DNA from: Smithella sp. | GTDB taxonomy: Bacteria; Desulfobacterota; Syntrophia; Syntrophales; Smithellaceae | Direction of reading: 5' to 3' | Assembly: GCA_012510495.1 (NCBI GenBank) | Contig: JAAZHX010000216.1 | Span: 22-64,021, forward strand | Length of the DNA: 64,000 bases | Shown here: positions 1 to 64,000 of the stretch, in pieces | Numbering within the stretch: position 1 is the first letter of the stretch | Layout of the letters: each line of letters opens with the position of its first letter | Position numbers and translations under genes: made by a program | Notes under the pieces: model-generated | Database searches by the model: none | Told to the model about the DNA's origin: nothing | Seen by the model: only the letters and a program-made list of their open reading frames with translations

Positions 1-158
1 TCCGAAGAGGCCAGACCACCTCACTTATATGGTTTCTGGAAAGCACTACAAACACTGATGCACTTTATTTTTGGCTTGATGAAATGGAAACGATAGCGTC
101 TTTGGCTACATAGAATATGATAAATGCCTTGGAGATTAATCATTTTACATGCAATTGC

Positions 159-226
159 TGCCAACCAGCCGCTCCAGCCGATCGCAGTGCCAAGGGCGCG
201 GCTCCGGCTGGAGCTTTTCGTTTGTG
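159..226 (+). repeat. attC-like recombination site A
   Basis: R'' TGCCAAC (159-165) and R' GTTTGTG (220-226). A 10-bp perfect stem pairs 171-180 (GCTCCAGCCG) with 205-214 (CGGCTGGAGC). 5-nt unpaired spacers sit on both sides. Confidence 0.6.
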
Positions 227-355
227 CCAGGCATGGCACGTAACTAATGAGGTGTAAGTCCACATACCAGGTGTTCGCAGAGCCGAAGGATAGGAGAAGG
301 GCAGGCTCGTCGTCGCGAGGCTTCTCCCTATCCCGATTGGACGGAGAAAACCGAT

Positions 356-865
356 ATGAACATACGTTGTATCTGCAACGACTCTGACATCGCTGCTGTC
401 GCGGCAGTTTTTACTGCGTCGGTACATGAACTTGGAGCGTCACATTACGATGCGACACAAAGGAATGCGTGGGCAGCGCGTTCTGCTGATGTAAAGGCTT
501 GGTCAGCTCGTCTATCTGGCCTGCGGACTCTTCTGGCAATCGAGAGGAATACGATTGTTGGGTTCATCTCTTACGAGCCGAACGGTCACATCGAGTTTCT
601 TTACACCGCTCCGGGTTTCGAGCGTCAAGGCGTCGCATCTGCTCTATACCGCGAGGTTGAAAAAGCACTTCCAGGAGTTTCGCTTTTCACAGAAGCCAGC
701 CTGGTTGCAAAGCCCTTCTTCATGCAGCATGGTTTTGCCGTAGTCGAGGAGCAAGAGGTTTTGCTTGGTGGCGTCATGCTCCGCAGGTATGCAATGCGCA
801 AGGCAGTTGCCGCCCAACAAGGCATGCAACCCGACGGCCCCGCCGCTGGCGGGTCCACGGGTTAA
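356..865 (+). CDS. GNAT family N-acetyltransferase (cassette ORF)
   Basis: 169-aa ORF with the acetyl-CoA binding motif region RQGVASALY and a small GNAT fold length. GGAG sits upstream of the ATG. The stop lies inside attC B. Confidence 0.85.
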   Translation: MNIRCICNDSDIAAVAAVFTASVHELGASHYDATQRNAWAARSADVKAWSARLSGLRTLLAIERNTIVGFISYEPNGHIEFLYTAPGFERQGVASALYREVEKALPGVSLFTEASLVAKPFFMQHGFAVVEEQEVLLGGVMLRRYAMRKAVAAQQGMQPDGPAAGGSTG

Positions 866-879
866 TTTTGACGTTGGGG
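812..879 (+). repeat. attC-like recombination site B
   Basis: R'' GCCCAAC (812-818) is a perfect RYYYAAC. R' is GTTGGGG (873-879). Stems AACCCG (828-833)/CGGGTT (858-863) and GGCCCCGCC/GGCGGGTCC form the hairpin. Confidence 0.7.
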
Positions 880-887
880 TGTGAAAA

Positions 888-1553
888 ATGCTGACGACCG
901 AAGATAACAAGACAGTTATTCATATTCCATCTGCATTGAGAATAGTTGGAATTATCGCAGGTATATGGGGAACACTCGTTGTTCTTCTTGCAACAATAGC
1001 TTATCTCTCAGCTCAGCATCAAGACTTTTCCATATTAACCACCTATTTAAGTGATATTGGGGCTACTGCTGGTTGGCCGCAGATCACCTTTAATGCAGGT
1101 ACCCTTATTGCCGCACCTATAAGATATCTTGCTATTTTACTGCTAATTCTTCGGCTTGGCCAATTAGGGGCAGGCAGTGCTTTTATTGCCGCGACCTTAT
1201 TGATTGCTTTTGTTTCAACTTCAGGCACAGTCATTATGACTGCCGTGCCTTATAATGTATCTGCCACAGTCCACAAGATCGGTATTCCTTTATACTTTTT
1301 TGGTGTTGTGATTCTTCAAACCATGATTGGAATCAAGGAGTGGTCATTAAAAGATATTCCTAGAATTCTTCCTTCTTTGTCCTTTTTGTTGGTAGTTGTA
1401 TATTTTCTCTTTGCCATCTTAATTGGCTGCTATGAACGTGGAATTGTAAGCAGGGATACACCTGTAATTTGGGAATGGTTAGCTTTCTTTTTTTCCATAA
1501 TCTGGATACTCACACAGAGCATCCTTCTTGGAAAAAAGGATGGTGTTAAATGA
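888..1553 (+). CDS. Polytopic membrane protein, DUF998-like (cassette ORF)
   Basis: 221-aa AT-rich ORF with about 6 hydrophobic helices and a YLSDIG motif after the first helix. The ORF fills the interval between attC B and C. Confidence 0.6.
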   Translation: MLTTEDNKTVIHIPSALRIVGIIAGIWGTLVVLLATIAYLSAQHQDFSILTTYLSDIGATAGWPQITFNAGTLIAAPIRYLAILLLILRLGQLGAGSAFIAATLLIAFVSTSGTVIMTAVPYNVSATVHKIGIPLYFFGVVILQTMIGIKEWSLKDIPRILPSLSFLLVVVYFLFAILIGCYERGIVSRDTPVIWEWLAFFFSIIWILTQSILLGKKDGVK

Positions 1554-1556
1554 TTT

Positions 1557-1623
1557 CCACAACAAGTCGCTACACCGGATCGCAGCACCTGCGGCGCTAC
1601 TTCGGCTTAGCTTTTCGTTGTGT
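1557..1623 (+). repeat. attC-like recombination site C
   Basis: R'' CCACAAC (1557-1563) and R' GTTGTGT (1617-1623), a 6/7 reverse complement. The imperfect inverted repeat is GCTACACCG.../...CGGCTTAGC. It shares the GCTTTTCGTT right end with sites A and E. Confidence 0.65.
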
Positions 1624-1634
1624 TACAAGGTCTT

Positions 1635-2399
1635 ATGAATAGAAAATTCCCAATTCTGGAATATGACCCAACCCGTGTTGCTTTTATCGAGCCTTCAAAG
1701 GTCATTACGCCTTTGGATATGCCTGAGTATTGTGTAGTCTGTTTTTTCAGGGAAGTGATCGATAAAGTAGTAATCGAACACAATGCAAAGGTATTGGTAA
1801 CAGACTATTGGGAAGATGGTCCTCATCCCATTTATGAAATTGAATACTGTGATCAGAGATTGGCATTTTTCCATCCAGGTGTTGGCGCGCCACTGGCCAC
1901 GGGCCTGCTCGAAAAAGTCATCGCTTATGGCTGTCGGGAATTTATGGTTTGTGGAGGTTGTGGAGTTCTTGATAAACATATGGCGGTTGGCAGTTTACTG
2001 GTTGTATCCAGCGCAATCCGCGACGAAGGCGTTTCGTATCATTACCTGCCCCCAAGCCGGGAAGTGTTTGCGCACGAAGCGGGGGTGAAAGCCCTTGCAA
2101 ACACCTTGAGTAATATGAACATTCCGCACCATATCGGTAAAACCTGGACGACCGATGCGCCTTTCAGAGAGACACCGGATAGGATAGCCATGAGAAAAGA
2201 GGAAGGCTGTCTTGCTGTAGAAATGGAAAGCGCGGGCATGATGGCAGTTGCGCAATTTCGTGGTGTAAGTTTAGGACAGATATTATATGGTGGGGACGAT
2301 TTGAGCTGTGTGGAATGGGATGAGCGTTCATGGCAATCAAGAACCACCATACGCGAGAAGCTTTTCTGGCTGTGCGCGGATGCAGTTTTGACGATTTGA
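1635..2399 (+). CDS. Nucleoside phosphorylase family protein (PNP/UDP_1 fold, uridine phosphorylase-like)
   Basis: The translation carries the family-typical AVEMESAG motif and a GVGAP segment. An alternative GTG start at 1620 lies inside attC C, so the ATG at 1635 is preferred. Confidence 0.75.
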   Translation: MNRKFPILEYDPTRVAFIEPSKVITPLDMPEYCVVCFFREVIDKVVIEHNAKVLVTDYWEDGPHPIYEIEYCDQRLAFFHPGVGAPLATGLLEKVIAYGCREFMVCGGCGVLDKHMAVGSLLVVSSAIRDEGVSYHYLPPSREVFAHEAGVKALANTLSNMNIPHHIGKTWTTDAPFRETPDRIAMRKEEGCLAVEMESAGMMAVAQFRGVSLGQILYGGDDLSCVEWDERSWQSRTTIREKLFWLCADAVLTI

Positions 2400-2437
2400 A
2401 CAGTGCGAATGAGAAACAATTTTTCCCGGAGGTTTCA

Positions 2438-3280
2438 ATGCTTCAGCAGGAAATGATCGAACGCTTCAGAGATGCTTGTCATGAGGATGCACGAATAATC
2501 GCAGCTTTGATGTTCGGCTCATTTGCTACCGGAGAGGGTGACGCGTTCTCTGATATCGAATTCGCGGTGTTCATTCAAGATGATTCATTTGAGAGCTTCG
2601 AGCAGCACTCGTGGCTTAATGCAGTCAGTCCGGTTGCGGCTTACTTTCCGGACGACTTCGGCCACTATACAGCACTTTTTGAGAACGGCATTCGCGGTGA
2701 ATTCCACTTCATGCGCAAATCGGACATACCGATTATTTCCACATGGCAAGGCTACGGATGGTTTCCCTCGCTCGATGCGGCTGTTTTGCTGGACCGATCC
2801 GGCGAGCTGTCACAATACGCGAGTGCCCTTGTGGGCGGTCCTCCGATACGTGAAGGCGCGCCGCTTGTAGAAGGGATCGTATTGAATCTCATCAGTCTGA
2901 TGCTCTTTGGCGCCAATCTTCTCAATCGGGGAGAGCATGCCCGCGCATGGGCTTTGCTGAGCAAAGCCCATGAAAACCTGCTCAAGCTGGTTCGCCTCCA
3001 CGAAGGGTCGACAGACCACTGGCCGACGCCTTCGCGCGCGCTGGAAAAGGATCTTTCCGCGGTTGCGTATAATCGCTACCTGGCATGCACAGCCGGCGCA
3101 GAATCAAGAGCGCTATACGCGGCCTATCGCGAGTCGTGGCAGTGGAGTCTCGAATTGTTCAAGAGTGTTGCGGTACCTCTGAACATTGAACTTCCGACAA
3201 CGGTGATTAAGCAGGTGCAAAGGTTGCTCAATGATTCCGATGCGCCGTACAACAAGGGCATTCAGCCGACAAGCCGGTGA
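2438..3280 (+). CDS. Pol-beta-fold nucleotidyltransferase, Lnu(F)/LinF-like lincosamide/aminoglycoside NTase family
   Basis: NTase signature MFGSFATGEGDAFSDIEF (G-S...D-x-E). About 280 aa with a helical C-terminal domain. GGAGG lies 5 nt upstream of the ATG at 2438. The stop is inside attC D. Family-level call only. Confidence 0.7.
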   Translation: MLQQEMIERFRDACHEDARIIAALMFGSFATGEGDAFSDIEFAVFIQDDSFESFEQHSWLNAVSPVAAYFPDDFGHYTALFENGIRGEFHFMRKSDIPIISTWQGYGWFPSLDAAVLLDRSGELSQYASALVGGPPIREGAPLVEGIVLNLISLMLFGANLLNRGEHARAWALLSKAHENLLKLVRLHEGSTDHWPTPSRALEKDLSAVAYNRYLACTAGAESRALYAAYRESWQWSLELFKSVAVPLNIELPTTVIKQVQRLLNDSDAPYNKGIQPTSR

Positions 3281-3295
3281 TGCCGGGCGTTATCT
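3247..3295 (+). repeat. attC-like recombination site D (short type)
   Basis: R'' GTACAAC (3247-3253) and R' GTTATCT (3289-3295). The stem CAT-T-CA-G-CCG / CGG-TG-ATG has two extrahelical bases (T, G), a hallmark of folded attC. Confidence 0.65.
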
Positions 3296-3316
3296 TTGTA
3301 TTTGGAATATTAGTCT

Positions 3317-4153
3317 ATGTGTTCAACAAAAGATGTCATTGAAAGTTATAAAACTTTCTTAGAGGTTAAATATCCTAGTCATTTTCAAAGCTATTGTCGG
3401 CGCATGAAAGCTAAAATTGAAAGTGTAAAGGCAGAAGCTATAACATTCTCAATTCTAAGATCAATTTTTAAGGATGTACAGGTGGCGGAAGATATTAGTA
3501 CAGGGGGTACTGACTTCCTTTGTAAGTCAAATGGCAATCAATTCATATTTGAAGTTACCTGCCTTGAGGCAGAATCAGTAGCTGCGCAATCGGGATGGAG
3601 AAATGAAGTATCAGAGAACGTATCCGCTGGCTTTTTTCGAATGATAACTCATATGCTGCGCACTAAAGTATCTAGCAAAACGATGCAATTGTCTGGATAC
3701 AGCGTTCCAAGAACTCTCGTAATAACGTGTGAGCATGTTGCGGCAGATGTTCTTTTGGGCACACATGGTGCAGAATTATTACTGACAAGTGATACAATGA
3801 TTGAGGTTCCAATTGGTAAACCAATTGATACTGTCGATATTGTCACTGATTTGAAAGATTCAGTTTTTTTCAGACTCAAAAACGGCGCATTGGAATCGTG
3901 CAGAAGAAGCATTTCGGCAATCCTTTTATTTAGTGTACTTGCTAAGACAACACTAGCTGTGGGAATTCTACATCCTGATCCTGAGTATAAATTTCCAATT
4001 AGCCTTCTGCCCTCCGTCCCATTTATGAGAATGAAGGAATGGCCTCCAATAAATAACAGGATTGAAACCGAGTGGGTCATTGACAAACCAAAAGCGGAAG
4101 AATTTTATCATCGTGAGGTGGAGTTGACAGATAAGGAATTAAGAAGCAGATAA
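3317..4153 (+). CDS. Hypothetical protein (orphan cassette ORF)
   Basis: 278-aa AT-rich ORF that exactly fills the cassette between attC D and E. The stop TAA overlaps R'' of attC E. I recognise no family. Confidence 0.6.
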   Translation: MCSTKDVIESYKTFLEVKYPSHFQSYCRRMKAKIESVKAEAITFSILRSIFKDVQVAEDISTGGTDFLCKSNGNQFIFEVTCLEAESVAAQSGWRNEVSENVSAGFFRMITHMLRTKVSSKTMQLSGYSVPRTLVITCEHVAADVLLGTHGAELLLTSDTMIEVPIGKPIDTVDIVTDLKDSVFFRLKNGALESCRRSISAILLFSVLAKTTLAVGILHPDPEYKFPISLLPSVPFMRMKEWPPINNRIETEWVIDKPKAEEFYHREVELTDKELRSR

Positions 4154-4203
4154 CAAAAGCAATGCACCCGATCGCTACGCTCCGGGTGATTTTTTCGTTC
4201 TGC
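4148..4203 (+). repeat. attC-like recombination site E (last of array)
   Basis: R'' AGATAAC (4148-4154) is the exact reverse complement of R' GTTATCT of site D, as expected for one circularisable cassette. R' is GTTCTGC (4197-4203). Left arm AACAAAAGCAATGCACCCG pairs with right arm CGGGTGATTTTTTCGTT, with bulges. Confidence 0.7.
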
Positions 4204-4407
4204 GTAAATAAGTTAATGTCCGGTGGTTCAGAAAAATGCATAGTTGGCAATCAACCGAAAATCAGCAATGAATGCCTTTTCCCCTTTAGTGCCGTCTGTA
4301 CGCGACAAAAGACCCTCGACGGAAATGCAGGACTTTAATCCATCATGCACACGGAACCCTTTCGGCGCTCGACACCGACACCACGCCTTGAAAGCTGTAA
4401 GGATTGC

Positions 4408-4436
4408 TTGACAGCCAAAAACGTGTTTCGTATAGC
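4408..4436 (+). promoter_or_regulatory. Sigma-70-like promoter
   Basis: TTGACA, 17-nt spacer, TATAGC, upstream of the 4513 gene. Confidence 0.4.
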
Positions 4437-4512
4437 TTAATCAGAAACAGACAACGTCTTGTCCAAAAGGCGGGCCGTTCTCTCGAATCAAATCGCATCA
4501 GGGGGTTATCCT

Positions 4513-5817
4513 ATGAACTTTTTTAAAAAGAACCGCAGGTCTCTCATGCTGATTTCCGCTCTGATTGTCGTTGTGCTGGTCATCGTGATCCTGAAGCCAT
4601 CGGACCATGGCGCGCCTCATGACGCTTACTTCGCTGCGCTGAATGATGAACTGAAGAAGAACGGCTCCGGCCGGCCGGTCATCCTCGTGGATATGGACCG
4701 GCTTGATAAAAACCTCACGCTTCTCAAGGAGAGCATCCAGCCGCCCATTGCTTACAGGCTCGTGGTAAAATCGCTCCCCTCAACGCACATGGTGAAATAC
4801 ATCATGCAGAAAACGGGCACAAAGAAGCTCATGGTCTTCCATCAGCCGGACCTCAATCTCCTGGCCGCCCAGGCATTTCACGACGTCGATATCTTACTGG
4901 GGAAACCGATGCCGATCAACGCTGTCCGTGAATTTTACGCGACCGTTCCGCGCGAAACGGGCTTCGATCCCGGTCGTCAGGTGCAGTGGCTGATCGACAC
5001 TCCGCAACGCATGAAACAGTATCTCGCCTTCGCCGCCGAAAAAAATATCACTCTGCGCTGTAACATCGAGATCGACGTGGGCCTTCACCGGGGCGGTGCG
5101 ACAAACATGGATGATCTGGACGAAATGCTGAAGATCGTTTCCGACAGCGGCGACCGGCTGAAATTCAGCGGCTACATGGGATATGAGCCCCATGTCGCCT
5201 CCGCCCTGCCCCTCCTGAAGAAGAAGGAGGCGGCGGTACGGGATGCCTACGCCGAAATGATGGCGCGCTACCGGGAGTTTTACGATTTCGGGAAGAAGCA
5301 TTATCCCGGTTTTTTCTCGAATGAACTGACCTTCAACAGCGGAGGGAGCCACACTTACCGACTCTTCAAGGGGGAGGGGCCCGTCAACGACGTCGCCGTA
5401 GGGTCGGGACTGGTAAAGCCGTCCGATTTCGACACGCTTCTGCTCACCGACCACCTGCCGGCCCTGATGGTGGCGGCGCCGGTGCTGAAGCGCCTTGATG
5501 GGACCACCGTGCCCTTCCTGGAAAAATTAAGCTGGATTTTCCCCCTGTGGAATCCCAACCAACAGGTAACCTATTTCATTTACGGCGGGGGATGGCGCGC
5601 GAATTTCCATTCACCGAAGGGCCTGGAAGGTAATGCCTTTTTCGGCCTGAGCACGAATCAATCCGTTGCCAACGGTTCGCGGAAAACCGCCCTGGCCGTA
5701 GATGATTACATCTTCCTGCGACCTACCCAGAGCGAGGCCATCCTGCGCGAGTTCGGCGATATTGTGCTGGTTCGCGGAGGAAAGATTGTCGACCGCTGGT
5801 CTTCATTCCCGCAGTAG
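4513..5817 (+). CDS. Membrane-anchored PLP-dependent alanine-racemase-fold protein (DSD1 / Ala_racemase_N-like)
   Basis: N-terminal TM helix (LMLISALIVVVLVIVIL), then a TIM-barrel-like region with a candidate PLP lysine in VVKSLPS. AGGGGG lies before the ATG at 4513. The ORF track starts at a TTG at 4459. Confidence 0.55.
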   Translation: MNFFKKNRRSLMLISALIVVVLVIVILKPSDHGAPHDAYFAALNDELKKNGSGRPVILVDMDRLDKNLTLLKESIQPPIAYRLVVKSLPSTHMVKYIMQKTGTKKLMVFHQPDLNLLAAQAFHDVDILLGKPMPINAVREFYATVPRETGFDPGRQVQWLIDTPQRMKQYLAFAAEKNITLRCNIEIDVGLHRGGATNMDDLDEMLKIVSDSGDRLKFSGYMGYEPHVASALPLLKKKEAAVRDAYAEMMARYREFYDFGKKHYPGFFSNELTFNSGGSHTYRLFKGEGPVNDVAVGSGLVKPSDFDTLLLTDHLPALMVAAPVLKRLDGTTVPFLEKLSWIFPLWNPNQQVTYFIYGGGWRANFHSPKGLEGNAFFGLSTNQSVANGSRKTALAVDDYIFLRPTQSEAILREFGDIVLVRGGKIVDRWSSFPQ

Positions 5818-5949
5818 CCATACCGCTTTCCGGCTATCGGCGCCACCGGCGGCATCTCTGCCGTCCGTGTTTTATCAGAAGCAGAGATGCTCAAGCGAAT
5901 GCGATTCCCCAAAAGCTGGGCGCGCCTGATTTTCGGTGGAAAATACCCC

Positions 5950-5978
5950 TTGACTTGAGAAGCCTGCGCTTCTATATT
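5950..5978 (+). promoter_or_regulatory. Sigma-70-like promoter
   Basis: TTGACT, 17-nt spacer, TATATT, about 50 nt upstream of the 6025 ATG. Confidence 0.45.
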
Positions 5979-6024
5979 CAGAGCCGTCAAAAGCAATTTC
6001 TTATCAATGAATAAGGGGTGAAAG

Positions 6025-7758
6025 ATGTTGTTGCGGACGATACACGGAAAGACATGTGTGGTTGTTTGTTTGACCTTTTTGATTGTCGCGTTGGCGGGTT
6101 TCCACCCCTCCCCCGCTTGCGGTGCCGCCTCTGTGAAGACGGACCGGGCGGTTTACCACCCCGGTGAATCGATCCGGGTTCTTTTCTCCGGTGCGCCCGG
6201 TGATGGCGCGGACTGGATCTGCCTCGTGCCGGCTTCCTCTCACGATACGGATGCCGGAGACTACAAGTATATGTCCCAGGGGCTGAGTCAGGGGGCCCTT
6301 TCTTTTGATGCGCCGCAACCGGGGAAGTACGAAGTGAGGGCCTATTACCATTATCAGCGCCAGGGGTACGTGGTGTCCGCCCGGTATGCCTTTTCGGTGG
6401 TCGATCAGGACCAGACCGGAAGTCCCGATATGCCTCCTGAAGAAGACGCCCCCCTAATCGCCGCTGCCCTCCCACCGGAGTCCGATGCGGAGCTGGTCGC
6501 TGCACCTCCGCAGTCGGATCAGCCGGACTTGACCGCCACTGCCCCGGAGACGCAGAGCGAACCGGAGATCGTTCGTCAGGACGTTCCGCCCAGCGGATAC
6601 ACCCTGGAGTACGAGCCGGTCATTTCCCACATGAGGGAGGGTTCGTTTGAGGCCGCCCTGTTCGTTACGGACAATATTTATCAGCGATCCATCGGGGAGG
6701 GAGGGGCCAAGCAGGACAAACATTTGAAGCTTTTGGAGAGAGGCAAGATTGCACTGGCTGCCCGTAAATACGAACAATGCATTAGCGACCTGCAGCAGGC
6801 CGAGAGCCGGTTCCTCACCATTGAAGGGACCTTCAGCATTACGGAGGGACTGGGTTCGCTGGCTACGGACGATACCGTTCAGGAATACGAACCGGAAATG
6901 CACGAAAAATTGATGATCCCGCCCTATCTCGTCCTCGCCTATTTGGGGAAGGGAGATCTGGAAGGGGCGCGGGTGGAAAGGAACAAGACCATCAACAGGA
7001 TCCACCAGTATATAGAGGAAAATCCGGAACGGGCCTATCTTGAAAATCCCTTCGCCAGGTTCTTGAGCGCAGTCGTTTATGAGATGGAGGGGAACACTGA
7101 CGATGCGAAGATAGAGTATCGCAAGATGGAGTTAGATGATGAAGTCGCCCGTCTCGAAAGGCGTCAGGGAAGTACGACGGATTTGATTGTTTTTGTCGAT
7201 GTGGGGATGGCCCCGCGGAAATATGAAGTGAAATATGGCCCCGCTACTGTCATTGCAGCAGGCGGATCCGTAACTTTGGGATTCGCCTATGCCGGGTACA
7301 ATGCTGTGGAGTCGGCGATAGCGGATTGCACGATCAAGATCAACGGTGAGTCTATCGGAAACACAACGCGGCTGTATGATGTCGAGAAGACGATTTTCAG
7401 CCAGTACGAGAGAAACAAGCCCGCCATGATGGGAAAGCTGATTGCCCGGATGACCGGAAAGGCGGCTGCCCAGGTAGGGGCGCAAATGGCCGCCGAGGAA
7501 CTGTTGAAGGACGTTCCATTCGCGGGGCTATTTGCGAAAGTGGCGATCGGTGTGGTAAGCTCACAGTGGATTGCCGCGGAAAAGGCGGATTTGCGAAGCT
7601 GGATATCGCTTCCCCGGCAGATCCAGTACATCAGGGTTAATGAACTCATGCCGGGCGAGTATACCATCGGAATCGAATATAACGGTGGCTCCCAAGTTCA
7701 GAACGTGATCCTGGAAGAGGGGCGAATCCGCGTCGCATATTTTTCTGTGACACGGTAA
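6025..7758 (+). CDS. Secreted/lipoprotein-like protein with a COG3014-type C-terminal domain
   Basis: Signal-like N-terminus, a beta-rich module, a Pro/Glu/Asp-rich linker, then a TPR-like region. It sits directly upstream of an LpoB-like gene, a pairing I recall as common. Confidence 0.65.
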   Translation: MLLRTIHGKTCVVVCLTFLIVALAGFHPSPACGAASVKTDRAVYHPGESIRVLFSGAPGDGADWICLVPASSHDTDAGDYKYMSQGLSQGALSFDAPQPGKYEVRAYYHYQRQGYVVSARYAFSVVDQDQTGSPDMPPEEDAPLIAAALPPESDAELVAAPPQSDQPDLTATAPETQSEPEIVRQDVPPSGYTLEYEPVISHMREGSFEAALFVTDNIYQRSIGEGGAKQDKHLKLLERGKIALAARKYEQCISDLQQAESRFLTIEGTFSITEGLGSLATDDTVQEYEPEMHEKLMIPPYLVLAYLGKGDLEGARVERNKTINRIHQYIEENPERAYLENPFARFLSAVVYEMEGNTDDAKIEYRKMELDDEVARLERRQGSTTDLIVFVDVGMAPRKYEVKYGPATVIAAGGSVTLGFAYAGYNAVESAIADCTIKINGESIGNTTRLYDVEKTIFSQYERNKPAMMGKLIARMTGKAAAQVGAQMAAEELLKDVPFAGLFAKVAIGVVSSQWIAAEKADLRSWISLPRQIQYIRVNELMPGEYTIGIEYNGGSQVQNVILEEGRIRVAYFSVTR

Positions 7759-7855
7759 CGAGGCCCCGTTCAAATCTAATGCGATCGCTTCGATTCGGGT
7801 GTCTGTTTCCCTGGTCACCATGACGCTGATCGCTCTTATTGTGGGAGGTTTTATC

Positions 7856-8464
7856 ATGAAAGTGAGCGTGTTAAAAAAAGTAATCTATCCTGTTATGCTC
7901 TTTTTAATCCTGGTCTGCTGCGGCTGCGGTCCTTCGATCCAACATTCCATTACCGATGAGGAAACGGTTACCGGCTCAGACTGGTCCGCTAAAGACCTAA
8001 AAGATGTGAGCGATTATATGGCTGATTCGATCAAGAAAAGCGCCTATAGGAACCGTCCGCAATATACAGTTGAGAAACCGCGATGGATACTGGCGAGACA
8101 ACTCAAAAATGAAACAGACGAGCACGTCAATACACGCACGATCATGGAGAGAATCAGGACGAGATTGATCAACGAAGGGACGGCAAATTTCATCGACGAT
8201 CAGGCCACAGAAGATATCCTGAACCAAATGAAACTACAACAGTCCGGATTGTTTGACCATAAGACGGTTGTGCAGGTGGGAAAATTGGTGGGAGCCCAAC
8301 TCATTTTGAGAGGCATGATATCCAGCATCCGTAAGCGAAGCGATCGGAAGGACGTTATTTATTACAATATTACCCTGCAGCTGGTTGATATCAAAACAGG
8401 TGAAATCGTTTGGACGGATGAAAAGGAAGTTCAGAGACTGACAAGAAAATCGTTCTTCCGGTAA
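7856..8464 (+). CDS. LpoB-like lipoprotein (penicillin-binding protein activator family, COG3417)
   Basis: Lipobox LILVCCGCG. The C-terminal pattern GAQLILRGMISSI...YYNITLQLVDIKTGEIVW is typical of this family. GGGAGG lies before the ATG at 7856. Confidence 0.7.
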   Translation: MKVSVLKKVIYPVMLFLILVCCGCGPSIQHSITDEETVTGSDWSAKDLKDVSDYMADSIKKSAYRNRPQYTVEKPRWILARQLKNETDEHVNTRTIMERIRTRLINEGTANFIDDQATEDILNQMKLQQSGLFDHKTVVQVGKLVGAQLILRGMISSIRKRSDRKDVIYYNITLQLVDIKTGEIVWTDEKEVQRLTRKSFFR

Positions 8465-8508
8465 TTGAGGCTGCTTGATCGGCTGGTGGCCGTGTTAAAG
8501 GATGATGA

Positions 8509-8694
8509 CGATCATTTCTATGGGGATCCTCAATATTCCGGTTCAGTCCGGTTGACGGTTATCTGCATGTCACCACCGGAGACAATCATGACGGTCCGCT
8601 GTCGCAGAATCTCCAACGCCTGGACGGTAAGGTCCTGCGCATCGACCGCGATGGAAGGCCCCCGTCCGCGCCGTTGTGCATAGGATTGCTATAA
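8509..8694 (+). pseudogene. Relic of a PQQ-dependent sugar (sorbosone/glucose) dehydrogenase
   Basis: A start-less open frame reads ...SPVDGYLHVTTGDNHDGPLSQNLQRLDGKVLRIDRDGRP. This matches the family motifs DG.LYV..GD and L.GKILRI..DG. Only about 60 codons remain. Confidence 0.4.
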
Positions 8695-8699
8695 GGTGA

Positions 8700-9041
8700 T
8701 CAGTGTGGATTTCCCTTCTCCGGTCTTGAATGCCGCGGGCAAATTTCGGACGAACCCGGCTCGAAAAGCCTGCACACCGCAGGACTTGTTTCATGGATGG
8801 TGCAGAAATACCGCTCGCCGTCGAAGGCAAAAAAACGGCATCCGGCAAGCGCGGTTCCCGACTCCCGCGACATCAGACGGTCCCCCTCCCAGAGCGTCTG
8901 CTCTCTCTTCAGGATGTCAAGGATATCGTCCCTTCCTTCGGTTTCCCATCGCCGGATGTCTTCCTCCGTCGCGTAGGCCGTGAAATCGACCAGACAACAA
9001 CGGCCGCAGCGCAGGCATTCCATGGGTTTCGTGTTTTTCAT
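8700..9041 (-). CDS. YkgJ-family zinc/iron-chelating cysteine-cluster protein (UPF0153)
   Basis: CLRCGRCC N-terminal cluster plus downstream Cys residues (CTIH...C). About 113 aa. Confidence 0.75.
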   Translation of the reverse strand: MKNTKPMECLRCGRCCLVDFTAYATEEDIRRWETEGRDDILDILKREQTLWEGDRLMSRESGTALAGCRFFAFDGERYFCTIHETSPAVCRLFEPGSSEICPRHSRPEKGNPH

Positions 9042-9151
9042 CCTTTCCGCTTCCCCGGCCCGGAAAATATCACCGGCCCGGACATTTGTAAATTCATTCT
9101 TGGAATTCCAATAGAAATATGTTTAATGAGCACCCCTGAAAGGAAAATGAA

Positions 9152-10177
9152 ATGCTCAAATCTTCCGAGGCGTTGGACATAAAACCCGGCAAAATTCCTG
9201 TTGTTTTGCTCTACAATGTCGATCCGGACTGGACGGATGCCGAAAAAGAAGAAGTGATCGGTCAGTCCACGAAGCTCGGCCTGGCGCTTATCGAGGCAGG
9301 CTATCCGACGGTTTTTGCTTCGATTGACGACGACGATCTCGAAGGCTGCCTGAGCCGCTTTGATCCCGCCTCGTTCATCGTATTTAACTGGTGTGAAAGC
9401 CTGCCGGGAATATCCCACAGCGAGTGGCTGGTGGCCCAACGGCTCGAGGCGATGGGCTTCACCTTTACCGGCGCTGGTTCGGAAACGCTCGCGCTCGCGC
9501 AGGACAAAGCCGCCGTCAAAGCCATGCTTGACGCCGCCGGCATCCCCACGCCCTCCTGGCGTATCTTTCGCGGAGGTGAGGCGGTGGAATGGGAAAAGTT
9601 TCCCGCAATCGTCAAGCCTGTCAACGAACACTGCTCCGCCGGGATCAGCCGTGATTCCGTCGCGCTCGACAGGGAGGAACTGACGGCGCGCATTCCGTTT
9701 ATTCTGGAGGATTACCGGCAGCCGGCCCTGGTGGAAGATTTTATCGACGGGCGCGAATTTCATGTGTCGGTCTGGGGCAATGAGCCACTCACCGTCCTGC
9801 CTGTTGCGGAAATGGATTTTGCTTTTTTCAAAGACATCCGGGACCGCCTCTGCGGCTACGATGCCAAATTCATTCCGGGCTCCGATGCGTATGAAAAAAT
9901 CGAAACGAGGCTGCCCGCACCTCTGAGCCCCGAAGAAAAGACGGCGCTGGAAAAGATATGCTGCGATGCCTATCGCGTGCTGGGCTGCCGGGATTACGCC
10001 CGCATGGATGTCCGGTTGCGGGACGATGTTTTTTACATCCTGGACATCAACCCCAATGCGGACATCAGCCACGACGCCAGCATGGCCTGCGCCGCGGAGG
10101 CGGCAGGCATCAGCTATGGCCGGATGGGCGGCGCCATTGTCCGGATGGCAGCCCGCCGCCATCCGGTTTTTCGATAA
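9152..10177 (+). CDS. ATP-grasp enzyme, D-alanine--D-alanine ligase family paralog
   Basis: ATP-grasp motifs (AIVKPVNEHCSAGIS, EDFIDGREF, YARMDVRL...YILDINPN). Confidence 0.75.
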   Translation: MLKSSEALDIKPGKIPVVLLYNVDPDWTDAEKEEVIGQSTKLGLALIEAGYPTVFASIDDDDLEGCLSRFDPASFIVFNWCESLPGISHSEWLVAQRLEAMGFTFTGAGSETLALAQDKAAVKAMLDAAGIPTPSWRIFRGGEAVEWEKFPAIVKPVNEHCSAGISRDSVALDREELTARIPFILEDYRQPALVEDFIDGREFHVSVWGNEPLTVLPVAEMDFAFFKDIRDRLCGYDAKFIPGSDAYEKIETRLPAPLSPEEKTALEKICCDAYRVLGCRDYARMDVRLRDDVFYILDINPNADISHDASMACAAEAAGISYGRMGGAIVRMAARRHPVFR

Positions 10178-10292
10178 ATGGCTGTAACGTCTTGATGTTC
10201 AAGAGAAATGGCCGGCGCTGCTGAAAAAAATCCCACCTGGAAGGGTAAAGATGATATAAGGGCTCACTAAAAAAGTCCCGCAGGGAGTTGAC

Positions 10293-12692
10293 GTGACAAA
10301 AAACCTTAAAATTAAAAGCCTTATACAAAAACAGCTTGTCATTCTGGACGGAGCGACGGGCACCGAGCTGCAGAAGAGAGGATTGCCCGCCGGGGTCTGT
10401 CCGGAAATCTGGTGCCTGGAAAATCCAACGGTGATTCAGGACATTCATTCGTCCTATGCCAAGGCCGGCGCCCGGGTGGTTTACACCTGCACGTTCGGAG
10501 CGAACCGTTTCAAGCTGAAGCAATTCGGCGTGAAGAAAGACGCCTGCTCGGTTAACCGGGAACTGGCGCGTCTGGCCCGGCAGGCCTGCGGCAAGAAAGC
10601 GCTGGTGGCCGGCGACATCGGACCCACCGGCCTGTTTATTGAGCCTTTCGGTCCGCTGGCCTTTGAAGAGGCGGTCGATGCGTTTAAAGAACAGGCGCGC
10701 GGCCTGATCGACGGCGGCTGCGATCTGATCGTGATCGAAACCATGATCGATATTCAGGAAGCGCGCGCGGCCCTGCTGGCGGTAAAGGAACTCACGGGCA
10801 TTTTCACCATCGTTTCCATGACGTTTGAAAACGACGGGCACACGCTGGGCGGAACACCGCCGGAAGCGGCGCTCATTACCCTGCAGAGCCTGGGCGCCGA
10901 TGCCGTGGGCTGCAATTGCTCCACGGGTCCCGAACAGATGGCCCAAACCATCGCCGCCATGAAGCCCTATGCGACGGTGCCGCTGGTGGCCAAACCCAAC
11001 GCCGGTCTGCCGCGGCTCGAGGGATTAAAAACCGTTTTCGACATGGATGCCAAAACCTTTGCCGCTTCCGCCAAAAATCTGATCACAGCGGGCGCCAACC
11101 TGCTGGGAGGCTGCTGCGGCACGACGCCCGCCCACATCGCGGCGCTGGCCCGCGCGGTCGGGAAAAGGAAACCGGTAAAGCCCCGCCGGACATCGCTCGC
11201 GGCGCTTTGCTCCGCAAGAAGCCATCTCCCGCTGGACGAGGATCAGCCCCTGCTGGTCGTCGGCGAAAGGATCAATCCCACCGGCAAGAAAGCCCTGCAG
11301 CAGGAGTTGATGGAAGGTAAACTGTCCATCATCCGCCAGATGGCGCAGGAGCAGGAAGCCCAGGGGGCTTCCCTGCTGGACGTCAACATCGGGGTGCCGG
11401 GCATTGACGAAGTCGCAACGATTAAAAAAGTGATCGGGCTCCTCGCCACGACCACCCGCCTGCCGCTGGTCATCGATTCATCGAAGCTGGAAACCATCGA
11501 GGCGGCGCTTCGCCTCTATCCGGGCCGGATGCTGATCAATTCCATTTCCGGCGAAAAGGAAAAACTCGCCAGGCTTCTGCCGCTGGCCGTAAAATACGGC
11601 GCGATGTTCATTTTGCTGCCCCTCACCGACGGCAACATCCCGAAGACGGCCGGAAAACGTCAGGCGGTCATCCGGTCAATTTATGCAAAGGCGCAGAAGG
11701 CCGGGATGACCAAAGATGATTTTATTGTGGACGGGCTGACGATGGCGGTTGCCTCCGACGCCGAAGCGGCCCGGGAAACGCTGGCCACGGTGGCCTGGTG
11801 CAAAAAGACTTTTAAAAGCAGAACAGTTCTCGGCCTGTCCAATGTTTCCTTCGGAATGCCGGGGCGCCCCTGGCTCAACGCCGCGTTTCTGGCCATGGCG
11901 CAGTATTGCGGGCTTTCGATGGCCATTGCCAATCCGGCCGGCACGGAGTTCATGAACGTGAAAAAAGCGGGGGACGCGCTTGTCGCCAGGGAAAAGGCGC
12001 CTCTGCTGTTTATCCGCCATTTTTCCGAACAGGCGCCCGCGGCGCCGCCAACCGCTTCGGCCCAATTGTCCCCGGAGGAAAAAGTCACCGCGGCCATTCT
12101 CGACGGCGATCGGGACCGCATCGTCTCTTTTGTCGAAGCGCTTCTCCAGACCGGACGTCCCGCCTCCCGGATTGTCGATGAGGTGTTGATTCCGGCCATT
12201 GTGCGGGTGGGAGACCTGTACGAAAAGAAAATTTATTTTCTGCCGCAGTTGATGGCCGCGGCGGAAACGATGAAAAAAGCTCTGGCCCTGCTGGACCCGT
12301 ATCTGAAGCAAAAGGCGGCTGCGGAAAAGGGCAAGGTTCTGCTGGCAACCGTCCGGGGCGATATTCACGACATCGGCAAGAATATTGTCGCGCTGCTTTT
12401 GAGAAATTACGGATATTGTGTTATTGATCTGGGCAAAGACGTTCAGGATCAGGCAATCATCGAGGCGGCCCAAAAGGAAAAGCCTGATGTGATTGGACTT
12501 TCCGCTCTGATGACCACGACAATGGTCCACATGAAGGAGGTCATAACATTTGCCCGCGCCAAGGGAATCCGGACGGATTTTCTTGTCGGCGGGGCGGTGG
12601 TGACGCAGGCGTATGCCGAATCCATCGGCGCATCCTTCGCCCGAGACGGCGTAGCCGCCGTCAAAGCGGTGGATCGGTTGGTCGGCAAATAA
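10293..12692 (+). CDS. metH: Methionine synthase, short form without the AdoMet activation domain
   Basis: Hcy S-methyltransferase domain (GGCCGTTPAHI), pterin-binding domain, and B12-binding domain (VRGDIHDIGKNIV). GTG start preceded by AGGGAG. Confidence 0.9.
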   Translation: MTKNLKIKSLIQKQLVILDGATGTELQKRGLPAGVCPEIWCLENPTVIQDIHSSYAKAGARVVYTCTFGANRFKLKQFGVKKDACSVNRELARLARQACGKKALVAGDIGPTGLFIEPFGPLAFEEAVDAFKEQARGLIDGGCDLIVIETMIDIQEARAALLAVKELTGIFTIVSMTFENDGHTLGGTPPEAALITLQSLGADAVGCNCSTGPEQMAQTIAAMKPYATVPLVAKPNAGLPRLEGLKTVFDMDAKTFAASAKNLITAGANLLGGCCGTTPAHIAALARAVGKRKPVKPRRTSLAALCSARSHLPLDEDQPLLVVGERINPTGKKALQQELMEGKLSIIRQMAQEQEAQGASLLDVNIGVPGIDEVATIKKVIGLLATTTRLPLVIDSSKLETIEAALRLYPGRMLINSISGEKEKLARLLPLAVKYGAMFILLPLTDGNIPKTAGKRQAVIRSIYAKAQKAGMTKDDFIVDGLTMAVASDAEAARETLATVAWCKKTFKSRTVLGLSNVSFGMPGRPWLNAAFLAMAQYCGLSMAIANPAGTEFMNVKKAGDALVAREKAPLLFIRHFSEQAPAAPPTASAQLSPEEKVTAAILDGDRDRIVSFVEALLQTGRPASRIVDEVLIPAIVRVGDLYEKKIYFLPQLMAAAETMKKALALLDPYLKQKAAAEKGKVLLATVRGDIHDIGKNIVALLLRNYGYCVIDLGKDVQDQAIIEAAQKEKPDVIGLSALMTTTMVHMKEVITFARAKGIRTDFLVGGAVVTQAYAESIGASFARDGVAAVKAVDRLVGK

Positions 12693-12697
12693 AGGCG

Positions 12698-13411
12698 ATG
12701 GCGAAAGAAAAATTCAACAGGCTTTTGGGCGCTTGCGCTTCGGTCGGGCTTCACGGCCTGGCAGCGGCAGTCCTGGTTTTCAGCCTGTCCGGCCCGGCAA
12801 CACCCCCGGAGATGACGGGCAGGCTTGATGTAGTCTGGGCATCCGTCGCTTCCGGAAAGGATGCTTCCCTGACGCCCGCCCCGCAGGTCGGGCACAGGAA
12901 GCCCGCCGCGGACAGCCGGTTTTCCGCCACAGGGGAAATGCAGACCGCGCAGGATGATCAGCCGGAGTTTTCCACAGACGTTTCGTCTGACGAAAAAACC
13001 GCGCCCGATGCCGCAACGGCGTTTTCCGGGGACCGGACCGCGCCTCCTGCGGAAGCGCCCGGCCACGGGATGGCGTCCGGCGCCGTAAGAGCGCAGGCGG
13101 CCCCCGTTGCGCAGCAGGTCAATTCCAGCGCCTATCCCCGCTACCGCGAGAATCCGCCGCCCGGTTATCCGGAAACGGCCCGGCAGCGTGGCTATGAGGG
13201 CGTGGTGCTCATCGCGGTTGAAATCCTGACGGACGGACGCGTCGGCAAAGCCTTCATCCGGCAGTCATCCGGCTACGCCATTCTGGATCACACCGCGGTA
13301 GCCGCGGTCAGAGACTGGAAATTTGTGCCGGCCAAAAAATCCGGCGTTCCTTATAAAACATGGGCGGAACTGCCCATCAAATTTGTCATCCGCGAGAATA
13401 CCCGCTCGTAA
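12698..13411 (+). CDS. TonB family energy transducer
   Basis: N-terminal TM helix, a Pro/Ala-rich linker, and a C-terminal TonB domain (YPETARQRGYEGVVLIAVEI...GYAILDHTAVAAVRDWKF). Confidence 0.75.
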   Translation: MAKEKFNRLLGACASVGLHGLAAAVLVFSLSGPATPPEMTGRLDVVWASVASGKDASLTPAPQVGHRKPAADSRFSATGEMQTAQDDQPEFSTDVSSDEKTAPDAATAFSGDRTAPPAEAPGHGMASGAVRAQAAPVAQQVNSSAYPRYRENPPPGYPETARQRGYEGVVLIAVEILTDGRVGKAFIRQSSGYAILDHTAVAAVRDWKFVPAKKSGVPYKTWAELPIKFVIRENTRS

Positions 13412-13437
13412 TTTCATCCGGACCGGAGGAAAATGTT

Positions 13438-14028
13438 ATGTCCATGAGTCAAAGCACCGCCAGAGAGCGCCTTGGAAAAATCATCCTGGAGCGCTCTTTC
13501 AAATACAGTGACGACCCCCCTTTTACGCTGGCGTCGGGCCGCCGGAGTAATTTTTATTTCAACTGCAAACCGACCACACTGGACCCGGAAGGCATGAATC
13601 TGATCGGCGAGGTTGTTTTTGAAATGCTGAAGGATGCGCCGGTCACCGCGGCGGGAGGCCTGACGCTGGGCGCCGACCCTATCGCCAACGCCCTGGCCGT
13701 GGTTTCCTTCCAGAGGGGCAAACCGATCAAATCGTTCATCGTGCGAAAGGATATCAAGGACCACGGCACGAAGAGCGCCATCGAAGGAAATGTCGTCGCC
13801 GGCGAAAGGGTTGTGATTCTCGACGACGTCATCACCACGGGTGGCTCGACAATCACCGCCATCGGACAGGCCGGCCGGGCCGGTCTGGTGGTGGACCGGG
13901 TGATTACCCTGATTGACCGCGAGGAAGGCGGACGGGAAAACATCCTCCAACACACGAACTGCGTTGAGTCCGTGTTTACGCGGACTCAAATCATGGCGCT
14001 GCGCGCGGAAATCATGTCAGGGCAATAG
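13438..14028 (+). CDS. pyrE: Orotate phosphoribosyltransferase
   Basis: PRPP-binding motif VVILDDVITTGGS and a PyrE-like N-terminus. GGAGGA lies 7 nt before the ATG. Confidence 0.9.
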   Translation: MSMSQSTARERLGKIILERSFKYSDDPPFTLASGRRSNFYFNCKPTTLDPEGMNLIGEVVFEMLKDAPVTAAGGLTLGADPIANALAVVSFQRGKPIKSFIVRKDIKDHGTKSAIEGNVVAGERVVILDDVITTGGSTITAIGQAGRAGLVVDRVITLIDREEGGRENILQHTNCVESVFTRTQIMALRAEIMSGQ

Positions 14029-14033
14029 CGGAC

Positions 14034-15197
14034 ATGAAGAAAATCATCACGCGCTCCTGGCTCCTGCTGCTGGTTTTGCCGGTGTTATTTTGCGCCGGCG
14101 TCGAAGCAGCCGTTATTCCCGTCGCCAAATTCTGCTCCCCGGATCTGCCGGGCGGAGCGCCCGCCGGCTGGGCGCTGGAGAAAAAAACCGGCTCGCCGTC
14201 CCTGAAAATCTCCAAAGAAGACAACAACTATTATCTGCATCTGCGATCGCAGGGCAACTCGTCCTTCGGCGTGCGCACAGGGGCGCGCGTCAACGTGAAA
14301 GACTTTCCAATTCTTTCCTGGCGCTGGAAAGTTGAAAAAATGCCCGTCGGCGGCGATGTCCGCAAAAAAACAGCTGATGATCAGGCTCTCCAGGTCTATG
14401 TTGCCTTTAAAGAAACCGGTTTCCCGGCTGTGCTGAACACGCCGGTCGTCGGCTACATCTGGGACAACGAAGCGCCCAAAGGATGGAGCGGACGCAGCAC
14501 ACAGATCGGCGGCGACAAAATGCGCTACATTGTCTTGAGGAACAAAACGGACAAAACCGGCCAGTGGTACACGGAACGCCGCAATCTGTATGAAGACTAC
14601 AAAAAACTTTTCGGCGACATCAACGGAGGTGAACCGTTCGGCGTCACCACCGGTCTGCAAATCCACATCAACACCCAGCGAACCAGAACTCCCGCCGAAG
14701 GTCTGATCGGCGAGATCTGCTTCAGCAACGAGACGAAAGACATCGCGGCAACGAAAGCCGCCAGGGAGAAAATCGTTTCCGCAACACCCGTGCTCTCCGC
14801 TCCCAGGGGGAAAGCGCTGCCCGGGGCCGTCCTCGACGGCGATTTCAACCGCCCGGGTTGCGTCAACATCAGCGTTGCCTTCGACACCAATTCCACGCAG
14901 GTGGACGCCATCCCGAAAAGCAGCGTGCAAACGGTTATTGAATATCTGGTGAAGTATCCCGAGAACACGCTCGCCATCACCGGCCACACGGACAGCGTCG
15001 GGACCAACGCTGTCAACCTGGATCTGTCGCGGCGGCGCGCCCAGAGCGTCAAACAATATCTGGTCGAACAATACGCCATCGACGAACATCGCCTGACCGT
15101 CCGGGGCGCAGGCAAATCGCAGCCGATCGCCGACAACGACACACCGGAAGGCCAGGCGCAAAACCGCCGCGTGACGATTCAGGCTTGTCCGCAGTAA
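14034..15197 (+). CDS. Secreted DUF3047 domain protein fused to an OmpA-family peptidoglycan-binding domain
   Basis: Signal peptide. DUF3047-like region (FPILSWRWKVEKMP...DDQALQVYVAF). OmpA_C motifs (TGHTDSVGTNAVNLDLSRRRAQSV...NRRV). Confidence 0.8.
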   Translation: MKKIITRSWLLLLVLPVLFCAGVEAAVIPVAKFCSPDLPGGAPAGWALEKKTGSPSLKISKEDNNYYLHLRSQGNSSFGVRTGARVNVKDFPILSWRWKVEKMPVGGDVRKKTADDQALQVYVAFKETGFPAVLNTPVVGYIWDNEAPKGWSGRSTQIGGDKMRYIVLRNKTDKTGQWYTERRNLYEDYKKLFGDINGGEPFGVTTGLQIHINTQRTRTPAEGLIGEICFSNETKDIAATKAAREKIVSATPVLSAPRGKALPGAVLDGDFNRPGCVNISVAFDTNSTQVDAIPKSSVQTVIEYLVKYPENTLAITGHTDSVGTNAVNLDLSRRRAQSVKQYLVEQYAIDEHRLTVRGAGKSQPIADNDTPEGQAQNRRVTIQACPQ

Positions 15198-15223
15198 AAA
15201 ATTCTTTTTTCGAGGAGCGTTTC

Positions 15224-18202
15224 GTGACCCCTATCCATGTATTGCAGCCGACCATGCGGGCCGGCGATGTCGTCCAGGGTTTTGTCGTATTGCGCGTCGA
15301 AGTCATCGAGGCCATGCGCCTGACCGCCTATGAAATGGAGCACAGCAAAACGGGCGCCAAAGCACTGCATCTGCACGCCCCGGACCGGGAGAACCTTTAC
15401 GCCATCGGCTTCAGGACGCCGCCCGCCGATTCCACGGGCCTGCCCCATATCCTGGAGCATTGTGTGCTGGCCGGTTCGGAGAAGTATCCGCTGAAAGACG
15501 CCTTCAAAGAACTGATTCGTTCCAGCATGCAAACCTTCATCAACGCCTTCACATACCCGGACAAAACCCTTTACCCGGTGGCCAGTCAGATCAAGGCGGA
15601 TTTTTATAATCTGGCGCGCGTTTACACGGACCTGGTCCTGCATCCCCGCCTGCTTCGCGAAACCTTCCTGCAGGAAGGTCATCATCTGGAATTCGCCAAG
15701 CCCGGCGATCCCGAAAGCGATCTGATCATCTCCGGCATTGTTTACAATGAAATGAAGGGTGCTTATTCGTCGCCCGATTCGCTGATGTACAAGGACATTC
15801 AGCAGCATCTTTATCCGGACACCGTGTATGCCCTGGATTCCGGGGGCGACCCGGATGTCATCCCCGCGCTTACGTATGAGCAGTTCCGGGATTTTCACCG
15901 CCGATACTATTCGCCGACCAACGCGCGCTTTTTCTTCTATGGAGACATTCCCACCGCGGAACATTTGGAATTTCTGGCCGAAATGCTGGCCGGCTTCGAG
16001 CGGGTAGAGGTGGATTCATCCATTGTCAACCAGCCTTTCTTTCCCGCCCCAAGGCGCGTTGCCGGCGTCTATCCCATTGACCCGGACGAGACGACGGAGA
16101 ACAAAGCCTTCGTCAACCTGGCCTGGATGCTCGCCGAAAACAAAGACTTTGAAACAACGCTCGAGCTGTCCATCCTTTCCGGCCTGCTCGTGGGCAGCGC
16201 CGCGTCGCCTCTGCGCCGGGCACTTGTCGATTCAGGCCTGGGAGAAGACCTGTCGCCCGTGTCCGGCATCGAATCCGATCTCAAGCAGCTGATGTTCTGC
16301 GCCGGTCTGCGCAACGTCAAAAGCACCGACATCCCGAAGGTTGAAAAGCTGATCCTCGATACCCTGCAAAAAATTGTCGCCGAAGGATTCGACCCGGAAC
16401 TCATCGAGGGCATCCTGCATCAGGTCGAATTTCACGGCCGGGAAATTTCCCGCGGCGCCTATCCTTACGGAATCACGCTGATGGGCGGCGTTTTTCAGAC
16501 CTGGCTCTACGACGGCGACCCCCTGGCCGGCCTCGATTTCTCGCGCGTGATTGAAAAGATCCGCCTCCTCCTGAAGGACGATCCGCAGATCTTCCAGAAA
16601 ACGGCCCAAAAATGGCTGGTGGACAATCCGCATCGTCTGCTGGCGGTGATGGAACCGGACCCCGATTTCAACCGGAAGAGCGAAACCGAATCAACGAAAA
16701 AGATGGCCGCGCTCAAAGCCGGTTTGTCGAAAGATCAGTTGCGGGAAATCGATGAGCAGGCGAGGCGCCTGAAAACCTTTCAATCCGGAGAGGACTCATC
16801 GCAGGCCCGGGCGAGTCTGCCCAAGTTGAAAATGGAAGACCTTCCCCGGCAGGTGGAAACGGTTCCGACCCGGCGCAAAACCCTGGATTCGACTCCCGCG
16901 CTGGCGCATGATCTGTTTACCAACGGCATTGCCTATGTAGATCTGGCATTTGATACGGCATCGCTTCCCGAAAGCCTGCAGATCTACCTGCCGCTTCTGG
17001 GAAAAATCGTCGGCGGCATGGGCGCGGCGGGCCTGACCTACGACGAGATGGCCAAACGCATTGCTCTGCAGATGGGCGGATTCGGCTATAACCTGTCTTC
17101 CGGCCTTTCCGTGGATGCGGTCCGGGTCTGGCAGAAAATGGTTTTTTCCTTCAAAATGCTCTACCGCAATATTCCGCAGGCTGTCCGGACCGTCCGCGAC
17201 ATCCTCTGCTTTGGGGATTTAAACGATGAGGCGAGAATGCGCGATTTAATTGCCGAGCGGAAAAATAATATGCTGTCTTCGGTCGTTCCCTCCGGACATG
17301 TTTACGCCAAGCGGGCCGCGGCGGCGGCGCTTTCGCTGCCCGCCTACCGTGATGAACAGTGGCACGGCCGGACGCAGCTGCGCTTTGTCCAGCAACAGGC
17401 GGAGGGCCTCGGCGCTTCCAAAAACGATCTGCGCGGAAAGCTGGAGCAGCTTAGGAAAATCCTCTTTACCCGGCAAAACCTGACGGTCAACATGACCGCC
17501 GACACGGACGGTCTGACGCTGCTGGAAGCACAGCTTGGCGAGCTTCTGGAAAGCCTGCCGGCGGGCGGACGAGGGGAAGAGCCCGGCAGGCCCACGCTTG
17601 CGCCCGTCCGCGCGGGCATCGCGGTTCCCGCTCAGGTTTCCTATGTGGCCTCGGCAATGAAAACGCCCGCCCATAACGATCCGTCTTCCGCCTTTTTGAT
17701 GCTGGCATCGCGGGAACTGTCCAACACGTATCTGTACAAACATATCCGCGTGCAGGGCGGCGCCTACGGAGGAATGTCGTCTTTCGATCCGTCGCAGGGC
17801 GTATTTGCGTTTTTGTCCTATCGCGATCCGCATATTGTGGAAACGATAAATGTTTTTGAGGATGCGCAGAAATTCTATTCCAGAAATGAAATGACAAAAG
17901 ACGATTTGGAAAAGGCCGTGATCAGCGCGCTGGGCGCGCTGGACAAACCCTTCGATCCATCGGGGCGCGGTTATGTCGCCCTGTTCCGGCATTTCAGCGA
18001 CGCAACCGATGACGTGCGCCAGGCTTTCCGGAACCGACTGTTTGCCGCAACGCCGCGTCAGGTCCGGGACGCCTTGTCCGACTATTTTGAAAAAGCCTCG
18101 CCATCCGCATCGGTAGCGGTTTATTCTTCGCAGGAAAAACTGGAAGAAGCCAACCGGCGTCTGGAAAAGAAGCTGAAGCTGGAAAAGTTGTCGGAAGCAT
18201 AG
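15224..18202 (+). CDS. M16C-family zinc metalloprotease (insulinase / PreP-like)
   Basis: HILEHCVLAGS (HxxEH) zinc motif. About 990 aa with four M16-type domains. GAGGAG lies 7 nt before the GTG at 15224. Confidence 0.85.
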   Translation: MTPIHVLQPTMRAGDVVQGFVVLRVEVIEAMRLTAYEMEHSKTGAKALHLHAPDRENLYAIGFRTPPADSTGLPHILEHCVLAGSEKYPLKDAFKELIRSSMQTFINAFTYPDKTLYPVASQIKADFYNLARVYTDLVLHPRLLRETFLQEGHHLEFAKPGDPESDLIISGIVYNEMKGAYSSPDSLMYKDIQQHLYPDTVYALDSGGDPDVIPALTYEQFRDFHRRYYSPTNARFFFYGDIPTAEHLEFLAEMLAGFERVEVDSSIVNQPFFPAPRRVAGVYPIDPDETTENKAFVNLAWMLAENKDFETTLELSILSGLLVGSAASPLRRALVDSGLGEDLSPVSGIESDLKQLMFCAGLRNVKSTDIPKVEKLILDTLQKIVAEGFDPELIEGILHQVEFHGREISRGAYPYGITLMGGVFQTWLYDGDPLAGLDFSRVIEKIRLLLKDDPQIFQKTAQKWLVDNPHRLLAVMEPDPDFNRKSETESTKKMAALKAGLSKDQLREIDEQARRLKTFQSGEDSSQARASLPKLKMEDLPRQVETVPTRRKTLDSTPALAHDLFTNGIAYVDLAFDTASLPESLQIYLPLLGKIVGGMGAAGLTYDEMAKRIALQMGGFGYNLSSGLSVDAVRVWQKMVFSFKMLYRNIPQAVRTVRDILCFGDLNDEARMRDLIAERKNNMLSSVVPSGHVYAKRAAAAALSLPAYRDEQWHGRTQLRFVQQQAEGLGASKNDLRGKLEQLRKILFTRQNLTVNMTADTDGLTLLEAQLGELLESLPAGGRGEEPGRPTLAPVRAGIAVPAQVSYVASAMKTPAHNDPSSAFLMLASRELSNTYLYKHIRVQGGAYGGMSSFDPSQGVFAFLSYRDPHIVETINVFEDAQKFYSRNEMTKDDLEKAVISALGALDKPFDPSGRGYVALFRHFSDATDDVRQAFRNRLFAATPRQVRDALSDYFEKASPSASVAVYSSQEKLEEANRRLEKKLKLEKLSEA

Positions 18203-18207
18203 GGGAA

Positions 18208-18242
18208 AAGACTGAAGGCCGGTAAAACAAACCTTCGGTCTT
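18208..18242 (+). terminator. Stem-loop after the M16 protease gene
   Basis: AAGACTGAAGG / CCTTCGGTCTT gives an 11-bp stem with one G-U pair. No U-tract follows, so confidence is low. Confidence 0.3.
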
Positions 18243-18265
18243 CAGCCTGTGTTTGGAGCTGCTCG

Positions 18266-18475
18266 ATGACGGATAACAAAAAGACCGACACGCTGATCAA
18301 CTGTTTGTTCTGTGAACATTTCTACCTGACCCGCCGGGTGGAGGCACCTTACGGCTGACGGGCGCACGCTTTCACGATGTTCCGCATGCCCTCCGTGGAC
18401 GTCTTCGGGGCTTCAAGCGAAGACTGTGCACTGCTGGTTCGCCGGGAACCGGGCGAGCACCCACACGAGGGATGA
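18266..18475 (+). CDS. Candidate small selenoprotein (CxxC...PYG-U...C family), in-frame TGA at 18356-18358
   Basis: The ATG-to-TGA frame reads MTDNKKTDTLINCLFCEHFYLTRRVEAPYG[TGA]RAHAFTMFRMPSVDVFGASSEDCALLVRREPGEHPHEG. The frame stays open across the TGA. The final stop overlaps the ATG of the next ORF (ATGA). The genome encodes a Sec-containing SelD. Confidence 0.45.
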
Positions 18476-18807
18476 CACCCGCAAGAAAGGAAACCACCAT
18501 GAACATTTCACAATGGCTGGACCGGAAAGAATCCCAGGGCTTCGATGTGTCTCACGCCGTCCTGCCCACGGAGCTGGAGCGCGAAGAAGAGCCGGATGAA
18601 ACTATTTTTTTCAAGGAAATCCGCCCCTGCAGCATTTTGTGCACGGGCGATCATCCCTTTGCCACGGTCGAGCGATTCGGCCGCTGGTACCGCAGCCGGG
18701 GACGGGAAAAGGAAAAAGGACCTCATACCGGCAAGCCGCCGTGGTGGTTTTTCACCCGGGACCGGGACCTCGCCCTGCAGACAGCCAAATCCCGCATTGA
18801 AAAATAA
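18472..18807 (+). CDS. Hypothetical protein
   Basis: 111-aa ORF. Its ATG overlaps the stop of the upstream small ORF. An alternative ATG lies at 18499. No recognised motif. Confidence 0.4.
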   Translation: MTPARKETTMNISQWLDRKESQGFDVSHAVLPTELEREEEPDETIFFKEIRPCSILCTGDHPFATVERFGRWYRSRGREKEKGPHTGKPPWWFFTRDRDLALQTAKSRIEK

Positions 18808-18829
18808 AGAGCGCCAAACCGCCGTGCTG

Positions 18830-19165
18830 TTCGGCGGGATGGAGAATCTTGGACACAGTTTCATAGCCGACAAACAAAGCGGCCAGCAGCATGGTGGTTC
18901 CGACCACAATGCTGGAGATGGTTTCCATGCGACCCAGGCCGTAGGTATTGAGCAGATCTGTCCCCCGCGACATTCGCCGGACGGTATAAAGCGAAAGGCC
19001 GGAAGCCAGAGCGCCCGTAAAGGCGATAACGAAATTGGTAACAAAGACGATGGAATTGGATGTCAGGATGCCGATGATGGCAACGCCGATGGTGTAAATC
19101 TCCATAACCATCATCAGCATCAGCAGCTCGATTGAATCCTGCGCCCCTGCCCGGGTTTCAACCGG
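18830..19165 (-). pseudogene. Truncated cation-diffusion-facilitator-like transporter fragment
   Basis: The translation ...YGLGRMETISSIVVGTTMLLAALFVGYETVSKILHP matches the CDF TM3-TM4 pattern (YG.GR.E...). Only about 110 of roughly 300 residues remain. The canonical metal ligands in TM2 are absent. Confidence 0.45.
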
Positions 19166-20291
19166 TCATCACGGCCGATTTTTCCCGATGGCGCGCCAGC
19201 GCCAGTTCCACCAGACGATCCAAGAGAGCGCCGTAGGAAAGGCCGGTGGCCTCCCAGAGCTTGGGATACATGCTGATGCCGGTAAATCCGGGCAGCGTGT
19301 TGATTTCGTTGAGGTAAAAAGAATTCGTTTTCTTGTCCAGGAAGAAATCCACGCGCGCCATGGAATTGCAGTTCAGCGCGCGGAAGCCGAGGACGGCGCA
19401 CTTGCGGATGGCGACCGAGAGGCGCGCCGGGATTTTCGCCGGAATGTTCATCTTCGCGCCCTCGGGGTCCAGATATTTGGCTTCGTAGGAATAAAACTCA
19501 TGCGTGGGCAGAATTTCACCCAGCACCGACGCCCGCGGGTCTTCATTGCCCAAAACGGCGCATTCGATCTCGCGGCAGTCAATGCCTTTCTCGATCATGA
19601 TCCGCGTGTCGAACCCAAAGGCATAATCCACAGCAGAAGCAAGGTCTTTTCTGACTTTCACTTTTTTGATCCCGACGGAAGAGCCGGTGCACAGCGGTTT
19701 GACAAACACGGGCATTTCAAGCTGCTTCAGCGCCCCGCGCAGAATTTTTTGCGGCCGGGCCAGCCAGTCCGGACGGCTTACTGTGATCCAGGGCACGACG
19801 GGAACCCCCGCCTGCGCGAGCAGCCGCTTGGCGACGTCCTTGTCCATGCCGATGGCGGAGCCGGCGACATCCACCCCCACATAGGGAACCCGGGCCAGCT
19901 CCAGGAGCCCCTGCATCGTTCCATCCTCTCCGTACGTTCCGTGAAGGACGGGAAAGACCAGATCCACAACAACCTTCTTACCGCGGGAGTTTATATCGTA
20001 CAGGTGCAGCCGGTTTCGGTCTTCAAAATGATTGACCAGCCAGACGCCCTTTTTTTTCAAAGAAAGAATTCTGCCGAAGTTTTTGTCGGTGATGATCTCC
20101 GGCCGGTCCTGAACGTACCAGCGTCCGTCGCGGTCAATGCCGATTGCAACCACATCGTATTTGGTCTTGTCCAGCGCCGCAACGACGGAGGCCGCCGAAC
20201 AAAGCGATACGTCATGCTCGCCCGATCGTCCGCCGTACAAAACGCCGATGGTCAATCTGGACTTCCGTTGATTCTTTACCGCAGGTTTCAT
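19158..20291 (-). CDS. ddl: D-alanine--D-alanine ligase
   Basis: IGVLYGGRSGEHDVSL N-terminus plus ATP-grasp motifs. The start was chosen at MKPAVK (ATG at 20291). Confidence 0.9.
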   Translation of the reverse strand: MKPAVKNQRKSRLTIGVLYGGRSGEHDVSLCSAASVVAALDKTKYDVVAIGIDRDGRWYVQDRPEIITDKNFGRILSLKKKGVWLVNHFEDRNRLHLYDINSRGKKVVVDLVFPVLHGTYGEDGTMQGLLELARVPYVGVDVAGSAIGMDKDVAKRLLAQAGVPVVPWITVSRPDWLARPQKILRGALKQLEMPVFVKPLCTGSSVGIKKVKVRKDLASAVDYAFGFDTRIMIEKGIDCREIECAVLGNEDPRASVLGEILPTHEFYSYEAKYLDPEGAKMNIPAKIPARLSVAIRKCAVLGFRALNCNSMARVDFFLDKKTNSFYLNEINTLPGFTGISMYPKLWEATGLSYGALLDRLVELALARHREKSAVMTG

Positions 20292-20301
20292 GTGTTTTCC
20301 T

Positions 20302-21009
20302 CTAATACGTGTAGGTAATGGCGGATCCGGCGGAGAACCGGTCCGTGTACTGGCCCTCGATCTGGAGGCCGAATCCCCTGCCCAGCCCGACGGCAACGCC
20401 GAAAAACCCGCCGACAGCTGATGCATTCTTCAAAGACGTCTTTTCGGCGCCGGACTGGATCCCCGGAACAGAGCCGGATAAATAAGCGTCCGCTTCCGTA
20501 TAATAAACAAAAGGCCCGGCATACAATTGAATTCCATAAGGAACTGACGCCTGAACGCCGATACCGAAATTGACGTCCCAGAGATATTTCACTTTCATAT
20601 CAGCCGTAAAAGGAACGCCGGCGCTGGTTCCGCCAGTTTCATCGGTAAAATTGCCGAAGTTGCAGCTTCCTTGCACAAAGGCGCCGACGCCGAAGATGGA
20701 ATTGACCGGATAATACGCCCTGGCGCCCAGCGTCCCGAAGAATTTCCAGTTTTCTTCAAAAGAGTCCTTCGATACGGTGGTCAGTGCCGAAGAAGAACGA
20801 AACGCGTCCGCTATCTGCAAGTCGGAAATGCCGATGCGCCCGTAAATCTCCCAGCGGCCGGAGGCGCCGTACGCCGCCTGGGAATAGATCTGGCGCTGAC
20901 GAACCACATGGTCTGTGTCGCCTTTGAGCGTATCTTCAGCATACCGGCAGCCGATGACGGTGTTGATGCCGCCGGCTTTTTTGGATATCGTCTGCGGCGG
21001 CCCGAACAT
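20302..21009 (-). CDS. Outer-membrane beta-barrel protein; true start probably upstream
   Basis: Alternating amphipathic beta-strands with a C-terminal ...AITYTY. The upstream in-frame sequence encodes a signal-peptide-like KKFFFLTITLIWLPLCSSALAGG but has no ATG/GTG/TTG. Confidence 0.65.
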   Translation of the reverse strand: MFGPPQTISKKAGGINTVIGCRYAEDTLKGDTDHVVRQRQIYSQAAYGASGRWEIYGRIGISDLQIADAFRSSSALTTVSKDSFEENWKFFGTLGARAYYPVNSIFGVGAFVQGSCNFGNFTDETGGTSAGVPFTADMKVKYLWDVNFGIGVQASVPYGIQLYAGPFVYYTEADAYLSGSVPGIQSGAEKTSLKNASAVGGFFGVAVGLGRGFGLQIEGQYTDRFSAGSAITYTY

Positions 21010-21104
21010 CCCGCCTGCGAGCGCAGAAGAGCAAAGGGGAAGCCAGATCAGGGTTATCGTTAAGAAAAAAAATTTTTTCGTAGTGTTTCTCCTTTTATGC
21101 GGTT

Positions 21105-22088
21105 TCAGTTGGCCGGCGACGGATCCGCCGCTTCAGGCGCGGCGTTTTTCCATTCCCGGAAAAAGAGAGACCTGTCGCGGCGCGCCCGGACTTCCTTCAT
21201 GCGATACTGGATGTAACCATTGCGAATGGCGATGTAAGGATCGATGGCCGCCTCAATCATCGCTTCGTAATCCCCGAGGCTCAGGGAGGCGTTGTTGATC
21301 ATTTTGAAGGGCCGTTTGCCCAGGCTGGTGTACCAAGGGGTAAAATAGGAAAGCGGGTCCAGGAAATACTCGCCCGCGATGTCAACACTGTCGCGGGGGC
21401 TCGACGGACCGAGGAACGGCCAGACGATGTAGAAGCCGTGGCCCACACCGTACATTCCCAGCGTCTGTCCGAAATCGGTGTTCTGTTTGGGCAGTTCGAT
21501 GCCCTGATTGGAGGAGGGATCCAGCAGCCCTCCAATGCCCCACACCGTGTTGATCGCAAAACGGCCCGCTTCCGAGCCGGCGCCGGTCAAATCGGCCTGC
21601 AGCAGGCAATTGACGAAGCGAATGGGAAACAGCAGGTGGTAATAGAAATTTTTGACGCTGATCCTCGCCGGTTCCGGCACCACCGCTTTGTATCCTTGTG
21701 CAACCGGGCGGAGCAGCCAGAAATACAGACGGTCGTTGAACCGGTGCATGGCCCGGTTGAAAGGTTCGATGGGATCGGCGATCGTGACGTATTCCTCCGC
21801 AAATGGTTCGTCGTCGTAGTTGAGGTCCTCATCGTCTTGGTAGTCCTCCTGAAAGGCGTCCTGCGACCGGCCGGACGTCTCCGCATCCCCGCGGGCAGAC
21901 GCATCCGCCCCGGCCAACGAAGCTTCTGCAAGAGCGTGCTCCGGACTTTTCCCATTGCCCATTACCCATCGCCCATCGTCCATCTCCGGCATCTGGGCGC
22001 AGGCGGCATCCGGGACCGGACAGCCAGGGAAGCCGACGGCCGCGAAAAAGAAAATGACCAGGAGCAAAACGGACAGGTTGTGTTTCAT
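21105..22088 (-). CDS. mlaA: MlaA/VacJ family lipoprotein
   Basis: Lipoprotein signal and the VacJ core (DPIEPFNRAMHRFNDRLY...NTVWGIGGLLDP). Confidence 0.85.
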   Translation of the reverse strand: MKHNLSVLLLVIFFFAAVGFPGCPVPDAACAQMPEMDDGRWVMGNGKSPEHALAEASLAGADASARGDAETSGRSQDAFQEDYQDDEDLNYDDEPFAEEYVTIADPIEPFNRAMHRFNDRLYFWLLRPVAQGYKAVVPEPARISVKNFYYHLLFPIRFVNCLLQADLTGAGSEAGRFAINTVWGIGGLLDPSSNQGIELPKQNTDFGQTLGMYGVGHGFYIVWPFLGPSSPRDSVDIAGEYFLDPLSYFTPWYTSLGKRPFKMINNASLSLGDYEAMIEAAIDPYIAIRNGYIQYRMKEVRARRDRSLFFREWKNAAPEAADPSPAN

Positions 22089-22098
22089 GGGACGAATT

Positions 22099-22707
22099 TT
22101 AATGGGTTTTCACCTTTTTGCGCAAGATCTCCAGGAGCTGCTCCGGCGTACTGCCGGTCAGAATTTCACTGAACTGGGTGCGGTAGTTCTGCACCAGGCT
22201 CACATTCTCCACGACCACATCGTAAACCTTCCACTGGCCGTTTTTTAAAATCATCCGGTAGTAAATGGGGACTTCCTTGGAGGAGGTGACTATCTTGGAC
22301 TGAATTTCCGCCTTGTCTTCCGCGACCATGGTTTCCCTGTGGAAAATAATTTTCTCGTTGGAATATTCGAGGATTCTGTCCAGATAGGTCTTTTCCAGCA
22401 CCTGTTCAAAAAGATCGACAAATTCTTTGCGCTGTTCCGGGGTAAACTTTTTCCAGTTGCGGGTCAGCGTGCGCCGGGAAAATTCCATCTCATCAAACAT
22501 GTCTTTATAGATGACGCGGAGTTTTTCCGTCTTGGCCGGCTTGGCCGCCGGGCCTTTCAGCTTTGGATCGCGCAGCACGTCCAGAACGCGGTTGACCGTG
22601 TTTTCCACGGCGCTCATCGGGGCTCCGGCATATGCCGGAATGGACACAAGGAGCGTCAGGACCAGCGCGTATCCCGCCAGTTGTTTTTTGACGATTCGGC
22701 TTTCCAT
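22099..22707 (-). CDS. mlaC: MlaC/Ttg2D phospholipid-binding periplasmic protein
   Basis: Signal peptide, about 200 aa, and its position in the mla operon. Typical FS..LG/W..F pattern. Confidence 0.8.
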   Translation of the reverse strand: MESRIVKKQLAGYALVLTLLVSIPAYAGAPMSAVENTVNRVLDVLRDPKLKGPAAKPAKTEKLRVIYKDMFDEMEFSRRTLTRNWKKFTPEQRKEFVDLFEQVLEKTYLDRILEYSNEKIIFHRETMVAEDKAEIQSKIVTSSKEVPIYYRMILKNGQWKVYDVVVENVSLVQNYRTQFSEILTGSTPEQLLEILRKKVKTH

Positions 22708-23199
22708 CTATTGCTTTCCCTTTTCTGTGTTTTGATCTTTGCCCTGCTCCATTTTAACTTCGCCAAAGGCGTATTTGCTGATCAGCGATTCAATGTCCGG
22801 CGCGGCCTGCGTGTCCGTGATGATCCCGTTGGGTCCAAGCAGGTCCCCGCCGCCGCCCGGATCGACGCTCAGATACTTGTCGCCGATGAGGCCTTCCGTT
22901 TTAATGGAAGCAATGGCGTCATCGTAGATTTTGATGTCCTTTCTGATCCGCATCTCCACAACGGCCTTGAGCTCTTCCTGGTCCATCGAAATGCGCTCCA
23001 CGCGCCCGACCTCAATGCCCAGAACATTGACCGGATTGCCCGTTTTCAACCCCGTGACGGTTGTGAATTTGGCGACAAGCGGATACGTATCGGCGCTAAA
23101 CCAGTCCAATTTTCCAAGTTTGACGGTCATGTATCCCACGCAGAGGAGTCCGAAAACAACAAAGATACCCACCACGGCTTCCATCTTGAACTTTTTCAT
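22708..23199 (-). CDS. mlaD: MlaD MCE-domain protein
   Basis: N-terminal TM helix followed by an MCE domain (GLKTGNPVNVLGIEVGRV). Confidence 0.85.
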   Translation of the reverse strand: MKKFKMEAVVGIFVVFGLLCVGYMTVKLGKLDWFSADTYPLVAKFTTVTGLKTGNPVNVLGIEVGRVERISMDQEELKAVVEMRIRKDIKIYDDAIASIKTEGLIGDKYLSVDPGGGGDLLGPNGIITDTQAAPDIESLISKYAFGEVKMEQGKDQNTEKGKQ

Positions 23200-23203
23200 C
23201 GGT

Positions 23204-24445
23204 TCATTCTCCCGGGGCGCATTGCAATCGCCCGATTTCTTTTTGTTTCGATCTCGCCTCTTCAAGCAGGGCGTCAATATCGGCCCTGGATTGGCCTTCG
23301 GCCGCGCCGGCCAGAATCGTCAATTCCACGGCGCCCCCCGGCGCGAACTTGCAGGCTCCCTCTTCCAGCGAGGGAACGGCCTGCCTGTTAAAATCCGCGA
23401 TGAAATCTTCCATGATTTTTTCCGTTTCCGCAAGGCTGGAATAGGGGAGCATGGTCAGAATCTCGTTGGTGGCGCGCCTTGTGGAAATCCCCCCGGTGGC
23501 GCCGAAGTGCCGATCGATAAACAGTCCCATGTGCCGCAGGATCTCCTGCGCCGCGTCATGCCCGATTTGCGAAACGATCGCGTCGATCTCGTTGAGGCTG
23601 AAAATCACCAGGCAGAAGGTTTCTCCGCCCTTTCTTCTTTTGAGCTGCAGATGGTTGAGCATCTCAAACTGCCTTTTGGAGTAAAGACCGGTCAATTCCC
23701 TCTGCAGCCCTTCCAGAGAGTTGATGACTTCGTCCATGAACGGGTGATTGAAATCTTCCAGCTCCTCCGGCGTGCCCTGAAAAACAATCCGATGATCGTA
23801 CAGGGCCAGAATGCGGTTGGAAATAAAATACACGTCCGGAATTTCATGGCTGACCAGAACCGCGGTGAAATTCAGTTTTCTTTGGTTCTGGGCAATCATG
23901 CTCAGGATGGCGTTTTTCCGGACGGGATCCTGCCCGGAGGTCGGCTCGTCGAACAGCACGATCCTCGGGTCCGTGATCAGGGCGCGTGCCAGCGCGGCCC
24001 TTTTCTGCATGCCCCCGGAAAGTTCCGACGGATATTTGGCAGCCGCTTCCGTCAGCTCTGTCTGTTTCATGCGGGCCAGGACCTTGCGGTGAATCTCCGT
24101 TTTTTTCAAGTGGGTCGTCTCGATAAGCGGCAGCGCGATATTATCATAAACGGTCATCGAATCGAACAGAGCGTTGCCCTGAAACATATAGCTGATCTGG
24201 CGGAAGGACCCCGCAAGATCCGACCGGCTCATTGCGGAGACCGGCTTTCCCCGAAACAGGATCACGCCTTCATCCGGCTGGAGAAGTCCGATGATGTGCT
24301 TGAGCAGCACGCTTTTGCCGGAGCCGGAAAGACCGATAATCGTCGTAACCTCCCCTTCGTAGATCCGGAGGTTGACACGGTCCAGAACGATTTTATCGCC
24401 GAAGCACTTGGTCACGTCTTTAAATTCAATCAGAGGCGTCTTCAT
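23204..24445 (-). CDS. mlaF: MlaF-type ABC ATPase with a C-terminal degenerate GGDEF-like domain
   Basis: Walker A GLSGSGKS, signature LSGGMQKR, Walker B VLFDEPTSGQD. The extra roughly 160 aa begin LTGLYSKRQF...IGHDAAQEIL...RRATNEI, which is GGDEF topology with the catalytic residues lost. Confidence 0.85.
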   Translation of the reverse strand: MKTPLIEFKDVTKCFGDKIVLDRVNLRIYEGEVTTIIGLSGSGKSVLLKHIIGLLQPDEGVILFRGKPVSAMSRSDLAGSFRQISYMFQGNALFDSMTVYDNIALPLIETTHLKKTEIHRKVLARMKQTELTEAAAKYPSELSGGMQKRAALARALITDPRIVLFDEPTSGQDPVRKNAILSMIAQNQRKLNFTAVLVSHEIPDVYFISNRILALYDHRIVFQGTPEELEDFNHPFMDEVINSLEGLQRELTGLYSKRQFEMLNHLQLKRRKGGETFCLVIFSLNEIDAIVSQIGHDAAQEILRHMGLFIDRHFGATGGISTRRATNEILTMLPYSSLAETEKIMEDFIADFNRQAVPSLEEGACKFAPGGAVELTILAGAAEGQSRADIDALLEEARSKQKEIGRLQCAPGE

Positions 24446-24454
24446 CTTTTCTCT

Positions 24455-25303
24455 CTAAATCAGCAGGGACGTTACAACGTAATCCGAAATCAAAATCAGG
24501 ACGCAGGAGGTCACCACCGCCGATGTAGTAGCCAGTCCCACCGCCTGGGCACCGTGGCTGTCCCGGCGCATATGCGCGAAATACCCCTGGTAGCAGCAAA
24601 CCGTCGCGACGATCACCGCGAAAACAATCGATTTGACGAAACCGTTGGTGACATCTTCCAGGGTCATGTAAGCCCTCGTGCTGTGCCAGTAAACGCCCGA
24701 ATTCAGACCTAAAAGCAGAACCGCGGAAAGATAGCCGCCCAGAATTCCGATCAGATCGAACACGGCCGTGAGCAGGGGAAAGCTGATGATGGAAGCGGCA
24801 ATCTTGGGGCTGACGATGTGCCGCAGCGGGTTGATCCGCATCGTCTGCAGGGCGTCAATCTGCTCGCTGATGCGCTGAATGCCGATTTCGGCGGCAATGG
24901 CCGAACCCGCCCGCGCCGTAATCATGATGGCGGTGAGCACCGGACCAAGCTCCATAATCAGCGAGAGGGCCACCAGCGAACCGACCGCCCCCTCCGCGCC
25001 GAATTTCGTCAGGGCGTGGTGGGACTGGAGGCCCAGCACCATCCCGGTAAACAGGCTTACCAGCATGATGATCGTGATGGACCTGGCCCCGATATAGTAA
25101 ATCTGCCGGATTATCTTTGCAAATTGCTTCCTCCGGAAAATCTGCCACAGCGCCATCCCCAGAAATATGGCCGCCGCCCCGAAGTTACCCACCCAGCCCA
25201 ATACGGTTCTGCCGATAAAAGCAAAAGGGCGAAGCGCGGTCAAACCCCAGGCGGCATCCTGGTTGTTTTCATTTTTATTCCGGCAATTTCCGGTTTGCTT
25301 CAT
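24455..25303 (-). CDS. mlaE: MlaE ABC permease
   Basis: Polytopic permease of MlaE length and pattern. It is adjacent to mlaF. Confidence 0.85.
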   Translation of the reverse strand: MKQTGNCRNKNENNQDAAWGLTALRPFAFIGRTVLGWVGNFGAAAIFLGMALWQIFRRKQFAKIIRQIYYIGARSITIIMLVSLFTGMVLGLQSHHALTKFGAEGAVGSLVALSLIMELGPVLTAIMITARAGSAIAAEIGIQRISEQIDALQTMRINPLRHIVSPKIAASIISFPLLTAVFDLIGILGGYLSAVLLLGLNSGVYWHSTRAYMTLEDVTNGFVKSIVFAVIVATVCCYQGYFAHMRRDSHGAQAVGLATTSAVVTSCVLILISDYVVTSLLI

Positions 25304-25418
25304 GGGTATGTTCCCTTGATGAAAATCGCCTTTTGAAGGCGGTTTGGGTTTGAGTTTGGGATACTAACACCGGCAGCCTTATTTGACAAGCATTTCCTTG
25401 GTATGGCCCCTGTCCGTA

Positions 25419-25447
25419 TTGACACAAACCGGGACAATGCATATACT
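25419..25447 (+). promoter_or_regulatory. Sigma-70-like promoter
   Basis: TTGACA, 17-nt spacer, TATACT, about 37 nt upstream of the 25484 ATG. Confidence 0.5.
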
Positions 25448-25483
25448 AGCGCCAAATCGGGCAGCTGCAGATAAGGTGTTTTT

Positions 25484-26020
25484 ATGATTCGCTATTTTAA
25501 CGCGTCACAGATACCGGTGGCGGCCGGGGCGTTTTCCGACGCTGAAAAGCTCGTGTTGCGTCATTTTCGCCTGACGGAAGATGACCTGCGGAAAAACAAA
25601 TACGACGTAAAAACCCTTGCTTTTTTGGAAGAGCATGAAGTAAATGACGGCGCATTTGCTCATTTGTGCAAATATTCCTGCGAAAAACCGTCCGACGGCG
25701 GGCGGGAAGAAAAGAAAGATTTTGAGTTTTACCGGGTATGCCTGCAGGACCATATCATCCTGGATGCTCTGGAACGCGCCAACACCTTCATCAAATTGAG
25801 CCCTTTGATGCTGTATATCGCCGTTCATGAATTGATTCATGTGCTGCGCTTCTCAACGGGTGCCGCGGATTTCAGCGCTTCTCAGGAAGAAAAGGAACAG
25901 GAAGAAAAAATCGTCCACAACCTGACCCGAAGCGCCCTGCAGCCGGCAAGGCAAACGGATATGAACATGGTTTTGGACTGCTTCAGCAGTGAATATAAAA
26001 TCAGCAATCTTTATAATTAA
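25484..26020 (+). CDS. Hypothetical protein with an HExxH motif (possible metallopeptidase-like)
   Basis: 178-aa ORF containing AVHELIHVLRF. No further family recognised. Confidence 0.55.
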   Translation: MIRYFNASQIPVAAGAFSDAEKLVLRHFRLTEDDLRKNKYDVKTLAFLEEHEVNDGAFAHLCKYSCEKPSDGGREEKKDFEFYRVCLQDHIILDALERANTFIKLSPLMLYIAVHELIHVLRFSTGAADFSASQEEKEQEEKIVHNLTRSALQPARQTDMNMVLDCFSSEYKISNLYN

Positions 26021-26037
26021 TTTCAGGAGGTTGATGT

Positions 26038-26316
26038 ATGCCTATCTACGAATATCGGTGCAAAAAATGCGGCAAGCAATTTGAAGCATTTCAGGGCATC
26101 AGTGAGCCGGATTTGAAAACCTGCAAGTTCTGCCGGGGAAAAGTTCAGAAAATGATGTCGCTTTCATCCTTCAGTCTGAAGGGCACCGGCTGGTACGCGA
26201 CGGACTACAAGGGGAAAACCCCTCAGGCAGCCAAACCGAAAAGCGCGGAAACGGCAGAAAGTTCTTCGGCTTCCTCCGATGCTTCGGCAACCGTCAAAGG
26301 TGTCGGCGACGATTGA
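26038..26316 (+). CDS. FmdB-family zinc-ribbon protein
   Basis: MPIYEYRCKKCG...CKFCRG, the CxxC-CxxC signature of the FmdB/CxxC_CxxC_SSSS family. Confidence 0.8.
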   Translation: MPIYEYRCKKCGKQFEAFQGISEPDLKTCKFCRGKVQKMMSLSSFSLKGTGWYATDYKGKTPQAAKPKSAETAESSSASSDASATVKGVGDD

Positions 26317-26344
26317 AAATATCCGTCCGAAAAGGCCAAAAAAA

Positions 26345-26368
26345 GCGGCATCGAAATGCCGCTTTTTT
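26345..26368 (+). terminator. Rho-independent terminator
   Basis: GCGGCAT-cgaa-ATGCCGC followed by TTTTTT. Confidence 0.8.
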
Positions 26369-26427
26369 ATTGACCACATCTTGAGCAATAAGAGGCAACA
26401 GCACGTTTTCTAATCCCACCGTCAAAT

Positions 26428-27465
26428 TTATTCCTGCAAATACGCCTGTAATTCTTTGCACAACTGCTCCGGCACAATCGGACAGATGATCTCATCGTGT
26501 AGTTTTTCAAAATAATTCAAATCGCTGGTGCCCAGGGGATTGATTTCGAAACGCGGAACAATTTTCCCCTGCACCCAGAAGTTTTTCTCCGGCGCCAGCG
26601 GCGCGTACAGGGAAAAATTGAAGCTCATGAAATTATTGATATACATGTGTAGAAAAACCCGGGAAAGCCCTTTGAGCAGCTCTTCAAAGTTGGCCTGGGT
26701 GAGATCAAAAAACGAGGTTTTCTCTCTGAAATAAAAATCAACTTCCCCGGCCATGCCCTTGGGCGAGAAAGCGGCAAGCCATGACACAACACCGGTGGAC
26801 GCGATGAAGCGCTCGCCCGCGTCCTGCTCCCTGGCCAGCAGGTTTCTCCACAGATTGCCGCCGCCGGAGGCAGCTTCGTAATTCTGAGCGCTGGCCAGCA
26901 GCCGCCGCATGAAATTGGTCGGCTTTTTACCCGCGATCGTCTGCAGGTGGGGATGAATCAGTCCGCCGCCTGCAGGCGGCATGTAATTCCAGTTGATCGA
27001 ACCGTACTGATACCCTTTCTGCAGTTCGGCCATCCGGTAAAAGTAGTCCCGGCAGACGGCAAAGCCGTCGCGCATGGCGTCGGGCGTCAGTTGATCCAGC
27101 CCCATGAAGTGGCGCTGCGAAAAGATCGCCACCGTGTTGGTCGCATCGTAAGGAAAAGCGTTGGGAAACAGGAAAGCGCTGCCTTTGGTGAATTTTCCGC
27201 CTTCGATGATGTCCGGCGTGAACCGGGGCGTCATTTTGTCAAAGAGCGCCGGGCAAAACGGACAGATCGATTCCGGCGATTTTTCCAGATAGACGGCGGT
27301 GTCCGGCTTCCGGGCCGGCCTTACACGGTAAGGAAGAATGCGGCTGGCCACGCCGGTGGTTTCGTCGTACCGCTCTTCAATGGTCATGTCTTTGGGCGCA
27401 AATCCGTCAAAGGGATTGAGGTACCGCCCGGTGACCGTTTCCTTGTGAAACCCGATATCTCTCAT
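26428..27465 (-). CDS. GalT-type HIT-superfamily nucleotidyl/phosphoryl transferase (galactose-1-phosphate uridylyltransferase family)
   Basis: CPFCP zinc motif, FPNAFP, and the active-site HPHLQ. It overlaps the upstream DHH gene by 4 nt. Confidence 0.75.
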   Translation of the reverse strand: MRDIGFHKETVTGRYLNPFDGFAPKDMTIEERYDETTGVASRILPYRVRPARKPDTAVYLEKSPESICPFCPALFDKMTPRFTPDIIEGGKFTKGSAFLFPNAFPYDATNTVAIFSQRHFMGLDQLTPDAMRDGFAVCRDYFYRMAELQKGYQYGSINWNYMPPAGGGLIHPHLQTIAGKKPTNFMRRLLASAQNYEAASGGGNLWRNLLAREQDAGERFIASTGVVSWLAAFSPKGMAGEVDFYFREKTSFFDLTQANFEELLKGLSRVFLHMYINNFMSFNFSLYAPLAPEKNFWVQGKIVPRFEINPLGTSDLNYFEKLHDEIICPIVPEQLCKELQAYLQE

Positions 27466-28523
27466 GTTTTCTCCTTCACGTTTTCAGCCGGCGGCGGCTC
27501 TTTGCGCGGAGCGCTTTTTCTCAGGCACTGGCGAAGAAAGCGATCCACGCTCTGCGGGGATAAGTCCCCTTTCAGCTCCGCCCTGAGAACGTCCAGCGGA
27601 ATTTCCAGTCGCGCGGCGCTGCGGTGTCCGCCTCCCTGGCCGATCCGGCCGCAGGCTTGCTGCGCCATCGCGCCACAGTCCTGGCGGTAGCCGTCGCCCC
27701 GGAAAATAATGACCAGCCGGTCGTTCACGATCCCCGCGACAACCACATACGAGGTTCCGATCACGCGCAGATAAAAATCCGCCACCTGCACACAGACATC
27801 CGGACTTTCCACGTGCCCCAGAAAACCGACGCGGCGGCCGCGGAAATGGGTCATGGAGTGAAAGGCATGATCGAAATATTTCAGATAGCTGCGCGGCGTC
27901 TGATTCAGCTCGATCCGGCGGATCAGCCGCAGATTGGCGTGCCGGGAATGATACGTGTAGGCGCGGATGTCTTCGGCCAGCGTCTCGCGGTCGAAATTAT
28001 CCGTGTCCGTCTTGATGCCGTAAAGCAGCGCCGTGTGCAGATTGCGGGAAATGCGCACCCGCGCGGCCAGGAGGTATTCCGTTAAAATCGTTGAAAGCGC
28101 CCCGTAAGAAGGCCGGATATCGGCAAGCTCGGCCTGCCAGTCGCCCTCGCGGGGATGATGATCCATGACAATGCTCGGCCGGGGAAACGCAAGGGCCTCT
28201 CCAAAAAAAGAAGGCTGCGCGTCCACCAGCGCAACAAGCCGGTATTGGGCGGCATCGACCTGGACAAGCGGCCGGATGTTGAGGCGCATCGCCTGCGCCA
28301 GTTCCCGGTTCTGCTGTCGCCGGATCGGCTCCGTCGCCGCAAAAACCCATTTGGACAGTCCTTTGGTACGCAGGAGGATTTCTCGAAGCGCCATGGCCGA
28401 AGCGATCGCGTCCGGGTCGGGGCTGTCGTGCATCAGCACAAGCAGCGAATCGTCCGGACGCGCGAGCTCGAGGAGCTTTTTGACATTCTGCTGCGTCTCA
28501 CTTTTGAAGGGCAAACGATGCAA
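27462..28523 (-). CDS. DHH/DHHA1 phosphoesterase (NrnA-like)
   Basis: DHH motifs (HDSPDPDAIAS, DHH region) and the DHHA1 GGGH motif (GQGGGHRSAA). Confidence 0.8.
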   Translation of the reverse strand: MHRLPFKSETQQNVKKLLELARPDDSLLVLMHDSPDPDAIASAMALREILLRTKGLSKWVFAATEPIRRQQNRELAQAMRLNIRPLVQVDAAQYRLVALVDAQPSFFGEALAFPRPSIVMDHHPREGDWQAELADIRPSYGALSTILTEYLLAARVRISRNLHTALLYGIKTDTDNFDRETLAEDIRAYTYHSRHANLRLIRRIELNQTPRSYLKYFDHAFHSMTHFRGRRVGFLGHVESPDVCVQVADFYLRVIGTSYVVVAGIVNDRLVIIFRGDGYRQDCGAMAQQACGRIGQGGGHRSAARLEIPLDVLRAELKGDLSPQSVDRFLRQCLRKSAPRKEPPPAENVKEKT

Positions 28524-28529
28524 TAGACC

Positions 28530-29582
28530 TCACTCCAAGAAAATTTTACCCGGATGATCGGCCACGACGTCGCCAACGACGGCCGCGTCCCTGATGCCCG
28601 CCCGGCGCATGGCCTCCGCAAGAGGCGCCGCCTTGGCGGCCGGCAGGCTGAAAAACAGACCGCCCGCCGTCTGCGGATCGAAGCCCACATCAAAAATCCA
28701 GTCCGGACAGGAAGACACCTTTTCCACCTGGCGCAGGCGGTAGTTCCGGTTGCGGTAAAGACCGCCGGGAAGGTAGCCGGATTCCACCAGATCCCGCACA
28801 CCCTCCAGAATCGGGATCCGGTCTGCCCGGATCCGCAGGCCGATATCGCTGCCTTCAATGGTTTCACAGGCGTGTCCGAGGAAACCGAATCCGGTGATAT
28901 CCGTGCAGGAATGGATGTCCCCCGCGGCGATCATCAGATCAGCGGCTTTTTTATTGAGCGTTGTCATACAGCGCGTAGCCTCTTCGATCAGGCCCGGGGC
29001 GGCCACCCCCGCCTTGATGGCCGTCGCGGCGATGCCCGTGCCCAGCGGCTTGGTCAGAATGAGTTTATCGCCTGCGCGGGCGCCGCGATTGAAAAGAACG
29101 CGGTCCGGATGAACCGTGCCGGTCACCGACAGGCCGTATTTGATTTCGTTGTCTTCCACGCTGTGGCCACCGACGAGCAGCACACCCGCTTCGCGCATCT
29201 TATCCAGCCCCCCGAGCAAAACATCGCGCAGTACCGATTTGTCCATGGTCTTGATGGGAAAACAGACGATGTTCATGGCGGTCAGGGGCGCGCCCCCCAT
29301 CGCGTAGATATCGTTGAGGGCGTTGACTGCGGCAATCTGACCGAAGGTGAAAGGATCATCCACCGTCGGCGTGAAAAAATCTACGGTCTGCACCAGCGCC
29401 AGGTCGTCGGAAATTTTATACACGCCCGCGTCTTCCGCATGTTCATACCCGGTCACCAGTTTCGGATCGGAAACAAACGGCAAATCTTTGAGAATGTCAG
29501 ACAGGTCCCCCGGACCGATCTTGCAGGCTCAACCCGCACTCGATACGGTTTGGCTCAAACGAACGGATTTTTTTTCTTCCAT
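28530..29582 (-). CDS. selD: Selenide, water dikinase (selenophosphate synthetase), Sec-containing
   Basis: The ATG at 29582 gives MEEKKSVRLSQTVSSAG[TGA at 29531-29529]ACKIGPGDL..., the canonical G-U/C-x-CK active-site loop. A GGUCC-GGG-GGACC hairpin follows the UGA. The rest is a typical SelD/AIR-synthase fold. Confidence 0.9.
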
Positions 29583-29878
29583 AGTTCCTCAACCCAAAAA
29601 ATCATTTGCGCTCCTTTGCTTGAAGCGTTTGATTTTTTAGCATAGAAGCCGTTATTTTCCAAATGGATTTCGGAAAAGATAACGGCCCTGAATCCGAACA
29701 GCCGGTTTGTCCGATAGGCTGCCGGAGGGTCCGCAGGCTCTCCGGATAATACAAAACGCTTTTCCTGACCGCTCCGACAGATCGCCCAGGCAACAACCCG
29801 GCAGGAGGGTATTGTTTTTTGTTGATTTATTTGCGCCATTCAGATTATAGGGAATCACCTTTGAAAAGGATACCGGGC

Positions 29879-31264
29879 ATGTCCATTCGTTATTACAGCA
29901 CCAATCGCCATGTAAAACAGACTGCGGGAATTACGCCCTTTACCGGAAGCGTGTCTTTCCGGGAAGCGCTGCTCGCGGGGCAGGCGCCGGATGAAGGCTT
30001 GTTTGTTCCCGACGCTATTCCACAGCTTTCCATGAAGGATATTATTGCGCTTCGCGACCAGCCTTACTGGCGGGCCGCGCTGCTGGTCGCCCGGGCGTTT
30101 CTGTCTGATGAATTTTCGTCCGGCGTTCTGGAGACGATTGTCAGGGACGCCTACAATTATCCCGTCCCGCTGGAAGCGGTTTATCCGCGCGCCTTCATCC
30201 TCCGGCTGGACCAGGGGCCCACGGCGTCCTTCAAGGATTTTGCCGCCCGGATGATGGCCCGGCTCATGAGCCACTGCCGACCCGAAGGGGAGAGACTCAA
30301 TATTCTGGTGGCGACTTCCGGCGATACAGGAAGCGCGGTGGGAGAAGCCTACAAGGGCGTTGACGGCATAGACGTCATCATCCTGTATCCGGCGGATGAA
30401 GTTAGCCTGATGCAGAAAAAGCAGCTCGACACCATAGGCGGTAACGTGCGGGCCATGTGCGTTGACGGAAAATTCGACGACTGTCAGAACCTGGTCAAAG
30501 AAGCGTTTGCCGACAAAGATCTGGCCCGGTTCAATCTGTCGTCGGCCAATTCGATCAACTTCGGGCGCATTCTGCCGCAGATCGTTTACTACATCTATGC
30601 TTACGCCCAACTGGCCGGCGCAGGCGAGGAAGCGGCGGTCTCCGTTCCCTCCGGCAATTTCGGAAACGCCCTGGGGTGCGAATACGCACGCCGGATGGGA
30701 TTGCCGGTGGCAAAACTGATCATGCCCACCAATGAAAATGACGAGTTTCCCGCTTTTCTGGAAACCGGAACTTATACGAAAGTGTCGCCGTCGCGCGCCT
30801 GCATTTCCAACGCCATGAACGTGGGGCATCCCAGCAATCTGGCGCGATTCTTTGAATTATACGGGGGCACCGTCGACCGCACGGGCACAGTTCACCGCTA
30901 TCCCGACCTGGATGAAATGCGGCGCCGCATTTTTTCCGTGAGCGTCAGCGACGGGGAAACCCGGCAAACCATCAAAAGCGTGTATGAGCGCTACCGCGTG
31001 ATTCTGGAGCCGCACGGAGCGGTCGGCTGGGCGGGATTTGCGGCCTACCAGAAAAAAACCGGCGACGCGAGGCTGGCCATCTGCCTGGAAACCGCCCATC
31101 CGGCAAAGTTTCCGGATGAAACCAAAGACCTGCTGGGAATCGACCCTGAGCCGCCGGAAAGCATGCAGGGGCTGGTCGTCCGGGAGGGAAGCGCCATCAA
31201 CATGCCCGGAGATTTTGCCGCCTTTAAAACGTATCTGCAGACGCATCTGAAAATCAAAAAATAA
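29879..31264 (+). CDS. thrC: Threonine synthase
   Basis: FKDFA PLP-lysine motif and the ThrC N-terminal domain (FREALLAGQAPDEGLFVP). Confidence 0.9.
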   Translation: MSIRYYSTNRHVKQTAGITPFTGSVSFREALLAGQAPDEGLFVPDAIPQLSMKDIIALRDQPYWRAALLVARAFLSDEFSSGVLETIVRDAYNYPVPLEAVYPRAFILRLDQGPTASFKDFAARMMARLMSHCRPEGERLNILVATSGDTGSAVGEAYKGVDGIDVIILYPADEVSLMQKKQLDTIGGNVRAMCVDGKFDDCQNLVKEAFADKDLARFNLSSANSINFGRILPQIVYYIYAYAQLAGAGEEAAVSVPSGNFGNALGCEYARRMGLPVAKLIMPTNENDEFPAFLETGTYTKVSPSRACISNAMNVGHPSNLARFFELYGGTVDRTGTVHRYPDLDEMRRRIFSVSVSDGETRQTIKSVYERYRVILEPHGAVGWAGFAAYQKKTGDARLAICLETAHPAKFPDETKDLLGIDPEPPESMQGLVVREGSAINMPGDFAAFKTYLQTHLKIKK

Positions 31265-31312
31265 AAACCGGATACCGGGACCGGCGGATCCCGTCAAACC
31301 TTGTGGCAACAG

Positions 31313-32080
31313 ATGAAAACACCGGCAGAAAACCCCAAAAACCAGACGCGTCCAAAGGCGCGGAAACGGAATTTTTCCCCGGGGGACCTGGTTGTTGAAA
31401 CCGGCCGCTTTTTCCTGGGCGTGCCTTACCAGGAAGGCACACTGGAAAAAACGGGCCGCGAAAAGCTGATCGTCAATCTTCGCGCGTTTGACTGCACCAC
31501 CTTTGTGGAAACCGTGCTGGCTCTGGTCCGGTGCGCCGCATCCGGAAAGTTCAGCGCGCCGGAATTCCGCAGGAACCTCCGGCACATTCGCTACCGCGGG
31601 GGAAAAATCGACGGCTACGCCTCCCGCCTCCACTACTTTACGGACTGGCTCGCCGATAATCAGAAAAAAAAGGTGCTCAGGGACATATCAAGGCTTCTGG
31701 GCGGCGTACGAGAGCGAAAAGAAATTCATTTCATAACGACCCACAGCGAACGGTACGCCGCTCTGTCCCGTCAAACCCGGACGGAACAAATGCGGCAAAC
31801 GGAGAGAAGGCTGTCACGCAGGTCATTTTACACAATCGGCAGCAAACGGGTCTCCCAAATGCAGGACGGCATTCAGCCGGGAGACATCGTCGCGTTTACG
31901 ACAAACCAGGAAGGACTGGATGTGGCGCATGTCGGATTTGCCGTCCGCGAACGCGGCCGCCTGCGCCTGCTGCACGCCTCGCGCCGGGAAGGCGCTGTGG
32001 CGGTTTCCATCGAAACGCTTCCTGCATACCTGCGCCGCCGCGGGAACCTTACCGGCATCCTGGTTGCCCGGCCTCTGTAG
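31313..32080 (+). CDS. DUF1460 domain protein (amidase-like)
   Basis: The pattern FDCTTFVETVLAL...GYASRLHYFTDW is typical of DUF1460. An alternative TTG start lies at 31301. Confidence 0.6.
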   Translation: MKTPAENPKNQTRPKARKRNFSPGDLVVETGRFFLGVPYQEGTLEKTGREKLIVNLRAFDCTTFVETVLALVRCAASGKFSAPEFRRNLRHIRYRGGKIDGYASRLHYFTDWLADNQKKKVLRDISRLLGGVRERKEIHFITTHSERYAALSRQTRTEQMRQTERRLSRRSFYTIGSKRVSQMQDGIQPGDIVAFTTNQEGLDVAHVGFAVRERGRLRLLHASRREGAVAVSIETLPAYLRRRGNLTGILVARPL

Positions 32081-32195
32081 CGCCGCGCCGGGAAAAACCG
32101 CGCTCCTTCTTTTCCCCGTGCATTTTCACCTTTATTTTTAAGCGCACATATATTAAGATGAGGACAAATTTTGCAAGCCAACACAGGAGGCGACT

Positions 32196-32633
32196 ATGAA
32201 CTATGTCAGGGACATTCTCAGGACGAAGGACGGCAAGATTCAGACGATTTCTCCCAAGGCAACCGTATATGAAGCCCTGGAAAAAATGAACGAGAAGGAA
32301 ATCGGCGCTCTGGTGGTTATGGAAAACAATAAGGTGGTGGGTATCTTTTCGGAGAGAGACTATGCCAGAAAAATTATCCTTCAGGGGAAAACCTCCAAGA
32401 AGACCCTGGTCAAGGAAGCCATGTCTTCCCATTTGTTCTCCGTCACCCCGGATACCACCGTGGAAGATGCAATGGTCCTGATGACGGGAAAGCATGTCCG
32501 GCATCTTCCGGTGTTTGAAAAGTCCAAATTCGTCGGCATCATTTCCATCGGCGACGTCCTGAAGCTGGTTATCTCCAACAAAGATTTTCTCATTAACCAG
32601 CTGAGCGACTACATCGCGGGGAAATACTATTAA
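32196..32633 (+). CDS. CBS domain pair protein
   Basis: Two CBS repeats (GALVVMENNKVVGIFSERD; RHLPVFEKSKFVGIISIGD). Confidence 0.85.
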   Translation: MNYVRDILRTKDGKIQTISPKATVYEALEKMNEKEIGALVVMENNKVVGIFSERDYARKIILQGKTSKKTLVKEAMSSHLFSVTPDTTVEDAMVLMTGKHVRHLPVFEKSKFVGIISIGDVLKLVISNKDFLINQLSDYIAGKYY

Positions 32634-32642
32634 ACCGCAGTT

Positions 32643-32696
32643 TTTTCCCCGAAGACGGAATTTCCAGGCGTCCCTTCGGGGAAAATTGTTTTTTTT
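32643..32696 (+). terminator. Rho-independent terminator
   Basis: 12-bp perfect stem TTTTCCCCGAAG / CTTCGGGGAAAA followed by T8. Confidence 0.8.
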
Positions 32697-32794
32697 CGCC
32701 GCTGGCTGCGCCGGGCCGGGCCGGCTTTCTCGGCGCCTGTTCTTCCCGCAAGTCCGTCTCCCCTCTTCCGGAAGGCGTTTTTTCGCCTTGCTCC

Positions 32795-32824
32795 TTGACA
32801 TCCGCCGGCGAATGCCGTTATAAA
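32795..32824 (+). promoter_or_regulatory. Sigma-70-like promoter
   Basis: TTGACA, 18-nt spacer, TATAAA, upstream of the 32861 ATG. Confidence 0.45.
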
Positions 32825-32860
32825 GAAACATCATATCTTTCAAACTGGAAACGCGCCGTC

Positions 32861-34312
32861 ATGGATTGGGTCAACGCCGCTGCATCCGTCATCAAGAACA
32901 TACGAATTCAGGACATCCTGGACATGGCGATTATCGCCGGGATGATTTTCGCCCTCTCGATGTGGTTCAAAACCAGGGCGTCGCGATTTGTCCTGATCGG
33001 CATCCTGCTTCTTGGCGGCGTATATCTGGCCGCCCGGTTTTTTCAGCTTTATCTTACCGTGATTGTGCTCCAGGGGTTTTTTGCCATTTTGCTGTTCGTG
33101 CTGGTAGTGATCTTTCAGGAAGACCTGCGCGGCTTCTTTGAGCGCATCGCCATGCTCGGGGCGCTGCACAAGGAGACACCGCCCCTGTCCCGGCTGGAAA
33201 AAACCGCGGAGGTTATCGCGGAAACCGCAGGCAATCTTGCCAAGAAGCGCGTCGGCGCTCTGATGGTCATCCAGGGAAATGATCCGCTGGACCGTCATTT
33301 GACCGGCGGCGTTGCTTTGCACGGTGCCGTCAGTGGACCGCTTCTGGAAAGCCTTTTCGATCCCCATTCCCCGGGTCACGACGGGGCGGTGGTTCTCAAG
33401 GATGACCGCGTGGCGATGTTCGGCTGTCATTTGCCCCTGTCCGTTAATACCGCCCGGCGTGGAAACATGGGCCTGCGCCACACGGCCGCACTGGGGCTGA
33501 CGGAGCGCTCGGACGCCTTGTGCGTTGTCGTGTCCGAAGAGCGCGGCAGCATCTCCGTTTCCGAGGGAGAGTCGCTTTCCGTCGTCCCCGGCGCTTCGAC
33601 GCTTCACGAGGTCCTGGAGCAGTATTACGCAAAATACCGGCCCGCGCCGCAAAAAAGGCCTGTCTGGGCCTGGATTCGCGAAAACACAAAGGAAAAACTG
33701 ATCGCCGTCGGCCTGGCCTGTTTGTTGTGGGCGACCTTCGGCTATCAGCGGGATACGGTGCGCCGCGACTTTTTCGTTCCCCTCGAGTATAAAAATCTGC
33801 CGGCCGGCTGGCAGCTTGACGAACCGCAGATCAAGGACATCAGGTTGACCCTGCAGGGGCCCGAACAGGCCTTCCGGCTGATGAATGAGGATTCGCTGAA
33901 GCTCTCCCTGGATTTGTCCGGGCTGACCCTGAGAAAACAGGAGTTTCCCCTGACCCGGGACATGGCAAACGCGCCACCGGGCTTGTCGATTGCCAAGATC
34001 AGCCCCGCCAATGTCAAGGTTTTCGCGTCACAGCAGGTTGACGCGCATCTGCCGGTCCACGTCGCAACGGTCAACCGGCTGCCGGATCATCTGGTCCTGC
34101 AGAAAATATCCGTGAAACCGGCCGCGCTCCCGGTGAAGCTGAACCCCCGGATGAATCCCGGCGGCATGCGGCTGGAAACGGAGCCGGTCGATTTGCAAAA
34201 CATCACTTCCTCCGTGACGACGACGCTGAAGGTCAACGCCGTTCCCGGAGCTTCTTTCCCGGATGGAAAATCCGCGCAGGTCCGGGTGATTGTCCGCGTC
34301 ACAAAGAAATAA
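32861..34312 (+). CDS. cdaA: Diadenylate cyclase CdaA fused to YbbR/CdaR-like repeats
   Basis: Three N-terminal TM helices. DAC domain motifs (HDGAVVL, GLRHTAALGLTE, VVVSEERGSIS). A roughly 200-aa YbbR-like beta-rich C-terminus. Confidence 0.8.
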   Translation: MDWVNAAASVIKNIRIQDILDMAIIAGMIFALSMWFKTRASRFVLIGILLLGGVYLAARFFQLYLTVIVLQGFFAILLFVLVVIFQEDLRGFFERIAMLGALHKETPPLSRLEKTAEVIAETAGNLAKKRVGALMVIQGNDPLDRHLTGGVALHGAVSGPLLESLFDPHSPGHDGAVVLKDDRVAMFGCHLPLSVNTARRGNMGLRHTAALGLTERSDALCVVVSEERGSISVSEGESLSVVPGASTLHEVLEQYYAKYRPAPQKRPVWAWIRENTKEKLIAVGLACLLWATFGYQRDTVRRDFFVPLEYKNLPAGWQLDEPQIKDIRLTLQGPEQAFRLMNEDSLKLSLDLSGLTLRKQEFPLTRDMANAPPGLSIAKISPANVKVFASQQVDAHLPVHVATVNRLPDHLVLQKISVKPAALPVKLNPRMNPGGMRLETEPVDLQNITSSVTTTLKVNAVPGASFPDGKSAQVRVIVRVTKK

Positions 34313-34493
34313 GGAGCTGGGCCGGTGATTGGACTTCTTTGCCGTCCCTGGCTTCCTGTTGATCATCGCCCTGGGAATGCTCCTGTTGTCCCGCAGGAAA
34401 AAATGGATTTGAAAAATCGCCAAAAAGGTTGCAATCGCCGTTAAAATATGTTCAGTTTTCAGACGTAATCATATTCTTTCAGGAGGAAACCCC

Positions 34494-34976
34494 ATGCAGG
34501 TATTTTCAGCAAGTGACATCGTCGAAGTGGCGATTAGAATTGAGGAAAATGGAATCAATTTTTATAATTTCGCCGAACAGATCGCCCGGCAGGAAGATGC
34601 GAAAAAACTCTTTTCCCAGCTCGCACTGGCGGAAGCCGCGCACAAACGCACGTTTGAAAAGTTTTTCGCCACCATGGAAAAATACAATCCGCCGGAACAG
34701 TATGCCGGAGAATACAGCGCCTATCTGCGCAACTATGTGGACAACAACCTGATTTTTACCAAAGAAGTCATGGACCGGCAGCTCGCAAAGGTGACGGACA
34801 CGGTGGGCGCCTTTGAATTTGCGATGCAGCGCGAACTGGATTCAGTCCTTTACTACCATGAAATCAAAAACCTGGTCCCCGCGGCACAGCACGAAGCCAT
34901 CGACAAAATCATTGAAGAGGAAAGACAGCACTACACGATGCTGTGCGGCATGAAAAAACACTACGAAAACCGGTAG
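34494..34976 (+). CDS. Ferritin-like / rubrerythrin-family diiron protein (no rubredoxin domain)
   Basis: ExxH pairs (LAEAAH; EEERQH) in a four-helix-bundle-length protein. Confidence 0.7.
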   Translation: MQVFSASDIVEVAIRIEENGINFYNFAEQIARQEDAKKLFSQLALAEAAHKRTFEKFFATMEKYNPPEQYAGEYSAYLRNYVDNNLIFTKEVMDRQLAKVTDTVGAFEFAMQRELDSVLYYHEIKNLVPAAQHEAIDKIIEEERQHYTMLCGMKKHYENR

Positions 34977-35065
34977 TGGGATAACGCCGCGGGCAGACCC
35001 GGGTCAAACCTTATTGAGCCGTTCGACAAAACATTGCTTCGTACTTTGACTGGGGAAAGAAAACG

Positions 35066-35809
35066 GTGAATAACATGCTGCGAATCTTGTATCAGCCCTA
35101 CAAGTGGCTGATTTTTGCTCCGTATCTGGCGGTCTCCACTCTCTTTTTCGGCGCCCTGACGATGGTGCTGGCCGTCGTCACGAATCCCCGGATCACCAGC
35201 TTCATCTGCGGGACGATCTGGGCCCGTCTCAACGGCTATCTCACGCCGATGCGGGTTCGGGTCACGGGAAGAAACAACATCGTCAAAACGCAGTCCTACG
35301 TCATTGTCGCCAACCATCAAAGCCAATACGACATCTTCGTCCTGTACGGCTGGCTGGGAATCGATTTCAAATGGGTGATGAAGCAGGAATTGAGAAAAGT
35401 GCCGGGCATCGGAATCGGCTGCGAAAAAGTAGGGCATATTTTCATCGACCGGTCCAACCGTGAAAAGGCCCTCGCCTCGCTTGGCGCGGCAAAAGAAAAG
35501 ATCGTCAACGGCACATCGGTCATTTTCTTTCCGGAAGGCACCAGAAGCAGGGACGGCCGGCTGGGCGTCTTTAAAAAGGGGGCCTTTAAAATGGCTGTGG
35601 ATCTCCGGCTGCCGATTTTGCCCATCACCATCGTCGGCACGCGCGATATTCTGCCGACGGATTCCACCGATCTTTTTCCCGGGCGGGCGCATATGATGAT
35701 CCACCCGCCGATCGATACCGCGGACTACACGGATGACAACCTGGACGAACTGATGGACCGGGCGCGCCGTGTCATTGAATCGGGCCTCCGGGAGTCCGCG
35801 GCCGGATAA
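35066..35809 (+). CDS. plsC: 1-acyl-sn-glycerol-3-phosphate acyltransferase
   Basis: NHQSQYD (HX4D) and FPEGTRS motifs, with an N-terminal TM helix. Confidence 0.85.
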   Translation: MNNMLRILYQPYKWLIFAPYLAVSTLFFGALTMVLAVVTNPRITSFICGTIWARLNGYLTPMRVRVTGRNNIVKTQSYVIVANHQSQYDIFVLYGWLGIDFKWVMKQELRKVPGIGIGCEKVGHIFIDRSNREKALASLGAAKEKIVNGTSVIFFPEGTRSRDGRLGVFKKGAFKMAVDLRLPILPITIVGTRDILPTDSTDLFPGRAHMMIHPPIDTADYTDDNLDELMDRARRVIESGLRESAAG

Positions 35810-35840
35810 TGCCGTCTCCGGGGCGTTTCCACCGGCTCTC

Positions 35841-37190
35841 TTAGTTTTTCAAATCGTATTTCTTCAGCTTGTACCGAAGCATTCTTTCCGACATGCCCAA
35901 AGATTCCGCGGCTTTGGTCTGGTTGTCGGCTGCCTTTACCAGGGCTTCGCCAATCAGGCGCTTTTCCAGCTCTTCGACGGAATCCCGCAGCGTGCCAGCC
36001 GGCGCCCCGGAAAAAGAACCGTACTGAAAGGGTAAATCGCTTACGGTGATATAGTCGTTGCGGGCGATAACGACGGCCCGTTCCATGATGTTGACCAGTT
36101 CCCGGATATTGCCCGGATAGTCGTATTTCAAAAGCAAATCCCTGGCCTCCGCGGTGATGCCCTTGAAACTCTTCGCGTTTTCCAGGGAAAATTTTTCCAG
36201 ATAATGATTCAAGAGCGCCGGCAGATCTTCCTTTCTTTCCCGAAGCGGCGGAAGGGACATGGCCACCACTTTCAACCGGTAAAAAAGATCCTCGCGGAAG
36301 GCCCCCTCCCGGACACGCGCCTCCAGATCGCGGTTGGTGGCGCTGATGATCCGGACGTCCACGGAAATGCTGGCATTGCTGCCGAGACGCGAAAATTCTT
36401 TCTCCTGCAAAAACCGCAAGAGTTTCACCTGAATGGCGGGACTCAGCTCGCCGATTTCGTCCAAGAAAAGCGTGCCGCCGTCCGCCTCTTCGAAGCGGCC
36501 GATGCGCCGTGAACCGGCGCCGGTGTAAGCGCCCTTTTCGTGGCCGAACAGTTCGCTCTCCAGCAGATTTTCCTGCAGGGCGCCGCAGTTCACCACGACA
36601 ATGGGCCTGGAAGCCCGCGGACTCAACTGATGAATCAGCCTCGCCAGAAGCTCCTTGCCCGTGCCGCTTTCCCCTGAAATCAGCACGGTGGCCCGGCTGG
36701 GCGCAACGCGGCTGGCCATGTTCATCAGCTCCACCATGCCGGCGCTTTGGTAAATGATTTTTTCCGCAGTGACGCCGGTCTTGCCCAGTTCCTGTTTCAG
36801 AAGATCATTTTCACGGATCAGCCCGCGGCGCTCCGCCACGCGGTCCACGAGAATCAGCAGCTCCTCCAGTTCAATCGGTTTCGTGATATAATCCACGGCC
36901 CCCGCCTTGATCGCCTCCACGGCGGTTTCGATGGTTCCGTACGCGGTGATGATCACGACATCGATCTCGTGATTGATTCTTTTTACTTCCTTGAGAACGG
37001 CCAGCCCGTCCATGCCGGGCATTTTGTAATCCAGAAGGATCAGGTCATAATGATGGCTGGCGACCATTGTAACCGCCTCTTCGCCATTTTCCGCCTCCAT
37101 GACCCGGTGCCCTTCGGAAATGAGAAAATCCCGAAGCATTTCCCGCTGGGATCGGCCGTCTTCCACAATCAGGATATGTAATTTCGACAT
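35841..37190 (-). CDS. Sigma-54-dependent response regulator (NtrC/AtoC family)
   Basis: REC domain (DLILLDYKMPGMDG), AAA+ domain with GESGTGKE and GAFTGA-like GAYTGA, ESELFGHEKG, and a C-terminal Fis-type HTH. Confidence 0.9.
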   Translation of the reverse strand: MSKLHILIVEDGRSQREMLRDFLISEGHRVMEAENGEEAVTMVASHHYDLILLDYKMPGMDGLAVLKEVKRINHEIDVVIITAYGTIETAVEAIKAGAVDYITKPIELEELLILVDRVAERRGLIRENDLLKQELGKTGVTAEKIIYQSAGMVELMNMASRVAPSRATVLISGESGTGKELLARLIHQLSPRASRPIVVVNCGALQENLLESELFGHEKGAYTGAGSRRIGRFEEADGGTLFLDEIGELSPAIQVKLLRFLQEKEFSRLGSNASISVDVRIISATNRDLEARVREGAFREDLFYRLKVVAMSLPPLRERKEDLPALLNHYLEKFSLENAKSFKGITAEARDLLLKYDYPGNIRELVNIMERAVVIARNDYITVSDLPFQYGSFSGAPAGTLRDSVEELEKRLIGEALVKAADNQTKAAESLGMSERMLRYKLKKYDLKN

Positions 37191-37209
37191 GGCGTTCTGT
37201 CCTTGGCAA

Positions 37210-39015
37210 TCAGGTTTTGTCGCTTATTTTTTCGACCGGCAGCACAATTTCAAACGTGGTTCCCTCACCCGGGCGGCTGATCACGCGAACGTCGCCGCCG
37301 TGGCCGCGGATAATCTCCGCGGCCAGAGGAATGCCCAGCCCCAGGCCTTTTTCCTTGGTCGTGTATTCCGGACTGAAAACTTTTTCGATTTCCTCCGGAG
37401 TCATGCCGCAGCCAGTGTCCGCGATGCTTACCAAAACGTGTTTTTTGCCCTCCCGGCTGACGGTAATGGTGATTTTGCCCCGGTCGCCGATGGATTCCAT
37501 GGCGTTTTTCATAAAGTTTAAAAAGGCCTGCTGGAGCTTATTGATGTCCATGGGAATGACGGCGGGGAAGAGCCGCCACCCGGTTTCCAGCGTAATGTTT
37601 CTCGAAGCCGCTTCTTCCGACATCAGATGGACAATTTTTTGCAGAACTTCCGTTACGGAGAAATTGCTCAATTCCAACCTTCTGCTCTTGGAAAAAGAAA
37701 GAAACTCTTCGATGATCCCGTTGAGACGGCGGATTTCATCGCGGATGACCGTAGAAAGATTTGTAAATTCCCGGGCCTTTACGGCATCCGGGGGAATGAA
37801 ATCTCTTTTCAGACGCTGAGTCGCCATGCTGATGGCGTTGAGCGGATTGCGTATTTCGTGCGCCACCCCCGCGGCCAATTGCCCCAGAGAAGAAAGCCGT
37901 TCCGCTTTTTCCAGCCGGCGCTCCATGTCGATAATACCTGCCAGATGCCGGTTCTGATCATGGTAGAGCAGCCACATGGACAAAAGAGCGATGCCGGCGA
38001 CAAACAGCATGAAAATAAAAATATTCTTCCGGTTTTCGGCAATAATCTTGTCCATGGAGCCGCGGTCCAGGCCGATGCGGACAATCCCGGCGATCTTTTC
38101 TTTTGGCAGGTAGGGGTTTTCCATGATGAAGGGGGCGGCCACATCCAGAATCTTGATTCCCTGCCGGTCCACCTTCCTGCTGAGAATTCTTTTTTTCCCT
38201 TTTGTCATTTCCTGATCATTGAGATCCCTGCTGGTCAAGCCGGCCGGTAATTCTCCGCTATTCCCCAGCAGGATTTTCTGATCATTGAAAACTTGCAGGT
38301 AAGTAATGCCGTGGCCTTCGCCCATTTTGCTCATGGCCCTTTCGACGGCGACTTTCAGGCTCCAGTACAGTCTGCCCTGCCGGTCCAGGCAGAAGACGGC
38401 AATCCCGCCTCCTCCCCCGAGCTTCATGCCGACGTAGCCGATGTCCTGTTTGATGCGGATTTTTTCCAGCAATTCAATAGTTGTAGCCTTACGCCCCTTG
38501 ACGGTCAAATCGCTTTTCGGCAGCATGTCGGTTTTCAGGGGACCGCTCTGATAAAGGAGATCACCGCGCATATTCAGAATGGCCACGTACCAAAAATTAT
38601 TATGGGCCGCAAACTCGCGAAGGTAGTCGTTGCTCAGCAATTTCTTTTTCCACTGTTCGTCGATTTGCTGCCCCAGTTTGGTGATGGCATCGTAAACCAG
38701 CTGGATGGAATAGGCGGATTCCGCTTCTTTGGCGGTTTTGAGATGCGACGGCATTTTCCCTTTGGCGGCGGCGATGCTTTTCAGATTATCTTCCGTCTGG
38801 CGCAAAAGGACGCTGATGGTAGTCAGGGCCTGATCTTCCATAAATCCGACCAGGTTGGTTTCGTTACGACGAATATCCAGATAGCCCATCACCAGAATCA
38901 GAGCGACCAGGATTGCCGACACAATACCGACAGCCAGCGGTTGAAGAAAATTTCCGTTATACGAATGTGCGCCACGCCGGGTGATTGTTTTCGTTTTTTG
39001 AAAAAGCAACATCAT
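37210..39015 (-). CDS. Sensor histidine kinase with a large periplasmic domain
   Basis: Two TM segments flank a roughly 300-aa extracytoplasmic region. H-box AHEIRNPL. N/G boxes (DTGCGM, GLGLGI). Confidence 0.85.
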   Translation of the reverse strand: MMLLFQKTKTITRRGAHSYNGNFLQPLAVGIVSAILVALILVMGYLDIRRNETNLVGFMEDQALTTISVLLRQTEDNLKSIAAAKGKMPSHLKTAKEAESAYSIQLVYDAITKLGQQIDEQWKKKLLSNDYLREFAAHNNFWYVAILNMRGDLLYQSGPLKTDMLPKSDLTVKGRKATTIELLEKIRIKQDIGYVGMKLGGGGGIAVFCLDRQGRLYWSLKVAVERAMSKMGEGHGITYLQVFNDQKILLGNSGELPAGLTSRDLNDQEMTKGKKRILSRKVDRQGIKILDVAAPFIMENPYLPKEKIAGIVRIGLDRGSMDKIIAENRKNIFIFMLFVAGIALLSMWLLYHDQNRHLAGIIDMERRLEKAERLSSLGQLAAGVAHEIRNPLNAISMATQRLKRDFIPPDAVKAREFTNLSTVIRDEIRRLNGIIEEFLSFSKSRRLELSNFSVTEVLQKIVHLMSEEAASRNITLETGWRLFPAVIPMDINKLQQAFLNFMKNAMESIGDRGKITITVSREGKKHVLVSIADTGCGMTPEEIEKVFSPEYTTKEKGLGLGIPLAAEIIRGHGGDVRVISRPGEGTTFEIVLPVEKISDKT

Positions 39016-39192
39016 ATCCTTGTTTTACAAAAATTTAACGGACGCTTCTTCACTGTCATGGACACTTGCCGAGCATCATCGGGTTTTTTCCTGTAAAAGT
39101 CAACGATAAATGAAGGCAAAAACCGACATTTTTGTCGAAAGATGACAAAAAATGTATCCAGCCTATCTGCTTGTTATTATTCGATTAAATTG

Positions 39193-39218
39193 ATGTCGAA
39201 CCAAAACCGGTTCGACAT
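39193..39218. promoter_or_regulatory. Palindromic candidate enhancer (UAS) for the adjacent NtrC-type regulator
   Basis: ATGTCGAACC-aaaacc-GGTTCGACAT has 10-bp perfect arms, centred about 110 nt upstream of the -24 element. A related CGACAttttTGTCG lies at 39124-39137. Confidence 0.4.
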
Positions 39219-39313
39219 TTTTACCGAATCCGCCGGATCGCAGACGGGGAGGCAAACGGGGCTTATTCGTTAAAAGTCTTTTATATCAATAACTTACGAT
39301 TCGATTCCTACTC

Positions 39314-39329
39314 TGGCACAGTATCTGCT
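39314..39329 (+). promoter_or_regulatory. Sigma-54 (-24/-12) promoter
   Basis: TGGCACagtatCTGCTT has GG and GC separated by exactly 10 nt, matching TGGCAC-N5-TTGCW at all key positions. Confidence 0.55.
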
Positions 39330-39339
39330 TCATAATGGT

Positions 39340-39470
39340 TCAGAAAAAGGAATAGTGTCGACTAAAATATTACGGGCATGATTAGCCGACAGCAAAATAA
39401 CCAGAGAAGGCAACCAAGCCTTCACTCTTCTCTCCTGACGGGAGGCTCTCAACCAGCCTCCCGTTTTTTA
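39340..39470 (+). ncRNA. Candidate sigma-54-dependent small RNA (about 130 nt)
   Basis: Bounded by the sigma-54 promoter and an intrinsic terminator whose U-tract is on this strand. It has no credible ORF. It contains the C/U-rich stretch CCUUCACUCUUCUCUCCU (anti-SD-like) just 5' of the terminator. Confidence 0.45.
39438..39470 (+). terminator. Rho-independent terminator
   Basis: ACGGGAGGCT-ctcaacc-AGCCTCCCGT followed by TTTTTTATTTTTT. Confidence 0.7.
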
Positions 39471-39474
39471 TTTT

Positions 39475-40833
39475 TTATTCCTCCGATCCCTTCTTTGCTT
39501 CGGTTTTCCGGCGCCGCCATTCGGCGATTCTCTCTTTGATGATTTTTTCGTATCCGGCCTCGGTCGGAGAGTAGAGCACTTTTCCCTGGAGCTTATCCGG
39601 AAAATACTCCTGCGGAACATAGGCATCGGAATAGTCGTGCGCGTATTTGTAGTCTTTGCCGTAGGCCAGATCCTTCATCAGTTTGGTCGGAGCGTTGCGG
39701 ATGTGCAGGGGAACGGGAAGATATCCGGTTTTGTTAATTAAGTCCCTGGTTTGTCCGTAGCCGGTGTACAGAGAGTTGCTTTTGGGCGCCACAGCCAGAT
39801 AAACGGCCGCCTGCGCGATGGCCAGCTCGCCTTCCGGCAGGCCGATGAAATGAAACGCCTGCTGGGCAGCCATCGTCAGCACCAAGGCATGGGGATCGGC
39901 GTTGCCGATATCTTCGGAGGCAAAACGCACCATGCGCCGCAGAATGTAAAGCGGGTCCTCTCCGGCGGCCAGCATGCGGCCCAGCCAGTAAAGGGTTGCG
40001 TCCGGATCGCTTCCGCGCATGCTTTTATGAAAGGCCGAAATCAGGTTGTAATGCTCCTCTCCGTCCTTGTCGTATAGAAGGGCTTTTTTCAGCAGCGCCT
40101 CTTCGGCGGATTTCGCCGTGATCGTTCGTTCCTCCCCGGGCAGCGACTGGACCATCGAGGCCGCCGCCTCCAGGTTGTTCAAGGCCGTTCGGGCGTCGCC
40201 GTCGGAAATCCCGACGATAAACTGTAAGGCTTCATCGTCGATTTGAATGGCGAATTCACCCAACCCCCTTTGCGGATCGGAAAGCGCGCGCTTCAGGATG
40301 GCCATCAGGTCTTCTTCCGTGAACTGTTTGAGCAGCATCACGCGCGTTCTGGACAAAAGCGGCGCGATGACTTCAAAAGAGGGATTTTCCGTGGTTGCGC
40401 CGATCAGCGTGATCAATCCGCTTTCCACGTGCGGCAGGAAAGCGTCCTGCTGGGCTTTGTTGAAGCGGTGGATTTCATCGACAAACAAAATGGTTTTCCG
40501 CTTTTTGGCTTCCCAGAGATCCCGGGCGTCGTCAATCACCTGCCGGATTTCCCTGACCCCGGAAAGGACGGCGGAAAAACTGATAAAGCAGGCTTTGGTT
40601 TCATTTGCCAGGATTCTGGCCAGCGTGGTTTTCCCGGAGCCGGGCGGCCCCCAGAAAATCATCGAAAAAAGTTTGTCCTCCGCGATGGAGCGCCTCAGCA
40701 GCGTCCCCTCGCCGACCAGGTGCGGCTGACCGATGTAATCGGCGAGCGCAAGCGGCCTCATTCTTTCGGCCAGCGGCGCAGTGTCCAATGCGTCATCCGG
40801 AGTTCTCTGGCTGAATAAATCCAGATTTTTCAT
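39475..40833 (-). CDS. rarA: Replication-associated recombination protein A (AAA+ ATPase)
   Basis: Walker A GPPGSGKTT, Walker B LFVDEIHRFNK, and the MgsA C-terminal domain (HYNLISAFHKSMRGSDPDA). Confidence 0.9.
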   Translation of the reverse strand: MKNLDLFSQRTPDDALDTAPLAERMRPLALADYIGQPHLVGEGTLLRRSIAEDKLFSMIFWGPPGSGKTTLARILANETKACFISFSAVLSGVREIRQVIDDARDLWEAKKRKTILFVDEIHRFNKAQQDAFLPHVESGLITLIGATTENPSFEVIAPLLSRTRVMLLKQFTEEDLMAILKRALSDPQRGLGEFAIQIDDEALQFIVGISDGDARTALNNLEAAASMVQSLPGEERTITAKSAEEALLKKALLYDKDGEEHYNLISAFHKSMRGSDPDATLYWLGRMLAAGEDPLYILRRMVRFASEDIGNADPHALVLTMAAQQAFHFIGLPEGELAIAQAAVYLAVAPKSNSLYTGYGQTRDLINKTGYLPVPLHIRNAPTKLMKDLAYGKDYKYAHDYSDAYVPQEYFPDKLQGKVLYSPTEAGYEKIIKERIAEWRRRKTEAKKGSEE

Positions 40834-41087
40834 GTTCGCCTCTTTGCTTTCTCCAGAATTTCAATCAAACTGACCACCTTGTCTTTGGGCTGCGCCTCCG
40901 CAAAGCGTTTCCGCTCCTCCTGCGTCAGGTTTTCCTCAAGCAGCGACGCCACATCAAAAGCGGCTTGCCAGCAAAAAATAATCCGCGCGCAGGGCAGATC
41001 CCCCGATTCCCGCAAACAGTAGGCAAATGTCATTTCGTCGCCCAATTTGGGGCAGCGGGTGATTTTATGATCATGCGGGGTTTTCAT
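40830..41087 (-). CDS. Small Cys-containing hypothetical protein
   Basis: 85-aa ORF whose stop overlaps the rarA start by 4 nt. Confidence 0.5.
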   Translation of the reverse strand: MKTPHDHKITRCPKLGDEMTFAYCLRESGDLPCARIIFCWQAAFDVASLLEENLTQEERKRFAEAQPKDKVVSLIEILEKAKRRT

Positions 41088-41104
41088 TGCACGTCAGCTT
41101 GACG

Positions 41105-41145
41105 AAAAAAAGAAAAACCGTCAAGAAATTTTATTTCCCTGACGG
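41105..41145 (-). terminator. Rho-independent terminator after trpB2
   Basis: On the minus strand, CCGTCAGGGAAAT-aaa-ATTTCTTGACGG is followed by TTTTTCTTTTTTT. Confidence 0.65.
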
Positions 41146-41216
41146 CTTTCGTAGGAAACGGCCTGCCGCCCGCAAGGGTGGTTCGAATCGTTCCCTGCAT
41201 CATATCATTGAAGTCC

Positions 41217-42578
41217 TTACAGCCTTGGGAAATCCTTAATGGCTTTCAGGGCTCTCTCGATTTCGTGATCCGGCAGTTCGTAGGCCTCCAGTTTGCCCGA
41301 CAGGTAGGCATCATAGGAGACCAGATCCACCAGGCCGTGGCCGCTCCAGTTAAAGAGAATGATCTTTTCTTTTCCTTCTTCTTTGGCACGCATCGCTTCA
41401 TCCACAACAGCGGCCAGAACGTGGTTGGTTTCCGGCGCGGGAATGAAGCCTTCGGAACGGGCCCATTTGACGCCCGCATCGAAGGTTTTGAGTTGATCGT
41501 AGGCTCTGGGCTCAATCAGTTTTTCCCGGACCAGATGGCTGACGATGGGCGCCATGCCGTGATAGCGCAGACCGCCCGCGTGAATCGGCGCGGGGATGTA
41601 GTCGTGGCCCAGCGTGTACATCGGAAGCAGCGGCGTGGATTTGGCCAGGTCTCCGAAATCGTAGGCGAACGGGCCTTTGGTCATGCTGGGACAGGACATG
41701 GGCTCCGCTCCGACAATCTTCACATTCTTGCCGTGGATCTTGTCGCAGACAAACGGCGTGGAAATGCCGGCAAAGTTGCTCCCGCCACCGCAGCAGCCCA
41801 TGACCACATCGGGATAAAGGCCAAGCTTTTGCATTTGCTTCTGCGCTTCCAGACCGATAATCGACTGGTAGAGAATCACGTGATTCAACACGCTGCCCAG
41901 GCCATAGTGCGTGTTCGGGCTGCTCACCGCATCTTCAATGGCTTCGCTGATGGCAATGCCCAGGGAACCGGGAGTATCCGGGTGTTTTGCCAAAACATCG
42001 CGTCCGATCTCGGTCAGATTGCTGGGACTGGAAATGCATTCCGCTCCCCAGGTATTCATCATCAGACGGCGGTATGGTTTTTGTTCATAACTGACCCTGA
42101 CCATGTAAACCCGGCACGCCAGATCAAACATCTGGCAGGCCATCGCCAGGGCGCTTCCCCACTGACCTGCGCCGGTTTCCGTGGTCATGCGCTTAGTTCC
42201 GGCCTCCCGGTTATAGTAGGCCATCGGAACCGCCGCATTAGGTTTGTGCGATCCGGCAGGGCTGACGCCTTCATTTTTATAATAAATCTGCACGGGACAG
42301 CCCAGCAGTTTTTCGAAATTGCGCGCCCGGTAAAGGGGAGACGGCCTCCACAGAACGTATTTTTGCAGGACCTCGTCGGGAATGTCAATCCAGCGCCGGG
42401 CGGAGGCTTCCTGCTCGATGATGTTCATAGGGAAAATAGCCGCCAGATCCTGCGGCGTGACCGGCTGATGCGTGCCGGGGTGCAGGGGCGGTTTCATCGG
42501 CGTGGGCATATCCGCCATGACATTGTACCACTGCCTGGGTATTTCATGATCTTCCAATAACGTTTTGACCTGTTCCAT
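41217..42578 (-). CDS. trpB: TrpB2-type tryptophan synthase beta-like PLP enzyme
   Basis: The N-terminal extension IPRQWYNVMADMP and the motifs GSHKPN and TETGAGQWGSA are characteristic of TrpB2. AAGGAG lies before the ATG at 42578. Confidence 0.9.
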   Translation of the reverse strand: MEQVKTLLEDHEIPRQWYNVMADMPTPMKPPLHPGTHQPVTPQDLAAIFPMNIIEQEASARRWIDIPDEVLQKYVLWRPSPLYRARNFEKLLGCPVQIYYKNEGVSPAGSHKPNAAVPMAYYNREAGTKRMTTETGAGQWGSALAMACQMFDLACRVYMVRVSYEQKPYRRLMMNTWGAECISSPSNLTEIGRDVLAKHPDTPGSLGIAISEAIEDAVSSPNTHYGLGSVLNHVILYQSIIGLEAQKQMQKLGLYPDVVMGCCGGGSNFAGISTPFVCDKIHGKNVKIVGAEPMSCPSMTKGPFAYDFGDLAKSTPLLPMYTLGHDYIPAPIHAGGLRYHGMAPIVSHLVREKLIEPRAYDQLKTFDAGVKWARSEGFIPAPETNHVLAAVVDEAMRAKEEGKEKIILFNWSGHGLVDLVSYDAYLSGKLEAYELPDHEIERALKAIKDFPRL

Positions 42579-42656
42579 CTCTTTTTTCTCCTTTACAAGA
42601 ATGATTCTCGGGTTCCTTTCAGCAAACGATTTTAGCGCCCGGTCCAAGCCGGGGCC

Positions 42657-42693
42657 AAAAAAAATGCCATGGGATTTTCTTCCCATGGCATTT
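42657..42693 (-). terminator. Intrinsic terminator of the trpB2 leader (attenuator)
   Basis: On the minus strand, AAUGCCAUGGG-aagaaaau-CCCAUGGCAUU (11-bp perfect stem) is followed by U8. It lies about 80 nt upstream of the trpB2 ATG. Confidence 0.8.
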
Positions 42694-42755
42694 CTAATCC
42701 ATTGACGAGTCACGGGAAGGAGCCTCCCTGCCCATGCTCGGTAACTTACAGGAGC

Positions 42756-42815
42756 CTACGGGCAGACATTCATCGCCTGCCACCACCAGTTGCTGTTGAA
42801 AAAACTTTTTACCAT
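42756..42815 (-). CDS. Trp-rich leader peptide (MVKSFFNSNWWWQAMNVCP)
   Basis: A 19-codon ORF with three consecutive TGG codons (42780-42788) lies upstream of the terminator and trpB2. Purine-rich GAAGGAAGG lies upstream of its ATG. Confidence 0.6.
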   Translation of the reverse strand: MVKSFFNSNWWWQAMNVCP

Positions 42816-43004
42816 TATCCGATAAACCTTCCTTCACATTTGGCACTTGCCTAACACAACCGTAAAAGAGATGTCAAGACTAATTTTGATGAACTCGTAA
42901 AAATGGTTTGCAGCCCCGTGCACTCCGGATGCGCGGTTATTCCGGCGCGCCTTGCCGTCGTATGCCAGGCGCGTCGGCCCGGATGCCCCTGTTGCCATTC
43001 ACCA

Positions 43005-44462
43005 TCATTTCGTTTCATTTGTCCCGATGCCCAAGGCCTTGGCGACGCCTTCGCCGTAGGCAGGATCAGCCTTAAGGCAGTTGCCGATATGACGGATTTT
43101 GATTTCCCGGGGCGCGTCGCCCATGGCCCGCGCCGTATTGTCGAAGAGCGCCTGTTGTTGCGCGTCGTTCATCAGACGGAAGAGCTTGCCCGGCTGTGTA
43201 TAATAATCGTCATCCTGGGGATAGTGGTCCGCGGCGCCGTCGAGCGCCAGCGGCGGTTCGCGCAGCTCCGGCCGGTCCTGCCATTCGCCATAGCCGTTCG
43301 GGTCATAACCAAGGGTTCCGCCCTGGTTACCGTCAACGCGCATGGCACCGTCGCGATGGTAGATGTTTGTCGCACAGCGCGGCGCGTTGACCGGAATCTG
43401 GTGATGGTTGACGCCGAGGCGGTAACGCTGGGTGTCACCATAGGAGAAGAGCCGCCCCTGCAGCATCTTGTCCGGCGAGAAACCGATGCCGGGCACAATA
43501 TTCGCGGGGTTAAAGGCCGACTGTTCGACCTCGGCAAAATAATTTTCCGGATTCCTGTTGAGCTCAAGAACGCCGACCTCGATGAGTGGGAAATCCTTGT
43601 GATACCAGACTTTGGTCAGGTCGAACGGATTGTAGGATATCTTGGCCGCGTCTTTCTCGGGCATGACCTGGATGAACAGCGTCCAGCGCGGAAAATCCTT
43701 GCGTTCGATCGCGTCGTAGAGGTCGCGCTGATGGCTCTCGCGGCATTTGCCGATCGCCGCCTCGGCCTCGGCATCGGTCAGATTTTTTATGCCCTGCTGA
43801 GTACGGAAGTGGAATTTGACCCAGAAGCGTTCGTTTCGCGCGTTGATCATACTGAAGGTATGGCTGCCGAACATGTGCATATGGCGGTAGCTTGTGGGTA
43901 TGCCGCGGTCGCTCATGGTAATGGTGATCTGGTGCAACGCTTCGGGCAGCGAAGTCCAGAAGTCCCAGTTGTTTTTGGCGCTGCGCAGGTTGGTGCGCGG
44001 ATCGCGTTTAACCGCGCGGTTCAGCCCGGGAAAACGCAACGGATCGCGCAGAAAAAAGACAGGCGTATTGTTGCCGACCAGATCCCAGTTGCCTTCTTCG
44101 GTATAAAACTTAATGGCCGTGCCGCGAATATCGCGCTCGGCGTCAGCCGCGCCGCGTTCGCCGGCCACCGTCGAGAAGCGCAGGAAGAGCTCGGTTTTCT
44201 TGCCGATCTGCGAAAAGATTTTCGCCTTGGTGTATTTGGTGATGTCATGGGTTACCGTGAAGACACCGTAGGCGCCGGAACCTTTGGCGTGCATGCGCCG
44301 TTCGGGGATGACCTCGCGGTCGAAGTGGGCCAGCTTTTCCAGGTACCAGACGTCCTGCAGCAGCTGCGGCCCCCGCGGGCCGGCAGTCAGCACATTTTCA
44401 TTGTCCGCAACGGGCGCTCCCGCGGCTGTTGTCAGTTTCTTTTTCCCGTCGTTCATCTTCAA
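43005..44462 (-). CDS. katA: Monofunctional heme catalase (small-subunit type)
   Basis: Typical motifs [31 protein letters not shown] and [14 protein letters not shown]. Confidence 0.95.
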
Positions 44463-44483
44463 TCTCCTTTCATGGTTTGGTTT

Positions 44484-44573
44484 TTACAGATGCTGTTCAA
44501 GCTTTCCCACACTCAACGGATTGCAGAGAATGTGCCCGCGATGCGTGATGTTAAAGAATTTCCACATATCCAT
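44484..44573 (-). pseudogene. 29-codon remnant resembling the N-terminus of a SAM-dependent methyltransferase
   Basis: MDMWKFFNITHRGHILCNPLSVGKLEQHL resembles the W.FF.ITHR.H..CNP.S..K N-terminal pattern I recall for a class I methyltransferase group. It terminates after 29 codons. Confidence 0.3.
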
Positions 44574-44938
44574 TGCTATACCCTTTGATCAATCTCCGCT
44601 TCAATTTTAATCTGCTCGCCTGGTTTTTTCGATGTTTGACCTGATATTACTATATTGTAAAAGGAATACCAACAGAAAAGTTCTTAAATACCGGCATAAC
44701 GAGCCTGATGAACTTATGGCGCCCGGAATACTTCCCGACGCGCAGCCCCGCGTCGATGCGCACGCGGCGTATGGCGGCTCTTCGCGAGTCGTTTGACAAT
44801 GAAAATCAGCTATGCTACAGGGAGCACGTGTGACCAGCAGGTTTTCGTCATGATACGGATTCATGAAACAGCGCAGAACGAATTTGAAAAAAGGCTTTTT
44901 GGACAGCATACCCATAAAACATTAAGGAGAGTGAAACC

Positions 44939-45394
44939 ATGACTCGGAGTGAATTCAAAAAGATCATTGCCAACGCCATCAAAGCGGAAGTCGCAGCCAA
45001 TAAATTCTACAGCGGCGTGGCCAAAAAAGCGAAGGACGCGAATCTCAAGAAGCTGTTCCAGAAGCTTGCCGATGAAGAAGCCCAGCACAAGCTCACATTA
45101 AAAGGCGTTCTGGACAAAGGGGCCGGGGAACTTCAATTTTCCGAGTCGGCGGACTACAGAGTTGTGGACGAGCTCCCCACGCCCCCGTTGACCACCGATC
45201 TGAAACCGGTTGACGGTCTGGTGATCGCCATCAAGAGCGAACTGGCAGCCATGCAGATGTACACCCAACTGGCCAAGACAAGCGCGGACAAGGCGCAGAA
45301 AAAGGTTTTCCTGGAGCTCGCGTCGATGGAACGCGGCCACAAGAAAAAACTCGAGGATTTATATACCAACATGGCTTTCCCGGAAGTCTGGTAG
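44939..45394 (+). CDS. Rubrerythrin/ferritin-like diiron protein
   Basis: EEAQH and MERGH (ExxH) motifs in a four-helix-bundle-sized protein. AAGGAGAG lies before the ATG. Confidence 0.75.
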   Translation: MTRSEFKKIIANAIKAEVAANKFYSGVAKKAKDANLKKLFQKLADEEAQHKLTLKGVLDKGAGELQFSESADYRVVDELPTPPLTTDLKPVDGLVIAIKSELAAMQMYTQLAKTSADKAQKKVFLELASMERGHKKKLEDLYTNMAFPEVW

Positions 45395-45450
45395 CGCCGC
45401 CATTTTTGATGATTTCGTCCGGGCGCCCGGAAGGCCCCGGCAACAAAAAA

Positions 45451-45481
45451 GTCAGGGTTTTCAGGGCCCTGGCTTTTTTTG
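45451..45481 (+). terminator. Rho-independent terminator (A-tract upstream, possibly bidirectional)
   Basis: GTCAGGG-ttttcaggg-CCCTGGC followed by T7. Confidence 0.65.
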
Positions 45482-45499
45482 TTGATCTCAAAAGACGCT

Positions 45500-45766
45500 T
45501 TACCGGTAATATCCGGTTCCGACCACCCAGCCGAAGGGTTTAAACAGCAGAACATAGGATCGTTTGGGCAGAGGCGCAGTCCGGCCCTTTTTGGTAAACA
45601 GGTATTCGACATAGCCGCCGGTTTTTCCCCGGGACAGAAATTCCTTCATGTAGAAAACGCCTTTGGCGTCCTCGCCGTGATAAAAGGCGTGGGGTTGGGG
45701 AAGCGCGATCAGGCCGTTATGAATGGAATGGGCCGCCTGCCGACTATGTGTTACACCAGAGGCTCC
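45500..45766 (-). pseudogene. C-terminal relic of a Cache (sCache_2-like) sensor domain protein
   Basis: A start-less frame reads ...HAFYHGEDAKGVFYMKEFLSRGKTGGYVEYLFTKKGRTAPLPKRSYVLLFKPFGWVVGTGYYR. This matches the Cache pattern GGG.V.Y.W...G...PK.SYV..F.PW.W.IGTG.Y. An upstream in-frame stop leaves no N-terminal part. Confidence 0.5.
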
Positions 45767-45841
45767 GGAAAATCAAATAATCCTGATTGAATACCGAAAC
45801 AAATTGTGTTTAGGAACAACAGCGCCACACAGGAAGAGGCC

Positions 45842-47413
45842 ATGAATCAACCATCCAGGACGGTCGAGATCGATTTCAATTCCGAGTTCCAGCGGGCATT
45901 TTCGCTCATGGAAGATACGCAGAAAAACATCCTGATCACCGGACGGGCAGGCACGGGAAAGTCAACGCTGCTCAACTACTTCCGCGATACCACCCAAAAG
46001 AAAGTGGTGATTCTGGCGCCGACCGGCGTGGCGGCGGTCAATGTCGCAGGCCAGACGATCCATTCCTTTTTTCATTTCAAGCCGAATGTGACGCCGGCGT
46101 CGATCAAACGAAAGAAAAAGGGGGGAAAGGAGAGGCCGACCCTTTATAAAAAGCTGACCACCATCATGATTGACGAAATTTCGATGGTGCGCGCGGATCT
46201 GCTGGACTGCATCGACAAATTCCTGCGCTTCAACGGCCCCAGCGAAAAACAACCCTTCGGCGGCGTGCAGATGATTTTTATCGGCGATCTGTATCAGCTG
46301 CCGCCGGTTGTCTCGTCGGCGGAGCGCGAAATTTTCAAAAGCCATTACCCGACGCCCTATTTTTTCAGCGCAAACGCCTTTGATCAACTGGACATCGAGT
46401 ATATCGAGCTGGAAAAAGTCTATCGGCAGAAGGACGATGAATTTGTCCGGCTGCTCAACACCATCCGCAACCGCTCCGTGACGGATGACGATCTGGCCAG
46501 GTTTAATTCGCGCTGCGATCCGCTCTTTGAAGCACCCCCCGGTTCCTTTTATCTGTCTCTCACCAGTACCAACGATCTGGCGGACGCGATCAATGAAAAG
46601 CGGCTGACCGAACTGCCGGGGAAAATCTGGAGAACCGTCGGCCAGATCGAAGGCGATTTCGGCAAGGAATATCTGCCGACCGCGGTGGATTTGAAACTGA
46701 AAAAAAACGCACAGATCATGATGCTCAACAACGATTCGCTGGGCCAGTGGATGAACGGCACCATCGGCAGAATTCGCAGGTTTGAGCAGGATGACGACGG
46801 CGAGGATGTGATTGTAGCCGAACTGGACAACGGCGACACGGCGCGCATTTCTCCCTACATCTGGAAAATCTACCGGTTTTTCCTGAAAAAGGAAGAGCTG
46901 CACTCGGAGGAGGTCGGTTCTTTCCGGCAGTATCCGGTGCGTCTGGCCTTTGCGGTCACCATTCACAAGAGCCAGGGGAAAACCTTTGAAAACGTGGTGA
47001 TCGACGTGGGGCGGGGCACCTTTGCCCACGGGCAGATGTACGTGGCGCTGTCGCGTTGTACGACCCTCGACGGCATTGTTCTCAAAAAACCGCTTCAAAA
47101 AAATCATATTTTAATGGACTGGCGCGTGGTGAAGTTTCTTACAAATCTTCAGGTTGCTCAAGCCGCCAAAACATTCAGCCGCGAGGATAAAATGAAATGG
47201 ATTGAAGCGGCGATTGCTGAAAAGAAAAGCATCGAAATCCTTTACCTCAAAGGTCAGGATGAAAAATCGCGCCGGACGGTGAGACCCCTGTTCATGGGGA
47301 ATATGGAATACAAAGGTTATCCATACCTGGGTCTCGAAGCTTTCTGCCTGGAGCGACGGGAAAAAAGAATTTTCAACGTGGACAAGATTCTGGAAATTGG
47401 AGAGGGAAGGTAA
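45842..47413 (+). CDS. Pif1/RecD-family SF1B helicase with a C-terminal WYL-like domain
   Basis: Walker A GRAGTGKST, IMIDEISMV, and a helicase C-terminal region (AFAVTIHKSQGKTF). The last roughly 80 aa, SIEILYLKGQDEKSRRTVRPL...YPYLGLEAFCLERREKRIFNVDKILEI, fit a WYL fold. Confidence 0.85.
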   Translation: MNQPSRTVEIDFNSEFQRAFSLMEDTQKNILITGRAGTGKSTLLNYFRDTTQKKVVILAPTGVAAVNVAGQTIHSFFHFKPNVTPASIKRKKKGGKERPTLYKKLTTIMIDEISMVRADLLDCIDKFLRFNGPSEKQPFGGVQMIFIGDLYQLPPVVSSAEREIFKSHYPTPYFFSANAFDQLDIEYIELEKVYRQKDDEFVRLLNTIRNRSVTDDDLARFNSRCDPLFEAPPGSFYLSLTSTNDLADAINEKRLTELPGKIWRTVGQIEGDFGKEYLPTAVDLKLKKNAQIMMLNNDSLGQWMNGTIGRIRRFEQDDDGEDVIVAELDNGDTARISPYIWKIYRFFLKKEELHSEEVGSFRQYPVRLAFAVTIHKSQGKTFENVVIDVGRGTFAHGQMYVALSRCTTLDGIVLKKPLQKNHILMDWRVVKFLTNLQVAQAAKTFSREDKMKWIEAAIAEKKSIEILYLKGQDEKSRRTVRPLFMGNMEYKGYPYLGLEAFCLERREKRIFNVDKILEIGEGR

Positions 47414-47474
47414 GCGGAAAACAATACCAACCTCTGACAGGAAGATTGTGTAAGTGCCCCTTTGCACCGCGCCG

Positions 47475-47702
47475 TTATTTCAGGAAAATTGATCCGACAA
47501 TCGGGGCGAAATAAAAGGCGGACAGGGCCAAAACCACGGCGCCCGCCCCGGAAATCAGCCAATCGATCCATACGATCGCCGCGTAGCGGCCTTTCTTCCG
47601 CACTGTGTGTTTTTCCGCCGTAAACGACTCCCGATTCAGCCTGACGCTCCCAGGCCTGTCCATGCCGCCGGGCAATGCCGAAACACCGGTGATCGCGCTC
47701 AT
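47475..47702 (-). CDS. Small single-pass membrane protein downstream of lexA
   Basis: 75-aa ORF from the ATG at 47702 with GGGAG upstream. It has a C-terminal TM helix (WLISGAGAVVLALSAFYFAPIVGSIF). Confidence 0.5.
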   Translation of the reverse strand: MSAITGVSALPGGMDRPGSVRLNRESFTAEKHTVRKKGRYAAIVWIDWLISGAGAVVLALSAFYFAPIVGSIFLK

Positions 47703-47731
47703 TTTTTTGACTCCCTGTTTTCTGATCCGGG

Positions 47732-48319
47732 TTACATCAGGTATTTTCTGACGGAGGCGGTGATCACGCCGCCTATTTTGAGTTCTTCTCTGGGATAAAT
47801 CGCCGGATAAGCCGGATTGGCGGCCTCCAGAACGACCTTCCCGCGCTGCCGACGGAAATATTTCATGGTCCACTGGCCGTCCACTTCAGCCAGCACAATG
47901 TCGCCGCTTCGGGGCGTCCGTTCCCGCTCGACGATAACCAGATCGCCATCCATGATGCCCGCGCCGGTCATCGAGTCGCCCGAAACCCGTAGTAAAAAGG
48001 AAGTCTCGGGCCTCGCCACCAGGTACTCGTCCATGGAAAGAACATCGCGCGCGTTTTCTTCGGCCGACGCGGGAATCCCGGCGGCCACATTGCCGACCAG
48101 GGGAATGCCGAAGGAAACTCCCGACAGTTTGAGAAATCCCTGCGCGTCTTTTTCCAGAATGCCTTTTTCAATGAGCTTCTCTATCCAGTAAAAAACAACA
48201 CTCTTGGATCGCACTTCAAACAGATCCATCATTTCAGCATAGGTGGGCATGCGCTTCTGATGACGGTAAAACGACACCAGACTCTGTTCTACGGATTTTA
48301 TGTCGCGGATTTTTTTCAT
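47732..48319 (-). CDS. lexA: LexA repressor
   Basis: wHTH N-domain, an AG cleavage site (VAAGIP), and S24 peptidase motifs (GDSM...KY). The ATG at 48319 was chosen because the upstream extension overlaps the promoter. Confidence 0.9.
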   Translation of the reverse strand: MKKIRDIKSVEQSLVSFYRHQKRMPTYAEMMDLFEVRSKSVVFYWIEKLIEKGILEKDAQGFLKLSGVSFGIPLVGNVAAGIPASAEENARDVLSMDEYLVARPETSFLLRVSGDSMTGAGIMDGDLVIVERERTPRSGDIVLAEVDGQWTMKYFRRQRGKVVLEAANPAYPAIYPREELKIGGVITASVRKYLM

Positions 48320-48326
48320 GGCCCGT

Positions 48327-48355
48327 CTTATATAGAACGTGCGTTCTATTGTCAA
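48327..48355 (-). promoter_or_regulatory. lexA promoter with an embedded SOS box
   Basis: The minus strand reads TTGACA-ATAGAACGCACGTTCTA-TATAAG. GAAC-N4-GTTC (48335-48346) fills the 17-nt spacer. The ATG lies only 7 nt after the -10. Confidence 0.7.
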
Positions 48356-48419
48356 GCATTTTTTATTTGACGGCGGGGAACGGCCTTGCCGCCCGCAAGG
48401 GGGCCGCGATCGTTTCCTG

Positions 48420-50054
48420 CTACCGGGTCATCGTGTATTTCTGCTCTTCTCTGGGAACATACCAGCGGATGAAGTTGTGGCCGATGCCGATGGGCGCCGG
48501 CTCGATGCCGCGAACGCGGTTTGAAATGATGATTAAATCGTCGGGAACATACAAAAACGTGTAAGGCTGATCCTCGGCCAGAATTTCCTGAAAACGATCG
48601 TAGTATTTTTTCCGTTCGTCCTGATGGAACGTGCCGCGGCCTTTCTCCAGCATCTCGTCGGCATCCGGGTTGCTGTAGGAAACAAAATTGAGCTCTTCCG
48701 GCGCGGTCTTGCCGGAGTGCCACACGTCATACGCATCCGGGTCCGGCGGGATGGTCCAGCCCAGAATGACCGCGTCAAAGCGCCGTTTGTTGATGAAATG
48801 GGTGATAAACGCCGACCATTCCAGAACGCGGATTTTTGCGGCAATACCGACTTCCGCAAGCTGCCGCTGAATAATCTCCGCGCATTTCTGGCGGGTCTCA
48901 TTGCCCTGATTGGTCAGAATTTCAAACTCAAAGGACCGGCCGTCCTTGTCCAGCAAACCGTCGCCGTTTGCGTCCGTCCACCCCGCCTGCTTCAAAAGTT
49001 CCCGCGCTTTGGCCGGGTCGTAGGAGTAGATTTTCACTTTGTCGTTGTGCGCCCAGGTGCCCGGCTTGTAAGGCCCCGTCGCCGGTTTGCCCAGTCCCAG
49101 CAGAACCCCGCTGATGATTTCGTCTTTATTGATGGCGTGTGATATGGCCTGCCTCACGCGCCGGTCCGCGAAAAGCGGGTTTTTCAAATTATAGCCCAGA
49201 TACGTGTAGGCAAAAGCCAGATAGCGATATTTGTTGAAATTTTGCCTGAACAGGTTGTTCTCCGTCTGTCGCGTATACTGCAGCGGCGTCAGTCCCATCA
49301 TGCCGAGGTTCTGCGCGCGAAGCTCCAGAAACATGGTGGCGGTGTCGGGGATGATCCGCGTAATCCGGCCGTCCAGATAGGGGCGCCCTTCAAAATAATT
49401 CTCGTTGGACACCAGAACGATTTTCTGACCGGGCACCCATTCCTTGAACCGGTAGGGACCGGTTCCGATGGGGTGGCGTGAAAGAGGGCTTTGGGTAATG
49501 TCCTTCCCCGCGAGCAGGTGCTCAGGCATCATCGCGGCGGCCCAACTGATCAAAGCTGGTGCAAAAGGTTTGTCATAGGTGACACGAAAGGTGTGGTCGT
49601 CCAGAACCCGGGCTTTTTTAACTTTCTGAAAATCCCCGGCATAGGCGGTGGGCGTTTTGGGATCCACCGTCGCCTGATAGGTGAAAAGCACATCGGCGGC
49701 GGTAAAGGGCCGGCCGTCGTGCCACCGGACGCCTTTACGCAGGTGGAAGGTGATCGACAGGCCATCCGGCGAAACCTCCCAGGATTCGGCCAGATCACCC
49801 GTGATGTTCATATCCTTGTCGTACTTGACCAGACCGTTAAAAACCATGCCGCCCACGGCGTGCGACGCCGAATCGGAAGCCAGAAGTGGAATCAGGTTGC
49901 TCGCGTCCCCGATATCGCCCCGCACCAGAATATCGCCATAGGCGGGCGGTTTGTCCCCTTTGGAACCGGTGTTCCCTGCCTGCGGCGGCCTCTCGCACGC
50001 GGTGATCATTGTCACCGCCAGAAGCATCATCATGAAATTCAATATCCTGCGCAT
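48420..50054 (-). CDS. ABC transporter substrate-binding protein, family 5 (oligopeptide/dipeptide/nickel type)
   Basis: Signal/lipoprotein-like N-terminus (LAVTMITAC) and typical SBP_bac_5 length and motifs. Confidence 0.85.
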   Translation of the reverse strand: MRRILNFMMMLLAVTMITACERPPQAGNTGSKGDKPPAYGDILVRGDIGDASNLIPLLASDSASHAVGGMVFNGLVKYDKDMNITGDLAESWEVSPDGLSITFHLRKGVRWHDGRPFTAADVLFTYQATVDPKTPTAYAGDFQKVKKARVLDDHTFRVTYDKPFAPALISWAAAMMPEHLLAGKDITQSPLSRHPIGTGPYRFKEWVPGQKIVLVSNENYFEGRPYLDGRITRIIPDTATMFLELRAQNLGMMGLTPLQYTRQTENNLFRQNFNKYRYLAFAYTYLGYNLKNPLFADRRVRQAISHAINKDEIISGVLLGLGKPATGPYKPGTWAHNDKVKIYSYDPAKARELLKQAGWTDANGDGLLDKDGRSFEFEILTNQGNETRQKCAEIIQRQLAEVGIAAKIRVLEWSAFITHFINKRRFDAVILGWTIPPDPDAYDVWHSGKTAPEELNFVSYSNPDADEMLEKGRGTFHQDERKKYYDRFQEILAEDQPYTFLYVPDDLIIISNRVRGIEPAPIGIGHNFIRWYVPREEQKYTMTR

Positions 50055-50222
50055 GGCGGATTACATAGCCCAGGAAACACGTCTTTGCAATATGCTTTGT
50101 GTCCTTTTCGCTCCCCGCAGCCGCCCGCCCGCCCATTCGCCATATTTTATCCTCGCTTTTTAAAGAAATCTGTGAACAGGTTTCACGCGAAAAGAGAATA
50201 TATCTCTTTCAGGGAGAGAGTT

Positions 50223-50873
50223 ATGAAAGTCAAAACGCAGGAGCTGTTTAATTTTTATTCACACTTTGCCGGAGCGGTTGCCGCCATTATCGGAACCGTC
50301 TATCTGGCCATCACCGCCAGCGATTCAGCCTCCGGGCTCGTCACCTCACTGATTTACGGGATATCCGTCGTTTTTCTTTTTTCCGCCAGCACACTCTACC
50401 ACGCCTTTAAAAAGAAAGAGGATGAACTGTCTTTCTGGAGAAAAATGGACCGGCTGGCCATTTTTTTCATGATTGCCGGAACCTTTACGCCGATCTGTTA
50501 TTTTTGCCTCAACGGCGCCCACAAGTGGCTGATGATTGCCTTCCAGTGGAGCCTGGTGGGCGTCGGCCTGATTTCACAGATTTTTTTCCCGGGGGCGCCC
50601 CGAAAGCTGTACGCTGTTATTTATTTGTTCATGGGATGGTCGGCGCTCTTCACCCTCAAGCAGATGCTGGCCAACATGACCTCTTCCCAGGCGATCCTAC
50701 TGGTGTCGGGCGGCGTTTCCTTTACGATCGGCGCCATTATTTACGCCGTCAAAAAGCCCCGGATGATTCCGGGAATTTTCAGTTTCCATGAACTCTTTCA
50801 CGTCATGGTTCTGATCGGCGGCATCCTTCATTACGCCATGATCTACGGCGTCTATTCCCATCCGGGCGTTTAA
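50223..50873 (+). CDS. Hemolysin III / PAQR family membrane protein
   Basis: Seven TM helices with SHFAGAV, STLYHAF and HELFHVMVL motifs. The long ORF-track entry from 49491 is an upstream artefact. Confidence 0.85.
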   Translation: MKVKTQELFNFYSHFAGAVAAIIGTVYLAITASDSASGLVTSLIYGISVVFLFSASTLYHAFKKKEDELSFWRKMDRLAIFFMIAGTFTPICYFCLNGAHKWLMIAFQWSLVGVGLISQIFFPGAPRKLYAVIYLFMGWSALFTLKQMLANMTSSQAILLVSGGVSFTIGAIIYAVKKPRMIPGIFSFHELFHVMVLIGGILHYAMIYGVYSHPGV

Positions 50874-51775
50874 TGATGAGCGCGTCTTTTCCGCCCGCAC
50901 AACCCGGCCCTGCCACGGACCTGCTACTGGCAGAGGAGCTGAATTTATTTCTTCAGGAGCATGAAAAAAATTACAAGGCGGGCGAGAGCAAACCACGGGA
51001 AATCGGCATGCCTTTCCTGCTCATGGCACCCGGCTCCGACACCGGTGTGCTGCTCATTCACGGATTGATGGCGGCGCCGGCGGAAGTCCGCGAATGGGCG
51101 GATTTTCTGCACGCCGGGGGTCTGACCGTTTACGCGCCCAGATTGTCGGGGCACGGAACTTCTTCCGGAGATCTTTCGACGCGCAATGCGCAGGACTGGC
51201 TCGCTTCAGTGGATCGCGGACACGCACTTCTGAAAACCTGCTGCACCAAAATCCTGGTCGCCGGTTTTTCCACAGGCGCTGGTCTTGCGCTGCAATCCGT
51301 TATCCTCAAGCCCCGTGATTTCGAGGCAGTGATCGCCGTCAGCGCGCCCCTTCGGTTTAAAAGCTTTTCATCGAGGTTTGCCGATCTTCTGCACGGCTTT
51401 AACCTGTGCTGCCTTCGCTGTGGTCAGGGCCGACTGGCCGTGGAATTCGTCAAAAATGACGCGGACAATCCCCACATCAATTACCTCCTCTGCCCGGTCA
51501 GCTCTTTCGTGCAGGTTAAAAAGCTGATGAGAAGCGTCCGGCGGAGGCTGGCCGACATTCAAATTCCCGCGTTGATCATCCAGGGCCGGCACGACCCCAA
51601 GGTCGCCCCGGAAAGCGGGCCTGCCATCTATGAGCGCCTGGGCTCACATCAAAAGCGCTTCGCCTGGATTGATTTTAACCGGCATGGCATTGTCCTCGGC
51701 CCCATCGCACGGGAAGTTTTTAAAGAAGTGGAGTCTTTCCTGAGCGTCTGCCGCCTGATCGATTTTCCAAAGTAG
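50873..51775 (+). CDS. Alpha/beta hydrolase (carboxylesterase/lipase-like)
   Basis: GFSTGAG nucleophile elbow and an HGL oxyanion region. The start overlaps the preceding stop (TAATG). Confidence 0.8.
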   Translation: MMSASFPPAQPGPATDLLLAEELNLFLQEHEKNYKAGESKPREIGMPFLLMAPGSDTGVLLIHGLMAAPAEVREWADFLHAGGLTVYAPRLSGHGTSSGDLSTRNAQDWLASVDRGHALLKTCCTKILVAGFSTGAGLALQSVILKPRDFEAVIAVSAPLRFKSFSSRFADLLHGFNLCCLRCGQGRLAVEFVKNDADNPHINYLLCPVSSFVQVKKLMRSVRRRLADIQIPALIIQGRHDPKVAPESGPAIYERLGSHQKRFAWIDFNRHGIVLGPIAREVFKEVESFLSVCRLIDFPK

Positions 51776-51884
51776 AGCGGCACCAGAATTGGACAGGATC
51801 AAAAGTAGTGCGGGGTTTTAACCACGCCATTCGCGGACATAAATGTCCGCACTACATTTACAACATTCCAGCTCGATGTAGTGC

Positions 51885-52226
51885 GTGGCGCTCGTGACCT
51901 CGCGTGACCTTCAGGTTATCAGGTTATTAGACGCGCTGGCTATGCTGCGCGAATTCGCCTCGCGCTTGAAAAATTCCAACGCGGCCCTGGAAGAATTCAC
52001 GCATCGTAGAACGCAGATACTCATCCTCCTGCAAATCCTCGATCAGCCCGAAGCCACCGTTGAAGAGCATGTTGAGCAGCTTTCGCGACTGACCAGAAAA
52101 GAGCCGGGCCAGATCAGCCGGTCCATGCGGGACCTTTCCGACCTCGGCATTCTGACCATCCAGGGCGATCAGGCACCCCGGATCAACCTCGACAAAATGT
52201 GGTCTATGCTTGACTCCGGAATCTGA
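51885..52226 (+). CDS. Possible small winged-helix (MarR/ArsR-like) protein
   Basis: 113-aa ORF with a GTG start. The segment EATVEEHVEQLSRLTRKEPGQISRSMRDLSDLGILT resembles a wHTH recognition region. This is a weak call. Confidence 0.4.
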   Translation: MALVTSRDLQVIRLLDALAMLREFASRLKNSNAALEEFTHRRTQILILLQILDQPEATVEEHVEQLSRLTRKEPGQISRSMRDLSDLGILTIQGDQAPRINLDKMWSMLDSGI

Positions 52227-52383
52227 ACGAACCGCGTTTCCGGAGCCGTCATGCAGATGGCTCCGCGCCGCGAACGAAACAGCGAATCCGGCCCTGCGCC
52301 TGTTCATCCACCGGGGATAACGGCTTGACAGGGAAGCCTTTCTTTGAAATATAAGTCCAAAATGTCCATCTCCGGAGGGAAAG

Positions 52384-52653
52384 ATGAAAGCGGCGGTCCT
52401 GCGCGGCGTGAAGGACATTCGAACTGAAACCGTTCCCAATCCCCTCTGCGCTCCTCACGGCGTCATTCGCGGCCGGCCCAAAGCGTCGGACATCGCGGCG
52501 GTGATCGGACTGGGCGTGATCGAACTGCTGAAAAGCGGCAAAGCGAACACCCGGGGAATCATCTCACCCCATTTCCTCTTAAACCAGGCCGCGGAGGCTT
52601 TTCGGACGCAGCTTCAGGATCCGACCGCCGTCAAGGTCATGGCACAACCCTGA
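52384..52653 (+). pseudogene. Internally deleted remnant of a zinc-type (MDR) alcohol/polyol dehydrogenase
   Basis: Only 89 aa. It joins an MDR N-terminus (MKAAVLRGVKDIRTETVPNP), a trace of the Rossmann GxG segment (AAVIGLGVI) and the C-terminal tail (LLKSGK...ISPHF.L.QAAEAF....VKVM). The catalytic and most cofactor domains are missing. Confidence 0.5.
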
Positions 52654-52665
52654 AAAAGGCAGAAC

Positions 52666-53376
52666 ATGAACGAACTGTATTTAGCGCACACGGAATTTAT
52701 CGAGCGGGACGCCCCGGAGGTCCGGGCTTTCGCTCAAAACGCCGTCGGAGACGCGGCAACACCCCGGGAAAAGGCCGTCAAACTCTTCTTCGCGGTTCGC
52801 GACGGAATCTATTACGACCCCTACCGGATCGATCCCCGGCGCGAGGCGTTCCGGGCGACCACTGTCCTTCGCCAGGGGTACGGTTACTGCGTGACCAAAG
52901 CGGTCCTGCTGGCCGCGCTGCTGCGGTCGCAGGGCATTGCCTGCCGGATTCATCTGGCCGATGTCCGCAATCACCTGACCACCAGGCGCCTCAAAGAAAT
53001 GATGAAGACGGACATTTTTTACAATCACGGCTATAATGATGTCCTGCTGGACGGCCGCTGGCTGAAAGTGACACCGACCTTCAACCTGTCGCTTTGTGAA
53101 AAATTCAAAGTCAAGCCGCTCGACTGGGACGGGCAATCCGACGCGGTTCTTCACCCCTTCGACATGGAGGGACGGCGGCACATGGAATACATCAACGACC
53201 GCGGCTCCTTTGATGATCTGCCTTTTGACTTTCTCATCGAAACTTTCATCGCCCGTTACAGCAGCTCGATCGAGGAATTTACGCGCCAGACTGCCCAAAC
53301 GGGCCAATTTGAAGCAGAGGCCGAAGACGAGGCCGGGAAACTTTCCGTAAACCACACACATGACCGCCATGACTGA
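52666..53376 (+). CDS. Transglutaminase-like cysteine protease superfamily protein
   Basis: Catalytic-core pattern GYGYCVTKAVLLAALLRSQGI...H...D. Confidence 0.8.
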   Translation: MNELYLAHTEFIERDAPEVRAFAQNAVGDAATPREKAVKLFFAVRDGIYYDPYRIDPRREAFRATTVLRQGYGYCVTKAVLLAALLRSQGIACRIHLADVRNHLTTRRLKEMMKTDIFYNHGYNDVLLDGRWLKVTPTFNLSLCEKFKVKPLDWDGQSDAVLHPFDMEGRRHMEYINDRGSFDDLPFDFLIETFIARYSSSIEEFTRQTAQTGQFEAEAEDEAGKLSVNHTHDRHD

Positions 53377-54091
53377 TTTCAGTGAACTGAAAGCCATCCT
53401 CGACCAACACCGGGTTTCCTCGGGCGAATCCGTCCGTCATCTGCATTCCCACGACGAATCCTTTCATACGCCGTCTCTGCCCGCTCTCTTTACCGGATCG
53501 GAAGGGATGTTGGGCATCATCACGGAAGCCACGCTGAAGCTTGCCGGTCTGCCGGTGAATTTCATGGCCGTGCGCGTGCTCAACGCCGACAGGAACCTGG
53601 CACTGGAAGAAAATCCCACGCTGCTGATGGAATTTTCCGGATACAGCCGGCAGGGTCTGGCGGAAGAAATGGCTTTCGTGGAGGAAATCTGCCGGGCCAA
53701 CGGCGCTCTTTCCATCGACCAGGGAATCGGCGCTGAAGAAAGAGCGCGCCTGTGGAAAATCCGCCATCAGACCTATGAATCCATCAAGCGGTATCACACG
53801 GGCCTTTTGCCTCTGATCATGGACGTGGCGGTGCCTCTTTCGCGCTACAGCTTCGGCCATGCCGGTGACGGCAACATCCATGTCCACGTCATGGACGATC
53901 CGCAGGACGCGAAGCGCTGGGCGCGCGTGGAAGAGGCCACCCGCAGCATCGTCATGAAGGCGCTTCATGCAAACGGAGCACGGGGCAAGCCTCGCCCTCA
54001 TGAAGCGCCTGAAGGTCCTGCTCGACCCGGAAAATCTCTTCAATCCCGGAAAATTTTTTCTCTGATCAAAACCCGCCGCACAGACCGTTAA
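53360..54091 (+). pseudogene. Decayed FAD-linked oxidase (GlcD / D-lactate dehydrogenase family)
   Basis: It retains the N-terminal segment, LFTGSEGMLGIITEATLKL and FGHAGDGNIHVHV, but lacks most of the FAD-binding domain. The family C-terminus (ALMKRLKVLLDPENLFNPGKIF) is readable only in another frame near 53990-54065. Confidence 0.6.
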
Positions 54092-54105
54092 GGGAGCTCC
54101 CTGCC

Positions 54106-54981
54106 ATGGAAAACATCATTTACAGAGGTGTGCTGACCAACATCGGCAAACTGTCTTTTTTGTCCGGTAACGACGGCAGCCGACAGCTGGAAGGCGAAAA
54201 AATCTGGAGCGGGTATGTGACGCACTGGAGCGGGAAGAAGGTATGCGCCCGCAAACTTCCGCAAATCGATTATGAAACAGGCAAACCCGTCATTCTCCTG
54301 TGGCCGGATGCGCCTGTTCCTGATGCCTCCCTTGTCGAACTCTACTTCAATGAACGGCTCGTGAAATACCCCTTTTCGTTTCTGGGGCATCTGGCCGTTC
54401 TGGCGAACGGGAAAGTCTTCAACTTTTCTCATTGGATGAACGAGAATGAGGCCATGAGTCCGGAAGAATATTTTTTCCGGCCGGCGCTGGGCGAATTCGC
54501 GCCGGATCCGGCGAGCGGACGCGATAATCTGGACGATCTTCAAAAGCCCTACTACGACAAGTTCGGCAGGCTTTTCATGCGGAACATCCACGTGCTGAAA
54601 ATTTCCGGCCTTGACACGCGCAGGCTTTCCGGGTTTTTTTTCACCGAACTGGAAAAAATCCACAGTACGCCGCCCGACCCGAAAGAGCCGGGCAAGTACC
54701 GGGGTTTTCATGTCCTGACCAGGAGCTGTGACACCATTATCCGCGATGGATTTCAAAGCCTGGGATTCAAGAAGATCAGCGGCATCTTCCCCCGGGATCT
54801 GTTCGTCAGTATGGCTTATTTCTTTTTAAAACACCCCCGGCAGCCGAACATACAGACCTCCCTTCATCTGCTCCGGCAGCTTCAGGTTCCCGAGGCCGCC
54901 CCCAGTGCCATGCCGCCGTTGCTGAATCCGCGAAACAGGCTCCGGCACAGAACTCTCAGAAAAAAAGTGACGTCCCCGTAA
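54106..54981 (+). CDS. Hypothetical protein
   Basis: 291-aa ORF with coding-like composition. No recognised motif. Confidence 0.55.
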   Translation: MENIIYRGVLTNIGKLSFLSGNDGSRQLEGEKIWSGYVTHWSGKKVCARKLPQIDYETGKPVILLWPDAPVPDASLVELYFNERLVKYPFSFLGHLAVLANGKVFNFSHWMNENEAMSPEEYFFRPALGEFAPDPASGRDNLDDLQKPYYDKFGRLFMRNIHVLKISGLDTRRLSGFFFTELEKIHSTPPDPKEPGKYRGFHVLTRSCDTIIRDGFQSLGFKKISGIFPRDLFVSMAYFFLKHPRQPNIQTSLHLLRQLQVPEAAPSAMPPLLNPRNRLRHRTLRKKVTSP

Positions 54982-55023
54982 AAAGTCATTAGGGAGAGCC
55001 TGACGTGGATGAGTCAAGACATC

Positions 55024-55059
55024 TTCTGATCCCCTCAGGTTTTGATGAGGGGATCAGAA
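55024..55059. terminator. Strong hairpin between convergent genes
   Basis: 14-bp perfect stem TTCTGATCCCCTCA / TGAGGGGATCAGAA with an 8-nt loop. It lies immediately downstream of the lon stop and of the 54106 gene. Confidence 0.6.
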
Positions 55060-55062
55060 AAG

Positions 55063-57537
<2,475 letters not shown>

Positions 57538-57571
57538 TGTAACCTCCTGTTGCCGCCCCGGTCGTCGCGGG

Positions 57572-58012
57572 CTATTTTTCTAAAATGACCGACACGCGCT
57601 GCGTCTTGCTGACCGGCAGCTTTTTCATCCGCACCATCAGAATGCCGTCGGCATAAGAGGCGACGGAAGACTGCGCGTCCACAAGCGCCGGCAGGGCAAC
57701 GCTTCTTTCGAAATATCCGTGCGGAATTTCCGCCTGGCGATACCGGGCATTTTGCAAAAGCTGAACGCCTTTGCGAATGCCGGAAATTTTTATTTTAAGG
57801 CGATTCACTTCAATATGCAGATCTTCTTTGTTCAGTCCCGCCATATCGGCCAGCACCATCACTTCGTCTGCCGATTCGCACACATCAACGCCGGGACGCC
57901 AGATGCATTCATAATTTTTGAAGGCCGGGTGAACCAAATGGAAAACTTCGTCCACCGCTTTCTGAAATTCGTCTTCAAAATTACCGCCGAAATTAATTTT
58001 GATGTAGGTCAT
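57572..58012 (-). CDS. Hsp20/alpha-crystallin small heat-shock protein
   Basis: Alpha-crystallin domain (RSVALPALVD...ASYADGILMVRMKK). Confidence 0.9.
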   Translation of the reverse strand: MTYIKINFGGNFEDEFQKAVDEVFHLVHPAFKNYECIWRPGVDVCESADEVMVLADMAGLNKEDLHIEVNRLKIKISGIRKGVQLLQNARYRQAEIPHGYFERSVALPALVDAQSSVASYADGILMVRMKKLPVSKTQRVSVILEK

Positions 58013-58051
58013 TTCCCACGCCTCTCGGATTCGTTTTTTAACTACGCCGAA

Positions 58052-58080
58052 AGTATAGTGATTCAGGGGTGATTTGTAAA
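58052..58080 (-). promoter_or_regulatory. Sigma-70-like promoter for hsp20
   Basis: The minus strand reads TTTACA, 17-nt spacer, TATACT. Confidence 0.5.
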
Positions 58081-58285
58081 GGCCGGGGTGGAGATGGTGG
58101 ATGGGCGATGGGCGATGAGCGGAGGGAAACCCTTTAAAAAAATCGCTGGTTTAATGAGCGATATTTTGTTATGGAGCAGCACGTTTTGTAAATAAATACA
58201 TCTTTTCAGGGACTTCCCGCCGGTTGCGCTTCCTGCCGCCGGAATCCCGGACGCGCCCGGAAAACTTCATTATAAAAAGAGAAGC

Positions 58286-60103
58286 ATGAAGAAAGATCAT
58301 TTAAGAAACGTCGCCATCATCGCCCACGTTGACCACGGCAAGACCACGCTGCTCAACGCCATGCTCAAGCAGACCGGCGTCTTTCGCTCGCACCAGGCGG
58401 TGGAAGACCGCGTGATGGATTCCATGGCTCTGGAAAAGGAGCGCGGCATCACGATTGCGGCGAAAAATACGGCCGTCGAATACCGGGGCGTCAAAATCAA
58501 CATTGTGGACACCCCGGGACATGCCGATTTCGGCGGCGAAGTCGAACGCAGCCTCAACATGGTGGACGGCGCCATACTGCTGGTGGACGCCAGCGAAGGG
58601 CCCCTTCCCCAGACCCGCTTCGTTTTAAAAAAAGCGCTGGCCCGCCGCCTGCCGATCATTCTCGTCATCAACAAGATTGACCGGCCGGACGCGCGCATCG
58701 GGGAAGTCATCTCCGAAACCTATGATCTCTTTATTGATCTGGACGCCGAAGAACGGCAGATTGAGTTCCCGATTCTCTACACCAACGCCAAAACCGGCGT
58801 AAGCCACAAAACCCCGGGTGACGACAGCTCCGATCTGCAACCGCTTTTGCAGACGATTCTTGAAGCCATCCCCGCCCCCGCGGGCGACGACGGCGCCAAT
58901 ACGCAGTTTCTGGTGACCAATCTGGATTACGATCCCTACATCGGCCAGATCGCCGTGGGCCGCCTGCAGGCCGGACGGCTGGAAATGAACAGGCCCTACA
59001 GCCTCTGCGCCGGAGACAGGATCGTCCCCGGCGTAAAATTCTCCGCGCTTTATACGTTTTACGGACTGACCCGAAAACCGGTCGCTTCCGCGGAGTCGGG
59101 AGACATTCTCGCGTTGGCCGGCGTGGAAAACGTCACCATCGGCGACACGATTTCGTCGGAAGGCCATCCGGAGGCCCTGCCCCGGCTGATGGTGGATGAA
59201 CCGACCGTTTCCATGATCTTTTACGTCAACGACGGACCCTTTGCCGGCAGGGAAGGCAAGTATCTGACGTCCCGCCATCTTCTGGAAAGACTCGAAAAGG
59301 AAGCGCTGCGCAATGTGGCGGTCCGGATCAAAAAGCTCAACCGTACCGACGCATTTGAAGTGTGCGGGCGGGGTGAGCTGCAGATGGCCGTCCTGATTGA
59401 AACCATGCGCCGCGAAGGGTTCGAAATGACCGTATCCAAACCGCAGGTCATCACCCGGAGAGAGGACGGCAAAATTCTTGAACCCGTGGAACGTCTGTTT
59501 CTAGACATCCCCGAAGAGTTCGTGGGCCGGACGACGGAAAAGCTTTCTATCCGCAAGGGAAGACTGGAAAGCCTGGTCAACAAAGGCAGCGGCCGCGTCA
59601 GTATGGAATTTCTGATACCCTCGCGGGGCCTCATCGGATTTCGGGACCAGTTTCTGACCGATACGAAAGGCGGCGGCGTGATGAATTCCCTTTTGGAAGA
59701 CTATGCGCCGTGGTTCGGCGCTATTCCCCAGCGCAACACGGGCGTTCTGGTGGCCGACCGACCCGGCCGCGTAACGGGCTATGCCAGCTACGCCATGGAA
59801 GACCGCGGCGAAATGCTCGTCGATATCGGAACGGAGGTTTACGCGGGCATGATCGTGGGTGAACGCAACCGTTCGCAGGACCTCAACGTCAACATCGTCA
59901 AGGAAAAAAGACTCACCAACATGCGGGCGTCCACCTCGGACGCCACAGTGATCCTGCGGCCGCCGCGAATTCTGTCGCTCGACCAGGCCATCGAGTTCAT
60001 CGCTGAAGACGAACTGGTGGAAGTGACCCCGCAAAGCGTGCGCCTGCGCAAGATGGAGCTCGACGCCACCCGCCGCCAGATGAAAGCCCGCCGGGAAGAG
60101 TAG
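58286..60103 (+). CDS. typA: Translational GTPase TypA/BipA
   Basis: G-domain motifs [17 protein letters not shown] and NKID, with a BipA-specific C-terminal domain. Confidence 0.95.
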
Positions 60104-60137
60104 TCCCCGCGGGCTTCCGTCTGCCGAAAATTGCGCC

Positions 60138-61826
60138 CTAAACCATCATCTGCTTTTTCAATTCGCGCTTCAAGATTTTGCCCACGCCGCTTGTGGGAAG
60201 CTCGTCCATGAACTCGATCACGCGCGGCACCTTGTAGGAGGCCACGTGCTCCTTGAGGTAGGCGCGGATTTCTTCTTTTTTGGCATCGGTTTTTCCCACG
60301 CCTTCATGGAGAACAATGGCGCAGGCCACGCGCTCCGATCCCGGACGCTCAGGATCGGGCAGGCCGATGGTTGCCGCCATCTGCACATCACGGTGTTTGA
60401 CCAGAATTTCGTCAAGCTCCCGGGTGAAAACCTTGAATCCGGACACGATCACCATATCCTTCACCCGGTCCACCAGGTAAAAGTAACCGTCTTCGTCCAT
60501 CTTCGCCACGTCTCCGGTATGCATCCACCCGTCCCGAACGGCGTTGGCAGTCTCCTCGGGCTTGTTGAAATACTCCCGCATGAGCTGCGGTCCGCGGATG
60601 ACGATCTCACCCGGTTCTCCCTGCGCCACGGGCTTCCCGGCTGCCGTGTCGATGAGCTGAACCTCGGTGTCGGGAAACGGCATGCCGACGGACGCCGGTT
60701 TTTTCCTGCCCTTGAGGGGGTTGCAAATCATTACCGGCGACATCTCCGTCATGCCGTAGAGTTCAATGAAATTTCCCTCGCCGATAATCGCCTCGAGCTC
60801 TTTGATGTTCTCCGCCGGGAACGGCGCGGCGGCGCTCATGCACCATTTGAGATGTCCTTTCAGATCGAGCGCTTTGAATCCGGGATTTTTCAGCAGTTCA
60901 AAAAAGACCGTGGGGACGTTCACGAAGAAGGTGGGACGGTATTTTTTCATCGCTTCGATGATAAAGCTTGTATCGCGCGGATTGGGCACGCAGATCTGGG
61001 TCACCCCCCGGGTCAGCGTGAATCCGCCAAGGGCAAGTCCCGCAATATGAAAAAGGGGAAAGGCGGAAAGAGCGATATCCTCCGGCTCGATGTCTAACCA
61101 GGCCAGGGTCTGCTGGCGATTGCTCAGGTAGCTTCGCTGGGTAAGCAGGGCCCCTTTGGCCGGGCCGGTGGTGCCTCCCGTGTACATCATGAAGATGGCG
61201 TCGTCGAATTTGCGCTTGACCGCCACGGGGTCTTTGGGCATTTCCTTCATGACCTCCATGAAGCGCATAACGGTCTTCCCGGGGACCGGATTCACCTCCG
61301 CCGTGGGAATTTTTTTCAAAAGCTTCCCCAGCACACGTTTCACGCCGGGCAAAAAGTCGGCAATCTCCGACACGATCACGGTCGAGAAGGGCGCTTGATC
61401 GGCCACCTCCGCTATTTTGGAATAGAGCACATCCACTGTAAGAACAATCTTCGTCTCCGAATCCGAAAGCTGGTGCGCCATCTCATGCACCGTCAGGAGC
61501 GGAGACAATCCCGTGGTGATGCATCCGGCCTTTTGCGCCGCCAATACGGCGATGTAGTGCGCCGGAATATTGGGCATATGCAGCCCCACGACATCATCCG
61601 GCTTCAGGCCGTTTTTGATGAAAAAATGGGCGAGCTGATTGGACAGAACATCAACATCCCGGAAAGTCAACGACCGCCCCATGTAAATGAGGGCGGTCTT
61701 ATCGGGATACCTGGCGACAATTTCCGAAAATAACTCTGTAAAACTTTTCTCCTCATACCGGAGCGCGGGTGGAACATGTTGGTCGTAATTTTTCAACCAC
61801 GGCTTTTCCAAATACACATTGCCCAT
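60138..61826 (-). CDS. fadD: Long-chain fatty acid--CoA ligase (AMP-binding family)
   Basis: AMP-binding motif YTGGTTGPAKGA, GYGMTE-like YGMTE, TGD, and the C-terminal GKILKRELK. Confidence 0.85.
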   Translation of the reverse strand: MGNVYLEKPWLKNYDQHVPPALRYEEKSFTELFSEIVARYPDKTALIYMGRSLTFRDVDVLSNQLAHFFIKNGLKPDDVVGLHMPNIPAHYIAVLAAQKAGCITTGLSPLLTVHEMAHQLSDSETKIVLTVDVLYSKIAEVADQAPFSTVIVSEIADFLPGVKRVLGKLLKKIPTAEVNPVPGKTVMRFMEVMKEMPKDPVAVKRKFDDAIFMMYTGGTTGPAKGALLTQRSYLSNRQQTLAWLDIEPEDIALSAFPLFHIAGLALGGFTLTRGVTQICVPNPRDTSFIIEAMKKYRPTFFVNVPTVFFELLKNPGFKALDLKGHLKWCMSAAAPFPAENIKELEAIIGEGNFIELYGMTEMSPVMICNPLKGRKKPASVGMPFPDTEVQLIDTAAGKPVAQGEPGEIVIRGPQLMREYFNKPEETANAVRDGWMHTGDVAKMDEDGYFYLVDRVKDMVIVSGFKVFTRELDEILVKHRDVQMAATIGLPDPERPGSERVACAIVLHEGVGKTDAKKEEIRAYLKEHVASYKVPRVIEFMDELPTSGVGKILKRELKKQMMV

Positions 61827-62022
61827 AGAACCCTCCTTTTGAAAGATAGTGAGAAACGGTTTCCAATACGGTGACGCTTTACTGCAAAAAGATTTGTCTT
61901 GTGCTGCAATAAACGTGGAACGTCACGCGCGACCGATCCATGATGGGACGGCCCCTTTTCACAATCACACTGACGCAGATTAGGAAGACGGGCTAAGGGC
62001 ACCCGTTTATTTGATTGGGTAT

Positions 62023-63069
62023 CTAAAACTTTTTCTTAAGACTTTTGGAGCCGCCGGCAAAAATCCGGGACAGCGCCCATTTTTTGCGCTTTTTCCAGCT
62101 TCCCTTGTGATAGGCGTAGCTGGCCAGCAGAGGCAAAACGGTGGTGGCTTCCGCGTAAACCATCTGTTCGCAGGAGGAATCCACCTTGCCCCAGGAATTG
62201 GCTTCCTTGAGCGTGGAGCTGGAACAGGCGCCGTCGCGGACATCCGCCACGGTAATCTGGACGGCGTATTTGTGCATGTCAACGTCATGCCCGAGAATCT
62301 CAGCGCAAACGACAGTATCCTGAGCGAAGTTTTTCGGGACCCCGCCGCCGATCATCAAAAGCCCGGTAGTTCCGGCCTTGATTTTAATTTCGGTCAACTC
62401 CCGGAAGTCTTTGACGGAATCGATGGACAGGTGGTTGTCCGGGTGCTCCACCTGGTGCAGCACCAGACCAAAACCCGCGGAGCTGTCCGAAAACGCGGGG
62501 CAAAAAATCGGCACATCATTTTCGTAGGCTGTCTGCACCAGATAATTTTTCTTTTTGGCGTTTTTTGTCAGGTATTTACCCATTTCGGCGATGAATTCCC
62601 GGGACGAATAAGGGCGGGGTTCCAGCATGTCGGCAATTTTCTTGATGGTTTTGTCACAATGCTGCAAATCGTCTTCGCTGATGAATGTGTCATAGATGCG
62701 GTCGATATACAGGCTGCGCAGCAGCTTGTCATCGACAAACGGCGTTCCCTGATAATGTTTGAAGCCCAGCGCCTCAAAGAAATCCATATCCACTATCGAC
62801 GCGCCGGTTGCCACAATGGCATCCACCATGTTGTTTTTCACCAGTTCCGCATACACCTGCATGCAGCCCGCCGCGCTGGTGGAGCCGGCCAGCGTCAGAA
62901 TCACCGCGCAGTTTTTCTCTTTGAGCATCCGGTCGTAAATGTCGGCTGCTGAGGCCAGGTCGCGCGCGGAGAAGGACATTTTCTTCATGGCCCTGATCAT
63001 GTCCACGGCATTGATTTTCGTGATGTCGATGTGCTGAACGGGCTTATTTAATAAATCCTTCTTCTTCAT
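62023..63069 (-). CDS. Deoxyhypusine synthase-like protein
   Basis: DHS-family pattern (TLAGSTSAAG, DAIVATGASIVDMDFFEALG, GGGVPKNF). Confidence 0.85.
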   Translation of the reverse strand: MKKKDLLNKPVQHIDITKINAVDMIRAMKKMSFSARDLASAADIYDRMLKEKNCAVILTLAGSTSAAGCMQVYAELVKNNMVDAIVATGASIVDMDFFEALGFKHYQGTPFVDDKLLRSLYIDRIYDTFISEDDLQHCDKTIKKIADMLEPRPYSSREFIAEMGKYLTKNAKKKNYLVQTAYENDVPIFCPAFSDSSAGFGLVLHQVEHPDNHLSIDSVKDFRELTEIKIKAGTTGLLMIGGGVPKNFAQDTVVCAEILGHDVDMHKYAVQITVADVRDGACSSSTLKEANSWGKVDSSCEQMVYAEATTVLPLLASYAYHKGSWKKRKKWALSRIFAGGSKSLKKKF

Positions 63070-63142
63070 GGCCTCATCAATCCCCTGCTGTTTGTCCTGA
63101 ATGATTTTGGTATTAAATCACGGCGTCTGAAAAGTCAACCTG

Positions 63143-64000
63143 TTATGGTTGTTGCGGTTGCTTTTTCTCTTTCTGGTTTCTTGACCGCAGCCTTTTATTC
63201 GGGCGCTGGGGTTTCGGCTTCGGTTTCGGCCCGGCCGCTCCCGCTTCCTCCGCGTCATCCGCCGCAGGTTGCGCGGGCGGCGTATGCAGAGACTGCTGGT
63301 AGTAATCGTCAAGCAGCATGGTGATGATGGCCAGCTCATCTTCGGACTGTGCCAGACTGCGCGCCAGCGGCTTAAAGCGCTGCATGCGCTCGATCTGGAG
63401 GTTGTCGCGGCCGCGCAGACGCGCCTCCAGAAGGGCGATGATCCTTTCGGTCACCACCCGCTCCAGCTCCTCATCGCCGGGCAGGGAACGTTCTTCCATG
63501 GCAATATTGTAAAAACGCGCAATGCTTTGGATCTTGAATTTTTCCATTTCCGCGACGAGCGAAATGGCCACGCCGCTGGACCCCATCCTTCCGGTGCGGC
63601 CTGCCCGGTGAATGTAAGCCTCCGGGTCCTCCGGCGGCTCGTACTGAAATACATGCGACAAATCGGGAATGTCAATGCCCCGCGCCGCCACATCGGTGGC
63701 CACCAGAAAGCGCAGCGCGCCGCGCCGCACCCGCGCCATCACTTTTTCCCTCGCGCTCTGGGCCAAATCCGAGCTGAGTTCATCCGCGTCGTATCCGAAG
63801 CGCTTCAGGACGACGGACAGGTAATGGACCGTGTCTTTCGTGTTGCAGAAGATAATGGCCGAGGCCGGATTTTCGATTTCAAGAATCCTTACCAGCGAGC
63901 GCTCCTTGCGCATCCCCGGCACCAGGTAATAAATGTGCTGGCTTTCCGCGATATGCACTTCGTTGCCGCTTAAACTCAGCAGTTCGGGATCGCGCAAAAA
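63143..64000 (-). CDS. DEAD-box RNA helicase, C-terminal part (gene continues past the window end)
   Basis: Helicase C motifs (ATDVAARGIDIP, HRAGRTGR) and a basic C-terminal tail. The frame is open to position 64000. Confidence 0.85.
   Translation of the reverse strand, partial: FLRDPELLSLSGNEVHIAESQHIYYLVPGMRKERSLVRILEIENPASAIIFCNTKDTVHYLSVVLKRFGYDADELSSDLAQSAREKVMARVRRGALRFLVATDVAARGIDIPDLSHVFQYEPPEDPEAYIHRAGRTGRMGSSGVAISLVAEMEKFKIQSIARFYNIAMEERSLPGDEELERVVTERIIALLEARLRGRDNLQIERMQRFKPLARSLAQSEDELAIITMLLDDYYQQSLHTPPAQPAADDAEEAGAAGPKPKPKPQRPNKRLRSRNQKEKKQPQQP

Follow-up and report, generated by a model that had tools for sequence, protein, structure and literature searches.

A highly probable integron gene-cassette array with a Lnu(F)-family gene in a Smithella sp. 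chromosome

The first 4.2 kb of the window, a 64-kb stretch of DNA from a Smithella sp. metagenome-assembled genome (MAG), raise the question of whether a run of co-oriented genes separated by short imperfect palindromes is an integron gene-cassette array and, if so, where its integrase is encoded. The host is an anaerobic-digester bacterium. Positions 23-4203 are very probably the distal end of a chromosomal array of integron gene cassettes in this member of the Syntrophales. The core of this reading, comprising co-oriented cassettes bounded by attC sites, an end of the array at 4203, and an excisable unit at 3290-4197, is supported by covariance-model scores, integrase linkage in related genomes, and cassette-swap breakpoints.

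Cassettes and attC sites of the window

Four complete cassettes, each closed by a + strand attC site, are preceded by a truncated fifth one (23-220). The co-orientation of the ORFs described in an earlier note was borne out: all ORFs of the array and all five sites lie on the + strand, with a site spacing of 0.65-1.7 kb (<4 kb). Their features, together with the adjoining insertion sequence and chromosomal flank, are listed below.

1..22, no strand assigned: last 22 nt, on the right, of an insertion sequence, with the inverted repeat GAGGTGGTCTGGC on the reverse complement; differs from the uninterrupted locus L001
23..27, no strand assigned: 5-bp target-site duplication ACTTA; single in L001, flanking the insertion in L127 and the window
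23..220, +: 3' end of the upstream cassette (GmrSD_N/DUF262 protein and 213-aa protein), ORF tail ending at 113; 100% identical to L001 2954-3151
159..226, +: attC site A, R'' TGCCAAC, R' GTTTGTG; R2 46.1 bits, E=2e-12, full-length model match
221..873, +: cassette 1, 653 bp, GNAT acetyltransferase ORF 356-865 (Pfam Acetyltransf_10/1/7), bounded by the G|TT of A and B
812..879, +: attC site B, R'' GCCCAAC, R' GTTGGGG; R2 22.1 bits, E=3e-4; an ORF stop lies inside
874..1617, +: cassette 2, 744 bp, AT-rich, DUF998-like membrane protein ORF 888-1553 (weak Pfam DUF998/Frag1)
1557..1623, +: attC site C, R'' CCACAAC, R' GTTGTGT; R2 34.9 bits, E=1e-8
1618..3289, +: cassette 3, 1672 bp, two genes with no attC between them; no R2 match in 2300-2500
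1635-2399, +: PNP_UDP-family nucleoside phosphorylase-like ORF of cassette 3 (Pfam PNP_UDP_1)
2438-3280, +: predicted Lnu(F)-family lincosamide nucleotidyltransferase ORF of cassette 3 (Pfam LinB-like_C; NCBIfam NF000119)
3247..3295, +: attC site D, 49 nt, the weakest, R'' GTACAAC, R' GTTATCT; assigned by homology and cassette breakpoint
3290..4197, +: cassette 4, 908 bp, AT-rich, ORF 3317-4153 for a 278-aa protein; the opening TTATCT pairs perfectly with the cassette's own R'' AGATAA
4148..4203, +: attC site E, the last of the array, R'' AGATAAC, R' GTTCTGC; R2 66.8 bits, E=2e-19
4204..5817, +: chromosomal flank, a spacer and then the first non-cassette gene; no attC matches further downstream
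4513-5817, +: alanine-racemase-N-domain protein, the first non-cassette gene (Pfam Ala_racemase_N)

All five sites reported in the earlier note were found, each running from NNNNAAC to GTTNNNN. The attC plan with an imperfect hairpin was reproduced by folding, as the bottom strands of B, C, and E form an R box, an unpaired spacer, and an imperfect stem. The stop codons said to fall in or beside the sites are present at 863-865, 3278-3280, and 4151-4153; the R' of D is the exact reverse complement of the R'' of E, and the R' of B and the R'' of C are complementary at 6/7 positions, both as claimed. A common right end of three sites was not confirmed: GCTTTTCGTT ends only A and C, and E ends in TTTTTTCGTT, so A, C, and E have only TTTTCGTT in common. 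This 8-mer alone showed no enrichment within the window. The cassettes had also been described as AT-richer than the downstream DNA, which holds for about 1000-1800 and 3200-4200 (G+C 0.39-0.41 versus 0.55-0.62 past 4600) but not for the GNAT and lnu(F) cassettes, with a G+C of 0.53-0.57.

Two covariance models, R1 and R2, were built solely from sites located beside integrases in other genomes, R2 without any window sequence. Because MAFFT aligned the short D-type sites poorly when all sites were included, a small hand-structured seed with Infernal re-alignment was used. With filters off and both strands of the whole 64 kb searched, R2 gave four significant matches (A, B, C, and E), with the boundaries proposed earlier, and none downstream of 4203, where the array had been suggested to end. 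R1 likewise detected these four sites and nothing else significant. The strongest non-significant match in the window (11.7 bits, E=1) marks the start of noise. On the class 1 integron plasmid pMUR050, the same model found all three true attC sites (aadA2, lnu(F)) at 37-44 bits and nothing else. The loci of the model seeds had been retrieved by a pattern derived from the window's own sites, so the matches in the window show family membership; independent support comes from integrase linkage and from the recognition of clinical attC sites.

Site D scored 10.8 bits (E about 2) with R2, which is at noise level, although the model boundaries were exact. Its homologue in L001 reached 19.9 bits (E=9e-4), and D can be aligned to the attC of clinical lnu(F), the alignment showing a 10-nt deletion in the loop and a compensatory change from AA..TT to GC..GC. 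The window and L001 diverge directly 3' of the GTT of D, where a MazE/PIN cassette occupies in L001 the position of the 278-aa cassette. The attC status of D rests on homology and the cassette breakpoint.

Other signals in the region were also examined. The sequence TTTTGACGATT at 2386-2396 resembles an R' end and was considered as part of a hidden attC between the phosphorylase-like gene and lnu(F); it had neither a model match nor fold support and was rejected. A hairpin in the GNAT leader (227-360) was not above shuffled sequences (z=-0.37). The Rfam scan of 1-6000, with a library that contains no attC family, returned one chance lncRNA match only, and promoter- and terminator-like matches in 1-4600 were at chance level.

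The same site family in other genomes

The pattern derived from the sites retrieved more than 120 matching stretches from public genomes, against an estimated chance expectation of about 2, nearly all of them from MAGs of Syntrophales, Smithella, Syntrophus, or 'Deltaproteobacteria'. In at least six stretches (L019, L077, L035, L103, L008, and L089), a full-length, divergently oriented IntI homologue lies beside the sites. The four integrases tested matched NCBIfam TIGR02249 'integron integrase' over the entire model (1-315/315) with 411-435 bits (cutoff 265), and L019 and L077 are textbook intI-attI-cassette arrays. Site E is 88-98% identical to the attC sites of integrase-linked arrays such as L019.

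Across 107 cassettes, the outer four bases of R'' pair with the R' of their own cassette at 3.10/4 positions, compared to 1.62/4 for the adjacent R' and 1.44/4 for a random R' (Wilcoxon p=1.5e-12 for the excess of own-R' pairing). Within the window's four cassettes only, this preference is weak: own pairing is 1, 3, 2, and 4 of 4 (10/16) versus 3, 3, 1, and 1 (8/16) for the adjacent R', and the last cassette is the only one with perfect own pairing. Among 36 sites, 95% of the L stem is paired, and 5/9 pairs show compensatory changes.

Comparison of the cassette content with other assemblies showed that the cassettes behave as discrete units swapped at G|TT. Between the loci L001 and L139/L140, the sequences part immediately behind the GTT of the site that closes a DUF4062 cassette. 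The DUF998 cassette by itself recurs, 85% identical and between other neighbours, in the Smithella contig L029, where the alignment covers window positions 869-1620, i.e., the bounds of this cassette. Since the same cassettes occur beside different neighbours with breakpoints at G|TT, a real cassette array ending at 4203 is indicated. The flank, composed of the alanine-racemase-like gene followed by Ddl-like and MetH-like genes, recurs in several assemblies; a scan of the genome collection with the alanine-racemase-like protein found no relative.

It is very improbable that the sites have nothing to do with integrons and are common intergenic palindromes (REP-like repeats, transcription terminators) with an accidental likeness to attC. 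REP/BIME elements, too, are short, imperfect, and intergenic palindromes, terminator-like patterns overlap two of the sites, and the single-site folding z-scores are modest (-0.8 to -2.8). On the other hand, the Smithella sites have AAC/GTT ends, are all on one strand with none elsewhere in 60 kb, belong to a family linked to TIGR02249 integrases, and are described by a model that also detects clinical attC sites; two further traits, breakpoints at GTT and R''/R' complementarity within the same cassette, point specifically to recombination by an integrase.

By analogy with known integrons, each attC of the array would fold into an imperfect hairpin when its bottom strand becomes single-stranded, composed of the AAC/GTT R box, a bulged L stem, and spacers that stay unpaired. 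IntI would bind the folded sites and recombine two of them between G and TT; a cassette may thus leave as a circle and re-enter at attI or at another attC. Cassettes so distant from any Pc promoter are probably a mostly silent stock.

The left edge of the array and the integrase

The window begins within an insertion sequence, which breaks the 213-aa ORF of the preceding cassette. Its other junction was found in L127, in which host sequence ending in AACTTA is followed by GAGCTGGTCTGGC; the two ends are inverted repeats over 12 of their first 13 nt. Leftward, the array goes on in other assemblies for at least four more cassettes. A metagenome scan with the DUF4062 cassette protein added 1.2 kb and one more cassette (L139), and the merged L139, L001, and window sequences comprise at least eight cassettes and nine sites. 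IntI-like ORFs were absent from the 64-kb window, L001-L006, L127, and L129-L140, and intI was not reached in the approximately 5.7 kb of leftward extension (L001, L139). The leftward walk via homologues of the 213-aa protein ended at the insertion-sequence junction with no intI. A search with Smithellaceae IntI returned thousands of relatives, none assignable to the MAG of the window.

With the cassettes on the + strand, an integron platform would be expected to the left, and a complete sedentary chromosomal integron, with intI, attI, and Pc beyond the insertion sequence or sequences, is a plausible reading that falls somewhat short of an even chance. The merged array is of a size more typical of integrase-linked arrays, and intI lies directly upstream of arrays with the same sites in related genomes. 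Set against this are the lack of intI in the leftward extension, the short-read contigs that all break at insertion sequences, and the related complete genomes, where attC loci are dispersed, several per genome, and most lack intI within the 8 kb retrieved.

A cluster of attC sites without an integron-integrase is termed CALIN, a category used by IntegronFinder; Cury et al. 2016 is reportedly its source. The chances are about even that the Smithella array is such a cluster, split off or stranded, for example, by an insertion-sequence-mediated rearrangement, with cassettes that may still be mobile via an IntI encoded elsewhere. Like a CALIN, it has at least two attC sites sharing a strand, and intI is missing both from the 64 kb rightward and from the available leftward sequence, which stops at insertion sequences. 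The sister contig L131, 99.2% identical over window positions 1628-4210, contains only one further cassette on the left; next come non-cassette genes and an IS4-like fragment, and the 8 kb on that side encode no IntI. In addition, two different insertion-sequence ends occur inside the array, five related MAGs have arrays of the same site family that adjoin a helicase gene with no IntI, and single genomes carry several separate attC loci. Conversely, the available sequence of the window's own strain stops short of the left boundary of the array, and the boundary in L131 may be a secondary rearrangement. The earlier statement that the integrase must lie left of the window is thus not confirmed: because positions 1-22 are an insertion-sequence end and both the extensions and the 8 kb of L131 are without intI, a CALIN is about as likely as a complete integron. 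An integrase encoded farther left may serve the array in cis, or one encoded at another genomic site in trans.

The array is a known kind of element, and the working picture of integrons is unchanged. It resembles the VCR-type sedentary chromosomal arrays of Vibrio cholerae in its co-oriented, mostly single-gene cassettes, each ending in attC. It also shares with sedentary chromosomal integrons the within-lineage attC similarity, AT-rich cassettes, insertion sequences inside the array, and a content of toxin-antitoxin, acetyltransferase, and defence-like genes and unknowns. It differs from them in that no integrase or attI was found in the sequence covered and in its host, a syntrophic anaerobe. 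The site family is short (about 55-68 nt), with the conserved core CCGATCGC...GCTCCGG...TTTTCGTT. A 'Deltaproteobacteria' attC model was given by Ghaly et al. 2021 (PMC8352920). No paper on integrons in Smithella was found. With the present locus, the Syntrophales, key syntrophs of anaerobic digesters, gain a well-documented cassette array and a recognisable attC family specific to their lineage.

The Lnu(F)-family cassette and other cassette genes

The gene content of the window and its extensions is typical of cassettes, including GNAT, toxin-antitoxin, defence-like, and resistance genes. The most interesting content is the two-gene cassette 3, with the nucleoside phosphorylase-like gene followed by the Lnu(F)-family gene. 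By sequence, the latter is a Lnu(F)-family gene for a predicted lincosamide nucleotidyltransferase, matching NF000119 linco_LnuF with 541.7 bits (cutoff 450) over the whole model (1-273/273). A gapless 838-nt alignment with the clinical lnu(F) shows 84.8% identity, and the proteins are 85% identical.

The homology to the lnu(F)/linG cassette of class 1 integrons (E. coli pMUR050, NC_007682, aadA2-lnu(F) array) extends into the R''/L'' arm of attC. Both cassettes begin with TTGTG (TTGTGT in Smithella and TTGTGC in the clinical cassette). In contrast to the clinical one, the Smithella cassette has an extra upstream PNP_UDP-family gene, lacks the 80-nt clinical leader, and carries an attC in which 10 nt of the loop are deleted and the stem is re-paired. 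Environmental relatives (L219-L221) are closer to the clinical cassette, with 89-90% identity and the leader and attC in common. The main text of Ghaly et al. 2021 (PMC8352920) does not contain lnu(F).

A near relative of the clinically circulating lnu(F) in a mobilisable cassette of a digester bacterium bears on the origins of resistance cassettes. It is conceivable, though rather unlikely, that arrays of anaerobic Syntrophia/Thermodesulfobacteriota from digesters and sediments were the reservoir from which class 1 integrons obtained the clinical lnu(F) cassette, the PNP_UDP and lnu(F) cassette being its ancestral or a functionally coupled form. If so, the phosphorylase-like gene would act together with the nucleotidyltransferase, or the clinical single-gene cassette would be the product of losing that gene.

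The array likely also holds anti-phage cassettes. The 278-aa protein of cassette 4 had no match in Pfam, NCBIfam, or PADLOC. The gene of the upstream cassette belongs to Pfam GmrSD_N and matches NsnA/PD-T4-2_A in PADLOC, and the Smithella array agrees with a recent preprint reporting that chromosomal integrons store defence genes (bioRxiv 10.1101/2024.07.02.601686).

Organization of the array and attC assignment

The first 4.2 kb of the window (host lineage Thermodesulfobacteriota; Syntrophia; Syntrophales; Smithellaceae) hold five candidate attC sites, all on the + strand and exactly where the earlier note had placed them, together with co-oriented ORFs whose stops fall inside or beside the sites, as had also been described. 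In NCBI, the window proteins have the accessions NLA41515.1-NLA41521.1 (Smithella sp. MAG).

Sites and ORFs of the window array (all sites with NNNNAAC...GTTNNNN ends; all ORFs co-oriented)
159-226, + strand, site A
356-865, GNAT acetyltransferase ORF
812-879, + strand, site B
888-1553, DUF998-like membrane protein ORF
1557-1623, + strand, site C
1635-2399, PNP_UDP-family phosphorylase-like ORF, with the lnu(F)-family ORF directly 3'
2438-3280, Lnu(F)-family nucleotidyltransferase ORF
3247-3295, + strand, site D
3317-4153, ORF for a 278-aa protein without a family match
4148-4203, + strand, site E

The AT-richness noticed earlier in cassettes 888-1553 and 3317-4153 corresponds to a G+C content of 39-41%, versus 55-62% after 4600. 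Ordinary chromosomal genes lie to the right of 4203, namely an alanine-racemase-N-domain gene followed by D-Ala-D-Ala-ligase-like and methionine-synthase-like genes. The statement that three sites share a right end had to be corrected: GCTTTTCGTT ends A and C only, and E ends in TTTTTTCGTT.

Since the attC family is absent from Rfam, an attC test of our own was built. The pattern CCGATCGC N3-25 GCTCCGG N4-8 TTTTCGTT, derived from sites A and E together with another member of their family (239-303 of L001, a public stretch compared with the window), was scanned against GTDB with one genome per species. It matched more than 120 stretches, against an estimated 2 or so expected by chance, nearly all from Syntrophales, Smithella, Syntrophus or 'Deltaproteobacteria' MAGs. 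A full-length IntI1 homologue (45-49% identity), divergent to the site strand, is present at six or more of the loci, and four integrases tested with NCBIfam matched the entire TIGR02249 'integron integrase' model at 411-435 bits (cutoff 265). In two loci, L019 and L077, intI is followed by an attI-like region in which ATAAGTGGAA motifs recur and then by cassettes that all end in a site of this type, the textbook integron order. The L077 array, with its Syntrophales-type sites, also holds an attC (403-462) almost identical to the class 1 aadA-type attC. Smithellaceae integron integrases (L035 4166-5470; L103 3569-4882) are 434-437 aa long, with an N-terminal extension of ~100 aa ahead of the IntI core; relatives of this length number in the thousands in metagenomes.

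Five sites from L019 and L077 went into covariance model R1, and R2 was built from 36 sites that R1 found in 13 loci, each with a tblastn IntI1 match (full-length in six); neither included window sequence. Pairing in the L stem of these 36 sites stands at 95%, and 5 of its 9 pairs show compensatory changes. All 64 kb were searched with R2 on both strands, with filters off.

R2 hits in the window
Site E, 66.8 bits, E = 2e-19
Site A, 46.1 bits, E = 2e-12
Site C, 34.9 bits, E = 1e-8
Site B, 22.1 bits, E = 3e-4
Next hit (noise), 11.7 bits, E = 1

The hits on A, B, C and E are significant, and their boundaries are exactly those first drawn; D scores 10.8 bits, within noise. As an independent control, R2 recovered all three genuine attC sites in the pMUR050 class 1 integron (two aadA2, one lnu(F)) at 37-44 bits and gave no other hit in that sequence. 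The window sites are members of an integrase-linked attC family. Arrays of this kind are known both in sedentary chromosomal integrons and as CALINs (attC clusters without an integrase); deltaproteobacterial attC sites have been modelled earlier (PMC8352920), and no paper on integrons in Smithella was found in the literature.

Crossover signature and cassette exchange

The crossover falls at G|TT in R' (the 7-mer starting GTT), and in an integron the six bases past it belong to the next cassette, so R'' (the 7-mer ending AAC) should match the R' that starts its own cassette. In 107 cassettes of the window's attC family, R'' was complementary to its own R' at 3.10 of the four outer bases (perfectly in 65 cassettes), compared with 1.62 for the physically adjacent R' and 1.44 for random pairs (Wilcoxon p = 1.5e-12). 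The four window cassettes alone give a weak signal (own 10/16, adjacent 8/16); in the last of them, the complementarity pointed out earlier between R' of D (GTTATCT) and R'' of E (AGATAAC) is perfect.

The same point is marked by mosaic arrays. The window and L001 are identical to ~2200, 91-98% identical to 3289 and unrelated immediately past the GTT of site D, where the window has the 278-aa cassette and L001 a MazE/PIN toxin-antitoxin cassette. Between L001 and the JGI contigs L139/L140, identity is 96.7% as far as the GTT in the site following the DUF4062 cassette; past it the sequences differ. A copy of the DUF998 cassette (85% identity) lies among other neighbours in the Smithella array L029, and the alignment bounds are the cassette bounds. 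The three mosaic breakpoints are at the predicted G|TT point; the sites of this family carry the integrase crossover signature and bound units exchanged between arrays. In L001, ~100 nt (1226-1330) separate the post-DUF4062 site from the GmrSD_N gene and include GCTTATC and CACCAACGTTGATA, which resemble leftover R''/R' boxes. An empty cassette may have decayed here, and this could account for how poorly R'' and R' match in that cassette.

Following the established integron paradigm, the bottom strand of each site would fold in the single-stranded state (Bouvier et al. 2009, PMC2727003), and IntI would join two folded sites with exchange between G and TT. Circles of 653, 744, 1672 and 908 bp would be released, with possible re-entry at attI. 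So far from any Pc, the cassettes are likely silent; matches to promoter patterns in the array are at chance level.

The lnu(F)-family cassette and site D

Some interest is added to this otherwise known kind of array by the cassette related to the clinical lincosamide-resistance gene lnu(F). The 2438-3280 protein scores 541.7 bits on the NCBIfam Lnu(F) model, above its cutoff of 450, and shares 85% identity with the lnu(F)/linG protein of the pMUR050 class 1 array. The DNA identity is 84.8% over 838 nt, gap-free and reaching into the homologous attC (window 2438-3295; pMUR050 stretch L128, 3430-4367). In the collection searched, 296 Enterobacterales plasmid records have a tblastn match at 80-90% identity. 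The window form differs from the clinical cassette in that a phosphorylase-like gene shares the cassette, as is also the case in L001, L131 and L223.

The window gene is not the direct source of clinical lnu(F). Among 312 homologues there are metagenomic proteins 89-90% identical to clinical Lnu(F), one of them encoded by the first cassette beside integron integrases (L219/L222 and L220), where the 80-nt leader and the attC match those of the clinical cassette. These environmental integrons (L219 4438-6867; L220 2788-4863) carry a first-cassette lnu(F) 89% identical to the clinical one; that of L219/L222 (434-aa IntI) lies inside a contractile-injection-system/phage-tail-like gene cluster.

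The homology extends to site D, which aligns with the clinical lnu(F) attC as the same site with a 10-nt loop deletion and a double change, AA..TT to GC..GC, that preserves pairing in the stem. Its homologue in L001 reaches 19.9 bits (E = 9e-4) with R2; D differs from it by two more substitutions, which impose a second bulge. On this basis D is a real attC, though probably a weakened one.

Array borders and the source of integrase

Window positions 1-22 are the right end of an insertion sequence (IS), not cassette DNA. This IS, known from its ends alone, lies within the 213-aa ORF of the preceding cassette; it was noted at window 1-27, L127 2412-2509 and L005 1-29, with its other junction in contig L127. 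It has GAGCTGGTCTGGC and GAGGTGGTCTGGC as terminal inverted repeats and a 5-bp target duplication, ACTTA. In L002, L003, L004 and L127, the DUF4062 cassette is cut short by the end of a second mobile element, the C-terminal part of a transposase-like ORF (L002/L003 1-132; L127 1-182). Because of these two ends inside the array, short-read contigs all stop there. Other assemblies, without these insertions, continue leftward with at least four further cassettes.

Cassettes to the left of the window
GmrSD_N + 213-aa (L001 1366-3044, GmrSD_N/DUF262 protein with 213-aa partner; PADLOC matches NsnA and PD-T4-2_A)
DUF4062 (L001 319-1170; PADLOC match PDC-S60)
GNAT-like
286-aa ORF

The PADLOC matches are to candidate anti-phage systems, and the DUF4062 and GmrSD_N/213-aa cassettes are probably defence cassettes against phage.

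The window array could be the far end of a complete integron in the chromosome, a tenable reading given somewhat under an even chance; no integrase was found in the leftward extensions with at least four more cassettes. L131, a contig of a Smithellaceae MAG 99.2% identical to window 1628-4210, has one different cassette to the left of that stretch and, beyond it, non-cassette genes plus an IS4-like fragment; no integrase lies within 8 kb left of the array. Related genomes have several dispersed attC loci each, and in five MAGs arrays of this family adjoin a helicase gene and no integrase. That the array is a CALIN served in trans is about an even call.

On the right, L131 (10894-11019) leaves the window sequence 14 nt past the E crossover and ends 125 nt later, which may reflect another insertion at this border. 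The helicase homologue of the window (45806-47413) has no adjoining array; in L075 (4451-6028), L025, L050, L044 and L083, arrays start near a RecD2-like helicase gene and run divergently from it.

Follow-up and report, generated by a model that had tools for sequence, protein, structure and literature searches.

The 64,000-nt stretch of Smithella sp. DNA analysed here (the window) contains a small gene in which the codon for the third of four conserved cysteines is replaced by an in-frame TGA (Table 1), and it may well be that this TGA is recoded as selenocysteine (Sec), a reading that we regard as evenly poised and under which the gene would encode a 69-aa selenoprotein with Sec in place of the invariant third Cys. 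The candidate is well-founded but unproven. It is favoured by the fixation of the allele in a strongly constrained gene and by the retention of a linked partner gene, and disfavoured by the lack of a SECIS element, by the recent origin of the allele and by the failure to find other Sec forms. If real, the protein is a bacterial selenoprotein of the Sec/Cys-pair type, from a family that is so far uncatalogued.

Table 1. Features discussed in the text, in window coordinates
Feature	Position	Strand	Remarks
M16/PreP-type peptidase gene, upstream syntenic neighbour	15185–18202	+	kept in L038, L042, L046 and L050
GGAG Shine-Dalgarno sequence, 7 nt 5′ of the small-ORF ATG	18255–18258	+	kept in L001
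Four-Cys small-protein ORF (CxxC...PYG[U/C]RA...P...C)	18266–18475	+	one TGA inside
In-frame TGA, invariant third Cys (column C31)	18356–18358	+	TGC in L001, L038, L042, L045, L046-49 and L050-53
Hairpin 1	18360–18392	+	stem GGG(C)GCACGC/GCAUGCCCU, 14-nt loop UUUCACGAUGUUCC, -7.7 kcal/mol
Hairpin 2	18391–18410	+	CUCCG[UGGACGUCUU]CGGGG, -7.3 kcal/mol
102-aa gene, downstream	18499–18807	+	alternative start 18472; Syntrophales-restricted
selD	28530–29582	-	Sec codon TGA 29529–29531, in SSAG-UGA-ACKIGPG

The TGA allele and the four-cysteine family

The 69-codon frame reads MTDNKKTDTLINCLFCEHFYLTRRVEAPYG up to its sole in-frame TGA and RAHAFTMFRMPSVDVFGASSEDCALLVRREPGEHPHEG from there to the terminator, a translation that bears out the description in the earlier note of a frame staying open across a single TGA. 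The same TGA is found on 15 contigs from metagenome assemblies, each derived from a separate SRA/ENA sample, and is therefore a real allele and no sequencing error. These contigs represent two haplotypes, which differ at 2 of 213 nt in the region of the small gene and at 21 positions over ~3,200 nt in all (0.65%). The TGA is older than the split between them and is the only allele seen in the lineage (16/16 sequences). Gene callers have recorded only the 30-aa N-terminal piece of the product (P0020, P0183). If the UGA is read through, the predicted tryptic peptides include VEAPYG[U/C/W]R, AHAFTMFR and MPSVDVFGASSEDCALLVR.

Use of UGA as a general sense codon was rejected, given that the small ORF's own terminator is a TGA located in the same place as the terminators of its orthologues. 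Within the 64-kb window there is no second, Cys-form paralogue of the gene. A simple screen of the window for further genes interrupted by a stop codon was discarded, as it overlooked selD itself. Between the stop codon of the upstream M16 peptidase gene and the ribosome-binding site of the small ORF lies an imperfect stem-loop (CTGAAGGCCGG...CCTTCGGTCTTCAG; 18210–18246) that is not followed by a T-run and could be a processing or attenuation element.

A word-indexed search with Sec written as Cys returned one protein, the 69-aa P0001 (APYG-C-RAHGF), which shares 84% identity with the window protein (E=1.9e-34), and an exhaustive phmmer search with this Cys-form orthologue returned 308 clusters at E<1e-3. 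The family of small PYGC proteins that the earlier note had described, as often being mis-annotated, does therefore exist, and one of its members, RLB89845.1, does carry the name 'uracil-DNA glycosylase'. C13, C16, C31 and P42 never vary in alignments of 100 and of 147 members, and C54 is retained in at least 90% of the sequences, the consensus being C-x2-C-x-H-F-Y-I-T-W-D-x3-P-Y-G-C-R-A-x-G-F-K-S-x3-P-S-x2-V-x3-S-G-x2-C-x2-F. The window protein retains C13, C16, P42 and C54, and alignment of the Cys-containing homologues around its UGA, as had been proposed, places the UGA in column C31, where all 147 homologues have Cys; replacement of the third conserved Cys is thus confirmed. Length, Cys spacing (3/15/23), flanking motifs and P42 are shared between the window protein and this unnamed four-Cys family (e.g., RLB89845.1), from which it differs in that its third Cys codon is TGA. 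The clade to which it belongs has also drifted from the consensus, with LT for IT, APYG for FPYG and F-T for F-K. The syntenic orthologues (L001, L038, L042, L045, and P0307) are likewise members of the four-Cys family.

Identity with uracil-DNA glycosylase was rejected, as no domain of that enzyme was detected with Pfam or NCBIfam in the window protein or in 100 family members, and the label carried by RLB89845.1 is an annotation artefact. The Pfam and NCBIfam searches gave nothing relevant for the window protein, its 102-aa neighbour, the 100 family members, P0101, P0003 or the fusion protein P0305 (see below), and a profile search of the PDB gave no match at E<=1. An AlphaFold2 model built from the 147-sequence alignment (mean pLDDT 78; 85–93 over residues 11–40) has a confidently predicted core, with three short strands and one helix. 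Foldseek searches with this model against PDB and BFVD yielded nothing significant (best E 7.6 and 0.16, respectively), the weak matches being fragments of HiPIP, zinc-ribbon and Fe-S-binding proteins. HiPIP and zinc-ribbon-like folds resemble the window protein in possessing four Cys that open with a CxxC knuckle, an aromatic-rich core and a length of ~60 residues, although neither a significant structural match nor a Pfam HiPIP or zinc-ribbon match links them to it. In a cytoplasmic domain of 45 residues from anaerobic organisms, four invariant Cys are suggestive of a metal or Fe-S site, and the four Cys/Sec residues may bind such a centre with Sec acting either as a ligand or as the redox-active residue.

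The gene neighbourhoods of two distant family members, P0002 and P0036, are unrelated to one another, so that the function of the family is not derivable from context. At the P0036 locus (L055–L057, 3120–4210) the small gene overlaps by one base (4001) the end of a Peripla_BP_2 gene encoding an iron-siderophore/B12-type ABC binding protein, and a cbb3 oxidase operon is located downstream; this arrangement gives a faint hint of a metal-related role.

Age of the TGA and selection on the gene

The codon at position 31 is TGC (Cys) in all six close or syntenic relatives, including the nearest orthologue, where it is a single base away from the TGA of the window. Its occurrence in every syntenic relative indicates that Cys is ancestral and that the change to TGA occurred on the branch to the species of the window. 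The Cys-form sister lineages are 84–88% identical, and a Cys-to-Sec switch would have taken place recently, inside one Smithella-like species. Because the Cys-to-UGA change is recent, a young nonsense mutation stays a serious rival to Sec, if one that we place on the doubtful side. According to this explanation TGC mutated to TGA in one species and translation ends at 30 residues, which leaves either a young pseudogene or a source of a truncated CxxC peptide. The ancestral Cys in every relative is in keeping with such a history, as is the calling of a 30-aa product by gene callers everywhere. TGA is, moreover, the only stop codon one step from a Cys codon, and 4 of the 20 one-step nonsense paths in the small gene strike Cys codons (20%), so that a random nonsense mutation would fall on a Cys codon with probability 0.2 and the position of the TGA favours recoding only about five-fold.

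Selection on the gene argues in the other direction. Changes unique to the UGA lineage were counted in comparison with five Cys-form sequences, with the TGA itself excluded. Purifying selection acted on both sides of the UGA along this branch: there are 12 synonymous and 6 non-synonymous changes over the whole gene (dN/dS ~0.15; P=1e-4 under neutrality), 5 and 3 upstream of the TGA (dN/dS 0.16; P=0.014) and 7 and 3 downstream of it (dN/dS 0.14; P=0.003). The counts do not in themselves date the TGA. The haplotype split offers only two in-gene differences, too few to test. In the codons after the UGA, the window and L001 differ by 11 synonymous and 5 non-synonymous changes, and in the UGA lineage the small gene shows no acceleration relative to the neighbouring gene. 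Strong constraint along nearly the whole branch speaks against a nonsense mutation, as do an allele that has been fixed throughout the lineage (16 of 16 sequences) since before the haplotypes split, the absence of a second disabling mutation and the intact ribosome-binding site and start codon. By an estimate from the branch counts, a null allele can date back at most to about the final quarter of the branch, and the signal of purifying selection could be largely older than the TGA.

Three replacements after the UGA are specific to the lineage (G35A, T38M, and G51S), of which G35A and T38M affect well-conserved positions of the family. T38M (ACG to ATG, 18377–18379) creates an in-frame ATG six codons past the TGA, at a position where 131 of 146 members have Ser or Thr. 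The new ATG is probably a coincidence, since Met41 is already present in the close relatives. It would nonetheless be one of two possible restart sites (ATG 18377 or 18386) if the locus were a split gene in which translation re-initiates after the UGA. This explanation is best considered together with that of a leaky stop, at which a near-cognate tRNATrp or tRNACys allows read-through at a low level; UGA followed by C is a weak termination context in E. coli, and the context here is UGA-C. Taken together, we consider leaky termination or re-initiation highly improbable. Trp at the position of an invariant Cys would probably inactivate the protein, and a re-initiated C-terminal fragment would be devoid of C31. 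Furthermore, there is no ribosome-binding site 5′ of 18377, and the conservation of Met41 (ATG 18386) in all close relatives means that a new ATG is not needed.

The earlier note had recommended a search for other UGA-containing homologues. A 38-bit DNA pattern was used that specifies TGA at C31 with C13, C16, T22, P28, F36, P42, and C54 in register; it matches once in the window and would recover 118 of 150 Cys forms (79%). Only chance matches were obtained from 185,579 GTDB species genomes (9) and from 241 million JGI metagenome records (12), and no other UGA-containing homologue was therefore detected in either collection beyond the window's lineage. The Sec form, if genuine, is confined to that lineage, and the lack of further TGA forms in the GTDB species genomes and JGI metagenomes is a point in favour of a nonsense mutation. 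Three new families were accepted by deep-Sep without other TGA-containing homologues.

RNA structure and decoding of the UGA

The genome decodes Sec, as the earlier note had stated on the basis of selD. This gene combines a Sec UGA codon with a canonical SECIS element (GGUCC-GGG-GGACC, loop from +18, -11.3 kcal/mol), and thereby demonstrates that this genome has active machinery for Sec decoding. The genes selA, selB, and selC were not seen in the 64-kb window, and no tRNA gene is located there.

Bacterial SECIS elements are described as hairpins with a loop of 3–9 nt, a stem of at least 4 bp and a G in the first two loop positions, situated 16–37 nt past the UGA and folding at <= -7.5 kcal/mol, and a subset of real bacterial elements lies off this consensus (PMC13188914). 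When these constraints were applied to both haplotypes of the candidate and to selD as a control, no qualifying hairpin was found in either haplotype, whereas selD passed at the energy given above. Among random Cys-codon sites in the long ORFs of the window (n=227), 47% pass the SECIS model at <= -7.5 kcal/mol, so that the failure of the candidate constitutes mild negative evidence. Under relaxed rules its best hairpin (-13.5 kcal/mol) falls at the 44th percentile of the random Cys-codon sites, and the local fold is no better than that of shuffled sequence (z=+0.97). Rfam gave no match, either across the entire window at the gathering threshold or at the locus with E<=10, but it did not match the selD positive control either and is thus uninformative here.

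Two individual hairpins can be recognized downstream of the UGA. Hairpin 1 begins at +2, and its 5′ arm lies within +2 to +11 after the UGA. In SelB-ribosome complexes the +2 to +11 stretch is inside the ribosome when UGA occupies the A site. The region of hairpin 1 folds at -6.2 to -12.5 kcal/mol in the Cys-form orthologues, and since the 5′ arm would be inside the ribosome and the structure is present in Cys forms, hairpin 1 is no Sec-specific element. On folding, the Cys forms adopt a shifted register of equal or better energy, and the idea that hairpin 1 is disrupted in them was rejected for this reason. In haplotype 2 a C-to-U change at +9 turns a C.A mismatch into a U-A pair and strengthens hairpin 1 from -7.7 to -11.6 kcal/mol; this gain was set aside as evidence, as it amounts to a single synonymous transition in a hairpin too near the UGA. 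The earlier note had pointed to an imperfect hairpin just after the UGA, and a hairpin is present there, but its interpretation as a SECIS is not supported given the failed constraints, the 44th-percentile energy and the equal folding of Cys forms.

Hairpin 2 misses the SECIS constraints narrowly: its loop starts at +38 and has a G at loop position 2, but comprises 10 nt, compared with the maximum of 9, and its spacing of 37 nt is at the upper limit. The same sequence is found in the Cys form L050, where it likewise codes for the conserved PSVDVFG. Neither hairpin is thus a structure specific to Sec, since both are equally present in Cys-form orthologues, and the RNA evidence for Sec insertion is neutral to mildly negative. 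The want of a consensus SECIS and of any Sec-specific RNA structure lends weight to a nonsense mutation. Should the UGA be read as Sec, it would presumably be decoded by SelB and Sec-tRNASec by means of a non-consensus downstream element, for which the best candidates would be hairpin 2 or a long irregular stem extending from +10 to +53. The most far-reaching version of such decoding without a consensus SECIS appears unlikely, namely one whose outcome is either Sec, serving as a metal or Fe-S ligand in a protein family caught midway through a Cys-to-Sec switch, or Cys, inserted through selC* tRNACys and SelB*.

The latter possibility stems from the discovery of selC* tRNACys, a tRNASec-like tRNACys with a GCA or UCA anticodon, in delta-proteobacteria, a composite Smithella genome among them (Mukai et al., 2017; PMC5389517). 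Reading of the UGA as Cys by the opal-anticodon form of this tRNA, possibly delivered by SelB*, a second SelB described from delta-proteobacteria, would explain why a UGA stands in place of an invariant Cys when no consensus SECIS is present. The system occurs in the same taxon as the candidate (Smithella and other delta-proteobacteria), with selB* located downstream of selC* in Syntrophobacterales and Desulfobacterales, and tRNACys(UCA) has been reported to read the opal codon as Cys in E. coli (PMC5389517). In that paper, however, the UCA form is tied to cysS*, a gene reported from a Desulfobacterales subgroup only (PMC5389517). Nothing in the window ties the small gene to selC*/SelB*, no tRNA gene lies within its 64 kb, and no natural target of the selC*/SelB* system is reported in the literature consulted. 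Insertion of Cys by this route is accordingly given a slim chance. If it did occur, the small gene would be a physiological target of selC* tRNACys and, as far as the literature consulted reports, the first natural one.

Insertion of Sec would place the candidate alongside known bacterial Sec/Cys-pair selenoproteins, such as the SelD of the same genome, whose UGA is decoded by SelB at a SECIS within the coding region. Like them, it has an in-frame UGA where Cys is conserved, homologues with Cys, conservation of the frame beyond the UGA and a host that decodes Sec. It differs from them in having no consensus SECIS, which selD does possess, in having no independent Sec homologues and in the location of Sec outside the CxxC motif. 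The prokaryotic selenoprotein family table of a 2026 review contains no YGU or PYGU motif; Sec-containing small proteins of the metal-binding, Fe-S and FmdB (UxxU) types are recorded in the same review (PMC13188914). The FmdB-family (UxxU), OS_HP3/hypothetical protein DW (NF041197) and CopZ-like 2Fe-2S selenoproteins are small and Cys-rich like the candidate, are probably metal-binding with Sec replacing one Cys of a cluster, and are found mostly in anaerobic Thermodesulfobacteriota (PMC13188914). Neither OS_HP3 (dual-CXXC)/DW nor the FmdB and CopZ-like proteins, however, have any sequence relationship to the candidate. No match to the NCBIfam selenoprotein models, NF041197 included, was obtained for the window protein at E up to 1 or for 100 family members at E up to 0.01, and a full-text search of the literature found no selenoprotein mentioned together with uracil-DNA glycosylase.

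Decoding of the UGA would thus provide a selenoprotein form for a family missing from the 2026 prokaryotic selenoprotein catalogue (PMC13188914), and one that is widespread while having no Pfam or NCBIfam model, solved structure or known function. Sec at the third Cys, if true, would mark that residue as chemically critical and give a handle on the function of the family. The switch would also be very young, judging from the 84–88% identity noted above, and would represent a natural experiment on the origin of a Sec codon and its insertion signal. If the TGA is a mere nonsense mutation, the finding is an ordinary one and counsels caution in calling selenoproteins from a single Cys/UGA pair.

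Gene neighbourhood and the 102-aa partner

The genes for the M16/PreP peptidase, the small Cys protein and the 102-aa protein follow one another in this order also in L001, L038, L042, L045, L046–49, and L050–53. The 102-aa protein encoded in the window is identical to P0308 (NCBI label Smithella sp./Smithellaceae), and its homologues are found in Syntrophales only. It is highly conserved (MNISQWLD...RPCSILCTGDHPF...), has a C-x3-C-T-G-D-H-P-F motif and is matched by neither Pfam nor NCBIfam. It represents a further uncharacterised family.

One sister lineage within the Smithellaceae encodes the small four-Cys protein and its 102-aa neighbour in a single 182-aa ORF (P0305, P0311; L050–L053, 3001–3549), joined through the linker ...EHTHDKCLPGRKERKEN-MNISQ.... 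According to cluster records the P0305 fusion is present on 155 contigs, and it is found also in several NCBI MAGs. This natural fusion argues that the two proteins act together, and the small protein may work with the downstream 102-aa protein also where the two are encoded separately, which makes the latter a testable partner. As the partner gene is intact in the window's lineage and fused in the sister lineage, loss of the small protein would be expected to matter, and the retention of a fused or linked partner is a further point against a nonsense mutation. Some Syntrophales (L039–L041, L043–L044), on the other hand, carry the 102-aa gene without an adjoining small Cys gene; the pairing is therefore not obligatory, which a nonsense mutation would accommodate.

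The stop codon of the small ORF overlaps an ATG in the sequence ATGA (18472–18475), from which the earlier note had concluded that the region is translated throughout. The overlap is present but makes a weak argument for translation, given that a separate ribosome-binding site (AAAGGAAA) and an ATG at 18499 are available to the next gene. Gene callers are split between the start at 18472, giving a protein of 111 aa, and that at 18499, giving one of 102 aa. The last sense codon of the small ORF is GGA in the window, AGA in L001, GAA in L045 and GGA in L046, such that the final A is constant and the amino acid is not; constancy of this A preserves the ATG that overlaps the TGA stop. This hints that the 111-aa form may be used, and translationally coupled, beside the one starting at ATG 18499.

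Haplotype 2 (L007–L016) is collinear with the window up to ~18827 and wholly divergent thereafter. Past this point it contains a 97-aa minus-strand ORF, whereas the window-type contig L002 contains a 122-aa minus-strand ORF with a Cation_efflux Pfam match; the divergence is a structural difference between strains, located just downstream of the locus. Upstream, the window and the other relatives have one ORF of ~1000 aa for the M16/PreP peptidase, whereas gene calling in L042 (743–3734) gives two, of 576 and 416 aa, with 10 nt between them, a split that could reflect a frameshift, a stop codon or an assembly error.

Follow-up and report, generated by a model that had tools for sequence, protein, structure and literature searches.

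A conserved small RNA gene with a sigma-54-type promoter beside a two-component operon in Smithella and related Syntrophales

The locus and its protein-coding neighbors

The region described here lies within a 64-kb stretch of Smithella sp. DNA (64,000 nucleotides, termed the window), in which 459 nt separate the start of a sensor kinase gene from the stop codon of rarA. An initial annotation, made from the sequence alone, had delimited this gap and placed in it regulator half-sites, a sigma-54 promoter, and a small RNA (sRNA) with its terminator. The gap is confirmed at 39016-39474, and all of the elements are found where they had been placed or at most 1–2 nt away. The genes and features of the locus are as follows.

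35841-37190, minus strand: response regulator and bacterial enhancer-binding protein (EBP), 449 aa (Pfam Response_reg, Sigma54_activat, AAA_lid_14, HTH_8)
37210-39015, minus strand: sensor histidine kinase, 601 aa (Pfam HisKA and HATPase_c)
39016-39474: intergenic gap of 459 nt between the kinase gene and the MgsA/RarA gene
39075-39103, minus strand: sigma-70-like promoter of the kinase-regulator operon, TTGACT-17-GATGAT (consensus scan)
39124-39137, strand not applicable: UAS1, a palindromic predicted regulator site, CGACA-N4-TGTCG (consensus TCGACAtTTTTGTCGAA)
39193-39202, strand not applicable: left arm of a palindrome, ATGTCGAACC, genome-specific and unconserved
39213-39226, strand not applicable: UAS2, a second, imperfect predicted regulator site (window CGACAtttttACCG, consensus CGACAtTTaTTGCCG)
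39284-39296, plus strand: IHF-like site TATCAATAACTTA (WATCAA-N4-TTR), between UAS2 and the promoter
39314-39329, plus strand: sigma-54 (-24/-12) promoter TGGCACagtatcTGCT, TGGCAC-N5-CTGCT, the sole match in the 64-kb window
39340-39470, plus strand: small non-coding RNA gene of ~130 nt (covariance model and conservation)
39356-39391, plus strand: stem-loop SL1, stem UGUCGACU/AGCCGACA with a 20-nt loop
39406-39423, plus strand: hairpin SL2, GAAGGC-loop-GCCUUC (structural alignment)
39424-39437, plus strand: unpaired C/U-rich linker ACUCUUCUCUCCUG, anti-Shine-Dalgarno, with a near-invariant CUCUUC
39437-39469, plus strand: intrinsic terminator, an 11-bp G+C-rich stem with a 7-nt loop and a U-run (consensus scan)
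39475-40833, minus strand: MgsA/RarA (rarA), convergent with the sRNA gene

The kinase has two hydrophobic, predicted transmembrane segments around an extracytoplasmic domain of ~285 aa, as judged by hydropathy analysis. This sensor region has no sequence match in Pfam or PDB. In an AlphaFold model of the kinase (pLDDT 77), the sensor domain gives weak Foldseek matches (E ~1e-4, TM 0.2-0.4) to TlpA, DctB, KinD, and dCache domains, and may thus resemble a tandem-PDC/double-Cache fold.

The regulator, which had been called NtrC-type, is a complete EBP. It contains a receiver, an AAA+ sigma-54 activator domain with an intact GAYTGA loop at residue 220, and a Fis-type helix-turn-helix (HTH) whose recognition helix is SERMLRYKLKKY; the Sigma54_activat match scores 241 bits in Pfam and is accompanied by HTH_8. 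Its best NCBIfam matches are AtoC and ZraR, both far under cut-off, and neither kinase nor regulator reaches an NCBIfam equivalog cut-off that would give the system a name. The predicted promoter of the operon lies ~20 bp from UAS1 and is kept as TTGAC...TAAGAT across loci, with a mean pairwise identity of 77%.

Regulator sites and sigma-54 promoter

The control region of the sRNA gene contains two predicted regulator sites at nearly fixed distances from the promoter. UAS1, first noticed as a half-site repeat, has the form CGACA-N4-TGTCG and lies ~190 bp upstream of the -24 element, at a position that is constant in nearly all loci. UAS2 lies ~100 bp upstream of the same element, at a constant position of about -103. 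A perfect palindrome, ATGTCGAACC-N6-GGTTCGACAT, had been described at 39193-39218; it is present in the window, but is conserved only in its right arm, which forms part of UAS2. The left arm is missing in the closest relative, locus L001, and in every other locus compared. Across 72 loci, mean pairwise identity is 85% for UAS1, 83% for UAS2, 74% for the promoter, and 86% for SL1, and it is 37–46% in the spacers and 30% in the region past the terminator. The IHF-like site is recognizable by its core, CAA-N4-TTR, which occurs at a constant offset (-28/-27) in 45/72 loci compared to 0-5/72 in control windows; the full consensus is found in 27/72.

The near-consensus -24/-12 promoter of the initial annotation is found at 39314-39329, directly upstream of the RNA and with the correct GG-to-GC spacing (10 bp). 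The pattern TGGCAY-N6-TGCW has 1 match in the 64-kb window compared to 0.45 expected by chance, so that the match is not significant by itself and the evidence lies in its conservation. The GG and TGC of the -24/-12 elements are invariant in 72/72 aligned loci, and the promoter is found in all of the ~100 metagenomic copies that have upstream sequence. Transcription from this promoter would be expected to depend on RpoN. The initial annotation had made its proposal depend on conservation of the promoter and the terminator in related genomes, and both are conserved.

The regulator is linked to the upstream sites by sequence co-variation between its recognition helix and the half-sites. A helix with SE is paired with CGACA/TGTCG sites in ~100 loci, while a helix with TR is paired with GGACA/TGTCC sites in L004 and L011, which belong to different kinase/regulator sub-clades. 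UAS1 becomes GGACA/TGTCC only where the helix changes from SE to TR. UAS2 reads GGACA in L004, and the UAS2 position is also GGACA in L011, although the site-pattern scan missed that locus. The sRNA gene is very probably switched on by the adjoining sensor/regulator pair, and the module includes a natural, testable specificity swap between recognition helix and DNA site. A genome scan with the 17-mer UAS1 listed mostly chance matches in unrelated phyla and cannot define a regulon.

The RNA, its structure, and its mode of action

The 5′ end of the sRNA is placed by promoter geometry and the 3′ end by the U-run of the terminator. A covariance model scores 123.5 bits at 39340-39470; there is no second copy in the 64-kb window, where the next match reaches at most 14 bits. 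Homologs occupy the same place in 71/77 kinase-anchored loci, and the sRNA is found in 92 genome stretches and 101 metagenome stretches, or ~190 copies from genomes and metagenomes of Smithellaceae, nearly all of the compared sequences coming from metagenome-assembled genomes. The order kinase-regulator, sRNA, rarA is nearly universal among these copies. Genome, metagenome, and kinase-alignment scans all limit the family to Syntrophales, and no transcript-like short contigs are seen among the metagenome matches. One orphan copy (L135) has its own sigma-54 promoter and lies away from both the kinase and rarA. At another locus, L322, a rewired copy occurs with a c-di-GMP riboswitch.

The conserved structure consists of three helices, in which 97–98% of alignment cells are paired compared to 31–62% when the partners are slid. 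SL1 is paired in 99% of cells, and its loop holds the near-invariant ACGGGCAUG at 39372-39380, complementary in sequence to the context of a start codon. In the deeper set of sequences, 4/8 SL1 pairs have compensatory changes, such as AUCGGUUAA/UUAACCGAU in L374. SL2 is found in Smithellaceae and in L300-type relatives, with a compensatory variant GGAGGG/CCCUCC in L300 and L338, and it is missing from the short forms of the Syntrophus type. The annotated intrinsic terminator with its U-tract on the same strand is present and conserved: its stem spans 39437-39465, after which a T-run, found on the plus strand only, extends to 39469, and compensatory changes affect 6/7 counted pairs in two independent sets. 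Wobble counts (61 G-U cells compared to 18 A-C cells) favor the plus strand, and an RNA from the opposite strand was rejected.

Two features of this block could also be expected of a DNA-level regulatory sequence rather than an independent RNA gene. The TGTCG/CGACA pentamers of the upstream sites recur in the SL1 arms, and the terminator is only 5 nt from the rarA stop codon; the block might provide extra regulator sites (TGTCGAC...GCCGACA) for rarA or the kinase operon, or act on the opposite strand as a 3′ element of rarA. This is very improbable. Where the upstream sites switch to GGACA/TGTCC in L004 and L011, the internal TGTCGAC/GCCGACA is unchanged, and deeper relatives alter the arm sequence yet retain the pairing, as in the L374 variant. 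The wobble counts and the confinement of the T-run both point to the plus strand, and the orphan L135 copy retains its own sigma-54 promoter apart from either flanking gene.

It had been suggested that the transcript has no plausible ORF, and no conserved ORF is found on either strand of the sRNA region across the aligned members. In the window copy, a frame does open at the ATG of the SL1 loop and runs for 31 codons without a stop to the end of the extracted sRNA. This ATG is gone in many members (CAUAA), the longest ORF varies from 8 to 42 codons without a common frame, and indel lengths are not divisible by three. A leader of a downstream gene would have to contend with a following gene that is convergent in nearly all loci, and the conserved terminator argues against both a leader and a small-protein mRNA, which together are the least credible of the readings, at the edge of what need be entertained.

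The sequence had not been recognized by the initial annotation, and an Rfam scan of the whole window at gathering thresholds agrees with this, since no family matches, Qrr and GlmY/GlmZ included. A scan of 38950-39550 at E values up to 10 also gives no Qrr or GlmY/GlmZ match; matches to LhrC and Plastid-psbJ-3 at E ~1-3 are noise. No published description of this sRNA was found in a literature search, nor any earlier description of a regulatory RNA in Smithella or its relatives in the literature searched. By sequence comparison, the family is an undescribed one that is well conserved in syntrophic Smithella-type bacteria and sits where relatives have an envelope-stress protein gene (see the next section). 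It would be suitable as an addition to Rfam. In digesters, oil reservoirs, and peat, Smithella and its relatives have a key role in the syntrophic degradation of alkanes and fatty acids, and they can hardly be cultivated.

The sRNA most likely pairs with the start-codon and ribosome-binding regions of mRNAs and thereby blocks their translation. The exposed pyrimidine stretch that had been proposed to pair with Shine-Dalgarno regions is unpaired over ACUCUUCUCUCCUG (39424-39437), but its first five bases, CCUUC, belong to the 3′ arm of SL2. Relatives of the Syntrophus type retain only the ACGGGCAUG-loop hairpin and the anti-Shine-Dalgarno CCUCCUG. In distant relatives, CCUCCUG occupies the position of the linker, immediately before the terminator, and the retention of this exact motif strengthens the case for pairing with Shine-Dalgarno regions. 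Hfq-dependent base-pairing would be in line with the U-run of the terminator and with the single-stranded A-rich and C/U-rich segments.

Within the 64-kb window, sequences complementary to the SL1 loop or to the C/U linker occur no more often than in shuffled sequences, and none of the 441 candidate start regions covered by a duplex-energy scan does better than shuffled seeds. A 7-nt match to the 5′ leader of the kinase, noticed by eye, was dropped because it is unconserved in other loci. The lack of an above-chance target site in the window would also fit a genuine, sigma-54-dependent RNA that works in some way other than base-pairing. Such an RNA could bind or sequester a protein that recognizes the invariant ACGGGCAUG loop, or sponge another RNA, and it is in keeping with this that conservation is highest in a hairpin loop and not in a 5′ single-stranded seed. 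This alternative is unlikely, though less so than the coding or DNA-level ones. As its second conserved motif, the sRNA has an exact anti-Shine-Dalgarno sequence, retained even in the short forms, and such motifs are typical of translation-blocking sRNAs; moreover, a 64-kb window is too small for its target search to weigh against base-pairing. Repeated GGA-in-loop motifs of the CsrB/RsmZ type are absent, the GGA triplets being in stems, and a CsrB-like sponge was rejected for this reason.

The proposed circuit and its relation to known systems

Orthologous two-component systems occur in Syntrophobacteraceae, Desulfosoma, and Desulfobacterales, where the same sites and promoter lie upstream of a ZraP/CpxP-like gene (Metal_resist/LTXXQ). 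This gene is divergent at the orthologous loci L276, L375, L379, L381, and L382. The kinase of these systems can be aligned over its full length with 33% identity, the regulator reaches 59%, and the recognition helix is unchanged; in the kinase-alignment genome scan, generic kinase-domain matches dominate, with ~10 full-length relatives among the matches listed. No Metal_resist/LTXXQ gene is found in the window or in loci L001-L265, and the window has the sRNA at that place. Most likely, then, the local output of the circuit became an sRNA in Syntrophales. That the same cassette drives either a ZraP/CpxP-like protein or an sRNA makes this a clean case of output replacement in a two-component system, and the comparison with sister lineages hints at the purpose of the sRNA. 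Since the divergent gene that orthologs control from these same DNA sites encodes a ZraP/CpxP-like periplasmic protein, the circuit most likely responds to envelope or periplasmic stress. As the ZraS/ZraR equivalog cut-offs are not reached, this reading is based on the output genes of relatives and not on the sensor.

In the zinc-associated envelope stress response of enterobacteria, ZraR drives the divergent, sigma-54-dependent zraP from a shared intergenic region (PMC4987338). The window has a comparable arrangement, with an operon of a kinase and a sigma-54 EBP, a divergent sigma-54 promoter, and regulator sites in the shared intergenic region, but its divergent gene encodes an sRNA instead of ZraP. 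The proteins also differ from ZraS and ZraR: the kinase scores 199 bits compared to a cut-off of 479, with the kinase core alone matching, the regulator scores 450 bits compared to a cut-off of 760, and the sensor domain is larger and Cache-like. In addition, the promoter of the kinase operon is sigma-70-like and not sigma-54. The sRNA is most likely the translation-blocking output of a ZraSR-like envelope-stress sensor.

In the Cpx envelope stress response, an LTXXQ-family periplasmic protein and the sRNA CpxQ are both effectors (PMC4817254). Likewise, an LTXXQ-family protein and an sRNA both occur as predicted outputs of two-component systems of the window type. CpxQ arises by cleavage from the 3′UTR of the cpxP mRNA and depends on a promoter under sigma-70/CpxR control. 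The window sRNA differs in having its own sigma-54 promoter and no nearby LTXXQ gene. A CpxQ-like origin from an LTXXQ 3′UTR was rejected, as the 3′UTRs of five LTXXQ genes contain no sRNA-like element.

In the proposed circuit, the membrane kinase would sense an extracytoplasmic signal, presumably one of envelope stress, through its double-Cache-like domain and phosphorylate the NtrC-type regulator. The regulator would then bind UAS1 and UAS2, and a DNA bend at the IHF-like site would help it to activate sigma-54 RNA polymerase at 39314-39329. The ~130-nt transcript, stopping at the intrinsic terminator, would expose two unpaired conserved motifs, ACGGGCAUG in the SL1 loop and the C/U-rich anti-Shine-Dalgarno before the terminator. 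Both would pair with target mRNAs around the start codon and the ribosome-binding region, resulting in a translation block. That 39340-39470 on the plus strand is, in this full sense, a Smithellaceae trans-acting sRNA gene under the adjoining sigma-54 two-component circuit is considered probable. The sensor, regulator, DNA sites, promoter, and RNA make up a whole module that is predictable from sequence and is available in ~190 natural variants.

A more far-reaching version can be put forward only tentatively. Here, Syntrophales would have swapped the ZraP/CpxP-like chaperone of a ZraSR/ZraP-type envelope-stress system for a riboregulator, in which the anti-start-codon loop ACGGGCAUG and CCUCCUG jointly clamp the ribosome-binding sites of envelope-protein mRNAs. 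The response would then be wholly post-transcriptional, and the switch from SE/CGACA to TR/GGACA and the L135 and L322 copies would reflect ongoing rewiring of the module.

The layout had been likened to EBP-controlled sRNAs of the Qrr and GlmY types, and this arrangement of promoter, upstream sites, EBP, and terminator is recovered without an Rfam match. Vibrio Qrr1, an sRNA of quorum sensing that acts on the translation of mRNAs, is divergent from the gene of its own NtrC-type regulator, LuxO; it has a sigma-54 promoter and upstream regulator sites and folds into several hairpins, with an intrinsic terminator (PMC3730234 and PMC8043402, for instance). The window sRNA is similar in being divergent from its own NtrC-type regulator and in its sigma-54 promoter, upstream sites, length (~100-130 nt), hairpins, and terminator. 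It differs in matching Rfam Qrr neither in sequence nor in structure, in its CGACA-N4-TGTCG regulator sites, and in being single copy per locus, and it is partnered by an operon of the classical kinase-regulator kind, whose sensor is extracytoplasmic, and not by a phosphorelay.

GlmY/GlmZ of enterobacteria are controlled by GlrK-GlrR (QseE-QseF), a two-component EBP system, from sigma-54 promoters with upstream TGTC-N10-GACA (PMC4987338). The window shares with them a two-component EBP, a sigma-54 promoter, and upstream inverted repeats at an sRNA gene, but its sRNA has no Rfam match, its half-sites are arranged differently, and its regulator scores 353 bits compared to the GlrR cut-off of 763. 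GlmY takes part in amino-sugar control, through protein mimicry and sequestration.

Several EBPs of Desulfovibrio vulgaris also target adjoining ncRNA genes, as in DVU0679 with Dv_sRNA2, and likewise DVU0653, DVU1419, and DVU2359 (PMC3333781, PMC4641369). These ncRNAs, compared here by their published description, lie downstream of the regulator gene, unlike the window sRNA. They share with it the same phylum-level group and the presence of an ncRNA gene alongside a sigma-54 response regulator.

Conservation of the kinase-rarA gap

The window genome is of Smithella type (Smithellaceae, Syntrophales), and the nearest relatives of its kinase all come from such MAGs. The gap between the kinase and rarA contains every element listed in the initial annotation, namely half-sites, a palindrome, a -24/-12 promoter and a plus-strand terminator.

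Predicted features of the gap and its flanks (window positions)
35841-37190, minus: regulator after the kinase, Response_reg + Sigma54_activat + HTH_8, 449 aa
37210-39015, minus: histidine kinase, HisKA/HATPase, 601 aa
39016-39474: gap from kinase start to rarA stop codon, 459 nt
39103 to 39075, strand opposite to the sRNA: conserved sigma-70-like promoter of the kinase operon, TTGACT-17-GATGAT, adjoining UAS1
39124-39137: UAS1 (first regulator site), CGACA-N4-TGTCG
39193-39218: palindrome of the initial annotation, ATGTCGAACC-N6-GGTTCGACAT
39213-39226: UAS2 (second regulator site)
39314-39329: -24/-12 promoter, TGGCAC-N5-CTGCT
39340-39470, plus: candidate sRNA, about 130 nt
39424-39437: C/U linker, pyrimidine-rich anti-Shine-Dalgarno stretch
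39437-39465, plus: intrinsic terminator stem, T-run to 39469
39475-40833, minus: MgsA/RarA, whose stop codon bounds the gap

The -24/-12 pattern occurs once in 64 kb against 0.45 occurrences expected by chance, so that reading a single genome could not decide the matter. Comparison, on the other hand, shows that the gap probably contains an RNA gene in its own right, with a promoter of sigma-54 type. By blastn (query 39300-39475), the same element is found in 71 of 77 kinase-anchored loci, in every case on the strand opposite to the kinase and some 300-450 nt upstream of its start. The core pattern GTCGACT-N5-12-ACGGGYRTRAYTRGCCG matched 92 stretches in a set of 185,579 species genomes, every one from Smithella, Smithellaceae, Syntrophaceae, Syntrophales or delta-proteobacterial MAGs except for one short ‘Gammaproteobacteria’-binned contig, and a further 101 stretches in metagenomes. 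Across these loci, nearly all of them from MAGs, the gene order of kinase-regulator, element and convergent rarA is nearly universal. The exceptional contig (‘uncultured Gammaproteobacteria’, CAYMDW010000031.1, 3.9 kb) is probably mis-binned; its locus (L088, 3403-3874, minus) has an sRNA of the typical Smithellaceae type, with three upstream sites instead of the usual two.

Conservation across the sRNA locus is not uniform but is concentrated in islands.

Mean pairwise identity by segment
UAS1: 85%
UAS2: 83%
IHF-like site: 63%
-24/-12 promoter: 74%
SL1 (sRNA hairpin 1): 86%
SL2 (sRNA hairpin 2): 72%
C/U linker: 75%
Terminator: 69%
Spacers: 37-46%
First ~20 transcribed nt: 38%
After the terminator: 30%

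Promoter and terminator, on whose conservation the initial annotation had made its reading depend, are both kept in related genomes: the promoter GG and TGC are without variation in 72/72 sequences, and the terminator carries two-sided pair changes.

Structure and possible action of the RNA

Comparison likewise shows a conserved predicted fold with two conserved unpaired motifs. RNAalifold predicts three helices from 64 distinct sequences, in which 97.4% of pairs are standard, compared to 31-60% when partners are slid, and eight pairs show two-sided changes, six of these in the terminator. In an independent set of 100 metagenomic matches, none of which was used in model building, the values are 98.0% and 33-62%. 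Within Smithellaceae, variation in SL1 and SL2 is mostly G-U wobble. In distant relatives, SL1 pairing is kept despite altered stem sequence (e.g. AUCGGUUAA/UUAACCGAU), which brings the compensatory pairs of SL1 to 4/8, and SL2 changes from GAAGG/CCUUC to GGAGGG/CCCUCC. Paired columns contain 61 G-U cells compared to 18 A-C cells, and this identifies the RNA strand. It had been proposed that the transcript has no plausible ORF, and no conserved one is found: the longest measures 8 to 42 codons across members, the frame is not common to them, and the loop ATG is frequently lost.

The covariance model finds a single copy in the window (123.5 bits). An Rfam scan, suggested in the initial annotation, matched no family, in keeping with its view that the sRNA is not a recognised one, and no description was found in the searchable literature.

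The anti-Shine-Dalgarno stretch would pair with ribosome-binding regions and thereby block translation, and the anti-AUG loop perhaps also pairs there. The two motifs come in the order expected for pairing with an mRNA whose Shine-Dalgarno sequence is upstream of AUG, but the spacer in the sRNA is far longer than that between Shine-Dalgarno and AUG. Alternatively, the invariant loop possibly binds a protein. No targets of the sRNA were found within the 64-kb window.

An orphan paralog without SL2 and without the canonical upstream sites lies at 2807-3000 (minus) of PHBK01000033.1 (L135), in a MAG that also has a canonical copy (L152/L037). It features its own sigma-54-type promoter TGGCATTATATATGCT, SL1, C/U linker and terminator, with no kinase, regulator or rarA nearby.

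Upstream sites and regulator specificity

Comparison also ties the predicted enhancer architecture to the adjacent regulator. The first conserved site, TCGACAtTTTTGTCGAA, occupies a fixed position at about -190 from the promoter, and the second, CGACAtTTaTTGCCG, at about -103. The right arm of the perfect palindrome described in the initial annotation is part of this second site, while its left arm is unconserved, making the palindrome peculiar to the window genome. The interval from the second site to the promoter contains an IHF-like motif, TATCAATAACTTA. Its core keeps a constant offset in 45/72 loci, compared to 0-5/72 in control windows.

The AAA+ domain of the regulator is complete, GAYTGA loop included. 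The Fis-type recognition helix is LGMSERMLRYKL in about 100 loci, all with CGACA/TGTCG sites, and LGMTRRMLRYKL in L004 (on a contig common with L137) and L011. Exactly in these two loci, UAS1 reads GGACA/TGTCC, and GGACA is also the start of the second site. This switch, helix SERM to TRRM alongside site CGACA/TGTCG to GGACA/TGTCC, occurs in different kinase/regulator sub-clades as judged by full-length identity, and the L011 MAG also contains a locus of the SERM/CGACA type (L024). The TGTCGAC/GCCGACA repeats inside the RNA are unaltered in both loci, which argues against their being DNA sites and suggests that they act as an RNA stem.

In the interval 39075-39138, some 20 bp separate UAS1 from the -35 element of the sigma-70-like kinase-regulator promoter downstream of it, so that the regulator may also act on its own operon.

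In a Smithella MAG that also holds canonical locus L147, a second contig (CAYMWM010000214.1, ~650-1010, minus; L322) carries a copied UAS1/UAS2/IHF region with a degenerate canonical promoter; here a new TTGGCATAATTCATGCT precedes a c-di-GMP-I riboswitch (RF01051, 70 bits, 672-762, minus) in place of the sRNA. Either rewiring of a regulon member or a chimeric assembly could explain this contig.

Outputs in relatives and known systems

Scans of the wider family with the UAS1 17-mer and the kinase alignment sampled, rather than mapped, the spread of output types. Among the matches listed, two-component relatives outside Smithellaceae have a common layout: a palindrome, a second site ~90 bp on and a sigma-54 promoter ~100 bp further, divergent from the kinase-regulator pair. 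Their predicted output differs by lineage. Other Syntrophales (L300, L320, L338) have a diverged sRNA, while L374, L376 (Syntrophus sp.) and L380 have a short form retaining only the SL1 hairpin with its ACGGGCAUG loop and CCUCCUG directly before the terminator. In Desulfobacterales (L276), Syntrophobacteraceae (L375, L382), Desulfosoma (L379) and Desulfobacteraceae (L381), a Metal_resist/LTXXQ signal-peptide protein gene directly follows the promoter. ZraP, CpxP and Spy are members of these families. The alignment of the L276 kinase with that of the window runs end to end and takes in the sensor domain (33% identity over 608 aa), and the L276 regulator is 59% identical with an identical recognition helix. 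The window and the Smithellaceae loci examined contain no Metal_resist/LTXXQ gene.

Downstream of the sigma-54 promoter, two more two-component relatives (L377, L395) lack the standard sRNA as well as an LTXXQ gene and have different short non-coding stretches containing CCUCCU motifs; that of L395, AACGGGUAAUUAG then CCCUCCUGUUUUU, may be a minimal sRNA form. The 5′UTR leader of the L375 LTXXQ gene has GAUGGGCGGCAUGUUUUGAACCGAGG, faintly like the L300-type SL1 region AAUGGGCAUGUUGAGCCGAU, a single case that could be chance. L376 has a 153-aa ORF ~180 nt past the sRNA terminator on the same strand, with a signal-peptide-like N-terminus and without the LTXXQ sequence motif.

Qrr, with LuxO, is a known sRNA controlled by sigma-54 and an enhancer-binding protein (EBP). 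GlmY/GlmZ with GlrR are also of this kind (PMC4987338), and in Desulfovibrio several EBP-controlled ncRNAs adjoin their regulator genes (PMC3333781, PMC4641369). The window sRNA would belong to this established kind and matches none of its curated families.

Enterobacterial ZraR drives the divergent sigma-54 promoters of zraSR and zraP, the latter encoding a periplasmic chaperone that belongs to the envelope stress response (PMC4987338), and the effectors of the Cpx response include an sRNA, CpxQ, as well as an LTXXQ protein, CpxP (PMC4817254). Given these precedents and the LTXXQ outputs in relatives, the window system is read, by architecture, as a ZraSR-like module in which an sRNA would have replaced the protein effector in Syntrophales. 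Membership in ZraSR itself was rejected, as the system falls short of the curated ZraS/ZraR scores. The sensor domain of the window kinase (~285 aa) differs from that of ZraSR; no sequence family was found for it, and its AlphaFold model (pLDDT 77) has a weak likeness to tandem-PDC/double-Cache sensors. What this locus adds is deep comparative support, a natural switch in regulator/site specificity, and an apparent alternation of protein and sRNA at one conserved cassette.

Elsewhere in the window, a 505-aa ORF (32795-34312, plus) contains CdaA_N, DAC (diadenylate cyclase) and YbbR domains in one frame. This looks like a fusion of diadenylate cyclase with its YbbR-type partner, which are usually encoded separately.

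Follow-up and report, generated by a model that had tools for sequence, protein, structure and literature searches.

A predicted six-segment tryptophan attenuator upstream of the stand-alone trpB2 gene in Smithella and related Syntrophales

Classical tryptophan attenuation is a textbook mechanism of transcriptional control. In the E. coli trpL leader (RF00513), a short ORF with two consecutive UGG codons is combined with four RNA segments (pairings 1:2, 2:3 and 3:4), and ribosome stalling chooses the antiterminator over the terminator that precedes the Trp-synthesis genes trpEDCBA. The his leader of Salmonella and E. coli (hisL) contains a run of seven His codons and six segments, in which the pairings A:B, C:D and E:F alternate with B:C and D:E, and the position of the ribosome is relayed to a distal intrinsic terminator. 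The remote trpB2 gene of Methanothermobacter is reportedly also under TrpY/Trp regulation. Tryptophan leader-peptide attenuators have been predicted in Actinobacteria (PMC1262725), and the Bacteroid-trp motif (RF01692) of Bacteroidetes is listed among the cis-regulatory motifs that are not riboswitches (Weinberg et al. 2010, PMC2864571). The trpB2 gene of Geobacter is located within the trp operon (PMC2700814), and a separate regulatory demand for stand-alone trpB2 has been discussed (Merkl 2007, PMC1854888).

Here we analyse a stretch of 64,000 nucleotides from Smithella sp. (the window), in which a conserved leader element precedes trpB2. This element is very probably a ribosome-mediated attenuator that senses charged tRNA-Trp and controls the monocistronic trpB2 gene of Smithella-like Syntrophales. 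Like trpL, it has consecutive UGG codons in a short ORF, a predicted stall-dependent choice of the antiterminator over the terminator and a target in Trp synthesis, but the Trp codons are three instead of two, the segments are six instead of four, and a lone trpB2 takes the place of trpEDCBA. The his leader is similar in its run of regulatory codons, its six segments with two alternative sets of pairings and its relay to a distal terminator; it differs in having His x7 instead of Trp x3, in its unrelated sequence and in belonging to another phylum than the Desulfobacterota, and the target here is a single salvage-type gene. The Bacteroid-trp motif differs from the trpB2 leader both in phylum and in sequence. 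In the literature searched we found no description of the trpB2 leader element in Syntrophales; Lopatovskaya et al. (2010) may contain an earlier prediction for delta-proteobacteria.

The product of the gene downstream of the element matches the NCBIfam profile NF009057 over residues 2-440 (719.7 bits, cutoff 366) and TIGR01415 (628.4 bits, cutoff 518.85), whereas the trpB1 profile TIGR00263 gives only 148.6 bits, under its cutoff of 392.45. It is a full-length TrpB2 and a better match to TrpB2 than to TrpB1. The gene is monocistronic, since it is flanked by a catalase gene upstream and a RarA/MgsA-type ATPase gene downstream. The initial annotation had likewise described trpB2 as monocistronic with a terminator of its own at 41105-41145, and a terminator-like hairpin is present at this site with the limits listed in Table 1. 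The only part of a trp operon that we found in the Smithella assembly GCA_012510495.1 was a trpB1-trpA fragment carried by a 1.7-kb contig, with none of trpE, G, D, C and F.

Table 1. Coordinates of the trpB2 leader element and of the associated gene and signals in the window.
Feature	Coordinates	Strand	Remarks
-35-like TTGACA, presumed leader promoter	42872..42877	minus	presumed from conservation only; same distance in orthologous upstream regions
-10-like box TGTTAGGC	42849..42856	minus	putative; 15-17 nt after the -35 box
Possible Shine-Dalgarno of leader ORF, GAAGGAAGG	42827..42835	minus	putative; 11 nt before ATG
Leader ORF (trpL-like), MVKSFFNSNWWWQAMNVCP + UAG stop, 19 codons	42756..42815	minus	read from sequence
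Three consecutive UGG (Trp) regulatory codons	42780..42788	minus	columns invariant or nearly so in the 27-sequence alignment
Segment 1, GGCAGGC	42775..42781	minus	overlaps last UGG
Segment 2, GUCUGCCCGUAGGCUC	42752..42767	minus	includes stop codon; pairs with segment 1 or 3
Segment 3, CGAGCAUGGGCAGGGA	42725..42740	minus	pairs with segment 2 (read-through) or 4 (termination)
Segment 4, UCCUUCCCGUGACUCG	42706..42721	minus	pairs with segment 3 or, via CUUCCCGUG, with the terminator 5' arm
Segment 5, AAAUGCCAUGGGAAG, terminator 5' arm and first loop bases	42679..42693	minus	
Segment 6, UCCCAUGGCAUUU, terminator 3' arm, with U8 tract	42657..42674	minus	segment 6 proper 42674-42662
Shine-Dalgarno of trpB2, AAAGGAGA	42587..42594	minus	8 nt before ATG; strong; kept in all orthologous loci
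trpB2, stand-alone TrpB-like PLP enzyme, 453 aa	41217..42578	minus	profile matches
Terminator-like hairpin + T-run closing the trpB2 transcription unit	41103..41150	minus	16 pairs, then CTTTTTTTCG

The leader ORF reads ATG GTA AAA AGT TTT TTC AAC AGC AAC TGG TGG TGG CAG GCG ATG AAT GTC TGC CCG TAG. We infer from sequence the promoter, the translation of this leader, the way in which ribosome position acts and the dependence on Trp. The consensus promoter scan of the window called no promoter before the leader ORF, and the -10-like box, for which the consensus of the lineage is (T/G)(A/T)TAGG, is a poor match to TATAAT; boxes of the types TGTTAGG, TGTTACG, TGATAGG and TATAGG recur upstream of both trpB2 leaders and trp-operon leaders. 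The possible Shine-Dalgarno sequence of the leader ORF has a long or odd spacing, and its signal is weak in relatives (GAAAG). Downstream of the ORF, the terminator AAAUGCCAUGGGA-AGAAAA-UCCCAUGGCAUUU occupies positions 42693..42662 of the minus strand, with a perfect core of 11 bp (AUGCCAUGGGA/UCCCAUGGCAU) that reaches 13-15 bp with its A-U extension, and is followed by a U8 tract ending at 42657. It ends 78 nt before the trpB2 ATG. The leader ORF, its UGG triplet, the complementary stretches and the 11-bp hairpin with U8 at 42657-42693 had all been pointed out in the initial annotation and were read back in the sequence; the hairpin begins 62 nt past the leader stop codon, where about 65 nt had been given.

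The 2.8-Mb assembly contains 59 occurrences of TGGTGGTGG, counting both strands, and 30 of these lie in short stop-to-stop frames. The trpB2 leader is the only one that starts with ATG and is followed, ~60-95 nt downstream, by a hairpin and a T-run, and its arrangement exceeds chance. Attenuators of this class combine a short ORF carrying consecutive cognate codons, an intrinsic terminator between this ORF and the structural gene, and mutually exclusive pairings of the RNA. At the trpB2 locus, the ORF has UGG x3, with the frame and start present in 65 of 65 leaders; the terminator lies in the expected interval and covaries; and the helices 1:2, 2:3, 3:4, 4:5 and 5:6 share segments with one another. 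The calculated energies are -11.2 kcal/mol for helix 1:2 (GGCAGGC/GUCUGCC), -17.5 kcal/mol for 2:3, -20.1 kcal/mol for 3:4 (CGAGCAUGGG.AGGGA/UCCUUCCCGUG.CUCG), -12.5 kcal/mol for the antiterminator 4:5 (CUUCCCGUG:CAUGGGAAG) and -21.1 kcal/mol for the terminator 5:6. Segments 3, 4, 5 and 6 all contain the motif CAUGGG/CCCAUG, and several cross-pairings are possible, including 3:5 and 2:5.

Orthologues of trpB2 are present in 39 of 41 relatives. Among the 28 orthologous loci with enough upstream DNA, which come from the genus and from 15 additional families of its order, the leader arrangement was identified in 27; the remaining locus (L029) is without the leader element. The expectation that W-rich mini-ORFs should be conserved upstream of orthologous trpB2 genes was thus borne out, and the terminator is kept as well. 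The 27 loci share the TTGACA and (T/G)(A/T)TAGG boxes, a WWW mini-ORF (WRW once, WWWW once), and the RNA parts GGCAGRC...GYCUGCCC and CAUGGGCAGGGAAG...CUUCCCAUG, as well as GCCAUGGGAAG...CCAUGGC followed by U-runs. One row of the alignment (L003) has UGG-CGG-UGG at the Trp-codon columns, and the trpB2 leader of Syntrophus aciditrophicus SB, whose TrpB2 is ABC77733.1, has W-Q-W in place of WWW. Of 151 genomes sampled from the class Syntrophia, 137 are matched at E<=0.001 by a covariance model (R1) built from these 27 orthologous leaders, and in about 110 the match reaches E<=1e-7; the Smithella genome of the window has one strong match. A trpB2 orthologue is directly downstream of 37 of the 40 further strong matches examined; two of the three exceptions are truncated by a contig end. 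A simple pattern search across the genome collection (TGGTGGTGGCRGN{7,16}CYGCCC) was uninformative: the element or trpB2 was found at 0 of at least 120 loci, the hits being chance matches in GC-rich genomes.

The reading frame of the leader is maintained, and its peptide is not. Of 65 distinct leaders, 63 contain UGGUGGUGG and all have an in-frame start without an intervening stop; the ten codons before WWW are free of stops in 61 of the 65 when read in the leader frame, compared with 26 and 37 when read in the two alternative frames. Beyond WWW[Q/R] the peptide is not conserved, and its N-terminus differs between families; after WWW, leaders of the genus continue with QAMNVCP or QTKSVCP, and those of other families with RGDRTLPAGPSY, QAVT, QAMTGLSTGSPF or RAK. 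An open frame with a variable peptide and retained hairpin nucleotides is the signature expected of a regulatory leader ORF and not of a functional peptide. These observations bear on an alternative in which the product of the mini-ORF is itself a functional small peptide (compare peTrpL of Sinorhizobium), or in which the hairpins serve as binding sites for a protein or ligand, with no control by stalling at UGG. Leader peptides are able to act in trans (PMC7298713), and the tail Q-T/A-x-x-V-C-P is kept within the genus. This genus-level conservation can be explained by the location of segments 1 and 2 inside the ORF, and outside the family the tail is wholly different while the RNA pairings are retained; the N-terminus is not conserved either. 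As for a bound protein or ligand, the Rfam search gave no T-box, riboswitch or other family at threshold, and TRAP-type (G/U)AG repeats are absent from the sequence. The codon-run design is also found in front of the trp operon, and a leuA-like gene has a Leu-rich one. Control by a peptide product or by a ligand is therefore highly improbable, and stalling at the UGG codons is the preferred explanation.

Compensatory base changes support both alternative folds of the RNA, in helices 1:2, 2:3, 3:4 and 5:6. The analysis used 66 sequences (65 distinct) fitted to R1, an alignment biased towards the structure of the model itself, and an independent MAFFT alignment of the 27 sequences gave the same picture. 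In the terminated fold (1:2 + 3:4 + 5:6), 91.9% of cells are paired and 17 pairs show compensatory changes across the 66 sequences; none of 500 shuffles reached these values by any of the measures, and the slid controls did not exceed 52%. The read-through fold (2:3 + 4:5) is paired in 88.6% of cells, with 52 compensatory cells versus 24 +/- 6 in shuffles. For the individual helices, 1:2 is paired in 98.7% across the 65 distinct sequences, with compensatory change in 2 pairs, 3:4 in 88-90% with 9 such pairs, and 5:6 in 91.6% with 6. In helix 2:3, the column pair 62-107 is found as UA (33), CG (23), UG (7) and GC (2), and is never unpaired. Helix 4:5 is paired in 90% across the 65 sequences; its 6-bp core, CCCAUG/CAUGGG, is nearly invariant, and for this reason its scarce covariation neither supports nor contradicts the helix. 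Taken with the conservation of the element and the maintenance of the ORF, this covariation gives strong support to the claim, already made in the initial annotation, of a Trp attenuator with a WWW leader peptide in front of trpB2. The conserved design appears to be a six-segment relay of the his-leader type.

The wiring first proposed for this leader was of the classical 1:2 / 2:3 / 3:4 type, with CUGCCCGU:AUGGGCAG as '1:2', CAUGG(G)CA:UGCCAUG as the antiterminator '2:3' and the terminator as '3:4'. Both pairings do exist in the RNA (CUGCCCGU at 42765..42758, AUGGGCAG at 42735..42728 and CAUGGGCA at 42736..42729), and the second of them, which is 3:5 in our numbering, is possible in 93.6% of cells over the 65 sequences. 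The scheme built on them is incomplete and has the wrong polarity. The footprint of a ribosome holding UGG in its A site extends ~12-13 nt downstream. CUGCCCGU starts 14 nt past the last UGG, outside the footprint of a ribosome stalled on the Trp codons, whereas a ribosome at the stop codon would cover CUGCCCGU and free AUGGGCAG, giving antitermination when Trp is plentiful. Moreover, at -4.9 kcal/mol the 3:5 helix is weaker than 4:5 (-12.5) and 3:4 (-20.1), and it shows compensatory change in just 2 of 7 pairs, no more than in shuffles (318/500); its sequence conservation can be attributed to the self-complementary (palindromic) CCAUGG core. Helix 4:5 (CUUCCCGUG:CAUGGGAAG) is the better antiterminator. 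The four-region scheme also leaves out the conserved, covarying hairpins 1:2 and 3:4, and we give it very little chance of being correct. Inclusion of these two hairpins restores the right logic and turns the scheme into the six-segment relay, in which CUGCCCGU:AUGGGCAG is helix 2:3. The earlier interpretation is thus partly supported, being right in the class of mechanism and wrong in the pairing.

A second alternative retains four functional regions by a direct antiterminator between segments 2 and 5 (CCCGU.GGC : GCCAUGGG), with 3:4 nested inside as a passenger hairpin. The regulatory polarity would be unchanged in this design, and for the truncated transcript of the window with the ribosome on UGG it is the minimum-free-energy fold, with a total energy of -29.9 kcal/mol compared with -30.0 kcal/mol for 2:3 + 4:5. 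Among relatives the 2:5 pairing is not conserved: 76.4% of cells are paired, a value equalled or exceeded by 488 of 500 shuffles, and at three of the eight pairs 7-23 of the 27 sequences cannot pair. We rejected the 2:5 antiterminator on these grounds and regard it as a most unlikely design for the element.

According to the six-segment relay model, transcription would start from the promoter located ~40-60 nt upstream of the 19-codon leader ORF. When Trp is scarce, the ribosome is predicted to stall on UGG, covering segment 1 and the loop and leaving segment 2 free; helix 2:3 could then form, releasing segment 4 for pairing 4:5 with the terminator 5' arm, and with the terminator blocked RNA polymerase would read into trpB2. 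When Trp is plentiful, the ribosome would reach UAG and cover segment 2, and after its release, or when the leader is not translated, 1:2 would form. With segment 2 either covered or engaged in 1:2, helix 3:4 and then 5:6 with the U8 tract would form and terminate transcription at 42657. By analogy, this relay logic would be that of the his, leu and thr leaders.

Folding calculations are in partial agreement with this model. The leader fold is more stable than shuffled sequences (z = -3.5). In the comparison of alternative folds that had been suggested for this leader, the full-length RNA at equilibrium always forms the terminator, whichever ribosome mask is applied, which implies that the switch must be kinetic, as in other attenuators. 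A moderate contrast between stall and stop is obtained when the folded transcript ends before segment 6: the mean probability that the terminator 5' arm is sequestered is 0.78 with the ribosome on UGG and 0.42 with the ribosome at the stop codon. By the same equilibrium proxy, sequestration without a ribosome is 0.67, which is not low. The difference between stall and stop is >=0.2 in 45 of 65 leaders. This crude thermodynamic proxy agrees with the relay model only moderately.

A search of positions 41000-43100 against Rfam gave no family at threshold, and Trp_leader, Bacteroid-trp and T-box were unmatched even at E<=10. The sole Rfam model that aligns end to end at this locus is His_leader (RF00514), with 30.2 bits and E = 0.022 over its full length at 42657-42799, below its gathering score of 49; the trpB2 leader has no His codons. 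The end-to-end alignment can probably be explained by the six-segment relay logic.

Related leaders were found in front of the complete pathway. The operon trpEGDCFBA is preceded by its own WWW(W) leader in genomes G006 and G020 and in Syntrophus aciditrophicus SB, with the leader peptides MLNNWWWWSLTGRTVRR, ...NNWWWTCAGRIFRR and MNWWWQASIQGFVRR. As the search of the Smithella assembly turned up no trpE, G, D, C or F, a trp-operon leader can be demonstrated in its relatives only. These leaders score 40-51 bits with R1 and carry two tandem terminator-like hairpins each. They have in common with the trpB2 leader a Trp-codon ORF, the hairpin motif GCCGUGG.../...CCACGGC, U-runs and TTGACA + TATAGG boxes; they are paralogous, separate elements, differing in the sequence of segments 1 and 2 and controlling the whole pathway and not trpB2. 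Their presence before trpEGDCFBA suggests that Trp-codon attenuation is the usual control of Trp synthesis in the lineage. The trpB2 gene appears to hold its own copy of the device and to be part of the Trp-starvation response. In other classes of Desulfobacterota, weaker R1 matches (35-49 bits) correspond to W-rich leaders before trpE, and one weaker match outside the class is a W-rich leader before a 56%-identical trpB2. A much broader reading, that the trpB2 leader is a branch of an uncatalogued phylum-wide family of Trp relays, with six segments and often two tandem terminators, and with a Trp-starvation regulon that comprises the trp operon, the stand-alone trpB2 and, in at least one genome, a UbiX/UbiD-type decarboxylase operon, is speculative, and we consider it rather unlikely.

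The element can be added to genome annotation as a well-supported RNA feature, being present in 137 of 151 sampled genomes and matching no Rfam family at threshold. It puts a six-segment relay of the his-leader type to use for Trp, a principle that is not new in itself; in some families, judging from the leaders found there, one stalling event would relieve two terminators. The trpB2 gene is predicted to be made when charged tRNA-Trp is scarce, in parallel to the trp operon and independently of it. The role of TrpB2 is disputed, and the attenuator provides regulatory evidence on the disputed point: such control is easier to reconcile with a function in Trp synthesis or indole salvage than with an unrelated one. 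The broader regulon, if true, would point to a starvation-induced supply of indole, or of an indole-like substrate, for TrpB2, and would make the disputed role of this enzyme directly testable.

The own genome of the window, the Smithella sp. assembly, contains no match to trpE, trpG, trpD, trpC or trpF (tblastn, E<1e-20), and the only part of the trp operon found by tblastn is a trpB1-trpA fragment carried by contig C182 (1.7 kb). The assembly is nevertheless rated 100% complete; the operon was probably missed in assembly or binning. The assembly also has a second, divergent fragment resembling trpB2 (57% identity to the TrpB2 of the window over residues 5-59), located on contig C245 immediately downstream of an ORF of the Trp_repressor family. 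This arrangement represents a different way of regulating trpB2, and the C245 genes may originate from a contaminant of the bin, for which contamination is estimated at 6.56%.

Features described in this section, with bit scores where available (R1, covariance model of 27 orthologous trpB2 leaders)
Feature	Location	Strand	Remarks
Leader MIRFDIENRNFWWWQAHIGLPM	L188 (G150:C1:64200-68200), leader 1891-2051	+	77.5 bits with R1
trpB2 leader, type strain	L206 (G120, Syntrophus aciditrophicus SB), 2054-2201	-	51.4 bits
Leu-rich leader peptide MFGFTTATILASALLTLLPGLALLRLLVKAACPPVLGRR	Own genome, C224:26628-26742 (L186)	+	22.9 bits with R1, weak
GC-rich hairpin GCCCCGG CUUGGA CCGGGC, without U-run	Window, 42604-42655	-	Just 3' of U-tract
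Trp_repressor-family ORF, 99 aa (PF01371, YerC/YecD-like)	Contig C245 (2184 nt), outside window

The hairpin following the U-tract in the window is shared only by the own genome and the relative closest to it (L002); it is not kept elsewhere. In Syntrophus aciditrophicus SB, the hairpins and terminator of the trpB2 leader are retained, and the three consecutive UGG codons are replaced by UGG CAA UGG in the peptide ...GWQWRLQ.... The trpEGDCFBA operons of this strain (L187) and of two other relatives (L184 in G006, L185 in G020) are each preceded by a separate leader with WWW or WWWW, after which come two terminator-like hairpins in tandem, the first GCCGUGGAG...CUCCACGGC and the second GGCCGUGA...UCACGGCC, both with a U-run. 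Some of the trpB2 leaders from other families (L188, L204) likewise have a U-run after hairpin 3:4, which forms in the terminated fold, so that two terminators would be relieved there by a single stall.

Leader peptides of the own genome also include a Leu-rich one, which together with the terminator GGGCCGTGGGCGAAATCCACGGCCTTTTTTT precedes a leuA-like gene (MKKDKNRVYIFDTSLRDGEQSPG...); this element is probably a classical leucine attenuator.

The leader at L188 is of the same type as the trpB2 leader, yet it is followed not by trpB2 but by three other genes, encoding a PAC_bac protein (PF21758), a UbiX-like flavoprotein (PF02441) and a UbiD_N protein (PF20695). A second leader in the same genome is located at a contig end. 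The L188 set would be a decarboxylase operon under Trp-starvation control.
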